64,000 nt of DNA from Mytilus californianus (lineage: Eukaryota), in NCBI RefSeq assembly GCF_021869535.1, contig NW_026262701.1, forward strand, positions 17,918,001-17,982,000, written 5' to 3'. The position numbers were made by a program, and so were the translations under genes. Every line of letters starts with the position of its first letter. Within the stretch, counting starts at the first letter, position 1. A model generated the notes under the pieces. It saw nothing but the letters and a program-made list of their open reading frames with translations, made no database searches and had not been told where the DNA came from. This document shows positions 1 to 64,000 of the stretch, one piece after another.

Positions 1-1217
1 TTCTCAATTTGTTGATTGTATCTTGTTGTTCATTAATGATAGTATTTTATGTTGTTAAGGCTTATGTATCTTGTTCAATTTCTTCAATATATGGCTGAAC
101 TTTGGTCAGATACCATTTTCTAGACTTTGGATTTTATAGCTAGAAACACTTTTTCTAATACCATAGGAACTATTGCTTGAACAAACTGAGGGTTGTTTAT
201 GACTGCACATACCAAAGCTGAAGAAAGTCTTGCCCTGAGCGGATATCATTTTGGGTTGTGACCTTTGTGCGACTAGTAGCGAGTCTTGCAGAGTTTTTGC
301 TAATTTACCTACTTGTATTTATGAAGGGGAAATATAAGATGAACTAAATGAGAGATCACTTTTCAAAACTGTCTTAATTGGAGTATTGTTCATATTTGTT
401 TAAATGTTCTGTCCAGTTGTGTTCTTGAATTCTGATTAATATTTCTACAGCTACAATGAGCTACTACATATCTCAAATTAGATGATTACACCTTTTTTAC
501 ATATTTTTTTCTCGTTCAAAATGTCATGCCGCCATACCAACGACCGGTAACTCCTCCTTGTCAAACTGAGGAGTCAGCATGGCCGGAATCGTTAGCCAAC
601 ACCGTATAGAGGTTTTTTTTATATTTATAAATATACATACAAAACAAATTCATCCCTTGTTTTAGTATTTAGTTAAAAGGTATAGAAAATAGAGAAAAAA
701 GTCGGAATAAAAAATGATCAACAAAAACGATATTCTACTAATAAGCGTATTAACACGTCAAAATGATTCAGATCGTTCATCAATTCCTGATAGGAGTTTT
801 TGTGCCTAAATCACCTTTGGGCCTCATGCGATTCTTTTAGTTTTTATGTTTTACTTTGATTTGTATCTTTATAACATATTTATAAGATTTGAACATAGGT
901 TAACTTAATTGACTCTTATTTATGCAAAACTTCCAGTTGAGCAATACAACCTCCATGAAACCTCTATCTTTAAAATGATTTCCTGTCTAGCTAGAAAATT
1001 TAAAAAATCGTTTCATTAATCTCGCATCGCTTCTCTCTTTTCATCTCTTGGATATATCACATATGATTCAAATAAATTAATTCTAAACTTTCCTTTATTT
1101 CATATGAACAAACAATTATATTATGATTTTATAACGGCCCTTGAATTGCTTTAACTGCTATTGATGGTATTAAGTGTTCTTCAAAAGTATTATTGTTTTG
1201 TTGATAACGATCATAAA

Positions 1218-2360
1218 TTATCTGACTTGAGGATAGAATCGACCAATAAATAAAATGAGATCGGATTTGATATCTCTTACATAAAACAAAAACGGCCTGT
1301 TTGCCAAAAATTGTGGCGGGCTATTTCTTAGAAAAATTCCAAATCCTGTACCTGCAGCTCCCTCTACACCTGCTTCGTTCACGTTGAAGACAACCTTATG
1401 AACAGCAATCTTGACGTACACACCTTGTTTCTTCCCAGCAATAAGATTTGAAAAGTTTGCTTTAACTTCGTCGAAAATATCTGTTACTGCAAGTTTACGT
1501 AGTTCTTGTGTTAAATCAAAATCGGACTGTAGCTTAAATTTTGGAATAAAGATATCTAGTTGTTCTCTACTAAATCCAGATGAAATTTCCGATAGGAATT
1601 CCAATGATATCCTCGCTTCAATATTCTGGAGCTCGACTTTTTCGTGTGGTAAAATGAAGACCATATCAAAGTTTCCACCCTTGAATGGTAACGCTATAGC
1701 ATTGAAGTCAAAACCATGGAAATATAGAACATTTGATCTTATCAGCATCATGTCAACTTTAATCGTTTTGTTGTCAGGGAGCAGAAAGTTTTGTCTGCTA
1801 GTCAATTTGGGTGAAAATCGTCTCTTCCACGTGGCTTTAAAATAAATTGCATTTATTATCAACATTACAGTGGCTGAATTTAACCAGTCCTCTTTGATCA
1901 AATTCTTTATTTTGCCATCCGTCTCTTTTGATACCCATCTATTCATTACGAATGCAGCTGCCTTGGAGTTTGTAAAATCCTTCAAACTGATGTCGGCTCC
2001 AAAATATTGTTTTGCCTTCTTTCGGACATTTTGCAGTACTGTGTATCTTTTGTTTACGAATAATCTATTTGCACTAGCCAAACTAACATTACCTCCAGCT
2101 TTTCGAATAATATAGCTATTCAGTGACTTGTAATATTTCAACTTTTCCTCCTCTGAAAATAAAAGTTTTTGAAAAAGAGCAGATGATATCTGTTGTTTTG
2201 AACGTCCGCTTGTTCCAATCATTAACAACAGAAACGCCGCCGTGATGCTATATGGTGACATACATACACTTTCCGTCTTATTTAATTCTCGATACAAAGA
2301 TGTCGAGAATTCAATTAAACTTTGTTGATAGTCAACAGGAATTGCTGCCATCATAGCCAT
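1218..2360 (-). CDS. Serpin 1 (serine protease inhibitor), intronless CDS, 380 aa, no signal peptide
   Basis: ORF has serpin hallmarks (SPYSI, INAIYFKATW, IPKFKL, hinge EAGVEGAAGT, FLANRPFLF). The track starts at GTG 2363; the ATG at 2360 lies exactly 6 codons before IPVDYQQ, as do the ATGs of the two paralogues. Predicted P1-P1' is R-N. Confidence 0.95.
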   Translation of the reverse strand: MAMMAAIPVDYQQSLIEFSTSLYRELNKTESVCMSPYSITAAFLLLMIGTSGRSKQQISSALFQKLLFSEEEKLKYYKSLNSYIIRKAGGNVSLASANRLFVNKRYTVLQNVRKKAKQYFGADISLKDFTNSKAAAFVMNRWVSKETDGKIKNLIKEDWLNSATVMLIINAIYFKATWKRRFSPKLTSRQNFLLPDNKTIKVDMMLIRSNVLYFHGFDFNAIALPFKGGNFDMVFILPHEKVELQNIEARISLEFLSEISSGFSREQLDIFIPKFKLQSDFDLTQELRKLAVTDIFDEVKANFSNLIAGKKQGVYVKIAVHKVVFNVNEAGVEGAAGTGFGIFLRNSPPQFLANRPFLFYVRDIKSDLILFIGRFYPQVR

Positions 2361-2390
2361 CACCCAGTCCTGCTCAGTAGAAGATGCTAC

Positions 2391-2449
2391 ACTGAAATAA
2401 ATCTGACTGCAGGCACCACTTTATAAAGTAAGTGCAAAATAATGCAAAT
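2391..2449 (-). promoter_or_regulatory. Putative core promoter of serpin 1: TCAGT initiator, TATA box, octamer motif
   Basis: Minus-strand TCAGT at 2395-2391, TATAAA at 2425-2420 (32 nt upstream of the Inr A), ATGCAAAT at 2442-2449. The same arrangement occurs at serpins 2 and 3. Confidence 0.55.
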
Positions 2450-4071
2450 CTTATGTGATTATAAAATAAATATAAAAAAAACTAACATTAGTTTTGTGCT
2501 CAAATAGACAATTAGGCTAAACTTATTTACATAACCAACAGTTTCTTATTATCTGTTATGTATTTGATATGAAGTAGAAAATGTCATGTGGTTGTCATTT
2601 GACTATATGCGGAAACATATTATACTTAAGTGAACAGAATTAGGGTATTTGCATATAACAAATAGAAAAATATTCCGATTAATTTCCTGACCGTTTTTTT
2701 AAATATAAAGAATCACAGGTTGCAATTTAACAGATTTTTCTATTGCTTCTACTGAAGTGAAATATTCATGAATTATAGATGCGTTACAAATCTTAGTAGC
2801 ATTTTGTAATTTGAATATTTCTAAATAGCAACTTTTCGTCATTCTTAAGGGAATCAGCAGTATTCCTCTTCTTGCTGACTTGTTCTCTTTTATCATATTA
2901 AATGTTATTAACACAGTGGATTCTAAAGAAGAATAATAAGAAGCTAGAATTATCGTTAAGCTTTATCTTCCGCTATAAAGATGATGTTCTGTCACTTAGT
3001 AGTCTTTTGAACAGATATATCACATTGAGTTTTAAACTTTTAAATAGCAAATACAGTTAAGTCTTATAACGGAATTCATAGTATATAAGGATTCAATTGG
3101 GACTATATACCACTATGTTTGCAATGTAACCAACATTACACAATGACCAAGATATCAGAGAAGAAGTTTTTGTTTACACTGGTCAATCATAATAAAACAA
3201 TTTCTGTCTATGATGATAATCGGATAAATAGACATTTGCGGAAACTGTCATACACCTGCGATTAGGATTACAATAACACTTACAGATAGCATTTAAATCT
3301 TGGGTCGTTTCAAAGTGTAAATATAAATCGTCGTTCCAAATCATAGACTAACTCCTATGATGTTTTCTATAGTTAAACAACGGGTTTTTTAAGAAATATC
3401 TGTAAAAAATGGCTTCTTGGCAGCTTGAGGTTGGTCAATCTCCTGCTCTTTTGATGCCTCCTCCTCTGGATTTTGCTGCAACTGGATCGCATACGATATA
3501 ATAATGATCCCACGGTGAAATTTTCTTGAAAAATTGTACTACAGAGTGCACTTATGCCGGTGTTCATGTCAACACAAAGTTAATACGCAAGAATATTCCG
3601 ATGATTAGAAGGGATAAAAGGTGCAAATGGATATCAGGTGAGAAGAAGTTGTTAAAAAATTCAAACACTAATTAAGTCGGTTCGGGGGCAGTTACGACTA
3701 CAAAAGTGTAATCGTGTAAAAGATGGATGAGCGGACGAACTTTAATTGCTATATATTATCCGCTTTTGTAAAGCGGAGGAGTTATTAATACGTTAAAATG
3801 AATAAATGAATATATAAATTGTATTTCGTGCAGTTATTTCATTTCCCCTCTTTATAGATAAAGAACACAGATTAACGGCAGCATTAACTGCCTTGATGCA
3901 GACTCCGCCAGATTTTATGCATTTCATCTATCATCTGAATCTAACCCTGGTAGTCCTAGCTAGACCACCGCCAAACCATTTTTTTTACAATCAAGGAAAG
4001 AATTATAGGTAATGTTGTACACTTTTGGAATGGGAGAGATGTGTTCGCTTCTTTTGAAACCAAACGACATT

Positions 4072-4730
4072 CCTTTTACAGGTGAAACTCCTGAAACGTT
4101 ACTTCAAATTGTAGCCGATTCTAATAGTCTCTTCAGAGAGAGAACCGATCGAAACCATAAGCTTTCCGCGAGAAACAGAATTCTTCTTTTATATTATGGT
4201 TATCACCGTACCCGTCTTATCATATACTTTCTTATATAATTGACGTTAGCGTTTCGACTATCAAAGATGGAATACATACATGTATACCTATTTAAAAAAC
4301 ATAATACTGTCTTATTTATTGACCTTCTTTGGATGATTGGCAGAACTTACAAGGTGGTGGTAAAAACTTCCGTTGGATATCGACTAAGATCCGAAATTTA
4401 GCAGCCGATAAGAGAACCACAGGAACAGTATTTCTCAGGACAAAGACATTGCCACTGCATTCACATTCAAGTTGTGATATCGATCGAGGACAGGATATGT
4501 TATGTTGCGTAAAGATTTCTCTGTCATCAGCAATGTATGTTGATGAGAAATATAGGACAAGAACTACCTTTTCCAACTGAGCTGTGTTTGCTAGGCGATA
4601 AATATATCTGAACAGACACCAAATATTTACACCTTATACAAAACAAACCCCAGAATATGCAGAGGAAGTATAGAAAATTAAAAAGACATATTACACACTA
4701 TAGAGTAGAGGTTGAACACGCCATCGTATA
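4072..4730 (+). mobile_element. Decayed PIF/Harbinger-ISL2EU-like DDE transposase gene
   Basis: Frame-hopping translation gives TGETPETL...LSARNRILL...DVSVSTI (HTH-like), QEQYFSGQRHCHCIHIQVVI, LCLLGDK, FTPY and YRVEVEHAI. These match the DDE_Tnp_4-type motif order. Multiple stops and frameshifts are present. Confidence 0.7.
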
Positions 4731-6514
4731 AAAAAATACAAAGTTAGTGGACTTTGTGGCGATAAAAATCTGTTGTGACCATAAGCGGTGAATTTGTGTG
4801 TCGTCGAAAGGACTTATTTTTTACATAATAAAAAAAAATCGTTTAGTTTTATTATGTATTTCGATTTTTTTTTTTTTTATTTTGAGATGACCCCTTTTTT
4901 TTCGTCGACTGTAATTGTAAATCTAAAGTGTAATCCTAGGTATATACCTAGTTTCCGCAAATGTCTAATAGGGATCATATGTACAAATTCTTCCATACAT
5001 CTTTATCATTTTTGGTTAAAATTGGCTAAATATTCAAGAAAACATAATGGCATCGTTAATATTTCAAATCCATCTCGCTTTTATTTATGCCCACATGACA
5101 ATGACATTACTTTGTTTGAAGCACAAATAGGAATGCTTAAGACGGAAAACAAAACATGTATAATTTGTTGTCATGCGTTACCCTAGAACGATTTTAAATG
5201 TGTTAACGTTTCAGATAAACTAACTTAATGTTAAAATTACACTACAAAGCTAGCATAATTATTTTACCTACTATACTATTTATTGCCGATAGAATAGGGC
5301 ACAAAATGTTGACCATCGCCATTTTGTTATTCTTAATTGTACCTATATCATCCAATAACTATGTATCTGCATTCAAACTCTTAAAACAAAAACACTAATA
5401 GTGCATTTGGTTAGGTGAGTGTTTGGTTTTGCGATTGTAAAAAACAAATCAGCTTTGTCCTTTGTAAATCGTAAACAAGATTTTATAGTGTATATGATGC
5501 ACATTATTTCAATTTCTATATTATGACATAGTAGTGCTTTCCCTCTGTAGAATACCCAAAACATGAACATCATTATATTATTATTTATCCTAAAAATCTC
5601 TTTCTGCGTTTGAATATTTAAATGTTAACATGAGTTGATGGATGAAACACTTTACTCACTTGCGCTATATATCAGTAGATGTTTTCCGTATAAATGCATG
5701 TTATCTGAATACTGATTTCCTAGTTCATTCGTTTAGTCTTGAGTTTTTCAACCAAAAATTATGATATATATTTTTATATTGATTCATATGTATTCGTCAA
5801 CCAATAAACCTGTCTCCGCTGTTTTACATGTAAACTGTTGAAAATCAGGTGTTCGATTTATCTAGTCTAAGATGGATTTCATCATGTATTTATTTGTCCA
5901 GAATAAAAGGTTGGCGTGACATATTTTCATAGACGTAAACACTATATGGCAGAACTTTCCAGGCCTTTCATAATATCCGAAATGAATATTCGTGTACACT
6001 GTTGGAAAATATCAATATATGAAGAAAAGAATCCTAATTAGTGTACAGTTGCAATGGTACAATGTATTGTAACTCATGCTTTCGTTTTGGTTTAGTTTCA
6101 TCGTATGTACACACAAAATATTTAAATCAGTTACATGTTGTGCTCTATGTTTAATTTACACTAGCAGTTATATACGTTATAGATAATGCATACTTTAAGG
6201 TTTTTCTTGTCGTAGAACACCCCGAGGTGTGTTCTACGACAAGAAAAACCTTAAAATATGCATTATCTGACTTATATACCGTCGAAAACAATTCTGTTTA
6301 TTACAATTTTGCAGAAATTTCTATCCTATTTTACCGATCATTAAAGTGGGAGATTCTGCTCAAATTAGTTTGGTTATAACCACGCCTAACATTTAAATTA
6401 TAATGTATATGCAAATAAGGTGAAAATAATTCACTAAAATAAAACTCACTAATTAAGATATAAAAATGTGTAATCATTGTCCAGTTATATTAAAAGAAAA
6501 TCCACATAACGACC

Positions 6515-9327
6515 ATGGATGGTATAGATTTGTTAGAGTGGGACCCGATTTTTCTTACGCAAAGTTCGTATTCTCTAGTAAGTGAAGAAAAAGAAAGTGA
6601 TATTCTAAGTTATTTTGATTTAAGACCAAGTGGTAATGATTTGGAAATTACTAGTATAAGTCGTCAATTTAGACACGGTCAACCAGAGACAGCAAAATCC
6701 CTTCAAAACAAGATTGAGGAATCGGTGCCGAAAAATTCAGTCAAAAAATATAAATGGGGTTATAATGCTTTCAATAGTTGGCAAGCCGAGCGCCGTTTAC
6801 GTCCGATATCAGATAATTTAGGAATTCCTCCGAATTGTTTGCAAAAGGATTTGGTACACATGGACAAAACAGAACTGTCGACTTCGTTACAATATTTCAT
6901 TGCAGAGGCCAAAAAAAAGACGGAGGTAAATGTCCGTCCAACAGTATTTATGACCTGTTTTCCTCAATACAGGGATATTATCGTCATCAGAAATCATCTA
7001 GTATAAACTTCTTCATGGATCCCGAATTTCTTCGAGCTAGACAAGTGTTAGATGCTGTCATGAAAGAAAGGGCCACTGAAGGTCTCGGTGCAAATACGCG
7101 CAAGCAGGCTGATGTGATATCGGTAGATGAAGAAGCGTCATTATATGATAAGGGTATCCTTGGCGTGGATAATCCCCAACAACTTCTAGACACGTTGCTT
7201 TATTTGTGTGGTTTGCATTTTGTATTAAGGGGAGGCACTGAACACCGACAGCTCAGACTTAATTCTAATCCGCAAATAACTGGTCCGTTTCAAGATAAGG
7301 ATGCTAAATTAAGATACCTGTTGTACAAAGAGGATGTTTCAAAAGCTAACGCAGGTGGCCTTAAGCACAGAAAAGTTGTTCCAAAATGTGTCCGAGCATT
7401 TGAAAACCCAGAAAACAGAAATAGATGTATTGTTACAGTATTTGAAAAGTGCAAGTCACTTTGGTAAGTAGCTTATTATTTATAAATAACTTTATAAAAT
7501 TGGGGGGGGGGGGGGGGGGGGGGCTTATAGTTAACGCTTTTCAACACTTACAAAAAAAACGACTAATGGTATTCCTTGTACGTTAAGATGACAATAGAAG
7601 AGGGGCGAAAGATACCAAAGGGACATTCAAACTCATAGATCGAAAAAAAATGACAACGCCAGTGGTATCCCCTCCTCCAAATTTAAAAGATGAAGCCCTC
7701 TCTGTACCGATTTCCTTATAAAGGTAAAGAACATGAGAAAATATGAAAATTGAATGGTGTAAAGAATATACAAACAATTAATAAAACTTTAAAAAAAACC
7801 AAAGGCAGCAGAAAAATATGAAAATCGTCTAATGTACATGTAACACATGAAAACAAATCATGAACACAAAACAGACATCCAAAGGTTGAATTAAATTTTC
7901 CAATACGAATCCACAGGATTTAATACTGTTTTATTTAATATATTGATTGTTGGTTGCTTAACGTCCAGTGGCAAATATTTCATGCATATTCAGGACGATT
8001 CTTTAATATATCTTCTCATCATGCTTCAATGAATATGATAAAATCTGAAATATTTGTTGATCTAATCTAACGTAATTTCCTTTTACAGCTAATTTCCTAA
8101 TGCATGCAGGGTAAGACTTTGGTTAGCTTGCTTGCTTTGTTTGTATATTGACAATTGTAATTGGGATAACTTTCAATCAAATTTAAATATAATATATACT
8201 TGTTTAATAATGCCTGTTTATATTGTTTGCAGATGTCAATCTTAAATACAATGCTTCAGCTTACGTTTATACAAACAAAGCAAGTAAGCCAGCCAAAGTT
8301 TTACTCCACAAGCATTAGGAAATTAGCTGTAATTTACCTATAATAATTAAAATCATCTTTACATTATTACATTATGTGTGTTTGAAGTAAAATTTTACAA
8401 AGCGTTTTCTTTTATTTAAGTCCAACAAATGGCGGAAAGGATTGTTTTTACCTTACACCTTTAAAACATATCAAAGATGGACAATGGTATAGCAAAACTC
8501 CTATTGGACACAACACTTTACAAGGCACTGTGAAACGGTTGTTCACAAGTATTGGACTGACTGGAAAACGTACAAACCATAGCCTCCGAGCCTCAGCAGC
8601 AACACGTCTTTATAATGCTGGCATAGAAGAACAACGTGTGGCCGAAACAACAGGTAATATAATAGTAAAATGAAACATTATAATTTCTAGTCTTTTATTT
8701 TTAATATTCTTATTTAGCCCACACAAAATGGCATGAAAAAAAAAACAAACACGAAGGTATTCCTTGTCTGCATGACATTACCCAATAACTGTTCTTTTTC
8801 ACAGTTTTTTTTCCAATTGCTTTAATAGAGAACTGATGATTGTAAGAAACATGTATAATTATCTTTGTACAGAGACTTCAGGAAACTTATCATTAAGATA
8901 AATGATTGTATCTGTCACGATCACGATATTTTGGGTAATCAGATTTACCATAAATCGTCCGCTCGTCTGTTTGTCCGTCATGCTTCAGTTACTGCTAAAA
9001 TTTTGAGTTTTATTCCTTTTATTGTGATGTTGAATATGCAGTTCAATAAAAATAAAAAGTGCTAACGTAAACGCAAAAATAATTAAGCTATGTATTGCAG
9101 GTCATCGTAGTAATGCAGTAAGAGTTTACAAAAGGACTTCTGCCGATCAACAAATAGAGGTATCGAACATCTTGTATGGATTAAGAAAGTCAGATGAAAG
9201 TAAGAAGGCAAAACCACCAGCAGCTGCTGGTGCACCAGTTGGTAGTGCCTCGGTTGAATGTTCAACAAACGAGAGTGACAAAAAAAAAACTGTGACTTGC
9301 AACTTTTCTTTCAATTTTTCGTTATGA
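6515..9327 (+). CDS. Crypton tyrosine recombinase; exons 6515-7463, 8421-8653, 9101-9327; one -1 frameshift at A8 6911-6918; 469 aa if corrected
   Basis: GT-AG introns with matching phases (TG|T = Cys, G|GT = Gly). Catalytic motifs: LRGGTEHR (R), EDVSKAN (K), NHSLRAS (HxxR), GHRS (H), VRVYKR (Y at 9127-9129). Exons 2 and 3 have no stops. Confidence 0.85.
8086..8329. mobile_element. Tc1/mariner-type MITE nested in Crypton intron 1
   Basis: About 60-bp imperfect TIRs (8086-8147 / 8268-8329), CAG...CTG termini, TA on both sides (8084-8085, 8330-8331). Confidence 0.7.
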
Positions 9328-10310
9328 TTAATTCATGTAAAATAAAATGAATAAAATCTGTTAACAAACAGTTAAAGTAGTTTTTCAATCAGGATAAAAT
9401 AATGACCTGACACAGGTCATTATTTTATGCCTTGGAGCACATTTCATTGAAAAATGGTATCGTCCGGGTTGATTCTGAAAAAGAATGACCTATCGTTCTG
9501 AAAGAAAATAACTCCATATAGGTATATAAATGTAAATGAGTCCGCAGCAATTCGAAATTGTATTTCATAGCTTTATGTTATCAGCTACCATTCAAATTGT
9601 CAGGATGTATCCGTACTATTTGACCTTCAATAATTTAAATGGTAGCTCAAAACATAAAGCTATGAAACACAGATGCATTCCTTATGGTCTAAATAAGATT
9701 TAGAATGAAAATATTATATTTTCAGTAACATAAAAACTTTCAAATATAATTCTACTTATTCCTCATTTGACGTCATTTGTTGTTTTCTTTGATTCACCAA
9801 TTAAAGATAAGTTGACAGTTTTTCAACGTATATTTTGTAATTTGCACAATACTTGTAATATTAGCAGGTTTTTTTTCAACAGGCAATTGAAATAAATCAA
9901 ACTTGGAACCACCTGTGCTTCTCTGCTTACCGACTTGTTCCAATACTCTTATGAAGCAGATGTCGTACAGGATCTTCTCACGAAACATTAAAATAAACTT
10001 GCGTCATTCCAAAGGCTTACGTTCTGCTGTGTAGAAAAGTATTAACAAAAATACCAAACTAAAAGGTAAATTAAAAAAAGGAAAAGTCTATAAAAACTGA
10101 CATAACCAAACAACAGACTTTATCAACCAACGGAACGAACGAAAAACAACTGTCATATTCCTGACATAACGTTCCTTCACTAAATTATTCAAAGTTTGTT
10201 GTTTCTTCAACAATACCCGGTATAAAAATGTCAAAAACAGGATTAGAAAAATTAACTTGTATCTAAAGATCTAAGACCGCGAAAAACATGTCGCTAGTGA
10301 GTTAAAACAA

Positions 10311-10636
10311 CGACACATCGTATCGGTCAACAAATTCGTGATGGTGACCTTTAACGTATGTAGTGGTAAATTCAATCGTTCTTCCTCCTTCTTCTGCTGC
10401 AGCAAGTATTGGGTAAGAAGCACATCCCCTGTTACGTTCTTATTAAGTGAACATGTCCCAGCGTAACGTATTAACTGTGATATCCAATTACCGTACGATG
10501 AAGTAGAAAATACGTTACTGCTGAGAAATTGGAAGTTGACAATTAGAAAGTTGAAATCATCACGTTTGTCATAGATTCTAGTTTGAAGTCGTCCATCTGT
10601 GTCAATATCGATGAAACGATCAAGATATGGAGCAGA
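10311..10636 (-). mobile_element. Penelope-like retroelement RT C-terminal fragment
   Basis: Minus-strand translation SAPYLDRFIDIDTDGRLQTRIYDKRDDFNFLIVNFQFLSSN...SYGNWISQLIRY, then a frameshift to GHHHEFVDRYDVS. Confidence 0.75.
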
Positions 10637-10939
10637 CCTTCTACGACTGAAATCAACACTGCATACGTTTTCGCGAGCTTAGATATTTAAATACCAGTGT
10701 TTTAAACGTCTGATTTAATCGATTGTGTCTTATGCCCGATTGTGACATTTTTAGTGCGAATTCGCATGGCTTGTGATGCATGCAACACAGGAGACGGTTA
10801 ACTCAGTCTCGCTCCTCTTTGAATTCATGCAAATTCCTGCGCTTTTATTAGTTACCTTGATTTGTCTCTTTTTACTCAATTTGCGAAGTTTAAATATCAG
10901 TTAACATCTGTAGTTTTAATTGTATCTACCTGTAAAAAT

Positions 10940-11285
10940 TTCACTTCAATCGTTTGTTCCAATATAAGTTCGAATCGTCGTAACCACAGTCCTTTCCCCC
11001 GAATGTGACGTACCGAATTAGACTTGTCACTGGGTTTGTACTTACATGAGCAACATAAGGGTGCCACATATGGAGCAGGATCTGCTAACCCTTTTGGAGC
11101 ACCTGAGATCTCCCCCGATATTTGTTAGGGTTCGTGTTGCTCAGCCTTTACTTTTCTATGTTCTGTTTTGTGTACTGTTACAGCTGTTCGTCTTTTGGTC
11201 ATTTTGTTTTTTGCCAAGGCGTTGTCAAAAATATGAGAATATGAGTTCGAATTCCCTTTGGTATCTTTCGCCTCTTTTTTGCATT
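10940..11285 (+). repeat. 3' region of a Penelope-like repeat family (further copies near 17030-17190 and 52558-52750)
   Basis: Shared motif GGGTGCC...GGAGCAGGATCTGCTAACCC...GGAGCACCTGAGATC. A related sequence follows the Penelope RT remnant at 39160-39910. Confidence 0.6.
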
Positions 11286-12617
11286 CGATCAAGTATGGAA
11301 TGTACATGTGCTTATGTTGTTTTTTGTATGACTCCTGATGTAGCAATGATTAATAATCGGAAGAACAGTCGTTATATCAAGAGATTTCGAAGTGTTACTG
11401 CTGAATATAATATATATGCTTTGTACTCATTTCATAGTTGATAATCAGCTATGAAACTGAAAGTACGAAAATCTGCTTTTCTATATCCGTATGCTGAAGA
11501 TGGATTGACTATTAAGTTTCTATAAGGAGTCGTCAAGTACCCATGTAGACTCAGTTGTTACCCCATCATTTACAAACAGGTTATAATTATTTCCTATAAC
11601 TTTGCATGACAGTGATGTTCAGACTTTTTACTTTTGGTTTGAAAAATGCATAAAATATAAGAAAATCAACAGAAATATCCGTACTAATCACGATTATTAT
11701 TATTGAAATCGTTTCATTTTAACATTTTTGCCTTTTCTTCAATGCTGAACATAGATATTTACAATTTCCATTAAAAAATTCTTACCATCAATAGTTTAAC
11801 CATTTCAATTTTTATAACCCCGGCCCAATCCTCCTGTATGGAATGACCACCGTTTTATATTTTACAAAGTTACTTAACTTATTTTTTCATTAAATCACCT
11901 CTACGAAAGTTTAAATTTCAAGTATATTAAACACATCTAACTTTTTTTTTTTGATTTTTAATAATTGAATGAAACAAAATTAAAAATGCAGATAATTTAA
12001 AATGTGCATGCGTTTTTTTTTTTATATCAAAACTGAAAATTTTAACACGCTTACAATTTAAAATCATATCATATATACTTTTGTATATTTGTCTAGAAGA
12101 TGAAGTTAGTGACATTCAATGTTAAATGCTTATGGAAGCATGAACATTTCGAGAAAAATAAATTCGACCTGAGAAAATGGTTGTAATTTAAGTAAGATTT
12201 AAAAAAAAAACCAAAAAAACCCCAAAAAAGGGTCGATTGTGTGACACTTAAAAAAAAAGAAAGATGTAAGGCTTTGCATTAAAACAGCTTCTGGCCATAT
12301 TCATTTGTATCATGAAGTGTAATTAAACTCTTAAAAAGGATTATTTGTCACTGCATAAACAATGATTTGTATCTGACTTTGTTTTTTGGGGCGATTTCTC
12401 GTTGACGATCCTGCTATAGCTCCTGTTTTTGATTTCTTTATACCGGATATTGTTTGAAAAAAACAATGCATCAAAAGTTCTGGCGGTAAGAGGACACAAT
12501 AAATTTCAATCAAAGATGGAAAAATACGGTTTTTTCATATTTTATTTGACCAAGTAATGTGATGCTCTCATACCAAACAATAAAGAATTGAACATGCGGT
12601 GTCGTTGGTAATAATTA

Positions 12618-14345
12618 TCAAGTAATGGCTTGAAGGTGGAATCGACCAGTAAACAAAATGATACCAGATTTCACATCTCTTACTTAAAACAAAAACGGTT
12701 GATTTGCCCTGAAGGACCCACCAGTTTTAAAAGCCAGCGCGAAGGTCTGCTTTGTCCATGTTGAAGACACATTTATAAACTGCAACCTTGACGTCCTTGT
12801 CTAGTCTCAGCAATTAGATTTGAAAAATTAGATAGCCGGTTGTTAAAAAGATCCTCCAAGTTTTGATAACGAAGTAAGACTCTTAGCTTAAATTTTGGAA
12901 TATTAATATTTGTTAGTCTTGTTTTAGATTCAGCGGATATCTTTTTAAAGAATGGGGTGTTTTCTTCGCTTCGTTTTTGAGAGCCCCTCAATTTCAAGCG
13001 TTAAAACGAAGACCATATCAAAATTTCTACCTTTGAATGGTAAAGCTATATCAGAAAAGTTCGAACCTTGGATATATATGAAACAATTAGTAGTACTCTT
13101 TGGTCGGGTTGTTGTCTCTTTGACGCATTTCCTGTTTCTATTCTCAGTTTTATTTGTATGTTCATAGTTTCAACTTCAATCATCTTGTTGTTAGGAAGAT
13201 AAAAAATTTGTTTCCTTGTAGAACTTGGAGAAAATTGTTTCTCCTATGTTGTTTTTACATTTATGGTATTTATTATAAACATTACACCCCAAGGGTGATT
13301 GAGGAATAGTAGTATGGTCATCATTGGTTTTCCTCCGACCGGCGGTAAAACCCTCGCTAAAGTGGGGCGTCCGATTGGCTGTGCGGGATGTACAAATTTG
13401 CAGCCACGTCCGGTCAGAATGGGGGCGTTAAATCCGATGCCTCGTGTTAAGAGAGTGCCACGCTCTTTGCACGTTAAGAACCCTTGCAACAACTCTTTGA
13501 GGGGTCCGTAGGTGACCTGTTGCAAAGCTAAATTTCTGTCCCTATCCAATATACCCTCATTTCCCGTGGCAGTCTAAACTTTTCCGACCTCAATCCCAGA
13601 CTCCTCTATTACAGAACTTACCTATTGTATTTATTGTTAATTTGTTCTCGTCCTGAATATGCATGAAATATTTGCTACTGGACGTTAAGCAACCAACAAT
13701 CAATCAATCAATATAAACATTACAGTCCGTGGCTCTTACCAGGCCTCATTTATCAAATCTTTTATTTTCCCTTTGGCTGTTTTGACACGCATCTATTCAT
13801 CACCAACGCAGATGCCTTTGGTTTAAAGAAGTCCTTCAAACTGCATGATATTAGATCCAAAATATCGATTTGCCTTCTTTCGGACATTTTTCAGTACTGT
13901 AAATTTGTTGTTTATGAACAATCTATTTGCACTAGCCAAACTAACATTACCTCCAGCTTTTCGAATAATATAGCTATTCAGTGACTTGTAATATTTCAAC
14001 TTTTCCTCCTCTGAAAATTTGCTTATTTTATTAGAACAAAGGATATTTGTTGCTCTGATCGTCCCCTTGCTCCAAAGTTGCTGAGATGCTAAAAGGGGCC
14101 ATACATTCACTTGTAGTTTTGTTTACAGAGTATAAACAATTAAAAGCAGAATATATTTGAGATATGAGAAAATACAATAAAAACGGTAGTATAAGTCCTG
14201 AGTCAGGAATGGAAGTTGGATCTTGCGCTACAAGTGTTGGTAACGAGAATGAATGACAAATTGATAGCAATGCAATGAAGGAAGCAAGAGCATCTGAAAT
14301 CAGAAGTTTATGTAACCACTGGAAAATGTTCGTTGTAATCATCAT
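12618..14345 (-). pseudogene. Serpin pseudogene with frameshifts, deletions and two insertions
   Basis: Serpin homology from the N-terminus (CMAPFSIS at about 14110-14085) to the C-terminus (GRFHLQ, stop at 12618-12620). Hinge is deleted and the frame broken. Interrupted by a repeat fragment (about 13093-13152) and a SINE (13287-13711). Confidence 0.9.
13287..13711 (+). mobile_element. SINE (Meta/Deu-core-like bivalve SINE) with (AATC)n tail and 13-bp TSD
   Basis: TSD TATAAACATTACA at 13274-13286 and 13712-13724, interrupting serpin-homologous sequence. Tail is GGACGTTAAGCAACCAACAATCAATCAAT. Tail-only copies occur near 7940-7997, 23790-23845 and 36240-36300. The core-domain label is from recollection of the family consensus. 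Confidence 0.8.
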
Positions 14346-15450
14346 TCCAATATCAGCAAAAAAAAGGCTCTCTGGAGTTTCCTAAAGTCGAGCGTCCATA
14401 TTTCAACAGAGTACAACATAACCTATAGAAAATATAGACTACGATCTTAAAATCAGTGAACAGATACAACATCTACAACGAGAATGAGGTATGTCTACAC
14501 CATCTGCTTTATTAGCTCAGCTACATATACTTAGAAAAGACACGAATATAAGTTTATAGCCGACTATACGGTATGGGTTTTTCTCATTGTTGAAGGCCGT
14601 ACGGTTGCCTATAATTGCTTACATCCACTTCATTTGAACTTTGGTGGATAGTTGTCTCATTGGAAATTATACCTCATCTCCTTATTATTATATTGAGCAA
14701 TATGAAGTGGTCTTACATTAGTATTTTTGTAATGAACTCTTATTGGACAGTATATGATTTGCTATCATCGTTAGTCTACCATAGAAGGGATGTTGAGAAC
14801 AGATCTATAACCATCATCTAAAATTTAGACTATTATACAACAATTACACATGCCTTGTTGAAGTATATATTCTAGTCTGCTACTTCATCAGATAATGCAG
14901 CAGTGCAACAGATGGTCGTGGCATGTAAATCTTTATTATCAAAGAGCTCTTGGAACGACATTTTTTACCTTTTGTGGATGGCAGAAATAAGGACATATTA
15001 CATGTCATTACATGGACGGCCATTGGCGTTTTAAGACACAACAATAAATTAATATCAGAACTTTGAAACACAACATCAACCCAAAAAGAATCTCGCATAA
15101 TTTTTTTATTGTTTTTGTAGCAAGTCGATAAACTGAAAACGCTTTGTCGTTTGCGCTCTGACTCCTTGTCCAGATTTAGCTTTTCTTTTGTTCCTCTTTT
15201 TTCCCATTCATATATCTGCAAGCTTACCAATAGAATCAAACTGTTAATGTAAATTATAGACCTATTGTAAATATGTGAATATAAAGAGAGGTATTAAGAA
15301 CATCAGACATAAATAACCAAAAGATATCTAGAGGTCAATATTCCTTCATGCGGTTAAGTTAGATAATGTGTTTTTTTAGAAAACCGTTGTGTTTTCAAAT
15401 ATACACTTACATTTGACAAGCATATGCGTATGGAAATAATCAAAACGCAT

Positions 15451-15724
15451 GATACTGATTTCAGTGATGACACATGTATTTTGATATACTCTTATCTTTG
15501 ACAATCGTACACGTATGAAAATAGTTAAAACATACGACATGTACGATACTGCATCTGATTTTAGTGTACGACACGTGTGTTATGATATACTCTTATCTTT
15601 GACGATCGTACACGTATGAAAATAGTAAACACATACGATACTGCATCTGATTTTAGTGTACGACACGTGTGTTATGATATACTCTTATCTTTGACGATCG
15701 TACACGTATGAAAATAGTAAAAAC
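15451..15724. repeat. Tandem repeat with a 92-bp unit (about 3 copies; remainder at 19067-19103)
   Basis: GATACTGCATCTGATTTTAGTG recurs at 15545 and 15637, with a diverged copy at 15451. The unit resumes after the foldback element at 19067. Confidence 0.9.
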
Positions 15725-16847
15725 TATGGAACGCCTCAGCTGTCTTATGTGGAACTCTGATATTACTTTATGTTGTTTTATTATTACTTGATGATATTTT
15801 GTCTTTACTTAATATGGTTTTGACATTACGTAATGATGTTTTGATATAACTCAATATGGAATTGCCATTACTTAATGATATTTCGATATTACACGATATG
15901 GTTTCGTATTGACTTGATATAGTTTTGTCATTACTCAATATGGTTTGTCATTACTCGATGTGGTTTCACCATTATTTAATGTGGTTGTGTCATTAGTCAA
16001 TGTGGTTTTAACATTACTTGATGTGAATGTGACTTAACGTTATGTAGTTGTTTCATTACATGATGTGGTTTTGTTATTTCGTAATGATGATTTGCCTATT
16101 CTTTATATGGTTTTAACATTACGTAATGATATTTCAAAATTTGACGATTTTACACTACATGATGTGTTTGTTTCATTATTTGATGTGGTCCTGTCATTCT
16201 TTGATGTGGTTATCCCATTACTTGATGAGGTAAAACCACGTGACCAATTCGGAAAAAAAGACGTTCTATTTTTAAACAGATTTCAATATATCATTTGTTT
16301 AATGTGCTTTGGATGGGTATCGCTATCCATTGAGTTAAAGTTCAAATTAAAGTTCGAGTGGTTGTTCAGAGTTATTTAGCATGAAAAAGGTAACCGGCAG
16401 GCAATAATAAGAAAAAAGTATTAAAAAGTTTACAGTATTTCTTACATAATTGGGATATCCCCAAACCACTTTGTCTTGTTGTTTTTATCCTAAGTTCTCA
16501 AATGGAAGCAGTATTTTTGTAATAAATTTGTAAAATATTCCACGGAACCCTATGTCTCGCCTGATATTGCTGCTGTAAGTGAAAACGCGTCATGTTGATC
16601 GGCTGTACATTTATCTATACATTTATCTGTAAAAACAAAATTGAAAAAAAATGTTTTTCTGTAGATGCTTCTTGAAATTGAGGAATAACTCCTATACTCC
16701 TATACAAGTTTTAAAACACTTCATGGAGGTTTACAAATTTATCATGTCAAAACAGTTTAATTCGGTTTTATTTAACTAAAACAAAACTGTCTGGTTTTCA
16801 ACAATAAGCAAAACCCATACCCAATAGTAGGCTATGAAAGGTCCCGA

Positions 16848-16848
<1 letters not shown>

Positions 16849-16883
<35 letters not shown>
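16849..16883. repeat. (TAGA)n microsatellite
   Basis: About 9 perfect units. Confidence 0.95.
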
Positions 16884-17241
16884 CATCAATACTATAAAAT
16901 AAGAATTCTCCGAATTTTTTTTAGCGTAAATGATCATTTGAACTTATACAAATATCAATCTTTTATTTGTAATCAATTGAATTCCCTGATCTACCTCGCA
17001 CTAATTGAAAAATACACTTTTTGGAATATCTGTTTCACATGTGACGACGGACATGTTCCAGTGGTCGTAACCATAATACCGTCATCTTTTTCTTGAATGT
17101 GAACTACCAAATAAAACCAAATCACTGGGTTTGTACTTTCTCAAATAACACGACGGGTGCCTTTCTGGAGCATCCGAGATCACCCCGATGGATTTATATT
17201 ACCCAGTCATACCGATCTATTGAGTCGGCCAAATGAAACTG

Positions 17242-17716
17242 TTTTGTATGCCACCGCAACTGAAAGTTGGAGGGAGGGGCATATTGTTTTACCCCTGTCC
17301 GTCCGTCCGTCCGTCTGTCCGTCCCATTATGGGTATATAGTTATTCCGCATAACTCCTCCTACAGTTTGAATCCTAGGAAGTTTTCTCTTTACTGTCTGT
17401 TTGTCAATATATTGAATGTGTGCATGTGGTCAGGGTTTAATGTTTATTAATATTTGCTCTTTTGGGAGATAGTTGAACTTTGTAATTTTTTGGGAAATTT
17501 ACTTGCATAAGAAGAGCGTTTACAGATAACTCCTCCTACAGTTTGAATGCTAGGAAGTTTTCGCTCTGCTGGCTGTTTGTACATATATTGAAGGTGTGCA
17601 TGCGGTCAGGGTTTTTATTTTTATTATCTTTTGCTCTTTTGGGAGATAATTGAACTTTTTTTTTGTCATTTTTGGGGTATAAGCGGTTAAATGAGTTGAG
17701 TGCGGGGCATCACTTT
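17242..17716 (+). mobile_element. HINE/pearl-like non-autonomous element with (GTCC)n microsatellite and two 176-bp core repeats
   Basis: (GTCC)n at about 17296-17324; ATAACTCCTCCTACAGTTTGAAT repeated at 17350 and 17526; GC-rich GCGGGGCATC end. Layout matches bivalve Helentron-associated elements (established knowledge). Confidence 0.6.
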
Positions 17717-19904
17717 GTCTAGTTTACATTTTTTTCTCGTGTTGTTTTGTTACACAGTGTAACAGTCCGATGTAAGGTTAGGATTTAGCGCTCACATACA
17801 TGTTAAACTCCGCCACGTGCACTTTCTTTATGTACCTGCCCCAAGTCAGGAGCACGAAGTTCAATTGTTGTCGTTGTATAAATGTGTGTCATTTTTTTTT
17901 GTAGATTGTTGAAATATAAATTAGACCGTTTGTTTTTTCGCTTGATTTTTTTCACATGGTGCATGGTGGCCTTTTATAGCTGACTATATGGTGTGTTGAA
18001 GGCTGTACGGTTGCCTATATATGATTTCTTACATCCACTGCATTTAAACTCTGGTGGATAGTTGTCTCATTGTCAATCACACCACATCTAACTTTATTTC
18101 AACTTCTATGTTGCGTTTTGTATACTGTAACATTGTTTATCTTTTCGGAACTTAGCAAAAGTCCTTGTTCCGCGATAGAAAATTTAATTACGAACTCATA
18201 TAAGATAGTACGAATTTCAACTCAAAATCTTAATTAATCTAAATGAGACTTAAATTTGAATCTTACTCAAACTCAAAAAATGACTCAAATTTAATGGTGT
18301 AACTAAAACTCTACCTTTAAATGTGACTCAAACTTGAATCTCAACTTGAAACTCTATGCTAACTAAAACTTTAATTCTAATAATGACTTGAATTCGGAAT
18401 CGGAGACTAACTCAAAGTTCTACTCAAACAGTAACCCTAACTTTAATTTGAACTCAAATGCGATGGATGGCCACACTCATCCAAGGCACAAACAACATGG
18501 AAATCTATCTACAAATAGAACAGGTTTTTTTCCGAATTGGTCACGTGATTTTACCTCATCAAGTAATGGGATAACCACATCAAAGAAGGACAGGACCACA
18601 TCAAATAATGAAACAAACACATCATGTAGTGTAAAATCGTCAAATTTTGAAACATCATTACGTAATGTAAAAACCATATAAAGAATAGGCGAATCATCAT
18701 TACAAAATAACAAAACCACATCATGTAATGAAACAACTACATAACGTTAAGTCACATTCACATCAAGTAATGTTAAAACCACATTGACTAATGACACAAC
18801 CACATTAAATAATGGTGAAACCACATCGAGTAATGACAAAACCATATTGAGTAATGACAAAACTATATCAAGTCAATACGAAACCATATCGTGTAATATC
18901 GAAATATCATTAAGTAATGACTATTCCATATTGAGTTATATCAAAACATCATTACGTAATGTCAAAACCATATTAAGTAAAGACAAAATATCATCAAGTA
19001 ATAATAAAACAACATAAAGTAATATCAGAGTTCCACATAAGACAGCTGAAACGTTCCATAAAAAACGTACAGTACTGCATCTGATTTTAGTGTATGACAC
19101 GTGTTTCTGGGATAATCACCATTCAGTCCACTCAATACTATCATAATTGTGGAAAGTTAGATACCTAAAACTTTTGAGAACATATACCTTCGGCCATTTT
19201 AATCATAAACAAAGTTGAAGAAATGAAAGATATTAACAAAAAATGAAAAAGATGAAACCAAATCAAAACAACAAATAGCTTCTCAGATTTACCAAATTCG
19301 GCTCCTGTCGATGAATATTTTGAAGACTAGAAAAATAAGTTATTATTTCAACATTTCAACAGAATCGTTACGCAAGAAATGTCATCTTAAATGACTTAAA
19401 TAGTTTGTTATCCACCGCTTCATTTTAAATGACTGTCTTATGGAAACGCCCGCAACAGAACTTTGAATGGTAGCCTATGTGTATTACATACATTATAACA
19501 ATAGCATAAAAAAATTAAAAATTAAAATTAAAAAAGGTCATATGAATGTTCGTAAAATCATGCACTTGTTGCGAGGACATTTGCCTTCTTGTATCAATAA
19601 ATTTTGAATGATTTGGTTTAAGGAATATTTTCATGTCACTGTGTAGGAATCAAGTCTTTATTACACTCTTGTAGTCTTCCTGGTTAAGGTCAATGATTAA
19701 AATATGATTACTGTTCATAACGGGAACGTCTTAACAAAGTAACCGATTATGACATTATTCTCAGCAGTAAAAAAAATGATCAATCTTCAGTTGACGGACA
19801 GATACAAATTTTAAGAAGCGAACAATAATCTTTAAGACCAAAAAAATGGTTTTATTGAGTTCCGTACTGTCTGGCTGGAGCTGTTAGTAAGAATTTATGT
19901 TCGG

Positions 19905-20163
19905 GTGTGCTGTCAATGTTTTCAACTTTTTGTTTCAAGTCAGGAATATGGCCGTTGTTATCTACAGTCCGTTTCTATGTATGTTGGCGTTTGCTTTTGT
20001 TTTAGTTCAGTGTTTCTGTTGTTCCGTCGTTTTCCTCTTATAGTTGATGTGTTTCCCTCGGTTTCAGTTTGTTTCCCAAATTTGTTTTCGCTTAATCGAA
20101 TTATGACTATTGAAAAGCGGTATACTACTGTTGCCTTTTTTGGATACAAATGTATTCGCCTTT
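19905..20163. repeat. Interspersed repeat, second copy within 46150-46460
   Basis: CAAGTCAGGAATATGGC...TTTCTATGTATGTTGGCGTTTG...GGTATACTACTGTT is shared between the two loci. Confidence 0.85.
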
Positions 20164-21344
20164 TGGTATAATTTAAAAACAATGCTGGATAGAATAGACT
20201 TTTTATGTCACTGTATATACAAATGGAATAACTTTATTCCTGGCTGATTGAATCAAAATAATTGATTAAGAACGCATAATTTAATTAAAAGCAATGCTTG
20301 GTCAGTGCGGAGTCAGAATGAAGTATGAGGGAAGGGTGAGATGTATTGTATTTAGTGCGAAGTATTACCTTGTGATGTAGAGTTTGTGACATCCGACTAG
20401 ATGTGCCTTTAAGGACACACCAGGGTTAAAATCAAAGAAATTTACACGTTATGGTCCTGCATATGTGTAGCAGAGTGATTCTTTGGATAATTTTGTCTAT
20501 TCTAAAATTCATCTATAAAATTACTATTTTTATAATAGTAAAAGTTAAAAGTTTATATATTTTGAAAATTGAATCTGAGTTAAAGTTATAACTTGCAAAC
20601 CTCCATTTTGTGTATAGTAATATGCACTTTATTTTTCTATTGGTTAATATTTAGTTAAAACATAAAGGTTCATTTGCAAAAAAAGTTACTAACCTATAAC
20701 AATACTCAACCGACATCATGTCGTGATTTTCATTCCTGCAGTTATTTGAAATGCAAATAATAATTACAAGCGGTTTAATGTAGAGTAAGCTAGCAAATAT
20801 TGTTGCTAAAGTAGTTATCAAAAGCAACTTCAAGAGATTTTTATTTAATATTTGCAATAAAAACAATTGGAAAATGATTCATATATTGCTGAGAAGAAAA
20901 CTAATTCCCTAGATAAATGCTTTTGTATATATTATATAAAAAAGACGGACTAATAAGTTTTCATATGATGGAGGTTGTCATGGAAATGACTTCAAAAATA
21001 TATTATTCGTGAAAATCCATTTGTATTACCATCAAATAATATAAAAAAGAAGATGCGGTATGATTGCCAATGAGACAACTCTTCAAAAGGGACCAAAAAT
21101 GACACAGAAATTAACAACTATGGATCACCGTACGGCCTTCAACAATGAGCAACGCCCATACCGCATAGTACGTATGGTATATAAAAAATTAACATACATG
21201 TTTATTACAAATGATGGAAGCAATAAAAGTATAAATCATACAATGAAACATTTTTTTCCCTGTACACAAATAGACATCTGCAACAATGACGGAACTAAAT
21301 AATAAACAATGTATTCAAAAATTTTAAGATCCCACATATAATGC

Positions 21345-21555
21345 TAGCTTCTGATGCTTACAAGTAAGCTATAAAACCAAGAGCTCCAAGAGTTGAAGTT
21401 GAAATCATCCCTTTGCAAATGTTACAGACGCAATCATGAGTTGGTGACCGTTATGAATATTCAGTCATATATATATATGAGGACTGATATGTTACAATTG
21501 TGGTAACCACAATCCCGACCTCTTTTCCTTGAGTTTTACCTACTGAATTAGACTT
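21345..21555 (+). mobile_element. Penelope-like RT C-terminal remnant
   Basis: Degenerate LLTSKL.NQE..ELKLKSSL.KCYRRNHELV.RY, followed by the family 3' sequence. Confidence 0.55.
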
Positions 21556-24169
21556 TTGAAGGCCATACGATTTTTTGTTGTTCGCCTTTCACACATGAAA
21601 AACAGTTTCATTTCAATACTTAAAGAATTTTAACAACTAATTAACGATAATTCTTCCGTGAAAAAAAACCGTAGATCATAAAATCATCTACTCTTAGCTT
21701 AATGAAAATACTCTCATGTACATCTTTCATGCTTGTGCTTCATGCACGCGGTTTGAGCAGAACGATATGAGAAGCTTTAAAAGAACCTGTTATTTACGTG
21801 AAAAATATATATACTATTAGTAAAGAAGTGAACTTACATCAGTCAGTCAGTAAATAAGTCGTGTCCAAAGTAATAATAGGGTATACAAGTAATTATCTAT
21901 ATGTTCAATATAAACGGGACATAAATCTAACTAAACGACTGTCATGGCTATCGTCCAGTGAAATTCTACTAGGTCCAAAAATAAAAGAAACTAAACTTGA
22001 CTGCCAAATACTAATGACAAATAATGCTATCGTTTAAAGTAGACTGATACACAAAGGTTAATGAAAGTCTTATCTGCCAACTGTTGACTTTAAAGAGGTA
22101 GTGCCTACGGTTTCACAAAAAAGAAATGGATAACAATTTGTTTTAAGTATACCGTACATCTGAATATAAAATACCTATGAAATCTATTTTGGTGCAAATC
22201 TTGCCATTCTTTATACAATATTTTTTTTTTTTGCAAAGAAGTTAAATTTTTATAGTTGCGACAAACATCATTTGAAACCTATGGATTAACATAACAAATG
22301 CACAGGCGTACACAGTTCTATTAAATAAGAAGAACGTGTTTACTAAAACAGCTTGGAGTCGTGATATAAATCCGACACCCCTTACAAATTCGGCTAAAAA
22401 ACGAGTTCGTATACAAGTTTTAGAGAGATAAGCCAAACCACCATGTGAATTAAATACTTTTTTTCATAGATAGAATGAAATAGATGAAATGGTGAGTGTG
22501 TAGCTTAAGTCATATATAATTCACCGTCAACAAATGTGGTCAGCCGAGAGGAACGTTAAAGGGTGTACAACAAAAACAAATGTAGAAATTAAAAACAAAA
22601 TAATATAATAAAAACCACAAGAAACTGTTAGAACAGGCATACCAAATTCCATACATACAACTTACTATTCTTTGTTTACATTATTTATCAATAATTTATT
22701 TATTTGTCAATACGTTTTAGTCGATAGAATAACAATTTGCGAGAAATATGATAACAATTATTTCTTCCGTCCCTCGACTCTAAGTAGAAATTCTTACTGA
22801 TTTAAAAACGATACTTTTAAAAGTGCTATAACTCAACTAATTGATTAATAAAAAATCTTGCAAAAAGGAATTGGAATACTGAAGTGATTTTAAAGTTATC
22901 ATTACTTTCCGTATTTGCGACATGTGCTTTGAGTAGGTCTGGTATACATCCTTGTATGATAAATGAGCTCTGGTCTAACGAATGACTAAACAAAGTGTAT
23001 GTGCTCTTTATTACATTCATTAGAGTCATGAGTATGAAAGGAAACACATTTATTCATTAATATCTATAGAATTACTGAAGTTTAACAGATTTGCAGTTTC
23101 ATGACTGTCAAAGATACTGCGTTTGTAGATTCCGCTTGTTTATTTCTGATATTCTTTATTAGATAACAGTAAGAATATACTACGTTTGGTTTAGTTGTAT
23201 TAAACACTAGTTTGAAAACGCTGACTGGTTTGCTTTACGGCCAGTGGTAAATATTGTAATATTTAACACAACATTTTAAAGCTATCCTAAACCTCTAACT
23301 TGTTACCTTAATTATGATTCGCTACACATTTTGATGATATTGAATATGCTTAATTCATACTTCATTATTTTAAGCATCTGTTTAATAACGTTTTACTACG
23401 TGATTTGACTTGACTTACTTTAAAAAATGCAGAATCGATATAATATAAAGATGGGATAATAAATACAATAGGTTTTTTTATCATAAGAACTGTACCGGTA
23501 TATTCAAATCGAAACGGCCAGTCCTATTTTATTTGCGATTTTAGGCATTAACTGTACATCGATCGGCAATTATTACAAAGATTCAGAAAAGTATTTGATG
23601 TTGTAATTCCGTTTGTTTATCTCTATTATCCCATTTCACATATAAGTCAAAGTGTTTGCTTACGTTAAATAACACAACCATCTAGTAACGACATCCCTAT
23701 ACTATAAGAAGGCGTGCAAAACATTTTGCTCTATACAACTTACGTTATTTGCAGACCCTACCTTTATCAATTGTTGATGTGTTTTTGTCCTGAATATTGT
23801 TGAAATATTTGCTACTGCACATTAAGTAAACAACAATCAATCATATATGTAAAATCTTACGTTGAATGTTATATTTTGTTAAAATCTCTAGATTGAAAAA
23901 AAAATACTAAACCAACATAAAGTCGAAAGAAGTTAATGAATATTTTCGATAGTCTAACAATTCCGAAAACATAATATGCCTATATATATGATTTCTTTAC
24001 GAGGAATTATACATACAGGATCGGTGTTTGGTAGAATATTCGACAATCGATTGATTCGACAATTTCTTTTTATAGTATACATATCTTGTAAACTGTATTC
24101 GATCGTATAATTTTGTCGATTCAATCAAGTGCTGTACCAAGTTAAAATATTTCTTTCCTGTCAGGATAC

Positions 24170-24660
24170 ATCAACTCAGTCAATTGTATGATCATTATAA
24201 TCATTTCAGTCAACTGTATCATCATATCATGAACGGAATACGATCGTATCAATCGTATTCATTCGATACGATTATGCGACGGTTGATCAATATAATCATT
24301 CCAGTCAACTGTATATTAATAATATCAACGGAGTACAATCGTATTGAGTGTAATCAATCGGTACGATTGTGACACGGTTGATCAATGTAATCAACTCAGT
24401 CAACAGTATATTTATATCACGAATGGAGCACTATCGTATCGATCGATCGTATTCAATCGTTACGATTGTTCTACGGTTGATCAAAGTAATCAGCCCCGTC
24501 AATTGTATCTTCATATTATGAACGAAGCACGATCGTATCGATAATCAATCGATACAATTGTGCCAAGGTTGATCAATATAATTAACCCGTTCAACTGTAC
24601 ATTCATATAACGAACGGAGCACGATCGTATCGATCCTATTCTATCGATACGATTTTGCCA
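24170..24660. repeat. Degenerate minisatellite, about 95-bp unit, about 5 copies, CGAT-rich
   Basis: TCAACTGTAT...GAACGGAGCACGATCGTATC...CGATACGATT...GGTTGATCAA recurs at roughly 92-99 bp spacing. Confidence 0.8.
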
Positions 24661-24739
24661 GAGTTGAAATCTGTTCTTGTGCTGCCATCTTTGTCATGTA
24701 CATTTTTTGGTTTTGTGTCCAGGTTATGTTAACTATATC

Positions 24740-25146
24740 CATTCTTACATCGGACTCGGACATCTCTTAAACTGAGTTTTACTGTGCGTACTGTTGTACG
24801 TTTGTTTTTTCTACATTGGCTAGAGGTATAGGGGAGGGTTGAGATTTCAAAAAACATGTTTAACCCCGCCGCATTTTTGCGCCTTTCCCAAGTCAGGAGC
24901 CTCTGGCCTTTGTTAGTCTTGTATCATTTTTAATTTTAGTTTCTTGTGTATAATTTGGAGTTTAGTATGACGTCCATTATCACTGAACTAGTATACATAT
25001 TTGTTTAGGGGCCAGCTGAAGGACACCTCCGGGTGCGGGAGTTTCTCGCTGCATTAAAGACCTATTGGTGGCCTTCGGCTGTTGTCTGCTCTATGGTCGG
25101 GTTGTTGTCTCCTAGAACATTCCCCATTTCCATTCTCAATTTTATT
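24740..25146. repeat. High-copy interspersed repeat ending TGGTCGGGTTGTTGTCTC...CCCCATTTCCATTCTCAATTTTATT
   Basis: Near-identical copy at about 62775-63034, an inverted piece at 37441-37522, and a fragment inside the serpin pseudogene (13101-13152). Confidence 0.85.
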
Positions 25147-25168
25147 ACACATTATTTTGACAAATACT

Positions 25169-25272
25169 GTATCTTAATAAAGGATCCGGGACCAAGATAT
25201 GCATAAATTCAAGGTCTCGTATCTTAATAAAGGATCCGGGACCAAGATATGCATAAATTCAAGGTCTCGTAT
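25169..25272. repeat. Exact 50-bp tandem duplication
   Basis: GTATCTTAATAAAGGATCCGGGACCAAGATATGCATAAATTCAAGGTCTC at 25169-25218 and 25219-25268. Confidence 0.95.
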
Positions 25273-25929
25273 GGTAGGGAAAGTTGATGCTGAAATTTAT
25301 ATACAGTCATTTAGATTCAACTATAAGGACATTATTACAAGTAGAATATTTAAAAAATTCCATACCTATAATCTTGACAGTCAATTAGCAAATCTTTCTC
25401 TTTAATATCTTGACGTGGTTTTCCGAAAAAGTGACCACCGTTATATAAATAGTTTGGGCACTTTATCATACATACAAGACATGGTTCTGGAATAAACCCT
25501 TTTAATAGCTGACTGTCTATATATGCGGTTTGGGTCATGCTTATTGTAAAATGTCGAATGGTGACTTATAGTTGTTAACTTCTTTGTCATTTGGTCTATG
25601 ATGGAGAGTAGTCTCATTGGCAATCATACCACATCTTCCTATTTTTATATTCATCACTCATGCTTATAACTATAATAAACATACGTTTGGAAAGACAAAC
25701 AGAGCATTAAAAATACCCAAAAGAACAGATAAAACAGTTTAATGTCACTTAAGTCTGCGAAAAATTGCCATGTATTTAATATCAATTAATGTAAACATCT
25801 TAAACCATGTACACCTTTAAGGTATAATCATTATAGTGAACATAATAACCATAGAAGAAGATAAAACTCGACTACAGAGTATGTAATCTATATTTTTATT
25901 TTTCAAAAGTATAACCGACTGTGTTACAT

Positions 25930-28900
25930 TCATACTCTACGAATCATCATTGATGTGTTCTTCATTGACTGTGCTCCTTTCCATTTATACCAAAGCAATC
26001 CGTTGTCATCCTTTTTATTTCCTATATACAGTCCGTTCAAATTACTGTCATAACATTTGTTATACCACCAACCCCCTTTAAACCTTTCCGCACAATTACT
26101 GCTATAGATGTCATTATCCTTATCTTTTGTCGAGAAAGCCTGTTTATCATGCATCTTTAGAGAATCACCTAATATTATATATAAAAAGAAATGTTTAGAA
26201 CCGACAATGATGTAAATTAAAACCAGCCAGTTTTTTTTAACTTCTCTTTTTTCTTCAATTTAGGTTATCTCTACCAACGTTTGAAATATTGAGTCAAAGT
26301 CATGTTTTTATCTATAATATATATGTATATACAATTAGTAATAAATTTTATCAACTTAAGAAGCAATGCTCGCAAATATACATTATTATATATTGACTGT
26401 TAAGTTACAAATACAAAGAACTTGAATTTGTGAATGAAATATAATGAATTAAAAACGTATTTATAGTTAAATGTTGAATATGAAGATAATTTCAAACATT
26501 CATAGTATGAGTGTTGTATATCGTATTCATTTTTTGTGTATTGTTTTGTACATACACAAGGTCGTCAGAATTTCTCTCTGGTCTGTATATAAAGAACAGT
26601 CGAAGAGGAAATGGTGTAAGTCTCAATGTTGCATCCACAAAGACAAGATGGGTCAGGAATTACATTGATTTTGAACAAGTAATAATTCAAGAAAGATGAG
26701 TAGCATCTTAATTGAGTTAGAATTATATTTAGTTTCCTCGGTCCATATAAATAGTGCTTTGGTACATCTTTATTTATAGTATTTAGACTTTTTAATTTGA
26801 TTTTAAACTTTGAGAAAGAGTCTGCTTTTCAAAGGGACAAATCGGTATGATTCCATGGTCTAATAGTTGATGGTATAAAATATTCTTCAGTAAGGTATAA
26901 TCTACAAAAAGGAACAGTAATGTCATGTCATTTCTTAAGGGATATAAAGTTGTGAACAAGATTGTATAGATAAATCGTAGCTTGTCTATATTAAATGTTA
27001 TAAAAAAAATATTTGTAATTTTCGTCTTTTCCTCGTGTCAGCTAAAGTTTCAAACCTAACTTCTTCATACAGACTTTCATGTCTTGTAAATATAGGCAAA
27101 CCAGTAATTATTTTAGCAGCTTCTAGCTGCAAACGTTAAATTTTTTTTGCGTATCCTATCCCATAATTATCCTAAACCACAGTTGCATATTCAAAAAGTT
27201 AGTACTGGAGTTTCCTCAGAATATTTAAAAGTTTATAATCTCCAATCTTCCAATGTCAAATGTCTTCCTACTTAATGCAAAAGACAGTGTATGTTTATCA
27301 TATACCAGTATGAAGTTATAGCAAAGGCCAAAATCTTGAATGTCAATTTGACTTTTGACATTGACATCAATTTCAAGTTCATAAGTCGTGGGTTTTTTAA
27401 AATAGAAGAGCATCAAGACTGTTTATGGTTAAGGAGATATACTGGCAAATATCTAATTTAAAATTTTCAAAGTGGAGACACATATTTAAAATATCTCCAG
27501 AGTACTTCCACCAAATGTATAGCATGTTGTAACAAACAATTAGACACAAACCTTTTATTGCTTACTGTTACGTTTAATTCTGAGTAAAACATGATAACAA
27601 TTCAAGTTTAAGATATAGACCGTCACCTAGACCTTTGACGTCGACGACAATGTTAAATTGGTGTCCTTAACTGAGGAGATATTCTGAGCAATATTCTTAG
27701 TTGAAACATGTTTGATTAAGCAACAGAGGACTTAAAAATATCCGAAGATAGTCTTTTAAAAGACCTGTCTCAGTCTTTTTAACAGCGGCTTGAGTATAGT
27801 CTTAAGTGAAATGAATAATTCATTACTTGTTTACATATCAATAATCGCGAAAACTGTTAAAATAAAGACTAATTTTCTATTTCAGAACCATATAATTCTC
27901 AATAAAATACTATCAACAATTGTTAAAGTATTTCTATCTCTGATTTAGAAAAAAATTCAGCAAAATCTCATTTGAAAAATGTCAGTATTACCTGCCGTTC
28001 CACTATAACCATTCAGTGTAAGTCTGTACTTGGCTGACCTGTCGGCAATGTAGAAGGTAGAATATTTTGCGTATGCTTGATCACCATTAAAATCCTCCAG
28101 GTTGACTCTGAGCTCATAATGTCCTTTGGATGTAAGTTTGTACAGTTTATCATTACCTTTTTAATCATAAAATAAGAAAGAAACATTGAGGTGAATATTA
28201 TTTTCATTTATACCTTGTTTACATTCAAATCTACAAAGATTGTTCAAATCAAATCTAGCAGTTTCGTTTATATCAATCCTTATACAACATTTAAAAGGAG
28301 AAAAATTGAAAATACGGTTATATAAAAAATGACATCAAAATTAGGAATATGATGTAGTCAGGACAAGTTTAAAGTTAAAACAAATGTTTCCGTTCTTTTA
28401 ATTTTAGTAATCTTGAATGAGTTGTTTTTATTTTAAATTGAGAATCTATTTTGTTGCATTTGTTAGGAACCTTGTTTACAAAATGTGATCGAAAATTTGA
28501 AATTGTTAATTGTACAATATAAACTTGTTCCATTTTGTAAGCACATTCTAAATTTCAAAAGATCTCATGTAGAAGTTCATGCCCTAGTTTAAAAAAAAAT
28601 CAACGTAAAAACAACATTGATAATTGTTTCTTCTAGTGACATATATCTTTCGACTACTCGATGTAAGTGAGAAAACGTGTTTCACGTTATCCTGGACGTT
28701 ATCTGATGAAAATGCTAACCTAGCCAAAATTCCGTCTTTAGATTACCAAATCCGTTTGCATATTCTTCCCATCCTCGGTAGAAATCTACTTTACCGTCTT
28801 GTCTTCGCTGAAAAACCTAGATTTTAAAATATGTTTATATATGAAACGTAAAACAATTTGCAGTATATCATGTAAGTTATGATTTAAATGAATGAACTAA

Positions 28901-30590
28901 TTACATGCAGGGTTTCCGCTGCAAAGAAAAATTGTGGGGATTAAAAAAATCATGACTGGCGATCGAATTTAGCGGAAGAAATATAACAGTTTGATTTCGT
29001 TCATCTTGTTAAATTTTTCAGGTTTCTCGGACTTTTTCCCTGCTCAGACAATACTCGGGTTTTACCTTGAACTCGTCACGTGTATCAATTTTGACAGAAA
29101 TCATAGATTATATAGAAATATAATAAATGAAACAAAAACGCTGTTAACTAATTTAAAAAAAAAAAAAAAATACAAGTACATAACAAAAATACGCGTTTTT
29201 CGTAATTTTGAAAATTTTGAAAGAAAAATTGAGAGCTGCGAAAAGATTATGGTTTTGGCGGAAGAGGTGACGAAATAAGATTTTGACTGCAGGAAAACCC
29301 TGAATATATGTATAACACATACCAGATATGCGCATATATACAAAATAGACCACCATAATATTCATAAATATCAGTCAAAAGAAAGTTATTTTAAAAAATA
29401 GTACTGCGAGGTCTGCCTTTCATTTTACAGTAGAGAATACTATTAATTTAAAGCAACAACAATAATTCTTTAGTCACAAGATTCCTTTACTACTTTCAGA
29501 AGTAACTTCCACTTCTCAAAAAATTATAGAATATTCTTACCGTCCATCCCCCGCCATCCGTCTCCATATCACAGTACGCCTTAAATCCAGCGCCACGTGC
29601 CGGGTAGATTTTGTAAACTCCACTTCTGTAACGTTTGCGGTCTAAATCCGAGCAGTCCCGAACACTGTGCTCTGAAATAGCGTAGACACTATTTTAGTGT
29701 ATATGTAATTCGGTATGAAGAATATTAAGATTGCAAAATAAAATTGTTTTTTCAAATCGCAACACTATAGCATTTTTCGACAAACATACATAGTTAGCAA
29801 ATTGATATTCAGAACAAATCCTTGTTATAATCAAATTAAGAATTATTTTATCAATATCTTTAGCTTCTAAAATAAAACGACCTTTGCTTTTGTTTTGGTA
29901 ATTTTTTTACTGATCAACCTTGCCTTTCAATTCTGCACTGAAAGTTAAATATCTTAGCACAGTCTATAAATGATTCCCTTACTCTCGAAATGAATAGCAT
30001 AATATCTTCATGTTGTGCTCATGTTACTCAAGTGTTAATTGTAACCTTTTTATATAATTCTGTGATGCTTTTAACTTGTAAACAATTTATCAAATCTAAC
30101 TTAAAATGCTATATTGTACATCAACGTTGAATATATATAGTTAATCAGATACATATTTGTACAAAATAAGAACAGAAGATTACTTCTTTATATAACATAT
30201 CAGAGAAGAATCTTAGAGAAGGAATACATACATAAATTTCGACTGATTTGTATAATACATAAGTGTTATACCTGAAGGCAGTAAAGACCTGTATTTACCA
30301 GTTGCCAAAATGCTAAGTACTCGTTCTGCCGTTTTTCCATAAAAGCAAACACCTTAAAAAATATCATTCATTTTAGTGTAAAGAGGTTAAAAAATAAAAA
30401 CATAGTATACAAAGATAAACAGTGTTAATAATAAGGCAATAAATGAACAATGTATATAAAATTAAAAAAAAAACAAAAGTTTCACTTTATTATAATTACC
30501 AGAATCAGAAGTTGATGTTAGAAAATGTCTATCGGCATTTGTCACCACTACCAATACAAAAATAGACAACATTATGAACGGTGTATGCAT
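25930..30590 (-). CDS. Fibrinogen-related protein (FREP), secreted, 267 aa; exons 30500-30590, 30272-30352, 29541-29671, 28720-28816, 27992-28156, 25930-26168
   Basis: All introns are GT-AG with matching phases, total 804 nt. Signal peptide [19 protein letters not shown]; FReD motifs [65 protein letters not shown]. Confidence 0.93.
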
Positions 30591-31642
30591 GCTAGATTGA
30601 TACATTTTGAACGTAGCATGCATACAATTGAAACTAGTATACGACTTACACGTTGAATTTTAATGTCAAAAGTGCGTGACTAATTATCGTAACAGATTGG
30701 AGTGTTTAACATTTTTAAGAACAGTATTAATTTTTTACGAATTAACATTACTTCCTTATCTGTTTCTTGGAATGTTTTATTTTCAAGTTTACTGTGTTCG
30801 TGTTGATCTGACCATTTTAAATACTTTGTGGACTGTACCTTTCAATTACATTTTATGATGAGACGTCTTTAAACTTGTAAAGATTTGTTTCAATTTTTTT
30901 CTTGCAATGTCTTTATCATGATTAGTAAGCTTTTGAAGTACCGTATTGTTTTGTTCAAGTAAGTCGTCATCCTGTTGGAACCTACATTGTCCAATTGTCA
31001 TTTGTTTATTGTTGATAGTTTATTTTAATTTTATGACATACGGCCAACATAGGTAGAGGGGGTGGTTTTGCCGAATTAAAACTAGTTTAACCCACATTTT
31101 TGTTTGGTTTCAAAAGGTGAACATTTGAATAATTACAAGCAAAAAGGCCATGCTGTGAAATATACTCCGATGCTATATAGATATTCTTTTGTTTATCTGT
31201 ATGAACATTTCGTAAACGATTAAACAATACTAGAGATGATAGACTTTTATATAATCTAACTATGTATTACGATGGTCTTGACCTGATTTCGACCAAAACT
31301 GTAACAAACGGAGCAAGTGAAAAACAACTGCCATATTAAGATTATGTTTAGTAGAGTGAAAGTACAGTAGATGTTTATTCAAAAAGTTTATGTATTTGAC
31401 TAATTCCAAACTTAAATAGTAAAAAGTAATTAGCGCTGTCTATATTTTTATTCGAAACTTGGTACAGGCATTTCCTTATATTGAAAATCTGGTTTTATAG
31501 CTAGCTAAACCTCTCACTATGACAGTCGCATAGAAATCCATCATATTGACAACAATAAAAAAACAGACAAAATAGGTAAAAATGTCAAAAATTGGGGTAC
31601 AGCAGTCAACTTTTTTCGACTACCAACAGCTATATTTTATCG

Positions 31643-31790
31643 CCTAGGTGATCGAGTGTTATTGGGCGCTGGACACAGTGCAGGCAATGTTGAAACGATG
31701 TAACAGAAGCAGTGGTTCGAATACCGCCGAGGGAAGAACAAAAATATGTTGACGTAGATTTGCATATCTAACATTGTTGGGCTAAATTTT
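31643..31790 (+). mobile_element. Degenerate tRNA-derived SINE head
   Basis: A-box-like TGATCGAGTG and B-box-like GGTTCGAATACC, about 60 bp apart. No full cloverleaf. Confidence 0.4.
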
Positions 31791-33840
31791 AGACGAATTA
31801 TATATATTGTGTCGTTAGCCTTGAATGACCACGGGTTATCCGATAGATAACGTCTGAACTAAATTGTCACATGTTTAAACATATATATATATAGAACATG
31901 TAAACTAGTGGACAGACTGACAATAAAATGTGATACATTTCAATTAGATAAACTCATTAAATAAACCAGGCTTCAATTTTTACGCGTTTTGTCTATAAAA
32001 TACTACATAAGCACTATATATCAACCAGTTAGGACTCATATTTTTTTCAAATCTAATTAAAGGCCCCATTTAGAGCAAATAAAAATCAATTCAAGTCACA
32101 ATCCATACAATATCCAAACATACATTGCATTAAATCTAACATACATACTAATTATTTAAGATTGAAATTGATTGAGAAAAATCGATATGGGAGGGACCAG
32201 TACAACAATGGATAACTCGTTTGATTAAATACACCTGTTATCTTTTTTTCTTGCCTCATTTTATTTATTTATGTAGATACAAAATTATTAATAAATTTAA
32301 AATCTTTATCTTCATTTGTCTTGAAATATATATCAATAATCAATCAAAATAAGAAATAAACTTCTTTAATATACTATATAAACTAAATATAAGACCCTCT
32401 TAGGTTGATCAATGCAAATCAAAATGTGATCGGTCAACATTATGTAAGTTAAGGATAAGTGTTCATACTTTATCAGTTGAAAGAGGGCGATATTTAAATT
32501 TACCGAAGCAGACAAGGATATGTCTTTGCTGGAACAATATAGACATTGAGGACGAATATTTGAAATGACCTCATTAAAAAATAAATTATGTTCTATTGAA
32601 CAACAGATGACGTTCTTTGTCATATAACTTGTTTATATCTATTCTGAATAGAAATCCTTTAACAGTATTATAAATTGTTATGAATTACATGAATGAATGC
32701 TTGTTGAAACTGATCGTAAAAAAATACTAGATTTTTTTCTTTATTTTATTTTCCCATACTTATCCACTATCACTCCTTCATTGTACATATGTTATTGTAG
32801 TTTGTCTGTATTTTTTTTACTATAATCATTTATTGTTAATGTGTTATTAGTGCCAATAAACTTGTCTTCTCTTATCAATCAATTTCAGTCTTAAACAAAT
32901 AAATATCTATGTATGTATAGATATTCGTTAGATATTTGTGTATTGTGGAGCCTCAAGATTGTTTACGCAAATATCACTGCTTATATTTCTAATATAGTCC
33001 TTAAAAATTAACTGATATTTGGGATTTTAATTGACGTACCTATAACAACCTGTTGTCCTGAATTGGCATGTACTATTTAAATCTGGTTGTAAAGCAATCA
33101 TAAGCCAATTAATCAGAAAATGTTTTCTTGCTTTGGCTAAGCCAGTTCAGGGAAAGATCTAGAAATTTGTAAAATAGGGAAAGAGGGATTGCTGTCCAAT
33201 TGAAATACAGATATCTAAAAGTTGAGAGGTTTAATTGATACATCAATATACCAGAATCCATTTCTCCTGAATATACACGACACATTTTCCACTGGACTGA
33301 AAGCAAGGAATAAATTATAAGTCAACATGTGATAGCTCTGAAGCTAAGGTCAGATTGATAAATTCAAAATGTTTCACTTGTCTTTAACCAAATGTACATC
33401 AGACTAAATAATCGTCGGTAATTTTATACCAAAAGAAGAAATTGCCCAATCACGAGACACCTCTCAAGAACATGACATTGTTTTGAAAATAGCACATTTC
33501 AACTAATAGAAGCTATCTAAAATTGGGACATACAATGTAAAAAACATAGAAAGATATTTTGGATGCACCAGTTACGTACTCTTGAAACTGATAGACTCAA
33601 TGAGAGAGATGAAAAAAGTTTAATCATAAACCAAAGGAAAAATCTTTAACATCATACTTTTTACACAACACATGTAAATCTGTGAAAAATAGAACAAAAT
33701 TTACGATAAGCTGTTTCTCATCAGCCTCCGATTTCACCTGCATGACTGATGAAGCTAATTGTCAAGCGAAATATTGATTAAAACTATGAAATATAACAAC
33801 TATTTTTATAACACTCATCAGCGTCTTGTGCATTTATATG

Positions 33841-35626
33841 ATTTATATACCAATATGGAGTTATTTCCTTTCAGAACGATAGGTCATTATTTTAATGAAT
33901 CAACCCGGAAGATACAAAGTTTCAATGAAATGCGCTTCCGAGGTTAAAAAAAAACCTGTGCAAGGTATTTGTTTTTCTTGATTAAAATGCAGGGAACAGT
34001 TTGTTAAAGCAAGTAATCGTGAGTTGTTGCAAATTACTGTACTATTTTCATCTTTTAAAGCCCAATTGTATCACATTTATGTGTCAGATTATTAAAAAAA
34101 ACGTATACAATCTGTTGACACACACCTTATTGGATGTTATTTGTGTTGATGCCCGTTTTTTTTTCGTGTTACATGAACATAGCGATTTTGTGCTGTTCTT
34201 GATTTTTTTGGCAGTTATATATTCCTTTTTCTTTTACATTATCTAATTACCAAATAGTCTCATTTTCTAAAGGATAACAGCCACGTAATTAAACTGCGAT
34301 GGGGGAGTATAATATTTAATCCTGGTTCTCATTTTTTTAACGAAAAAATACTATTGCCAAACAAGATGGAGAAACCAATTATTCGGAATAAATTGTATAA
34401 AATTGTTAAAACATAATCTGCTTTTCTGTGGTATAATTGTCATGTAACATTATTTTGCTTCGTGTTGAAGATTTTGCGGTAACCTATAATTGTTAACGTC
34501 TACGTCGTTTAGTCTCTGGTTGTGAGTTGTCTCATTGGCGATCATACCATATCTTCTTTTTTTTTTTAAAGCACCCTCACTTATAAATTTAATTTAAAAC
34601 AAAATACTTGCCAAATGGCTTGTTTTTTCATACACCGTAGCAATTCATTTATATCTTGCTTCATGCATTTCGAGAAACATTTTTAATGTAACTTGACAAG
34701 CCTACTTTGATTCGTCTGTTGAGTTTACTCGAGTATCAATCGAACCCCCATTCCAGAGTTTGACATTTTTAACTTACCCGGGTTAACTCGTTTAGGCAGG
34801 TTTAGTACAGTTACAAAATAGTAACAAACAAGAACAACAAAGAAGAGTGTGATACAAAATAACTGAAATTTTACAAAATATATCCAAAGAAAGGCGTTGT
34901 TAAGTGAAATTTATTTTTTGTTGGTTTTTTGGGGGGAATTACATGAATATTTTTCTTGTGTAAATACTGTCGGTGATGTTTATCAAAAGAACAGAAAAAA
35001 ATATATTTTCTGGATTTTGAGTTGCTAAATGTGACTCTAAGGGGACAACGGGGTAAGATACATTTTTTAAATGAATATAATGGCCTAGTTAAAACTGGAA
35101 ATGATTAAATGATAGAAATTCTTTAATTTTATTATGTCACAAATTTAAAAATAAAGTTTATTGTCGACGTCAATAAAAAGATTAAGTACTGATGCTATAA
35201 TGATATCTTCCATTTTGAAATTCAACTGGAGTCGAGTTTTCACTCCGATTTGGGAAGGTTGCGCATATGGGCATTTACACTGATTTCATAACTGTAGTCA
35301 ACCCTAGTTGAACGAATCTAGATTAATGAGTTGTATATCACCTTATAATTAATCCGTTGGACGTGTTTATACCTGATCGCATCGGAAAAGAATATCTCAC
35401 TTTAATTTAATCGGTAAAATTGGACACAATTTCCAGCTAATCTTTGCAGATAATATTATATACATGATTATTATTTACTAAAGGTCAGATAATGCATATT
35501 TCAAGGTTTTTCTTGTCGTATAAAACACTTCGGGATTACCTACGGTCGGTCTTTTATTTGATCAATCCTGACACCCCTCGGTGTGTTATGCGACAAGAAA
35601 ACTTTAAAATATGTATTATCTATAAC
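33841..35626 (-). mobile_element. Non-autonomous relative of the Crypton element (1786 bp, no YR coding sequence seen)
   Basis: 33841-33990 is the diverged reverse complement of Crypton right end 9380-9531. 35400-35626 is the diverged reverse complement of left end 6176-6350, including the AGATAATGCATA...TTTTTCTTGTCG hairpin. Confidence 0.75.
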
Positions 35627-36667
35627 TTAATTTAGAAACAGCATCAGTTTAAATTGATTTTCCATTTGATTGTCAGTAATATTCTGCCATTCATTGTGAT
35701 ACCATGGTATCTAGTCATCACCACTGTTTCTTTCTGGCGACAACAGGTTGAGCAAACATTTGCATCTATTCCCTCTTTTTCTAAAGCTCTTTTATTTGCT
35801 ATCTTCCTTTTGGAATTCGAAGTGAAGATTTTCTTATTCTGTTCACTTTTTTTCTCAAAGTGTGTACCAGATGTAAAAGGTAGTTGCTCTTGTGTTTCTG
35901 TTTGTGCATCTTCACGGTTTTCAATAATAGATTGGTCAAATATTATGATCGCAGCAACGATTTCACATGCAGCTACAGATAACATAGTTTATTATTTTTT
36001 TTTTAATAAAAAAAATTATGTGTAGGCACGTGCCTAAAGTGCCTAACGGCAGCTACGCCCCTGGGCCACCTACATTTGAAATACTTGTAAAATTTGGCAC
36101 AAAAGCTAGTAAATTGAAGTTCGTTTGTATACGTGTCGTCTATGCGTTCGATTTATCACCATTATTCCAGATTCTGAACCTTGGTTTTTGTAATATCGTC
36201 GTGAAAAACTGTTTTCCGCGCATCTGGTTTGCACTTGATTGATTGATAGATGGATGCTTAAAATTCAGTGGTAAACATTTTATGCATATTCATAACGAGA
36301 TTAGAATTTGATAAAGGATTGAAAAAATACTGTATCCTTAAATAAAGCACAAACAGGAAAGTCTAAAAGTGCTCCATGTTCGATTGGTCCAAGATAGTGG
36401 TGTGCATGAGCGTAATTGTCGTGTCCAAGAAAGCTAAAATGGATATAAAAATATTTTCTTCCTTGTCAATAAAGAACTTAAAAAATCCCAAATATCTGTT
36501 TATTTTTTTTTTTTTTTAATAATAGCTTTTATAATTATTTGAACTAAAATTAGTGAACAATGTTGAAGATCTTATCCCAAATGCCCCTCCTTTAAACGTC
36601 TTAATCAATTTTCTTTTTTGTAATTGTTAAAAGTTTACATTGTTTAACACAAAGTGCTAATTTATAA

Positions 36668-36928
36668 GGGGCATCGTTGGCCAAGTAATCCAAGTAGTTG
36701 AACTACTGTATCACTATCTCGTCAACACTGAGGTTGTGAGTTCGAATCCCGCACGTGGCAGGTGCACTCGGCTCTAATCTTAATTGACTAGGATCGTCAG
36801 TTTTCGTACCGAAGGTCGGTGGTTCTCTCTGGGCAGTCCAGCTTCCTCCATCAATAAAAACTGACCGCCACGAAATAGTAAAATAGTGCTGAAAGTGGCG
36901 TTAAACATTAATCATTCAATCAATCAAT
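36668..36928 (+). mobile_element. tRNA-derived SINE with (AATC)n tail
   Basis: A-box TGGCCAAGTAA, B-box GTTCGAATCCC, core GGTGGTTCTCTC...CTTCCTCC...AAAACTGACCGCCACG, then GTGGCGTTAAAC and an AATC tail. Confidence 0.8.
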
Positions 36929-37625
36929 TATACTGTGACATTCTGATTACAACAATAGTACCGTGCTATTTGAAAAGAGAAATACCACTATTGTTTTACG
37001 TTATATTCTTAGATCACGTCTCAGAAACTATTATAAGTGTTATGTAATGTATTTGTAATGTCACCTATGTCTTTTCTACAATTTACGTATATTTAACGCT
37101 AATAATAATATTATCTTTCTTTTTTTTTTGTCTTTTGAGAATTTTATTGTGTGTTTGATGTTTAGGGGATGAGATCTCGGTTATTATCTGTTGAAAAATG
37201 TACATATAGATGTCTGCACTGTTCATCATACTTGCTGTATTGATCATATAGGACATTTTAAAATCATATGATCATATCCACATAGAAAATGAAGAAATCG
37301 TTTACAGTTATCTCGTATTACTTCTTTATCTTGCGAAGAGAGAACACATATTTAAATGAAGGAATGCTAAATACTATTCTTTTGAAAGTTTATTTGAACA
37401 ATAAATATTTCGCCCTAAATGTGGTCAGCGAAGACTTGTAAAATTGAGAATGGAAATGGGAAATGTGTCAAAGAGACAACAACCCGACCATAGAACAGAC
37501 AACAGCAGAAGGTCACCAACAACTGTTATTGATAGTGTTAAAAAACGCATCAAAGATACTTGGCTTAAACTATGTTTTGAAATAATTTTTTAATTTTATT
37601 TTAAAATGCTTTGTTGTAATAATCA

Positions 37626-38771
37626 TCAAACCTTGAATTTTGGATGAAATCGGCCAATAAACAAAATTAGACCAGACTTTATATCCCTTACATTAAATAA
37701 AAACGGTCTATCTCCAGTGAATTGTGTTGCACTACTTCTAGCAGAAATTCCAAAAGCTGTACCAGCCGCTCCCTCTACGCCTGCTTCGTTGACATTGAAG
37801 ACACATTTATGAACAGCAATCTTGACGTATAAACCTTCTCTAATCTCGGTAATAAGATTTGAAAAGTTAGCTTTCAAATCGTTAAAAATATCCTTAACTC
37901 CAAGTTTTGGTAATTCTTTTGTTAGATCAAACTCGGACTCTAACTTAAATTTTGGAATGGCAACATTTACTTGTCTTAAATTAAATCCAGCGGAAATATC
38001 TTTAAAGAGTTCTGGTGTTAGCGTCGTTTCTATTTTCGGCAGCCCCTCAATTTCATGCGGTAAAACAAAGACCATATCAAAGTTTCCACCTTCGAATGGT
38101 AAAGCTATAGCAGAAAAGTCCGAACCTCGGAAATATGGAATAATTAGTTTTGTGTTCATCATTTCAACTTCAATCTTCTTGTTATTAGGGAGAAAGAAAA
38201 TCTGTTTCCTTGTGGAACTTTGAGGAAATTGTTTCTGCCATGTGGCTTTAAAGTATATTGCATTTATTATAAACATAACAGTCTGTGGTTCTAACCAGTC
38301 CTCATTAATTAGATCATTTATTTTGGCGTTTGTCTGTTTTGACACCCATCTATTCATCACGAATGCAGAAGCCTTGGGTCTTGAAAAGTCCTTTAAACTT
38401 ATATCGGCTCCAAAATATAGTTTTGCCTTTTTTCGGACATTTTGCAATACTGTGAATTTGTTGTTAACGAACAATCTATTTGCACTAGCCAAACTAACAT
38501 TGACTCCAGCATTTTGAATAATATAGCTATTTAGTGACTTATAATATTTCAACTTTTCCTCCTCTGAAAATATGTCATTTTTGAATACAGCATTGGATAT
38601 CTGTTGCTTAGATCGTCCGCTTGCTCCAATCATCAACAATAGAAACGCCGCCGTGATACTATATGGTGACAAACATACACTCTCTTGCTTATCTAATCCT
38701 TGATACAAAGATGTCGAGAATTCAATTAAACTTTGTTGATAGTCAACAGGAATTGCTGCAATCATAGACAT
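37626..38771 (-). CDS. Serpin 2, intronless CDS, 381 aa, no signal peptide
   Basis: Intact ORF. The conserved ATG is at 38771; the track's start at 38900 runs through upstream non-coding sequence. RCL is GTAFGISAR-SS, predicted P1 Arg. Confidence 0.95.
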   Translation of the reverse strand: MSMIAAIPVDYQQSLIEFSTSLYQGLDKQESVCLSPYSITAAFLLLMIGASGRSKQQISNAVFKNDIFSEEEKLKYYKSLNSYIIQNAGVNVSLASANRLFVNNKFTVLQNVRKKAKLYFGADISLKDFSRPKASAFVMNRWVSKQTNAKINDLINEDWLEPQTVMFIINAIYFKATWQKQFPQSSTRKQIFFLPNNKKIEVEMMNTKLIIPYFRGSDFSAIALPFEGGNFDMVFVLPHEIEGLPKIETTLTPELFKDISAGFNLRQVNVAIPKFKLESEFDLTKELPKLGVKDIFNDLKANFSNLITEIREGLYVKIAVHKCVFNVNEAGVEGAAGTAFGISARSSATQFTGDRPFLFNVRDIKSGLILFIGRFHPKFKV

Positions 38772-38801
38772 CACCCAGTCCTCATCAGTAGAAAATGTAA
38801 C

Positions 38802-38859
38802 ACTGAAATAAATCCGACTACAGAAAACATTGTATAAAGTATGTGCAAAAAATGCAAAT
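38802..38859 (-). promoter_or_regulatory. Putative core promoter of serpin 2
   Basis: TCAGT at 38806-38802, TATACAA starting at 38836 (32 nt upstream of the Inr A), ATGCAAAT at 38852-38859. Confidence 0.55.
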
Positions 38860-39159
38860 CGTATGTGAGTATTAACAAGATTTCGAACAAAATAATACAT
38901 TGTGTGTGCTCAAATGGATAATTTTGCTAAACTGCTTAACTTAACAAATTGTACAAAAATGTAGTGTTTTTAATATGAAGTAGAAAATGTCAGGTTGTCG
39001 TCATTTGATTATATGAGGGAAAATAACTTACCCAAGTGCACATAATTAGGGTTTTTGCATATAATAAGCAGAAGCAATATTCTGATTTATTTTCTCATAT
39101 TTATACATCTAGATATAATCAAATTTGCATTCATATTGAAACAAATCGTATTTCTCGGC

Positions 39160-39910
39160 TTGTCGCCTTTATTTCGTTTTTTTTATTCATATGAGGCGGA
39201 CTTCATGCACGGTTCATATTGCAAACATATATAAGAAATATTCATATTCTGCTATGCAGATGATATATTGGTGACTTTGATAACCGCATTGATCCCAGAT
39301 GAAGTTAACTTAAAATAAAGGAAACAAAGAAAAAACTTTAGTCTGCTTCATGTTTAGATTAACGTCCACATAATGACAATGTGGGTTGGTTGAGAGCTTA
39401 ACGCTACGACCATAGAAATGATGTTTCCGTCGTGAACTTTCCATTTCCAAGTATCAACATTTCAGTAACATCTGCATATGGAGTATGTATCTAAGTAGAT
39501 ATGATATTCCAGTGCTGCAGGTTTCCTTGATTAGGGTTACTCCTGACAAGGAACCTATCACATCAAGAGTTCAAAAATAGTGAAGTTAAAGTAATCCCCT
39601 TGAACATTGAACGGACGCCACCGTTTTTTGGTTGACCGTTTTAATACCTGTGTCTCAGATGACCACTAATACGTTCCAATGTCGTAACAATATTTCCGTC
39701 CACCACTGCATCTTGATTGTGACAATAAGAAATGTGACTAATCACCGATATTTACTTGATATGAATAGCACGGTATGTGTCATGAGTAGAGCAGAAACTG
39801 CTTACCCTTTCCTGGGAACCTGAGATCCTCATGGGGTTCACGTTGTGTCTGCTTTTGCTTTCCGAGTTGTATTTTTTGCTAATTTGATTTTCAACGTCTG
39901 TGGTGTCTCT
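39160..39910 (+). mobile_element. Decayed Penelope-like retroelement (RT C-terminal half plus 3' region)
   Basis: Degenerate YEADF, CYADD, YD.R.D...VNFP...NI...AYGV motifs, followed by the family 3' sequence (ACTGCTTACCCTT...ACCTGAGATC). Confidence 0.7.
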
Positions 39911-41014
39911 ACCGATAAAAGTATCATTTATCTTTGTCCATGAAAGCATCATTCTCATTTTAAACTTTAACACTCGGTCCAGTCTTCAGGTTAGGAAATT
40001 TTGGTACTGATATGTTTTGTATTTGATAAGATTTGTCATTATATTGTTAATATAGACCAATTAAACAGACAGGACTTGGTTTTTTATACATACAAACGTG
40101 GAAATTAGAGCAAACATGACAAACTCGTAGAATGCATTTGACTTTGGATTATAAACAACTATGAAATTACAAAACTTATCCTGTCAAAAAGTTTTAAAAA
40201 AAATTCATCATAAAAAATAGTTTTAATTGAGAAAAATGTCAGCAAAGATATCAGGCTTAACATTTGGTATACAAGATGCGCGTATCATACACATAAGTCT
40301 CATCAGTTGTGCTAGAAAAAGAACAATTGAAAGGCCAAATCGAATACGAAGTTGAGGAGTATTTAAATCGAAATTAGTGCCATACACGACTAAGGCAATC
40401 TATCGCCTGGGGAAGCAAAAAATTAGCGAAAAAATAGGAATGAGGGCTGAATGATGCAATTTCGACTATTCCACAGAAGGAATGACCAATTAAGTAAATA
40501 TATCGTCTTCATTAATTAATATCATCAATAAGTTCATTTTCGTTACAAGCCATAATGAGTATCTTTATGCGTAATAATTTGCAAAAGATGGATTCAACCG
40601 TGAACGGCATTGAACCTTGTATAGAAAAGAAATGCTTTAATCTTGGTTGAACCCGTGAAAAGGAACATAAAGACAGACAAGACGAGTATCTCTGCTGATT
40701 GTTGTTTTCTACTGACCCACCAACATTGCTTTGCATAACATAATTAGTTACAAACATACAACTGATATTTTTGGCATTGGGATTTATCAAGGATATGTTA
40801 GATCTTGTAAAAATACATTGAAATTTTGATCTCTTAAGTACATCGAGTGAATCTTCCCGTAGCGTTTTTATCAGCTAAGCTTTAAGGTAAACATTGGTAC
40901 CTTGGGCTTTTATGCATATCGTGGTCTGATAACTTCTCTCATGATATGTTGATTGAATAAAGTCTTCAATAGGGTAGTCTTGCTCATTAAAGATTCTAGG
41001 CTTTACATTTGGGT

Positions 41015-41057
41015 CGCCAGACGTGCGTTTCGTCTATATATGACTCATCAGTGACGC
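41015..41057 (-). ncRNA. Minimal type I hammerhead ribozyme (retrozyme/Penelope-type)
   Basis: GCGUCA-CUGAUGA-GUC(AUAUAUA)GAC-GAAA-CGCAC-GUC|UGGCG. Complete core, stems I and II, 2-bp stem III with a GCAC loop, GUC cleavage triplet (cut after 41020). Confidence 0.8.
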
Positions 41058-42107
41058 TCAAATCAAAATAGTTGGAAGGTCTCACCAAATACGAAGTTGA
41101 ACAGCATTAAAAACCGAACAATCCGAAGAGTTGTGCCAAATAAGGCTATGGCCATTTAAAAACTTTTATAGATTGAAGTTGTTATTAAAAAATACTTTTA
41201 ATTTAGAAGCAAAATATTTATTTCCCGTCAAAGGGTTTTCTCATATAAAGACTTGATTCTCTTTAGACGTAGGCAATTTAGTTCATCGGTTTTGCTGAGC
41301 AGATTAACATCAAAACGGTTAATTACAACATTATCTTTTTTCGCATTTAAAAAGCATACAGAAATGCTACTGAAATATGACGTAGCAACTTTCCCCTTGG
41401 TAACTTTAATACCAGCATTATAGCGACTATAAATAAACATTCTTGGTAAATATGACCCGACACCAATTCATTGATATAGTCTTGAAATAATTTCTAGTAG
41501 TCCTTTATTCAAAAGATTTGATTTTGGATTTAAAAGTTAATAAAGCCCAAAAATTAACAGTTATCGTTAATAACCGTTCGAGCTTTAGTTTTACCGTTAT
41601 CAACAGGATATGTTTGTGATTCTTTGCCATCTCTAGAGGCTTGAATACCAGTATAAACGTTGATAACACACACAGGATGATATTTTGTATTAAAATGTTC
41701 TGTCATTGTTTTGTTTATATGGTATACGGGTCCAATCACTTGCCTATCGTCTGTTATTATGCAGTCTCTTCATAACAAAAAATAGTTTTGAGAAAGAATG
41801 TCTACTCTAAAATACAAACTTTTACTGAAAAAACAAGGGCATGTCTAGTAAGTGATCATTTGATTAAAATGATTTCTGACTAGTTAGTTCGGGGATCACA
41901 ACCATACTCTTTGAATCTTTAATGGCGGCCGTTGCCAATGATGCTGGTATTTTACTAATTGTAAATTTACCTGAAATAAATGAAATTTCACTTTCTCTAG
42001 CCGATTTATTGTTACAAATTTATGTAAAGGTATCCACCTGGAATAATTGGTCAGGTTTATGATGTATAACTAACTAAAAAATGTAAATAACACTTTGTAA
42101 ATTGTAT

Positions 42108-42149
42108 GCGTCCGAAGGCCTTTTCTGGATTTACCCTCATCAGGAACGC
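42108..42149 (-). ncRNA. Minimal type I hammerhead ribozyme, second family
   Basis: GCGUUC-CUGAUGA-GGGUAAAUCCA-GAAA-AGGCC-UUC|GGACGC. Stem I has 6 bp; the stem III region AAGGCCUU is palindromic; stem II is weak and non-canonical. Confidence 0.6.
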
Positions 42150-42609
42150 TCTAAGCCAAATGTTTGAAAGTCAAGGATGTATAGGTAAAGGTTGTATTAT
42201 ATTTAACATATAAGGTCTTACAACTGATATATTAAGCAATATCCAGAGGACATACTCTACAACTTGAAAATATTGCAGAGGATAAACTACCTGTTTATGA
42301 GACTTTATTTAAAGATACATTTCTACCCCCCGACCTTCTAATACGAATTTATAAAAACAATCTAGTAAGGACTATCGGATATTTTGTGAAAAACATTCGA
42401 CATAATCAATATTCCCAAAACGAGTGCTTATAAATTCACCTAGATCAAATTGGTTTCCAGCTTATATTTTCCAAGTTCACATGAATTTGTACAGCCATCA
42501 TAAATACTAATATAAGGTTGTACTTTAAGTCCGATTTCTAAAAATAAACTCATAATAGATACCAGGATTAAAATTGAGTACGCCAGACGCGCATTTCGTC
42601 TACAAAAGA

Positions 42610-43240
42610 CTGTACAAATCACTGGTATAACTATAGGTCAACGTACGGTCGTCAATAATGAGTAAAACCCATACCGCATAGTCAGCTATAGGATGCCCCG
42701 AACTGACAAATGTAAAAAAAAACAAACGAGAAAAACTAACGGCCTGATTTATGTACAAAATAATGAGCGAAAAACAAATATGATTTACAGCAACAAACGA
42801 CAACCACTGAATTACAGGCTCCTGACTTAGGACAGGCACATACAGAATAATGCGGGTTTAAACTAGTTTGAAGGCGCCAACCCTCCCCTAACCTGGGACA
42901 ATGATGTAACAGTACAACATAAGAAAAAACTTTAAAAATCAGTTCAAAAGGGCTTAACTCATTAGATAGATACAAAGCAGAAATACATCATTCTAACAAA
43001 AACGATGAGTGGACGTGGCAGGGTACTTATACACCCCCACAACAAAAAGTACAGATCTGAAAATACTTGCAGTTACTGACAGCTAGTTCAAAGCCAATAG
43101 CAACTATTAAAAAAAATCACGCATCGACTAAAATATCAATCAATACACATCCAACATCCAATGGATTTAGTGTAAAGACGTCATTAACATAAGAGAAAAA
43201 CATGACCTTGTGCAATGCCAAAATACAGGTATAGACAGAT
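42610..43240. repeat. High-copy interspersed repeat family (GACTTAGGACAGG / GATGTGGTATGATTGCCAATGAGACAAC ends)
   Basis: Related pieces near 14558-14695, 17775-18090, 21047-21165, 25540-25645, 34470-34560, 50690-51100, 51548-51782, 52950-53050 and 59578-59822, in both orientations. Superfamily not assignable by eye. Confidence 0.75.
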
Positions 43241-43995
43241 TGTAGAGCCATGAATTTGCATATGTATATAAAAATAATATTTAGTTTGATTTTAATTTAC
43301 TGATACCAAATTAAAATCAATATTAATACCAATAAAAACAATATTCAAAGATCTGATTATAGTGTTGAATTGGTAACCTTTTAAAATAAGTGTATTTAAA
43401 GGATCGTAAGTTTACCCAGATCGTATTTAAATTTCCGGGCTCGGTAAACAACATCTCCGTAAAAATTAGGATGTGCTTTCCCGTCTAAAATAAGTTTTTT
43501 ACAGGAACAATCAAACTTCCAAACCAAATCTTTGTATCTATGGAAGAATTTAGTAAAGGTATTAAATCATTTGTGGTAACGAAATCCCTGACTTAATAAT
43601 TTACCAGTAATACATAGATTACGTTCGTTGAAATCCAATACGTCACAACTGTATTGTTAGGTCGACGGCTCATCGCCGTTTATCCTGTAACTGATATTTT
43701 TATATCATGCTGGACATTGGTAGAAAATCTTTCACCATATCTCTGATTCCTTCTGAATTTTTGGGAGGTTAACCTTAATATGCCACTGGATGTTGGTAAA
43801 CAAACAACAAAGAATCAATAAATGCAGTGGTACATTATAAAAGGACCTTTTTAAATTGAATAAAAGATGACTTAACACGTTTTTACATCAAAATGTATGT
43901 GATGCTTTAATAGCAAACAGTGAAGTCTCGATCTGTTTATGAATTTGGTAACGTACATTTGTTTGTGAAAATTATTATTGTTTAGTTGATAATAA

Positions 43996-45141
43996 TCATC
44001 CAGCTCTGACTTGTGGATGAAATCGACCAATGAACAAGATGAGACCAGATTTCACATCTCGTACATAAAACAAAAACGGTCTATTTGCTGTAAAATGACC
44101 ACCACTTTTAAAACCAACTCCAAAGACTGTGCCAGCTGCTCCCTCAACTCCTGCTTCGTTCACGTTGAAGACGGCTTTATGAACAGCATACATGACGTAT
44201 AACCCGGGAATTTTCTCCACAATAAGATCGGTAAAGTTAGCTTTAGAATCGTCAAAAATGTCTGTAACTCCAAATTTTGGTAATTCTGTTTTTAGATCAA
44301 ACTCAGACTGTAATTTAAATTTTGGAATGGCGATACTAGTAAATCTGCTTTTCAATCCAGTGGAAATCGTTTTAAGGAATTTGGGTGTAATTTTAGTTTC
44401 AATATTCTGGAGCCCCACTTTTTCATCTGGTAAGATAAAGACCATATCAAAATTTCCTCCCTTGAATGGTAACGCTATAACGGAGAAGTCTTGTCCTTGG
44501 AAATATGGAACAGCTATTTGTATGTTCATCATGTCAATTTCAATTGTTTTGTTGAAAGGGAGGTAAAACTTTCCTTTTCTTGTGTGTTTCGGTGAAAATT
44601 GCTTCTCCCACGTTGCTTTAAAATATATGGCATTTATTATGAACATTACTGTATTTGAATCCAACCATTTCTCTTTGATTAAATCCTTTATTTTACCGTT
44701 TGTCTGTTTTGACACCCATCTATTCATCATATATGCAGATGCCTTGGGTTTAGTGAAATCTTTTAAACTTATATCAGCTCCAAAATATTGCTTCGCTTTT
44801 TCTCTGACATTTTGCAATACTGTGAATTGGTTGTTTACAAAAAGCCTATTTGCACTAGCTAAACTAACATTTACACCAGCTTGTTCAATTATATAGCTAT
44901 CAAGTGACTTGTGATATTTTAACTTTTCCTCCTCTGAAAATATGCTATTTTGAAAAAGAGCAGATGATATTTGTTGCTTTGATCGTCCGCTTGCTCCAAT
45001 CATCAACAATAGAAACGCAGCTGTGATGCTATATGGTGACATACATACACTCTCTTGCTTGTTTAATCCTTGATACAAAGATGTCGAGAATTCAATTAAA
45101 CTTTGTTGATAGTCAACAGGAATATCTACTAACGAAGCCAT
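43996..45141 (-). CDS. Serpin 3, intronless CDS, 381 aa, no signal peptide
   Basis: Intact ORF with all serpin motifs. RCL is GTVFGVGFK-SG, predicted P1 Lys. Confidence 0.95.
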   Translation of the reverse strand: MASLVDIPVDYQQSLIEFSTSLYQGLNKQESVCMSPYSITAAFLLLMIGASGRSKQQISSALFQNSIFSEEEKLKYHKSLDSYIIEQAGVNVSLASANRLFVNNQFTVLQNVREKAKQYFGADISLKDFTKPKASAYMMNRWVSKQTNGKIKDLIKEKWLDSNTVMFIINAIYFKATWEKQFSPKHTRKGKFYLPFNKTIEIDMMNIQIAVPYFQGQDFSVIALPFKGGNFDMVFILPDEKVGLQNIETKITPKFLKTISTGLKSRFTSIAIPKFKLQSEFDLKTELPKFGVTDIFDDSKANFTDLIVEKIPGLYVMYAVHKAVFNVNEAGVEGAAGTVFGVGFKSGGHFTANRPFLFYVRDVKSGLILFIGRFHPQVRAG

Positions 45142-45169
45142 TATTTCAGTCGTGTAGATGTGATTAGAT

Positions 45170-45230
45170 ACTGAAATATAAAACTGCAGACAACATTTGA
45201 TTAAATATGTACATGAAAATTAATGCAAAT
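45170..45230 (-). promoter_or_regulatory. Putative core promoter of serpin 3
   Basis: TCAGT at 45174-45170, TATA-like TATTTAA at 45207-45201, ATGCAAAT at 45223-45230. Confidence 0.5.
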
Positions 45231-47873
45231 CTTATGTAAGTAGGAAAAGCTTCGAACAAAATAATATAAGTTTTTGCGGAAACGGGCAATTTAGGTCACC
45301 TTACTTGCTTTACAAATAGTTTATAAAAATCTGTTGCGCATTTAATAAAACGTAGAAAATGTCATGTTGTCGACAGATGACGACATTATGCGGTTACTCT
45401 AGGAAGGATTTCTATGTTTGAGATTGTAATTGTTAATCCATTAATAACACTAAATCACTACACGCAAATGAGATATCCTAAAATAAAGAAACGGTGCTTT
45501 TATTGCTGTTCTTCTTGTATTCAGGTAATGCCTTCAATGTAAAAATTCTCAGATCATTGTCAGTTCAATATGGCTCCTGTCAACGGTTTATGCGGAAAAA
45601 TTTGTAAGATGTGCTAAATGTCAAATATCAGCAAATTTTGAATAAAATATTGCAAATAAAAAATTAACTATACTGTGAGAAGTTCTCCGACATACAAACT
45701 TGAAAATACAGACACAATACAAACAGCCAACTACTGGGCATATAAAGATTTATGCTTAAGATAACTTTTACGAATAGAGCAATTGATTCGGGTGAACTTC
45801 ATAACAAATTTCAATATACAAACTGGCAGAAAGCAACTGGCCGCAAATGAGATAATGAAGTAGCACACATATAAGGAAAGTGATCTCTGGAATAAATAAT
45901 CAGGAACTGTATAGGCAAACATTTACAATTGAAACATTGAAATCTGTTTCCGGAATCCACGCACGAATAGCGCATACTTTAAAAATAAAACAAGTGAATG
46001 TGGATTTGTTTGTGATGTCCCGTGCTGTCGTTAATGGAAGATGTTCGTTGTTATTCTGCGGTTTACATGTTGTAACGATTATTATATTATTTATTTGTGC
46101 GTTTTTCTGTGCTGATTGTTCTTGCGTTTGTTTGTGCTGTATTTCTGTCACGTAGTGTTGTCATTTTAGCGATATTTTTTAACATTGCCATATAAGTGGG
46201 AGGTTTGGCTAGCCATAAAACAAGGTTCAACCCACCATTTCTTTCTTAAAATGTCCTGTACCAAGTCAGGAATATGGCAGTTGTTATCAAATAGATCGTT
46301 TCTATGTATGTTGGCGTTTGTTTTTGTTGCACTTCAGTGTTTCTGTTGTTCCGTTGTTTTCCTCTTAGAGTTGATGTGTTTCCCTCGGTTTTAGTTTGTA
46401 ACCCGCATTTGTTTTCTCTCAATCGATTTATGACTTTTAAACAGGGTATACTACTGTTTCCTTTATTTATCCGGAATTTTAAGAACAATTGTAATTTGAA
46501 ATATGTATTATTTGAGTAATATGAAAAGAGATGGTGATTGTGATTGAAAGAAGGTGTATGAAAAGACCAACGTGTTAGATGCTCAACGTCTCCTTTCTTT
46601 CAAACAAAAACATGTATTAAAAAATCCCGTGATCTCGTCCATTTACTGTACTTTTAACATTAAATACAATTGATTCGAATAGTTCAAGGTCAAAACAGTA
46701 AGTCGTGAATAGAAAATAAGATTAAAGAAATGCAAATGTAAGGGAAGTGCTTTAACAAAATATACATTAACTTTTCAATCAACGGGAAAATAAGTCAAAT
46801 GGGATTACATGCAGCGTCTTAAAAATGCACGTATTTATTTGACAAAATAAAAAAAAATACTTTAATAGTATGTTTGAGTAATGAATTTTCGCATGATAAA
46901 ACAGATCACATAGTTAAAAAAAATTATGTTCATAAGCAAATCACAAACATATATGTACTTATTGTACACCTTCAGATTTGTCTACATTTTTTGAGATGTA
47001 TGTACAAAACGATACTTGGAAACATGATTTATTTGTGATTGTTATTGGCTTTGTACGACTTTGCCCCCAACTATAGAAAAGACCAGCACAATAACCGGTG
47101 TAACACGGACACTTTTTATGAATAGAGTCACTCGTGCATTCAGTGAATTCATAGGCACTTTATCGTACTCCTTGTAATCTATTTACCTTGTTTTATAAAT
47201 ATAATTTATATGAAAAGTGTTCATAAAAACTATAATTATAAAAAAGCTATTTATGTCCAAAAATGCTGAAATTAAATAAAGTGTCTACAAAGTTACTGAC
47301 TGCAAGAGTAACTTCAACCATAAATTGTTTCCATGTACAAACCTCTCGTGGGTTTGCTTAGCAGTTAAGCTGCTATCTTTTAAATCGTCTAAATCGAACT
47401 ATACGGAGGATTTCCCCTTTTCTCTTCAAGGAATTTGCTTACGTCGAATTGTGATAGCACAAAATCAGTCTCAATATCAATAATTAAACGTCCACCCATT
47501 TTGCATATAAGGATGGAAAATGAAAAATATATTGGGTCACGTGATCAATTACTGTAATTAGCATGAAATGACCCCCCCCCCCCCCCCCCCAAAAAAAATG
47601 ATTTCCAAAATAATTAGATCAAAAAATTTAAAACGAGACTTAATAAATTATTTTTCATTGAATGTTATTCCCCATAAGCAGAGAAACAGCTCTTTTTATA
47701 TTTATATATTTTATTCTTTATTTTATTGATTTTGATAATATTTATACATGTTTTATTTACGTTTGTCTCATTGCTCTTTCTTATTTCATTTGCATACGTT
47801 GTTGAATTTTTAAATGTCTTAAATCTGTTAATCATATTTTTGTGTTTATTTTCTTTTTTGTGTGTTTTTTTTT

Positions 47874-47907
<34 letters not shown>

Positions 47908-47989
47908 TGGTCGGGGAAGGGGGCAATCCTTCCACTTTCAAAATGGGGATGGAGGAGGCAAAACATATTTTTTTGTTTGACTTTGTTTG

Positions 47990-50007
47990 TTTGCACGTAT
48001 GCATGCTTTTTTCTTTAATTTTGGGCCTTCAATATATAGATGGTTTGAAACTTTATATTCAGGGGCATCAAGTTGTGTTATAAATAATGGACACATGTCT
48101 AAGTTTTTTTCATTTAGAAAGAGGTTGCAGGCAACTCTTTCTTACTATTTATTTATAATTGGTGTTGAATTACTATCTTTGAAATTAAAAGGTAATCCTG
48201 ATATAAGGGGAATTACTGTCAACGATAATGAATCACTTTAAGCCAGTATGCAGATGACACATTCCTTATGTCAGATGGAAGGGAAATATCGTTGAGGGGA
48301 ACACTTTCATGTTTTGAATCTTTTTATAAAATTTCAGGTTTGAAAATAAATGCTTCAAAGACAAAAGCACTATGGGTTGGAAGTAAAAAATATTCAGATC
48401 TTATTTTATGTCCTGACTTAACACTTCATTGGTCACATTCAAATTTTAAACTTTTGGGGATTGATTTTTCTTTAGATATGAGCTGTATCACAGAAATTAG
48501 TTTTGCTAAGAAGATTAAAGAGGTCTCTGCAATTCTGAAGAGCTGGCATTATCGTAAACTCACGTTATTGGGGAAAATTACAGTAATTAAATCACTTGCT
48601 ATTTCCAAATTGGTCCACTTAATGACTGCATTGCCAAGCCTATCACATCCCAGGTTAATAGAGCTTACTTCTTTATTTTATGATTTCATATGGAATGGAA
48701 AACCAGACAGAATTAAGCGTAACACACTTACTGGTGCCATTTCACAAGGTGGACTTAATATGGTACGTCTTCATTCCTTTAATATTTATTTGAAAATTAG
48801 TCAAACCCTAGTGCTTGCTGGCAGCAGTTGTTACTGGCAGACCTTATTCAGTATGGCGGTGAAAGGATTTTACATCTTCAGAAAGAAAAGCTGATTGAGA
48901 TTTCTAAAAGGTGTAAAAATTCTTTCTGGAAGGATGTTTAACTATGCTTTTTTATTGCAAAACCTAATACTGAGATTTCTGTCAGTGACATTTTATCCTT
49001 AGATATTTTGAACTTTTCTTCTTTGGATGATTTTCCGTATTACATTCAATGAAAAAAGGGAGGTGTGCATTCAGTAAGTGACCTTATTCATCATGAAAAT
49101 ATCAATTTTTATAAATTTGAGCAATTTCAAGAAAAAGTACAAATAACAATTTTATCAAATATTATGATATGATTTAAAAAATCCCTAACACTATGAAAAA
49201 ATGCCTTAAAGAGAACTGTCTAAATCATGATACTTTCTTAAAGAAAACCATGTGAAATGTGAAAGCCAAATATGTATACAAAAACTTAGTAAATGTTGTT
49301 ATTCAGCTACCAACAATCAAATTTTTGAAATGGGAAGAAATGTTGTTTATTGATACAACAGAATGGTCAAAATATTTCATAACAAAAAAGTCATGTAGAG
49401 ATGCTTTTTTAAGAACCTTTCAATACAAATTTTTGCATAGAATTATAGCAACTAATACCTTTTTAAAAAAAAATTCAATTAAATGTTACCAAGTTATGTA
49501 CTTTTTGTAAACTTGGAGAAGAAACCATTGAACACTTTTTCTTGAATGCCCAATAACTCTTCAATTGTGGCAGTCTTATTCAAATATTGTGAAACTTTTT
49601 TTGTAAACTTTGTTCTCAACAAAGAGAATGTGCTTCTTGGTTGCAAACATGAAAGTTTGTTATTGAATCTGCTAGTCATAATTACAAAGAATTATATGTA
49701 TAAATGTAAATTATATGAAACAAAACAAAATATGGTTGAGTTAAAGAATAGAATAAAGAAATACCAATTTCTTGAATATCATATTGCAAAGAAAAATAAT
49801 AAAGTCCAAGTTTGTGGAAAATTTTGGTCTCCTTTACATGTAATATTTAACTAAATATTGTTTCATATTATCTATTTTTTAGTTAAGTGAAAAGAAATAA
49901 GTTATATACTATGAGCAAATGTATGTTTGTCTTTAAAATAATTGTATTAAAAAGTAAGTCATGATACATATTGTAGCAAAACAGATGAGTGAAAAGTATT
50001 AGTGTTG

Positions 50008-50044
<37 letters not shown>

Positions 50045-50221
50045 AAATAAAATTTATATGTAACCTTAAATACTCTTATTGTAAAAATCAATTAGTCAGA
50101 GATATATGTTGTATACTGCATTATTTTCTATATTTAACCCCTTGATACCCTTGTCAGGTGGTCGAGTATGGGAATATGTAAAATCCTGACTATTGAAAAA
50201 CAAATAAGAGATTAAAAAAAA
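47990..50221 (+). mobile_element. 5'-truncated, decayed L1/Tx1-like LINE (RT C-terminal half, zinc-knuckle region, 3' UTR, poly-A)
   Basis: SQYADDT at 48241-48261, SGLKINASKT, FKLLGI, LTLLGKITVIKSLAISKLVH, FQYKFLHRIIATN...ETIEHFFLEC across broken frames; A-tail at about 50214-50221. Confidence 0.88.
50011..50042. repeat. (GA)16 microsatellite in the LINE 3' region
   Basis: Direct reading. Confidence 0.95.
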
Positions 50222-51237
50222 GTTTTTTCTTGGTGTGGAGGGGTATATATAAATGTAGTGGCGTAGGAGCCGAAAAGGGGGACCATAACTGTATTACACA
50301 CTTGCAAAGGTGAGATGCAAAACTATAAGACCACCCCCATTCCCCTCCTTTGGCAATTTATTTTGTTATCAAAATATGAAGTGGCTACGAAGGACATTAA
50401 CTTATTTCGAGACTATTAGACAATTATGACAGAAAATATAGATAAAAGGTCTTTTTTTTTTGCTTGTCACTTTAAAAAATCACCCCCCCCCCCCTCTAAA
50501 CTTTTCAATCTACTCCTTCTTCACTGATATGTATCAAAGGAATAAGTAATAAATAACTTAACTCGCACACAGCTGATAGAATTGAGAAGAGCTAGTGTTA
50601 ACGCAAAATCCCTAATTTATTAAAGATTAAATATCTCCAAACATCGTGGTACATAAATCGGTATGCAAATTTTGTGTGTTCATAGAAATAATAAAGATGT
50701 GGTATGAGTGCCAATGAGACAACACTCCATCCAAGTCAAAATATGTAAAAAGTTAACAATTAAAGTTCAAAGTACGGCCTTCAACACGGAGTCTTGGCTC
50801 ACACCGAACAACAAGCTTAGGGCCCCAAAAATGACTAGTGTAAAACAATTCAAACAGGAAAACCAATGGTCTAATCTATATGCGAAACGAGAAACACTGA
50901 TGAACCACATCAACAAACGACAACCACTGAACAACAGGTTCCTGACTTAGGACAGGTGCAAACAAATTCAGCGGTTTTAAACGTTTGAATAGGCGTCAAC
51001 CTTCACCCTAGCCTGAAACAGTCCTGTAACATTACAACATAGAAAGACACACTATAAAATATCAATTGAAATGGCTTAACTCGATCAAAAAGACATATTA
51101 ACAAAAACAAGTAAACATAAATCTTTTTTTATTATGCAATAGTCTTAATGCAAAATGTATTACTTTCTAATTAAAAACGTCGTACAAGTCAGATACAAAA
51201 CAAAAGTAACAAAATAAACGTGATGGTAACAACCAGG

Positions 51238-51326
51238 CGTATAGTTTTTCTGCACTTGTAGTCAGGTCAAGGTCCTCGGCTTTCGCCTATGACTTGACCT
51301 GACTACTCGTGCAGAAAAACTATACG
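51238..51326. repeat. Isolated long hairpin (about 36-bp arms, 16-nt loop)
   Basis: CGTATAGTTTTTCTGCAC(TT)GTAGTCAGGTCAAG(G)TC at 51238-51274 pairs with 51291-51326, with 2 mismatches and 1 bulge. Confidence 0.85.
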
Positions 51327-53188
51327 GCAACGGTTGTTTCCAGCCTTTTTTTTTTTTTTTTTTTTGTTACCTTTGTTCTGTATCTAATCCTTAAACTACC
51401 TTTTAGTAACTCCGAATACTCTTAGATCGATAATTTGAATCCTTAGTCTTTTGCTAGTTGTTTTTTGTGGTTAGTGCCAATTAGATTAGTCAAGCCCTTT
51501 CCAACTGATTTATACATATTGTTTTTTATGTTTAGCCTTATATAATATGTGCCTGTCCCAAGCCAGGAACCTGTAATTCAGTGGTTGAAGCTTGTCGCTG
51601 TCAGTCATAGTTATATGTTTTTCGTGTATTGTTTTCTCATAAATAAGTCGTTTGTTTTCTCATTTTGTATTATTTAGCATTTTGTCATGTCGGGGCCTTT
51701 TATAGTTTATCAAATTGAATGGGTTTTTGGTCTCTGTAGGATAGTTGCCTTACTATAAATCATACCACATCTCGCTATTTTATTTGATACCATATTTCAA
51801 TCTACAACGCATTACTATGTCAAGCACAATACTGTAGCTTTACTTTCTGTTACAATTTCTATACACTACTATTTCCCTGGTCTACATGCTACCATAGTGT
51901 CATGACAATATCTCATATGCAAATAGGCTTATTTTTATTTCTAGTCCTTTATTCTGTAATTGTTTACAAATTTTATCAAGCATATCTCATTCTGTTCAAT
52001 GTCAATTTGTATCCAAAAAAACTATCATTTGTTCATAGTTAATTTATGCAATTTTCCACACTATTTCATTGGTTGTTATTAAATTCGATACGTTTTTGTT
52101 CTGAAGATGATACGAAAAGAAAGGAGGTAAAGGATTTAATTGAATCATACTGTGGCCAATATTGAAAAATGAGAAAAGTGTCCATTGACTTTGGTGCTAC
52201 CCTGAAACCGCCGAGTATAAGAGTTTCACAGTTAACAAACATTGGTCTGAAACTAAAAAAAAAACATAAAATTTATTACAATTAACGATCTATTACAATT
52301 AACGAACATTCAAAGAGACCGCTCCAAAAGGACGAGGAAAACTACTTTCCCTTTGTCTGTTCGTCCGTCCATCCAGAACACATTTCTGTCGCATTTTTCC
52401 CACCAACTGCAAACCATATGTTCGTTGGTAATGTGCGCAACTATCGCATGCAGTATTTACAATAGTTACAGTTTTCATGTAAGATAAAAGTAAATAACCA
52501 ATCCGTTATTGCGTAATGCCTTATCACTTGTCTAGTTATCAACGTATATTTAGGAGTAAAACGACGGGTGTAACAGGTGGAGCAGGATCTGCTAACCCTC
52601 CAGAACTTATGAACCAGATGTTGATCAGTCTTAAGTTTTCTATGCAGTGTTTTGTAGACTGATGTTTGTCTTTTTGTCGTTTATCCTTTTTGCCATGGTG
52701 TTGTCAGTATTATTTCGACTTATGAGTTTTGAATTACGTTTTAGATTTTTGAGCTCTTTTTTTACAAGAGCAATTAAGATTTTCATATAAAATTATACAA
52801 AGAGCAAATTTTCCGTTATACAATGAAAATTTTTTACAAATAAAATCTGCTACCAAAGGCAATTTTTCTGCTTGACCATATCTGTTCTGCCTCTTAAACT
52901 GTCATCAAGAGTAAATAGAATTGGAAAATTAAGGGAATCCTTGTAAAATTAAGAAGATGTGGTCTGATTGCTAGTGAGACAACTCTCCACCAGAGACCGT
53001 ATGGCGTAGAAGTTAGAACTATTGGTCACCGTGTGGCCTTCAACAATGAGTTTTATTCGTTGACATATTGATTAATATACAGTTTATTTGAAAATATTTA
53101 TTTGAGAATCCTCATAATATTCTTGAATATAACCTAAAAGTCTTCCTTCAAGCTGTTTTGACATACTGATCTAGTGGTTCGACTTATA

Positions 53189-56100
53189 TTAAAGATATGA
53201 CGATTTCTCAAATGCTTCATTGTCCTTCCCATTAGCAGCTTGTTTTTGTTTACTGTTCTCCATAGTATCACTCAAAACTCTCTCTTTTGTATCAGGAATA
53301 CAAGCAACACAAAGTGCAGACAAAAGCATCAAACCACCACACAGGAAATACATTACACCAGTCGTATGTTGACTCTGGTGAAAATAAACCTTATTTATAT
53401 TACATGGTAACAAATTGATTAATTTACTGATAAGATATTTTAATCAAGCGCAAGGTTTACAAAAATTTTTTTTTTTCAATTGTGCGCATTTTGTTGTCGT
53501 GTGTTTTCCTTTCTCTTTTCAATTGTTTGGGGGTTTGGGAAATATCCGTAATGTTTCACTATTATAGGGTAGAAGATCAGTTAAGAAAGAGTTTAACAGA
53601 TGTTTCTCCCTAGCATCCTGTCCTATGCATGAATACATATTAAAAATACTAAACATAATATTATTGCTCCATTCGGTTTTCTAGATTACACCTTATAGTT
53701 TAAGAAACGAGTTGCTATCAAGCTATGAACTACGGAAATTGAAACTGTTAGAAAACTCATTTTTTTCTGGTTCCGTTATAAACCTTAAATAGATAACGGC
53801 CTGTTCCTGTCGAGATTTTTTGTACTACAACCTGTCAATATACCACAAAAAAATCAATCAACCTATTAGTAGCATCTTTTTACTTGCTTTCCTGATATTT
53901 ACAAAATATACTGATTCTTCAGGTATTTGTCTTCGCCCTCTTGAATTGCGATAACCTTGATATGTGTGTACCTACCACAAAGACTATCTGAGGAGCAACC
54001 ATTGCACCAATACGTGCGACTGTATTCTGTATACCATATCCTATATTTCTGTCGATATATTAATAAAACATGATTATCTAGAGAAAAAAAAATTATGAAT
54101 TTTATTAGTCCACTGAAAGATATATTGATTTTGCCTATTTGCGCAAATATAACAAAGTCGGAGCGGTAATGTTTCACTATTATTGCTCCATTCGGTTTTC
54201 TAGATTACACCTTATAGTTTAAAAAATGAGTTGCTATCAAGCTATGAACTGTGGAAATTGAAATTGTTAAAAAACACATTTTCGTCTGGTTCCGTTATAA
54301 ACCTTAAATAGATAAAATTAGGGTCAATGTACTGTGTAACAGATCATCGGGTTTTCTGAATATACATAGATAGAATAAAATATTTGGCCGAACGTCTCAA
54401 TGTAGGAATTTTGTATGAGCCGTACGAGTCAGAAAGGTTCATATACTTCAGTCGAGTACCAAATCTAATAAATCGTTATCACGATAGACGCTTACCGTGG
54501 TATCTACATATCAAACCTTATTTTGTCGTAGTACATGTAAACACAACTAATTTCAATTTAATTATTTTATAACCAAATGTTTTACAACATCGAGATATTG
54601 TGGTGCATGTGGTTGGTGTGATCTGTTGACTGTCCGATATTTATTTTTTTGTATTAAGAAGTAAACAATTGAAAAAAATATTGATTACTAGGTCTAATAT
54701 CACGGCTTTCATTCGATATATCGAGGAAAATTATCGTGCAAGAATAAGTGACGGTGGTCAAGTATTGCGATAGGATCGTGAAGTAAATCTTAACGAGAAT
54801 AAACATACAAGGTCAATAGATAATCTAATTTATTGAATTATAAGAACAAATTTTGAAAAAAAAATAAAATTGTCTGTCAAAATGGTTCAACATTATAACG
54901 AGTATCTGAAACACTCAGACTTTAAAAGATCCCCGTTTTAACAAAATCACAGAAGGCAGATTGCATTTCAACAATTCAATGACAAAAAAGTGTAAACAAA
55001 CATGATTTTTTTCATTATATGAACTACTAAACCACTATTCTCGAGCTCTGAACAATGCCAATCTGTATTAGTATTTCAAATAGCTTTTAAAATCAGTCTG
55101 TAGAAGCTTAATCAGAAATTGTAGCAAAATTGGAATATTTATATAAACTTGATAGTTATGAGCGTGAAAGACCAGGAGTCCCTTTTTTTGTGATCGTGAA
55201 AAAGGATCGCGAAAGATTCGTGGTGGCTTATTTGTCATTGCAAAAGTCCTTGAAAGCGTTCAAATAAGTCTGTAGTTATATGAAAATTTATCATTGTAAT
55301 TACAACAGCAAAAGACTGGACTTTGATGACTTTTTCCGATTCACTTTTGCTTGGGAATTAAAATGTTGGGCTATGATGATTCCATGCCATTTGGTCTGGG
55401 TTTTAAATAATTTTTTAAACATCGGCTCGTCCATGTTGCCCTACGACAGTTATTATACATCGGGTCGTCCGTCAACATTTTTTGTCATATTAGAAGTCAA
55501 GATTTCCTCATCTGATATCAATCATAAGTGTGAACAGTTTTCAAATCAATAAAAGGAAGATCCTTCCCGATTTTTTTGTTACAAAAAAAGGGGGAGGATT
55601 TGGTAAATACTCATTCTTTTTGTTTTGTAAACTCACAATTTTCGAGAAATTTCTTTTTTAGCTAGGATTTCAATGGAAGATGATAATTAGGTATAATATG
55701 AAATTCCAAATTGATTCCATTTTAAAAATAAAAAAAATATTTGCTAGGATTTAAAAAAAACCATATTTATGTATAATATGGATTTCCAAAATCATTCCCA
55801 GTGAGATATTTTCACAGATTTTGAAGTTGAATTGTATTTATTGCATTCACGATCTGATACCAAATCTTGTACGATCCGATCGCAACGCTTGACCACCGTT
55901 ACTTATTCTATCACGATTATTTTTCTAGGTAAACCGAATGACAGCCGTGTAATATATGTGAATAATGTCATTTAGAGTCAATTTATTATTATAATGTGCA
56001 TATCAACTTATGTAATGTAGGACACTAGTCCAATGTTTAGTACATGTGACCTAGAAAATGCGAAACAATTTCAACAAGTTTATAATGTAACATAGAAACC

Positions 56101-59100
56101 AAGGTATGAAATACACTTATTGACTGGTCATGAGGGTAAACCGTATGTTGTCCTTGAGATAACAAATATTGCTCCAGGTGAATCCGAGGGCAATAGCTGG
56201 TATCTTAGAAACATCAAATTTGCTTGTATGCTTATAACCAGTCGCTAAGTGTTTTTTTTTACCGAACAATAAAATTAAGAATAAAAACTGGCAAAAAAAT
56301 GTAGCACATTTACACATGCGCGTTATTTATGCGAAGGCATATTTTGTCCCTATATTAGTTGTAAATATTTGATTTACAGTAATCAAAAGCAGGTATGCTG
56401 CGTCAAAATGTTCATGCATTTAATCGACAGTAACAAAAATATTACCGTACACCAAAACGTTCACAGATGAGGAAGACGCCAATACACTCTTACCATACAT
56501 TTGTTATGTTTAAGTTCCATAAAAATGGCATTTTTCATGTAGATTTTTCTTATTTTAACATTGCTTCTGCTATGTAGTTTATTCATTGAATAACACATTT
56601 TGATGATGACGACGACAAACAGCTTCATGTATTAGTTCAGGTTTTCGAGATTTTTGTATTTTACCTTATCATGTGAATAAGTCCAGGCAACACGAATTCA
56701 ATGACGTCATTAATGCAATATGAAAAAGAAATTGAAAATATGATGTCTAGGTAAAAGGTCAAGGTAACAAACCAGTTGCAGGACTAGCCGGCATATTTCA
56801 CTCCTGGTCAGGACCAGTATAACACAATTACATGTCCGTTTGGGAACCGAATTTAATGCTTATAACATTTAACTTATTACTTCTTTTTTAATCTTTTTAC
56901 TAAACATTTACGTATAACAATTTTGAACACATTCATTTACCTAACAACTGTTGGAAACGATTCTGTAGTAAGGAGCATAAGACATGCCCAGCCTGCTCCA
57001 ACGCCTAGCTTAGATGCCAAAGCAAAACCATTTATTAAACCAAACTTATATCGTGTAGCTAAAAAAAGTATAAAAAAGACTCATCATCGATACAAAGAAG
57101 CGTTTCGTCTACAAATGACTCATCGGTGACGCTCGAATCAAAAAGGTTAAAAAAATGCCAAATAAAGTACGAATTTGAATAGTATTGAGGACCCAGAATT
57201 ATGATGTATTATAATATATTCTTGTTAATTAAAATTCAGCATTTTTAAAAAAAAAATTTGTTTATATTTTTCTGAAAAGGTACGTAATATATTTAAACAG
57301 AGGTCCACATGTATATGCAAAGTAAATGCTTATAACATATTCAGTATGTGAAATAAAGATTAATAAGTGTTTCTCTACTTAAATACAGCAGTTAGTTCAA
57401 AATGATATTATCCAGGCTAGCCAAAGAAGGATCCGAAGGAAAATTATGCATTCTTAGTAAATTATATATTGCAGAAAAAACATATTTTGACAAGCTTCTT
57501 AGTGTAAATCTCAAATGGAAATGAAATTAAATGACAGCATGTTTACACTTACCAATAATTTGTACGACACCTACGGTGGTACCAGTAGCAGCAACAAATA
57601 GAAAGAACATAAACGTTGTCCGCTTACGTCCAATACTAATAAAGACGATAAAATACAAGAAAATATTGCATTTTGACGTACATTTTAAATATTAAATATC
57701 ATGTGCAAATGCATGGTGCTAAGAGTTGATGATATTTGCTCAAAGTTTAGTGCAAGACTAAAAATCAGATTAAAAGCTGACTACATATTCCATTTCTCGC
57801 ATATATAAAACTTATTTTAAAGGCGATTCATTCCAAATTCAATAAAAATGTTGTAATTTGTAGTAAAAATTGATGACTAAAATCACTTTTCTGTGTATTT
57901 GAATGTTTTTTTTATGATTCACTGAGGACTGCAATGAAGGAGCAAAGGTAAAACCGCTCTTTTTTATATAGAAAGAACCGGTCAAGAATAAATTTAATTT
58001 CTCCTGCAACATCCCCATTTTTTTTAGAAAATGTCTCAGCGTACAAAACAAGGACCAATATACAACATATAGCTGGTTAAGAATCGAAGACGGATTATGA
58101 AAATTATTTTTATCAATATTTGTTAAAAATTTACATACTGAAATAAAATCAAATATATATATTTATAGAGTGAAGCTGTTGAATTATAAGTTAAAACTAC
58201 TTATTAGTAAACCTAAACTTACCAGTGATTAAAAAACCAAGCTAATAATAAGGACGGTACTTCTACGATACTGAGTAAAAACATATTCAGATACAAACTG
58301 CCGGACAGCTGCTGGACACCGAACGAGATAGCATAATATGTATAACCACATGAAATCCTTAAAAAGATCAATGATTCAAAAACTTTTCTAACATATATTT
58401 GATTTATTATATTTCACGATTGTAACAAAGTGTTTTATTTGTAACATTATAATATTTTAAGGATGTCTCCTCTTGTTTTTGAATTTTTGTCAGATTTTCG
58501 GAATCCTCTAGTTTTAGCCATGTATTGCCATTAAAAAAATTTGCCTGCTAACCCCTACTTTTATTTTCATAATTTTATTACATATAGTTTAAAAAGCCAT
58601 ATTTGAAAATCTTTTAAAATCCTTGTTATTTTTTTATAGTTTTTGAAACAAAAAAGCAGCCAATGATAAAAGTATGAAAAATCTAGAGAGAATCATTTCC
58701 TTCCAAATTTTCAATGGCATATATCTAGAAAACAAGCACACGGACCCTTCATTTTTTTCTACTTTTTTAGTTCCTTTATTTATATACTATCATTTTAGAA
58801 CAGTCTTTTAAAAAGCTTGTTATTTTGAAACAAAGTAGCGGACATCCTTAAACTAACCAAAAGATGTTTTGCTGTACGTTTATTCTATTTTATACAGCTA
58901 CTGTTTATTTGCGCAGTCAACTTACATCGAGCGTATATTAAGGATGTACTTAGGTGAGGTTTAGGAATTTGTGTCAGATGCCATTTCTGAATATTAGTGA
59001 TCAATTCGGTTAGAATATTATTTATAGAGATCTTGATACTTTGGTTGATTGTCGTTCGGGTTCTGTCTCGTTGACATTAACGACAACTATTATTCCATTA

Positions 59101-61305
59101 GTGAAAAGAGAAATGAAATTTTGTCATGTTTATTTTTTAGACATTTTCCTCTTACCATCCTACACCCAGCAGAATACTTTTCTTTAGTAAATCTGGATTC
59201 TTCAATACATCAAAATATGTGTATTTGATATTGTCATTAGGTAAAGATTTCACAAGCATCTTCAGTCTGGAGGTGTCCGGAAATGGATTTCCGTTAAATT
59301 TTGCAATCTTTCTGATAACATCTTCTGCTTTCTCCACTTGGTTGTTAGCGACCAACCATCGGAAACTTTCTGGTATCAACCTATAAACAAACATTTACTA
59401 TTTACATCTTTTATAACACTATTCTGATATTGGTTTCCTATCCTCGTATGATCGGGTGAAGTAAAACCCAAATATCCGTTTAATTAGACGTTATCAAAAC
59501 ACCAGAATTGTCATGTATATACTTGGAATTATGTATTTAAATTGTATAATGTACACTATAATTGATTAGGACATTCTTTGTGTGCCTGTCCCAATTCAGG
59601 AGCCTGTAATGTAGTGGTTGATTTCTGTCCTATTTGTTTTTCGTAAAATTAAACCTTTATTTTTCTCGTTTGAATCGTTCCGCATTTTTTTTTATGTCGG
59701 GGCCTTTTATAGCTGACTATACGGTATTGGTTTTTTTCCCTCATTGCCGTACGGTGACCTATAATTGTTCATATCCAAGTCGAACTCTGGTTGATAGTTC
59801 AGACCACATCTCCTTATTTTTATAGGTATAAAATAAAACGGAGATATTATATAATAAATTGAGGAATTTTAAAATCATACGTTACCACCATGTAAACAGC
59901 AGAGGAAATGTAACAGCAGCTGTAGCTATGTGTAAATAAAACCAGTCATGTAGAAGATACGATATTCCTCCGTAACCAGCTGCAAATGTTGACCATACGG
60001 GCACAGCCAAAAGCATAGGTCTATATTTCCCAGAAACAAATTCCACCTTGTATGTTAGATGGACGGTTAAATATATACCACAGCCACATCCAATGAAAAA
60101 TCGTAGAACTGCAAACATTTGCCAATTTACTGAAAAAGCTGCGATGAGATTTGAAACAAGTAAAACCAGCAGTGACAAAAAGTATGTAGGTTTTCTGCCA
60201 AATCTATCACCAAACTGTCCTGCTGCCAGACTACCTATAAGTAAACCTCCCATCTGAATCGTTGTTATAGTTTGAGTAATATAATCCCGATCACAAACAA
60301 GATTAAACTGAAAATAGAGCAACGAAATTAATGTCTTCAATAGTTTGCAAGGGGCTGTGATGATCTCAAACATCGATCTATTATCAACATTTAAATAAAA
60401 AAAAAAAACTCCCCCAGCATTTGTCTATTACGGCTGGCTATATTATCGAAGCTCATAACTGACAAACAGTGAGATTGCGTTGGAGTACAATTCCATTATG
60501 GCTTGTATATCCAGAATAAATTTTACTGAAATTAGCAAATTTTTATGAGAAAACGCTTTCCATTGTAAGAACTTTTCATTGAAACTATATTATTTACAAG
60601 TTTTTTTTATCTTATGATTAAAACTTTGTTAAAGTACAAATATCTTTCAATTAAAAAAAAATCTTTATTTGTAGACTTTCACTTTTATAAGGGAGAAACA
60701 TAGATAGTTTTGATAAATAACAAACGAACTTGTTTCATTCATTTTACAATTGTGTTACATAGTAAGAAAGCTAGTAAGATAATACAGTGATTATTTTTTT
60801 TTTTATTTTTTTACTATTATCATTTTTTGTAATGTCATTTCTTAATTATTTGATCTGCTAGAATTCTTTCTACTCAAATATTAGGCATAATAGTGCTTAA
60901 CCGTTGTATATTGCTAATGAGATTTTTTTTTATTCCTTGATATGTCATTAAAGTCGAGTTCAGCTTTTGAAATTTTTTAATCAGTTCCATAATACATACC
61001 TCGCTTACAATCGTACTTATTGATGGATCAAACACTTTATGTACACAGCTTAAATCACTATAGTTACTTGGTGGGCTACAGGTCTGTTGTTGTGTACCGT
61101 TTATATGCACAATATTTGAACTCTGGTTTCCCCATTCACATGACCAGTTTGGAATTGCTCCTCCAAAAGTCATCATAAGAATACTCCATGATACAGATAT
61201 TTCTCCAAGACAAAGACTGCCCACCACTAAAAGTTGAAAAATTCCGAAGCCCCCACATTTCTCTAATGTTTCTTCTAGAAAGAAACTTAGTTCTACGGCG
61301 GACAT
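53189..61305 (-). CDS. SLC22-family organic cation transporter-like protein, 515 aa; exons 61000-61305, 59886-60307, 59156-59380, 58223-58357, 57553-57635, 56941-57058, 53976-54048, 53189-53374
   Basis: GT-AG introns with matching phases, total 1548 nt. Motifs GGFGIFQ, STIVSEFNLVCDR, GDRFGRKP, IPESFRWL, IGRKRT, ESFPTVVRNIGYG, IPDTK. The start Met (61305) is chosen by family consensus; an upstream in-frame ATG exists at 61380. Confidence 0.92.
54701..55949. mobile_element. Non-autonomous element with about 80-bp imperfect inverted termini (CACGG...CCGTG), in an SLC22 intron
   Basis: 54701-54779 pairs with 55871-55949; TAATAT flanks both sides (54695-54700, 55950-55955). Confidence 0.6.
58461..58847. 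mobile_element. Kolobok-type MITE (TTAA TSD, GG...CC termini)
   Basis: TTAA|GGATGTC ... GACATCC|TTAA. Confidence 0.6.
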
Positions 61306-62488
61306 AACTTCACTGATTGTTATCGTGATGATAGCTACAAGATAGATAGAAATAGAAGGATAATTTATGAAGGAATCCAATATTTTTTTAACTACTTTTT
61401 ATAAATGGGCGTTCGTTTTATGCAATTGTCAAATAAAGTAATTAAACATTTTATTATTCAAATCTTTAACAACATGACTGTGCCTTCTTAAAATTTGACC
61501 GAACTGGAATGCTTTTACTTGACTCAAAACTGCAATCTTTATAGATGTCAAAAGATTTGATTGTCCAAAAATATATGTATAGGGAACTGAATTCAGATAC
61601 ATATGAGGCCCCCATGGGGGTGTCCAAGTAATCACATAATCACAAATATTTTGCCAATATAATCACAAAATCATTAATTATTATTTTAAACAGGATAATC
61701 CAATAATAAATAATATAGTCCTAGATTATCAAATAATCAAATAATCATGAAATATTTGGTCTGGTAATCAAATAACCACTATAAAAACGGCCAAGTAATC
61801 ACATAATCAAAAACCCCATGAGGAGGCTCACATATGAATTTCTTTTATTCAACAATATCCATACATATCCAACAATGCAATTGAAAGTTATAGAAAAAAA
61901 AAACACAAAACATGTAAAATATGCAAAATGTCTTCAACAGTTAATAGCAGTGATAAACAACCATTTGATTTTATGAAAATATTTCAAATTGTTTAGTGTT
62001 TTAAACTATACTATATAAACTTTACTATATAAGCTCTTTACTATTTGAACTCCTGTATGTTTGTTGTCAATAAAATGGAATTCTATGCGACCGTCATACA
62101 AGCGAGAGGTTTAGCTAGCTATGAAACCAGGTTTAACCACCATTTTCTACATAAGGAAATGCCTGTACCAAGTCAGGAATATGACAGTTGTTTTCCATCG
62201 TTAGGTGTGTTTGAGCTTTCGATTTTACCATTTTATACAGGACTTTCCGTTTTGAATTTCCCTTGGAGTTCGGTATTTTTGTTATTTTACTTTTCAACAA
62301 TTTCCGGAACCCTACAGTTACAGGAAATTGGACCTACCTATTTGATGGTCTAAAATTTGTTAACAGACCAGCATATGTGAAATACGATCAGGATTTGATT
62401 CGTCTGTTATTTACAACTCATACCTTTTATTCATTCTTTGCTTAAATTTAAATTTTGTTTTATTTGAAGAGGAATAATGCCAATAAAT

Positions 62489-62700
62489 GAGGGTCTGTAT
62501 GCGGGGTCCTTTATTTCTGTATTTCAATTTTTTTAGGCCATTTTATCTCTATTCTTTACAATTTTAGCTGATTTTGTTCTATTTTATATAATGTGGCACT
62601 GAATTATTCTGTATTCTTTATTTTTTTTATTGGTCCATTTTTCTCTTTTCTTTATATTTTTTGCTCATTATTCTCTTTTCTGTAACCCCCTCAGACCCTC
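62489..62700. mobile_element. MITE with GAGGGTCTG TIRs and an AT dinucleotide on both sides
   Basis: AT|GAGGGTCTG ... CAGACCCTC|AT, 212 bp, T-rich interior. Confidence 0.55.
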
Positions 62701-64000
62701 ATAAATGCATACCCTTCTAGAGAATGTATTTTTTTTCCAAAATTTCATATAATGTGAGGTATAATACAATGTGGTTTTACTTAAACTGTTCTAGCCTTTG
62801 TCAGTCTTGTATTATTTTTAATTTTAGTTTCTTGTGTACAATTTGGAGTTTAGTATGGCGTTCATTATCACTGAACTAGTATATATATTTGTTTAGGGGC
62901 CAGCTGAAGGACGCCTCCGGGTGCGGGAATTTCTCGCTGCATTGAAGACCTGTTGGTGACCTTCTGCTGTTGTCTGTTCTATGGTCGGGTTGTTGTCTCT
63001 TTGACACATTCCCCATTTCCATTCTCAATTTTATTATGGACAGCTGATTGTTTCTCGACTACTGTCTCTAAAGGTTAATATAGTAAAATAATTTTATTTT
63101 AGATATTTTTCCTCAAATTAATGGTAATTTTGTATTCTGTTTTATTACGCACTTTATAAATCTAAACTATTGTATAAAGCTTGACACTAAATCTGCAAGT
63201 GATTAAATAAAATTTCAATCCAAATTATGATATTGTAAATTACAATATTCAAAACCTTTTATGTTTTAAATCAAACACGGATAGTCGATTGTGCTATATG
63301 TAAATTAAATACTCACAAAACACTGCAAAATGAGATGTGGCCTGTGATCATTTTTTGGCAAAAAAATATGAGATCCCAAATGTTCATAACTTTTCTTTTG
63401 ATTTGCCATCCGTATGAAAAAAATTATTAACAGTTTTTCATTACTTCACATGATTCCTTATATAATAATGAATGCACATCTACAAAACATATTCGATTGT
63501 TCTCCAGTAATTCAAATGTTTGTTGGTTTACCCCGCCCCCTTTATCCTCTTATTATTTCAAAAGTTGGCGCCTTCTGTACCTCCTTGTTTAGTATATCGA
63601 CATTTTTAATCCATGAAAATACAAAAAACACATAAGTTATTGTTGATGATTAGAAAACATATCTTACCCCTTAGATATAATGTATGAGATGTTCTGGTTA
63701 GATAATGACCATGGTAAGAGTCTAGATTATTTTAATGTACGTAAATGATGATCTTTGATTAGATGTGTAAACATTATAATTCATTATATAAATAAGGTGT
63801 GCTTTATACCAGTGATTATGAAATGCCCTGGACTATTTAGTAACCAAGGTTAGACTGAAAAGATGTACTGAAGTAGTGTACAGCAGCGTCTCTGGGGAAC
63901 ATATTTGTGTACTCTGTGAAATCTCGGGATATACATATATAAAACATCAAAGGTAACGGGCAGGTTAGAATCCATACCAGCACTCGAAGGTCCACTTCGA

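Follow-up and report, generated by a model that had tools for sequence, protein, structure and literature searches.

The window, as we call the whole 64,000-nt stretch of Mytilus californianus DNA that was analysed, carries on its plus strand a Crypton-type element of 3,354 bp (6176-9529), which starts with GTTATAGATAATGC, ends with GGTATATAA and has neither TIRs nor a TSD. Cryptons are DNA transposons that encode a tyrosine recombinase, and those of animals were reported to be without terminal repeats and to have non-autonomous derivatives (PMC3212892). Within 6176-9529 no ORF of 70 aa or more, the recombinase aside, was found on either strand. The element is very probably a polymorphic CryptonA-type insertion of a Mytilus family, with a three-exon tyrosine recombinase as its sole gene, which would be excised as a circle and reinserted at T-A-Y sites.

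The recombinase gene and its product

The gene lies on the plus strand and consists of exon 1 (6515-7463), which codes for a QRICH1-type N-terminal domain and then for the beginning of DUF3504 with the catalytic R and K; exon 2 (8421-8653), which completes DUF3504 and holds the integrase core with HSLR; and exon 3 (9101-9327), with GHRS, the nucleophile Y and a low-complexity tail that runs to the stop codon at 9325-27. Intron 1 (7464-8420, plus strand) has its GT at 7464-65 and its AG at 8419-20, and intron 2 (8654-9100, plus strand) at 8654-55 and 9099-9100, respectively. The original prediction of three exons separated by phase-compatible GT-AG introns was borne out, as all splice dinucleotides were present and the codons split by the introns read Cys (tg/t) and Gly (g/gt). 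Relatives that are about 50% identical, with called proteins ending in ...SLW, have intron 1 at the same position. The splice dinucleotides of intron 2 were intact at the 12 loci (about 8 independent copies) with the exon and its borders fully aligned. Intron 1 contains a G24 run and short repeats that are ultra-abundant, and a MITE-like insert of 250 bp (8083-8332) is nested in it.

The exons were covered by RNA-library contigs and the unique intron bins were uncovered, apart from a run of 52 nt into intron 2, which belongs to one contig and has DNA carry-over as a possible source. RNA reads across 7463/8421 and 8653/9101 had been proposed as a check of splicing; none bridged these positions, the raw RNA reads being few and limited to exon 1, and neither junction was bridged by any of the RNA-library contigs.

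The predicted product of 469 aa is not encoded by the window copy as assembled, since the frame of the ATG at 6515 is not the frame that enters exon 2. The break falls in a run of eight A (6911-6918, plus strand) that has nine A in the copies with an open exon 1. Accordingly, exon 1 measures 949 nt in the window copy vs. 950 nt, without any stop, in copies L003, L004, L006 and L009. In addition, P0001, a natural Mytilus edulis protein of 466 aa, is colinear with four pieces of the window across both splice junctions (86-95% identity), residue 134 being the sole gap in this colinearity. The frame break may be a homopolymer assembly error.

Pfam searches were done exon by exon, and the inferences on the full-length protein rest on P0001. 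Both of the expected profiles were matched: DUF3504 (PF12012) on exon 1 (E 9e-18) and exon 2 (E 1e-6), and Phage_integrase (PF00589) on exon 2 with 28.7 bits against a cut-off of 27.1. Together with the QRICH1 N-domain, found in exon 1, these were the only Pfam matches in the element. The five catalytic motifs predicted (R, K, HxxR, H, and Y) were all located, in order and on the plus strand, with R at 7228-30 (LRGG), K at 7342-44 (VSKAN), H and R of HSLR at 8578-80 and 8587-89, H of GHRS at 9103-05 and the nucleophile Y at 9127-29 (VRVYK). The lysine of VSKAN is the putative catalytic K, given its position after a beta-strand in the structure model. In a family alignment of 12 sequences, LRGG.EHR, including its first R, was invariant, and SK, HSLR, GHRS, and Y were conserved; HSLR and GHRS also aligned with HTLR and GH of IntI4.

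The model of P0001 was of medium quality (pLDDT 70) and matched Cre with a TM of 0.57-0.58 (normalised to the length of Cre) and E 5e-7 over about 350-380 columns. The tyrosine recombinase motifs align and the fold agrees with that of Cre. Further fold matches were QRICH1, Tn1549 Int, XerH, and IntI4. The recombinase is modelled as a Cre-like two-domain protein, in which a QRICH1-type N-domain would precede a DUF3504/integrase catalytic domain. With its ordered catalytic set, and with an integrase fold and a helical core-binding domain, the product of the gene belongs to the tyrosine recombinase superfamily.

Boundaries, copies and empty site

The ends of the element had been placed at 6176 and 9531; the first was exact, while the true right end is 9529, 2 nt further in, as fixed by the common ends of the copies and by the empty site. 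Genome matches amounted to 142, including at least 12 near-full-length copies at 81-98% identity with the same ends, and at least 10 copies had base-identical ends in unrelated flanks. Some copies lie in segmental duplicates, with flanks common to L003 and L004, L013 and L015, and L009 and L016. Position 6175 was joined directly to 9530, with exactly 3,354 nt skipped, in DNA contigs of two runs, X2 and X10, which stand for a further individual with the same species label and for a second species. The empty-site junction in these contigs had no ambiguous or shared bases and no target duplication.

The DNA ends are identifiable, as had been expected, and are also common to abundant non-autonomous relatives. 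Read depth over the ends was about 100-200 times that of the interior, and a first look gave 1,101 candidates for the 3' end and 1,235 for the 5' end with its full palindrome of 188 nt; the 40 of these 1,235 that were scored were 96-100% identical. More than 1,000 candidate matches per end point to short non-coding relatives of about 1.37 kb. The family has given rise to this very abundant non-coding derivative, in which just the palindrome of the 5' end and the terminal 134 nt are retained. An older non-coding relative is found in the same window on the minus strand (33843-35626), with both ends in common with the element and with TAA as its 5' flank.

Could this be a domesticated DUF3504 host gene of the QRICH1/KIAA1958/ZMYM type, expanded by segmental duplication? 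By sequence, human QRICH1 (9hjt) is the best relative with a solved structure, database names of its relatives include 'KIAA1958-like' and 'QRICH1-like', and the three pairs of duplicated loci mentioned above would fit such an origin. Nevertheless, we consider it extremely improbable in view of the copies with unrelated flanks and identical ends, the precise presence/absence polymorphism and the candidate matches pointing to non-coding relatives that share the ends alone. Moreover, the full catalytic set is kept, which domesticated genes usually lose (PMC3212892, PMC13465315). The copy search and the empty-site check gave a multi-copy, polymorphic element and not a single-copy gene in conserved synteny; with different flanks, and with a base-precise empty site in another individual and in a second species, the original reading as a young transposon and not a domesticated gene was supported.

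The recombinase as sole gene, the absence of reverse transcriptase (in contrast to DIRS/Ngaro) and the mobile copies with common ends but no TIR, LTR or TSD identify the element as a Crypton, and its DUF3504 domain would place it, by sequence, in the CryptonA kind. Readings as an assembly artefact or as an integron-like cassette array were rejected. The family has been recently active and the window copy is slightly broken. The original description as near-functional, as opposed to functional, was apt: with the frame break in exon 1 and the loss of the central 72 nt of the 5' palindrome, the copy is probably dead both in trans and in cis.

Terminal structure and target site

The 5' end bears a terminal palindrome (6181-6268, plus strand) with arms at 6181-6223 and 6226-6268 that are 95% complementary; the central 72 nt absent from the window copy are present in full copies, which gives the 188-nt version. 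Just inside it lies the inner motif ACTTATATACC (6270-6280, plus strand), which is reverse-complementary to the 3' terminus together with the 2 nt that open the 5' end and was identical in 18 of the copies examined, diverged ones included. At the other end, a subterminal hairpin (9394-9428, plus strand) with a perfect stem of 16 bp and a loop of 3 nt marks the beginning of the 134-nt region common to the non-autonomous relatives, which match from 9396 to the end at 95-96%. The 3' terminus itself is GGTATATAA (9521-9529, plus strand), and the same 9 nt end an octocoral relative.

When the two ends are joined, GGTATATAA at the 3' terminus pairs with the inner TTATATACC and a long palindrome is thereby completed; in predicted folding the stem was longer by 11-12 bp. 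The inner TTATATACC motif has been lost from the older relative at 33843-35626, and that copy gives no support to the junction pairing. The palindrome departs from symmetry by 7 vs. 5 nt beside the junction and by a CCGAGG that keeps one orientation in the two arms and thereby places a tandem G.A mismatch in the hairpin; these asymmetries recur in three to four distant lineages. Arm covariation was minimal, with about one compensated pair (RNAalifold, 13 palindromes), in an alignment gapped at its centre and made of very similar copies. This end structure of the mussel Crypton is apparently undescribed.

The left flank of the element is TATAC (6171-6175, plus strand), also present in the empty allele. 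Among 25 distinct 5' flanks, 24 had T at -3 (p 1e-9), 19 had A at -2 (p 5e-5) and none had G at -1. The family inserts after T-A-Y, and no shared bases are needed beyond this left-side preference. The 5' end itself begins with GTTATAG in 22 of the 25, the remaining three differing by one base each. For the right half of the target, the consensus over 29 sites reached a best p of 2e-4; its spacing is 6 nt vs. 7 nt in the site of the element, and the target has a dyad-like appearance. In the Goodwin model of Cryptons, a short sequence at one terminus resembles the target; in the mussel family the 3' terminus (TAA) has just T-A-(N) in common with the left flank (TAY), a significant match that is shorter than the 4-6 bp of fungal and algal families.

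Beyond Mytilus, an octocoral locus (L081) encodes a recombinase at 43% protein identity, with an upstream palindrome and, right after it, the inner inverted copy; this element likewise ends with GGTATATAA and is inserted after TAT in a 30-bp satellite. The same end architecture was observed in a metagenome contig (L082). At a Haliotis locus (L084) annotated as 'KIAA1958-like' no large palindrome was found, and this relative may be dead or domesticated.

The absence of a TSD, the subterminal hairpins at both ends and an insertion point directly 3' to a fixed, short motif could also suggest that the ends are moved by another enzyme, such as an HUH/Rep protein that acts on single strands as in Helitrons or IS200/IS605, with the recombinase as a passenger. 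The left cleavage site would then be in the flank and the right one in the last bases of the element, and the geometry of IS608 and Helitrons resembles this layout. Such a role for another enzyme is nevertheless very unlikely, given that full copies all have the recombinase and no other gene between their ends, that recombinase, upstream palindrome and GGTATATAA end recur together in the octocoral at 43% protein identity, and that the target looks like a dyad, as the core sites of tyrosine recombinases do. The termini are also unlike those of Helitrons, whose ends are TC (5') and CTRR (3') and whose target is A^T. Classification as a Helitron or HUH element was rejected, as there was no ORF for Rep/HUH or helicase and as the element begins with GTTATAG..., finishes with ...GGTATATAA and has TAY^ as its target.

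Proposed recombination and comparison with known systems

With the recombinase as the mobilizing enzyme, the 3' end of the element would be cut behind TAA, and the left flank or the target behind TAY. The element would be excised as a circle, with the junction TATAA^GTTATAG in the left arm of the palindrome and a 7-nt crossover region bordered on either strand by T-A-N, and the circle would re-insert at T-A-Y sites. We infer a circular intermediate; only two head-to-tail junction-like sites were present in the assembly, and no circle junction was observed in the reads.

The two-domain fold and the R-K-H-R-H-Y set are shared with Cre/loxP and simple tyrosine recombinases, and the core proposed here, inverted half-sites T-A-N^ around a 7-nt spacer, would also be of the Cre/loxP type. 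Unlike Cre/loxP, the donor and target spacers are without identity, the site is off-centre in a long palindrome and the protein has a QRICH1-type N-terminal extension. Integron attC and the CTX-phage attP, which are folded single-strand sites of tyrosine recombinases, offer an analogy only: they too form a hairpin in which unpaired bases close to the crossover are conserved, and insertion proceeds without homology or duplication, but the mussel host is a eukaryote and its recombinase comes from another lineage.

Instead of a Cre-like two-step duplex exchange, the site could act as a folded single strand or cruciform, in the manner of integron attC or CTX phage, with one strand pair exchanged and replication finishing the reaction. 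There is zero homology between the 7-nt spacer of the element and the corresponding target bases, yet GTTATAG is constant at most 5' ends, and this favours a folded strand because an exchange of both strands over an overlap that is not identical would be expected to make that overlap variable. The conserved symmetry departures in distant lineages (7 vs. 5 nt; CCGAGG on both arms) argue in the same direction, as does the algal Crypton that gained copies despite clean excision (PMC9977147). However, plain duplex binding sites also fit the dyad symmetry, the arms offer about one compensated pair among copies that are too similar, and the best fold matches are duplex recombinases of the Cre type. 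On balance, we regard the folded strand as rather unlikely.

Extended to DUF3504 Cryptons from cnidarians to molluscs, such an exchange would mean a shared, hairpin-forming asymmetric att site at which a single strand pair is exchanged at TAA^/TAY^ without homology, followed by replication; this we consider unlikely. The asymmetries of the site would in that case be the crossover spacer of 7 nt vs. 5 nt, the tandem G.A mismatches and an outer stem formed only by joined ends. If true, it would explain both the missing terminal repeats and duplications of animal Cryptons and the gain of Crypton copies despite clean excision.

To our knowledge, the mechanism of animal Crypton movement has never been worked out, none of these elements has been seen moving and their ends have been described as featureless. 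The mussel family is suited to a direct test, as its ends are base-exact from the empty allele, natural copies with open frames exist and the target rule is readable; the conservation of the end structure in an octocoral adds to this value. The short non-coding relatives suggested by the candidate end matches would define the minimal cis sequences, and the hairpin-forming ends could reveal the cut-and-paste mode of Cryptons. In addition, a compact animal-native recombinase with a defined DNA site could come from this family.

Animal CryptonA elements (Kojima & Jurka 2011, PMC3212892; Glomhopper paper, PMC13465315), among whose hosts molluscs (Lottia) already figure, likewise have a single DUF3504 tyrosine recombinase gene, no reverse transcriptase, TIRs, LTRs or TSD, and non-autonomous derivatives that far outnumber the autonomous copies. 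They were reported to have terminal repeats of no kind, whereas the mussel ends are exact, with a palindrome of about 190 nt at the 5' end and an inverted copy of the 3' terminus just inside it, and the family gives a readable target rule (T-A-Y^).

CryptonF-1_cRei of Chlamydomonas, the first Crypton seen moving, ends with CACCG, targets CAYCG and excises cleanly (PMC9977147). It agrees with the mussel family in that clean empty sites contain the target alone, and may do so in that one terminus resembles the target (TAA/TAY in the mussel), but it belongs to group F, has no DUF3504, has a motif of 5 nt vs. 2-3 nt in the mussel and no palindrome was reported for it (PMC9977147). Finally, the domesticated QRICH1, ZMYM2-4, KIAA1958, and KCTD1 have the same N-domain and DUF3504 fold, but are single-copy, syntenic and mostly without the catalytic residues, while the mussel element is multi-copy, polymorphic and catalytically complete and provides a context for the origin of host genes of the QRICH1/ZMYM type.

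Extent and mobility of the element

The Crypton-type element occupies window positions 6176-9529 (+). In the 1.65-Gb assembly that contains the window, 142 matches were found, and at least 12 near-full-length copies, 81-98% identical, were recognized. All near-full-length copies start with GTTATAG... and end in ...GGTATATAA. They are found within at least 10 unrelated sets of flanks, while the copy pairs with common flanks (L003/L004, L013/L015 and L009/L016) are segmental duplicates. In addition, a DNA contig of 1,198 nt from a different individual under the same species label (run X2) joined positions 5700-6175 directly to 9530-9684, and the identical 6175/9530 joint was present in a contig carrying another species label (run X10). 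This joint omits exactly 3,354 nt, with zero bases assignable to either side. Given its precision to the base, the element comprises 6176-9529, two bases fewer than originally predicted, its insertion is polymorphic and no target duplication was produced. Both the copy number and the empty site bear out the mobile nature attributed to it in the original prediction. It is an element of the CryptonA kind that has been recently active in Mytilus.

Depth at both ends exceeded the interior depth by a factor of about 100-200, and a first look at the genome gave 1,101 candidates for the 3' end and 1,235 for the 5' end. The loci examined among them were members of a non-coding family, about 1.37 kb long, in which the 5' palindrome (96-98% identical) and the final 134 nt are retained and the gene is wholly absent. 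An older, composite non-coding relative lies in the window at 33843-35626 (-), sharing about 240 nt at the 5' end and about 150 nt, at 82% identity, at the 3' end. Its interior (about 312-916 of that element) is a different dispersed repeat and its inner TTATATACC motif has been lost. Head-to-tail-like junctions of two family members, with the 3' end joined to the 5' end and one mismatch each, were seen at two sites of the assembly (C86:12509722-12509744 and C116:1373735-1373757), the reversed-pattern control giving 0.

The recombinase gene and the damage in the window copy

The window consists of AT-rich animal DNA with a G+C content of about 32%, and the recombinase is the sole ORF of any size in 6176-9529. 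The three exons with GT..AG introns proposed originally were located at 6515-9327 (+). Exon 1 (6515-7463) encodes a QRICH1-type N-domain together with DUF3504 (E 9e-18), exon 2 (8421-8653) the rest of DUF3504 as well as a Phage_integrase match (28.7 bits against a cut-off of 27.1), and exon 3 (9101-9327) the last coding piece. Both predicted domain families were thus matched with each exon searched singly, and full-length statements rest on P0001, a natural Mytilus edulis protein of 466 aa annotated with PF25561, PF12012 and PF00589. Intron 1 has its GT at 7464-65 and AG at 8419-20, and intron 2 at 8654-55 and 9099-9100, respectively. Residues 1-133, 135-314, 316-392 and 394-466 of P0001 correspond to the four coding pieces of the window (86-95% identity) and residues 315 and 393 to its two split codons; the pieces are also colinear with an octocoral relative (43% identity). 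The intron model is founded on this double colinearity. Intron 1 is old: the called proteins of relatives at about 50% identity end in ...SLW, which is a read-through of the same donor site. Wherever exon and borders aligned in full, the splice dinucleotides were intact in the copies.

All five motifs of the predicted catalytic set were found on the forward strand: R in LRGG (7228-30), K in VSKAN (7342-44), H and R in HSLR (8578-80 and 8587-89), H in GHRS (9103-05) and Y in VRVYK (9127-29). In the family alignment the first R of LRGG.EHR is invariant, and SK, HSLR, GHRS and Y are conserved. The closest solved structure by sequence was that of human QRICH1 (E 4e-13), a Crypton-derived host protein, and the integron integrase IntI4 aligned weakly, HSLR/GHRS falling on its HTLR/GH. 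An AlphaFold model of P0001 (pLDDT 70) matched Cre recombinase over about 350-380 columns, with a TM of 0.57-0.58 normalised to Cre's length, as well as QRICH1, Tn1549 integrase, XerH, IntI4 and lambda Int. From these matches and the conserved motifs, the protein has the tyrosine-recombinase fold, and it is a Cre-like recombinase with the full catalytic set.

The claim that the window copy itself encodes a complete recombinase did not hold. The frame of its ATG differs from that running into exon 2, the two overlapping around an A8 run (6911-6918), and exon 1 measures 949 nt vs. 950 nt, with one A more, in stop-free copies. As assembled, the window copy is therefore unable to make the full protein. 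The break may be a homopolymer error; the reads examined come from an individual without the window insertion and so are silent on the A8 run. The window copy is damaged, and the central 72 nt of the 5' palindrome typical of the family are missing from it as well. At least two other copies (C143 and C132) are open through the catalytic Tyr in all three exons. Towards the 3' end of the coding region, an A10 run (9280-9289) differs by 2-4 nt between copies, which places the C-terminal tail in different frames.

Contigs of RNA library X18 covered exons 1-3 and left the unique intron bins uncovered, one of them reaching 52 nt into intron 2, and among the roughly 6% of RNA run X21 that was read, a handful of raw reads fell in exon 1 only. 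The junction reads expected from the original prediction were absent from the X18 contigs and from this portion of X21. Splicing consequently rests on homology.

Several repeats were observed within intron 1. A MITE-like insert of 250 bp (8083-8332) with terminal inverted repeats of 65 nt has dozens of copies elsewhere in the genome (87-94% identity), and one X10 contig has 8 other letters in its place. The stretches 7598-7650 and 7942-7998 (about 53 and 57 nt) reached a summed contig depth of about 3e5-7e5 in DNA runs and were seen in RNA libraries too. Both are ultra-abundant repeats of many contexts, and the 57-nt stretch is missing from several sister copies. Reads appear to be cut at a run of about 24 G (7501-7524).

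Target site, terminal palindrome and proposed mechanism

Target statistics were obtained from 25 distinct left and 29 distinct right flanks. On the left, T occupied -3 in 24/25 (p 1e-9) and A occupied -2 in 19/25 (p 5e-5), G was never at -1, and -4 was A or T; the target is T-A-Y. On the right, A-A-T-A-A is favoured at +6 to +10, and 21/29 flanks have T at +8 (p 2e-4). The combined target reads ATTAT^N6ATAAT, a dyad of the tyrosine-recombinase kind, its right half being moderately supported. As the element's 3' end is ...TATAA, T-A-N before the cut is common to donor end and target. This likeness is a shorter version of that in an active algal Crypton, with terminal motif CACCG and target CAYCG (PMC9977147).

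The 5' terminal palindrome (arms in the window copy 6181-6223 and 6226-6268, +) spans 188 nt in full copies. Just inside it, the motif ACTTATATACC (6270-6280, +) reads, on the opposite strand, as the 3' terminus followed by the opening two bases of the 5' end; it was identical in 18 of the copies examined, some of which are only 75-81% identical elsewhere. When the ends were joined in silico, the stem gained 11-12 bp across the junction. This junction-completed palindrome suggests that the integrated element would correspond to a circle that was opened within the left palindrome arm, 9 nt from its outer edge. Beside the junction there are 7 nt (GTTATAG) on the left arm vs. 5 on the right, and T-A-N flanks the 7 nt on both strands. 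An inverted repeat at 9559-9671 (40-nt arms, 90% complementary, 33-nt loop) is flank DNA, 30 nt past the 3' end, that the empty allele also contains.

We propose that the recombinase would cut after TAA at the 3' end and after TAY in the left flank or target, excising the element as a circle and then re-inserting it. It is rather unlikely that a single strand pair is exchanged on a folded site and completed by replication, even if GTTATAG is identical at 22/25 5' ends (the other three being one base off each), has nothing in common with the corresponding bases of the target, and the asymmetries of the palindrome are conserved, all of which speak for it. Both strands may instead be exchanged on duplex DNA.

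Conservation of the end architecture in other phyla

The element of the octocoral relative (P0024, locus L081) lies within a 30-bp satellite whose repeats are taken up again in register beyond the element, constituting a built-in empty site. It was inserted after ...CAATAT^ without duplication and its 3' end is ...GGTCGGTATATAA. About 250 nt upstream of its gene there is a palindrome with 59-nt arms, immediately followed by TTATATACCGACC, and a 46-nt stretch there is an inverted copy of its own 3' end; 7 vs. 5 nt stand beside the junction, as in Mytilus. A metagenome contig (L082, 36% protein identity) likewise has a palindrome upstream, and the 3' end of another copy stands before it, with the junction TCTAA^GTGATAG and again the 7/5 asymmetry. 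The architecture is conserved. CCGAGG is found in the same orientation on both palindrome arms in Mytilus, L081 and L082, with near variants in a further relative (L083), and this would give a tandem G.A mismatch if a hairpin were formed.

Animal Cryptons have been described as being without terminal repeats (Kojima & Jurka, PMC3212892), and neither that work nor the 2026 Glomhopper paper (PMC13465315) mentions hairpins or palindromes. Within the limited literature covered, no published description of such ends was found and the end structure of the family appears to be undescribed. It opens the Crypton mechanism to testing. Around the octocoral Crypton, the 30-bp satellite forms a long array (L081:4368-4636 and 7015 onward), and large inverted duplications of this array were also observed on the 3' side.
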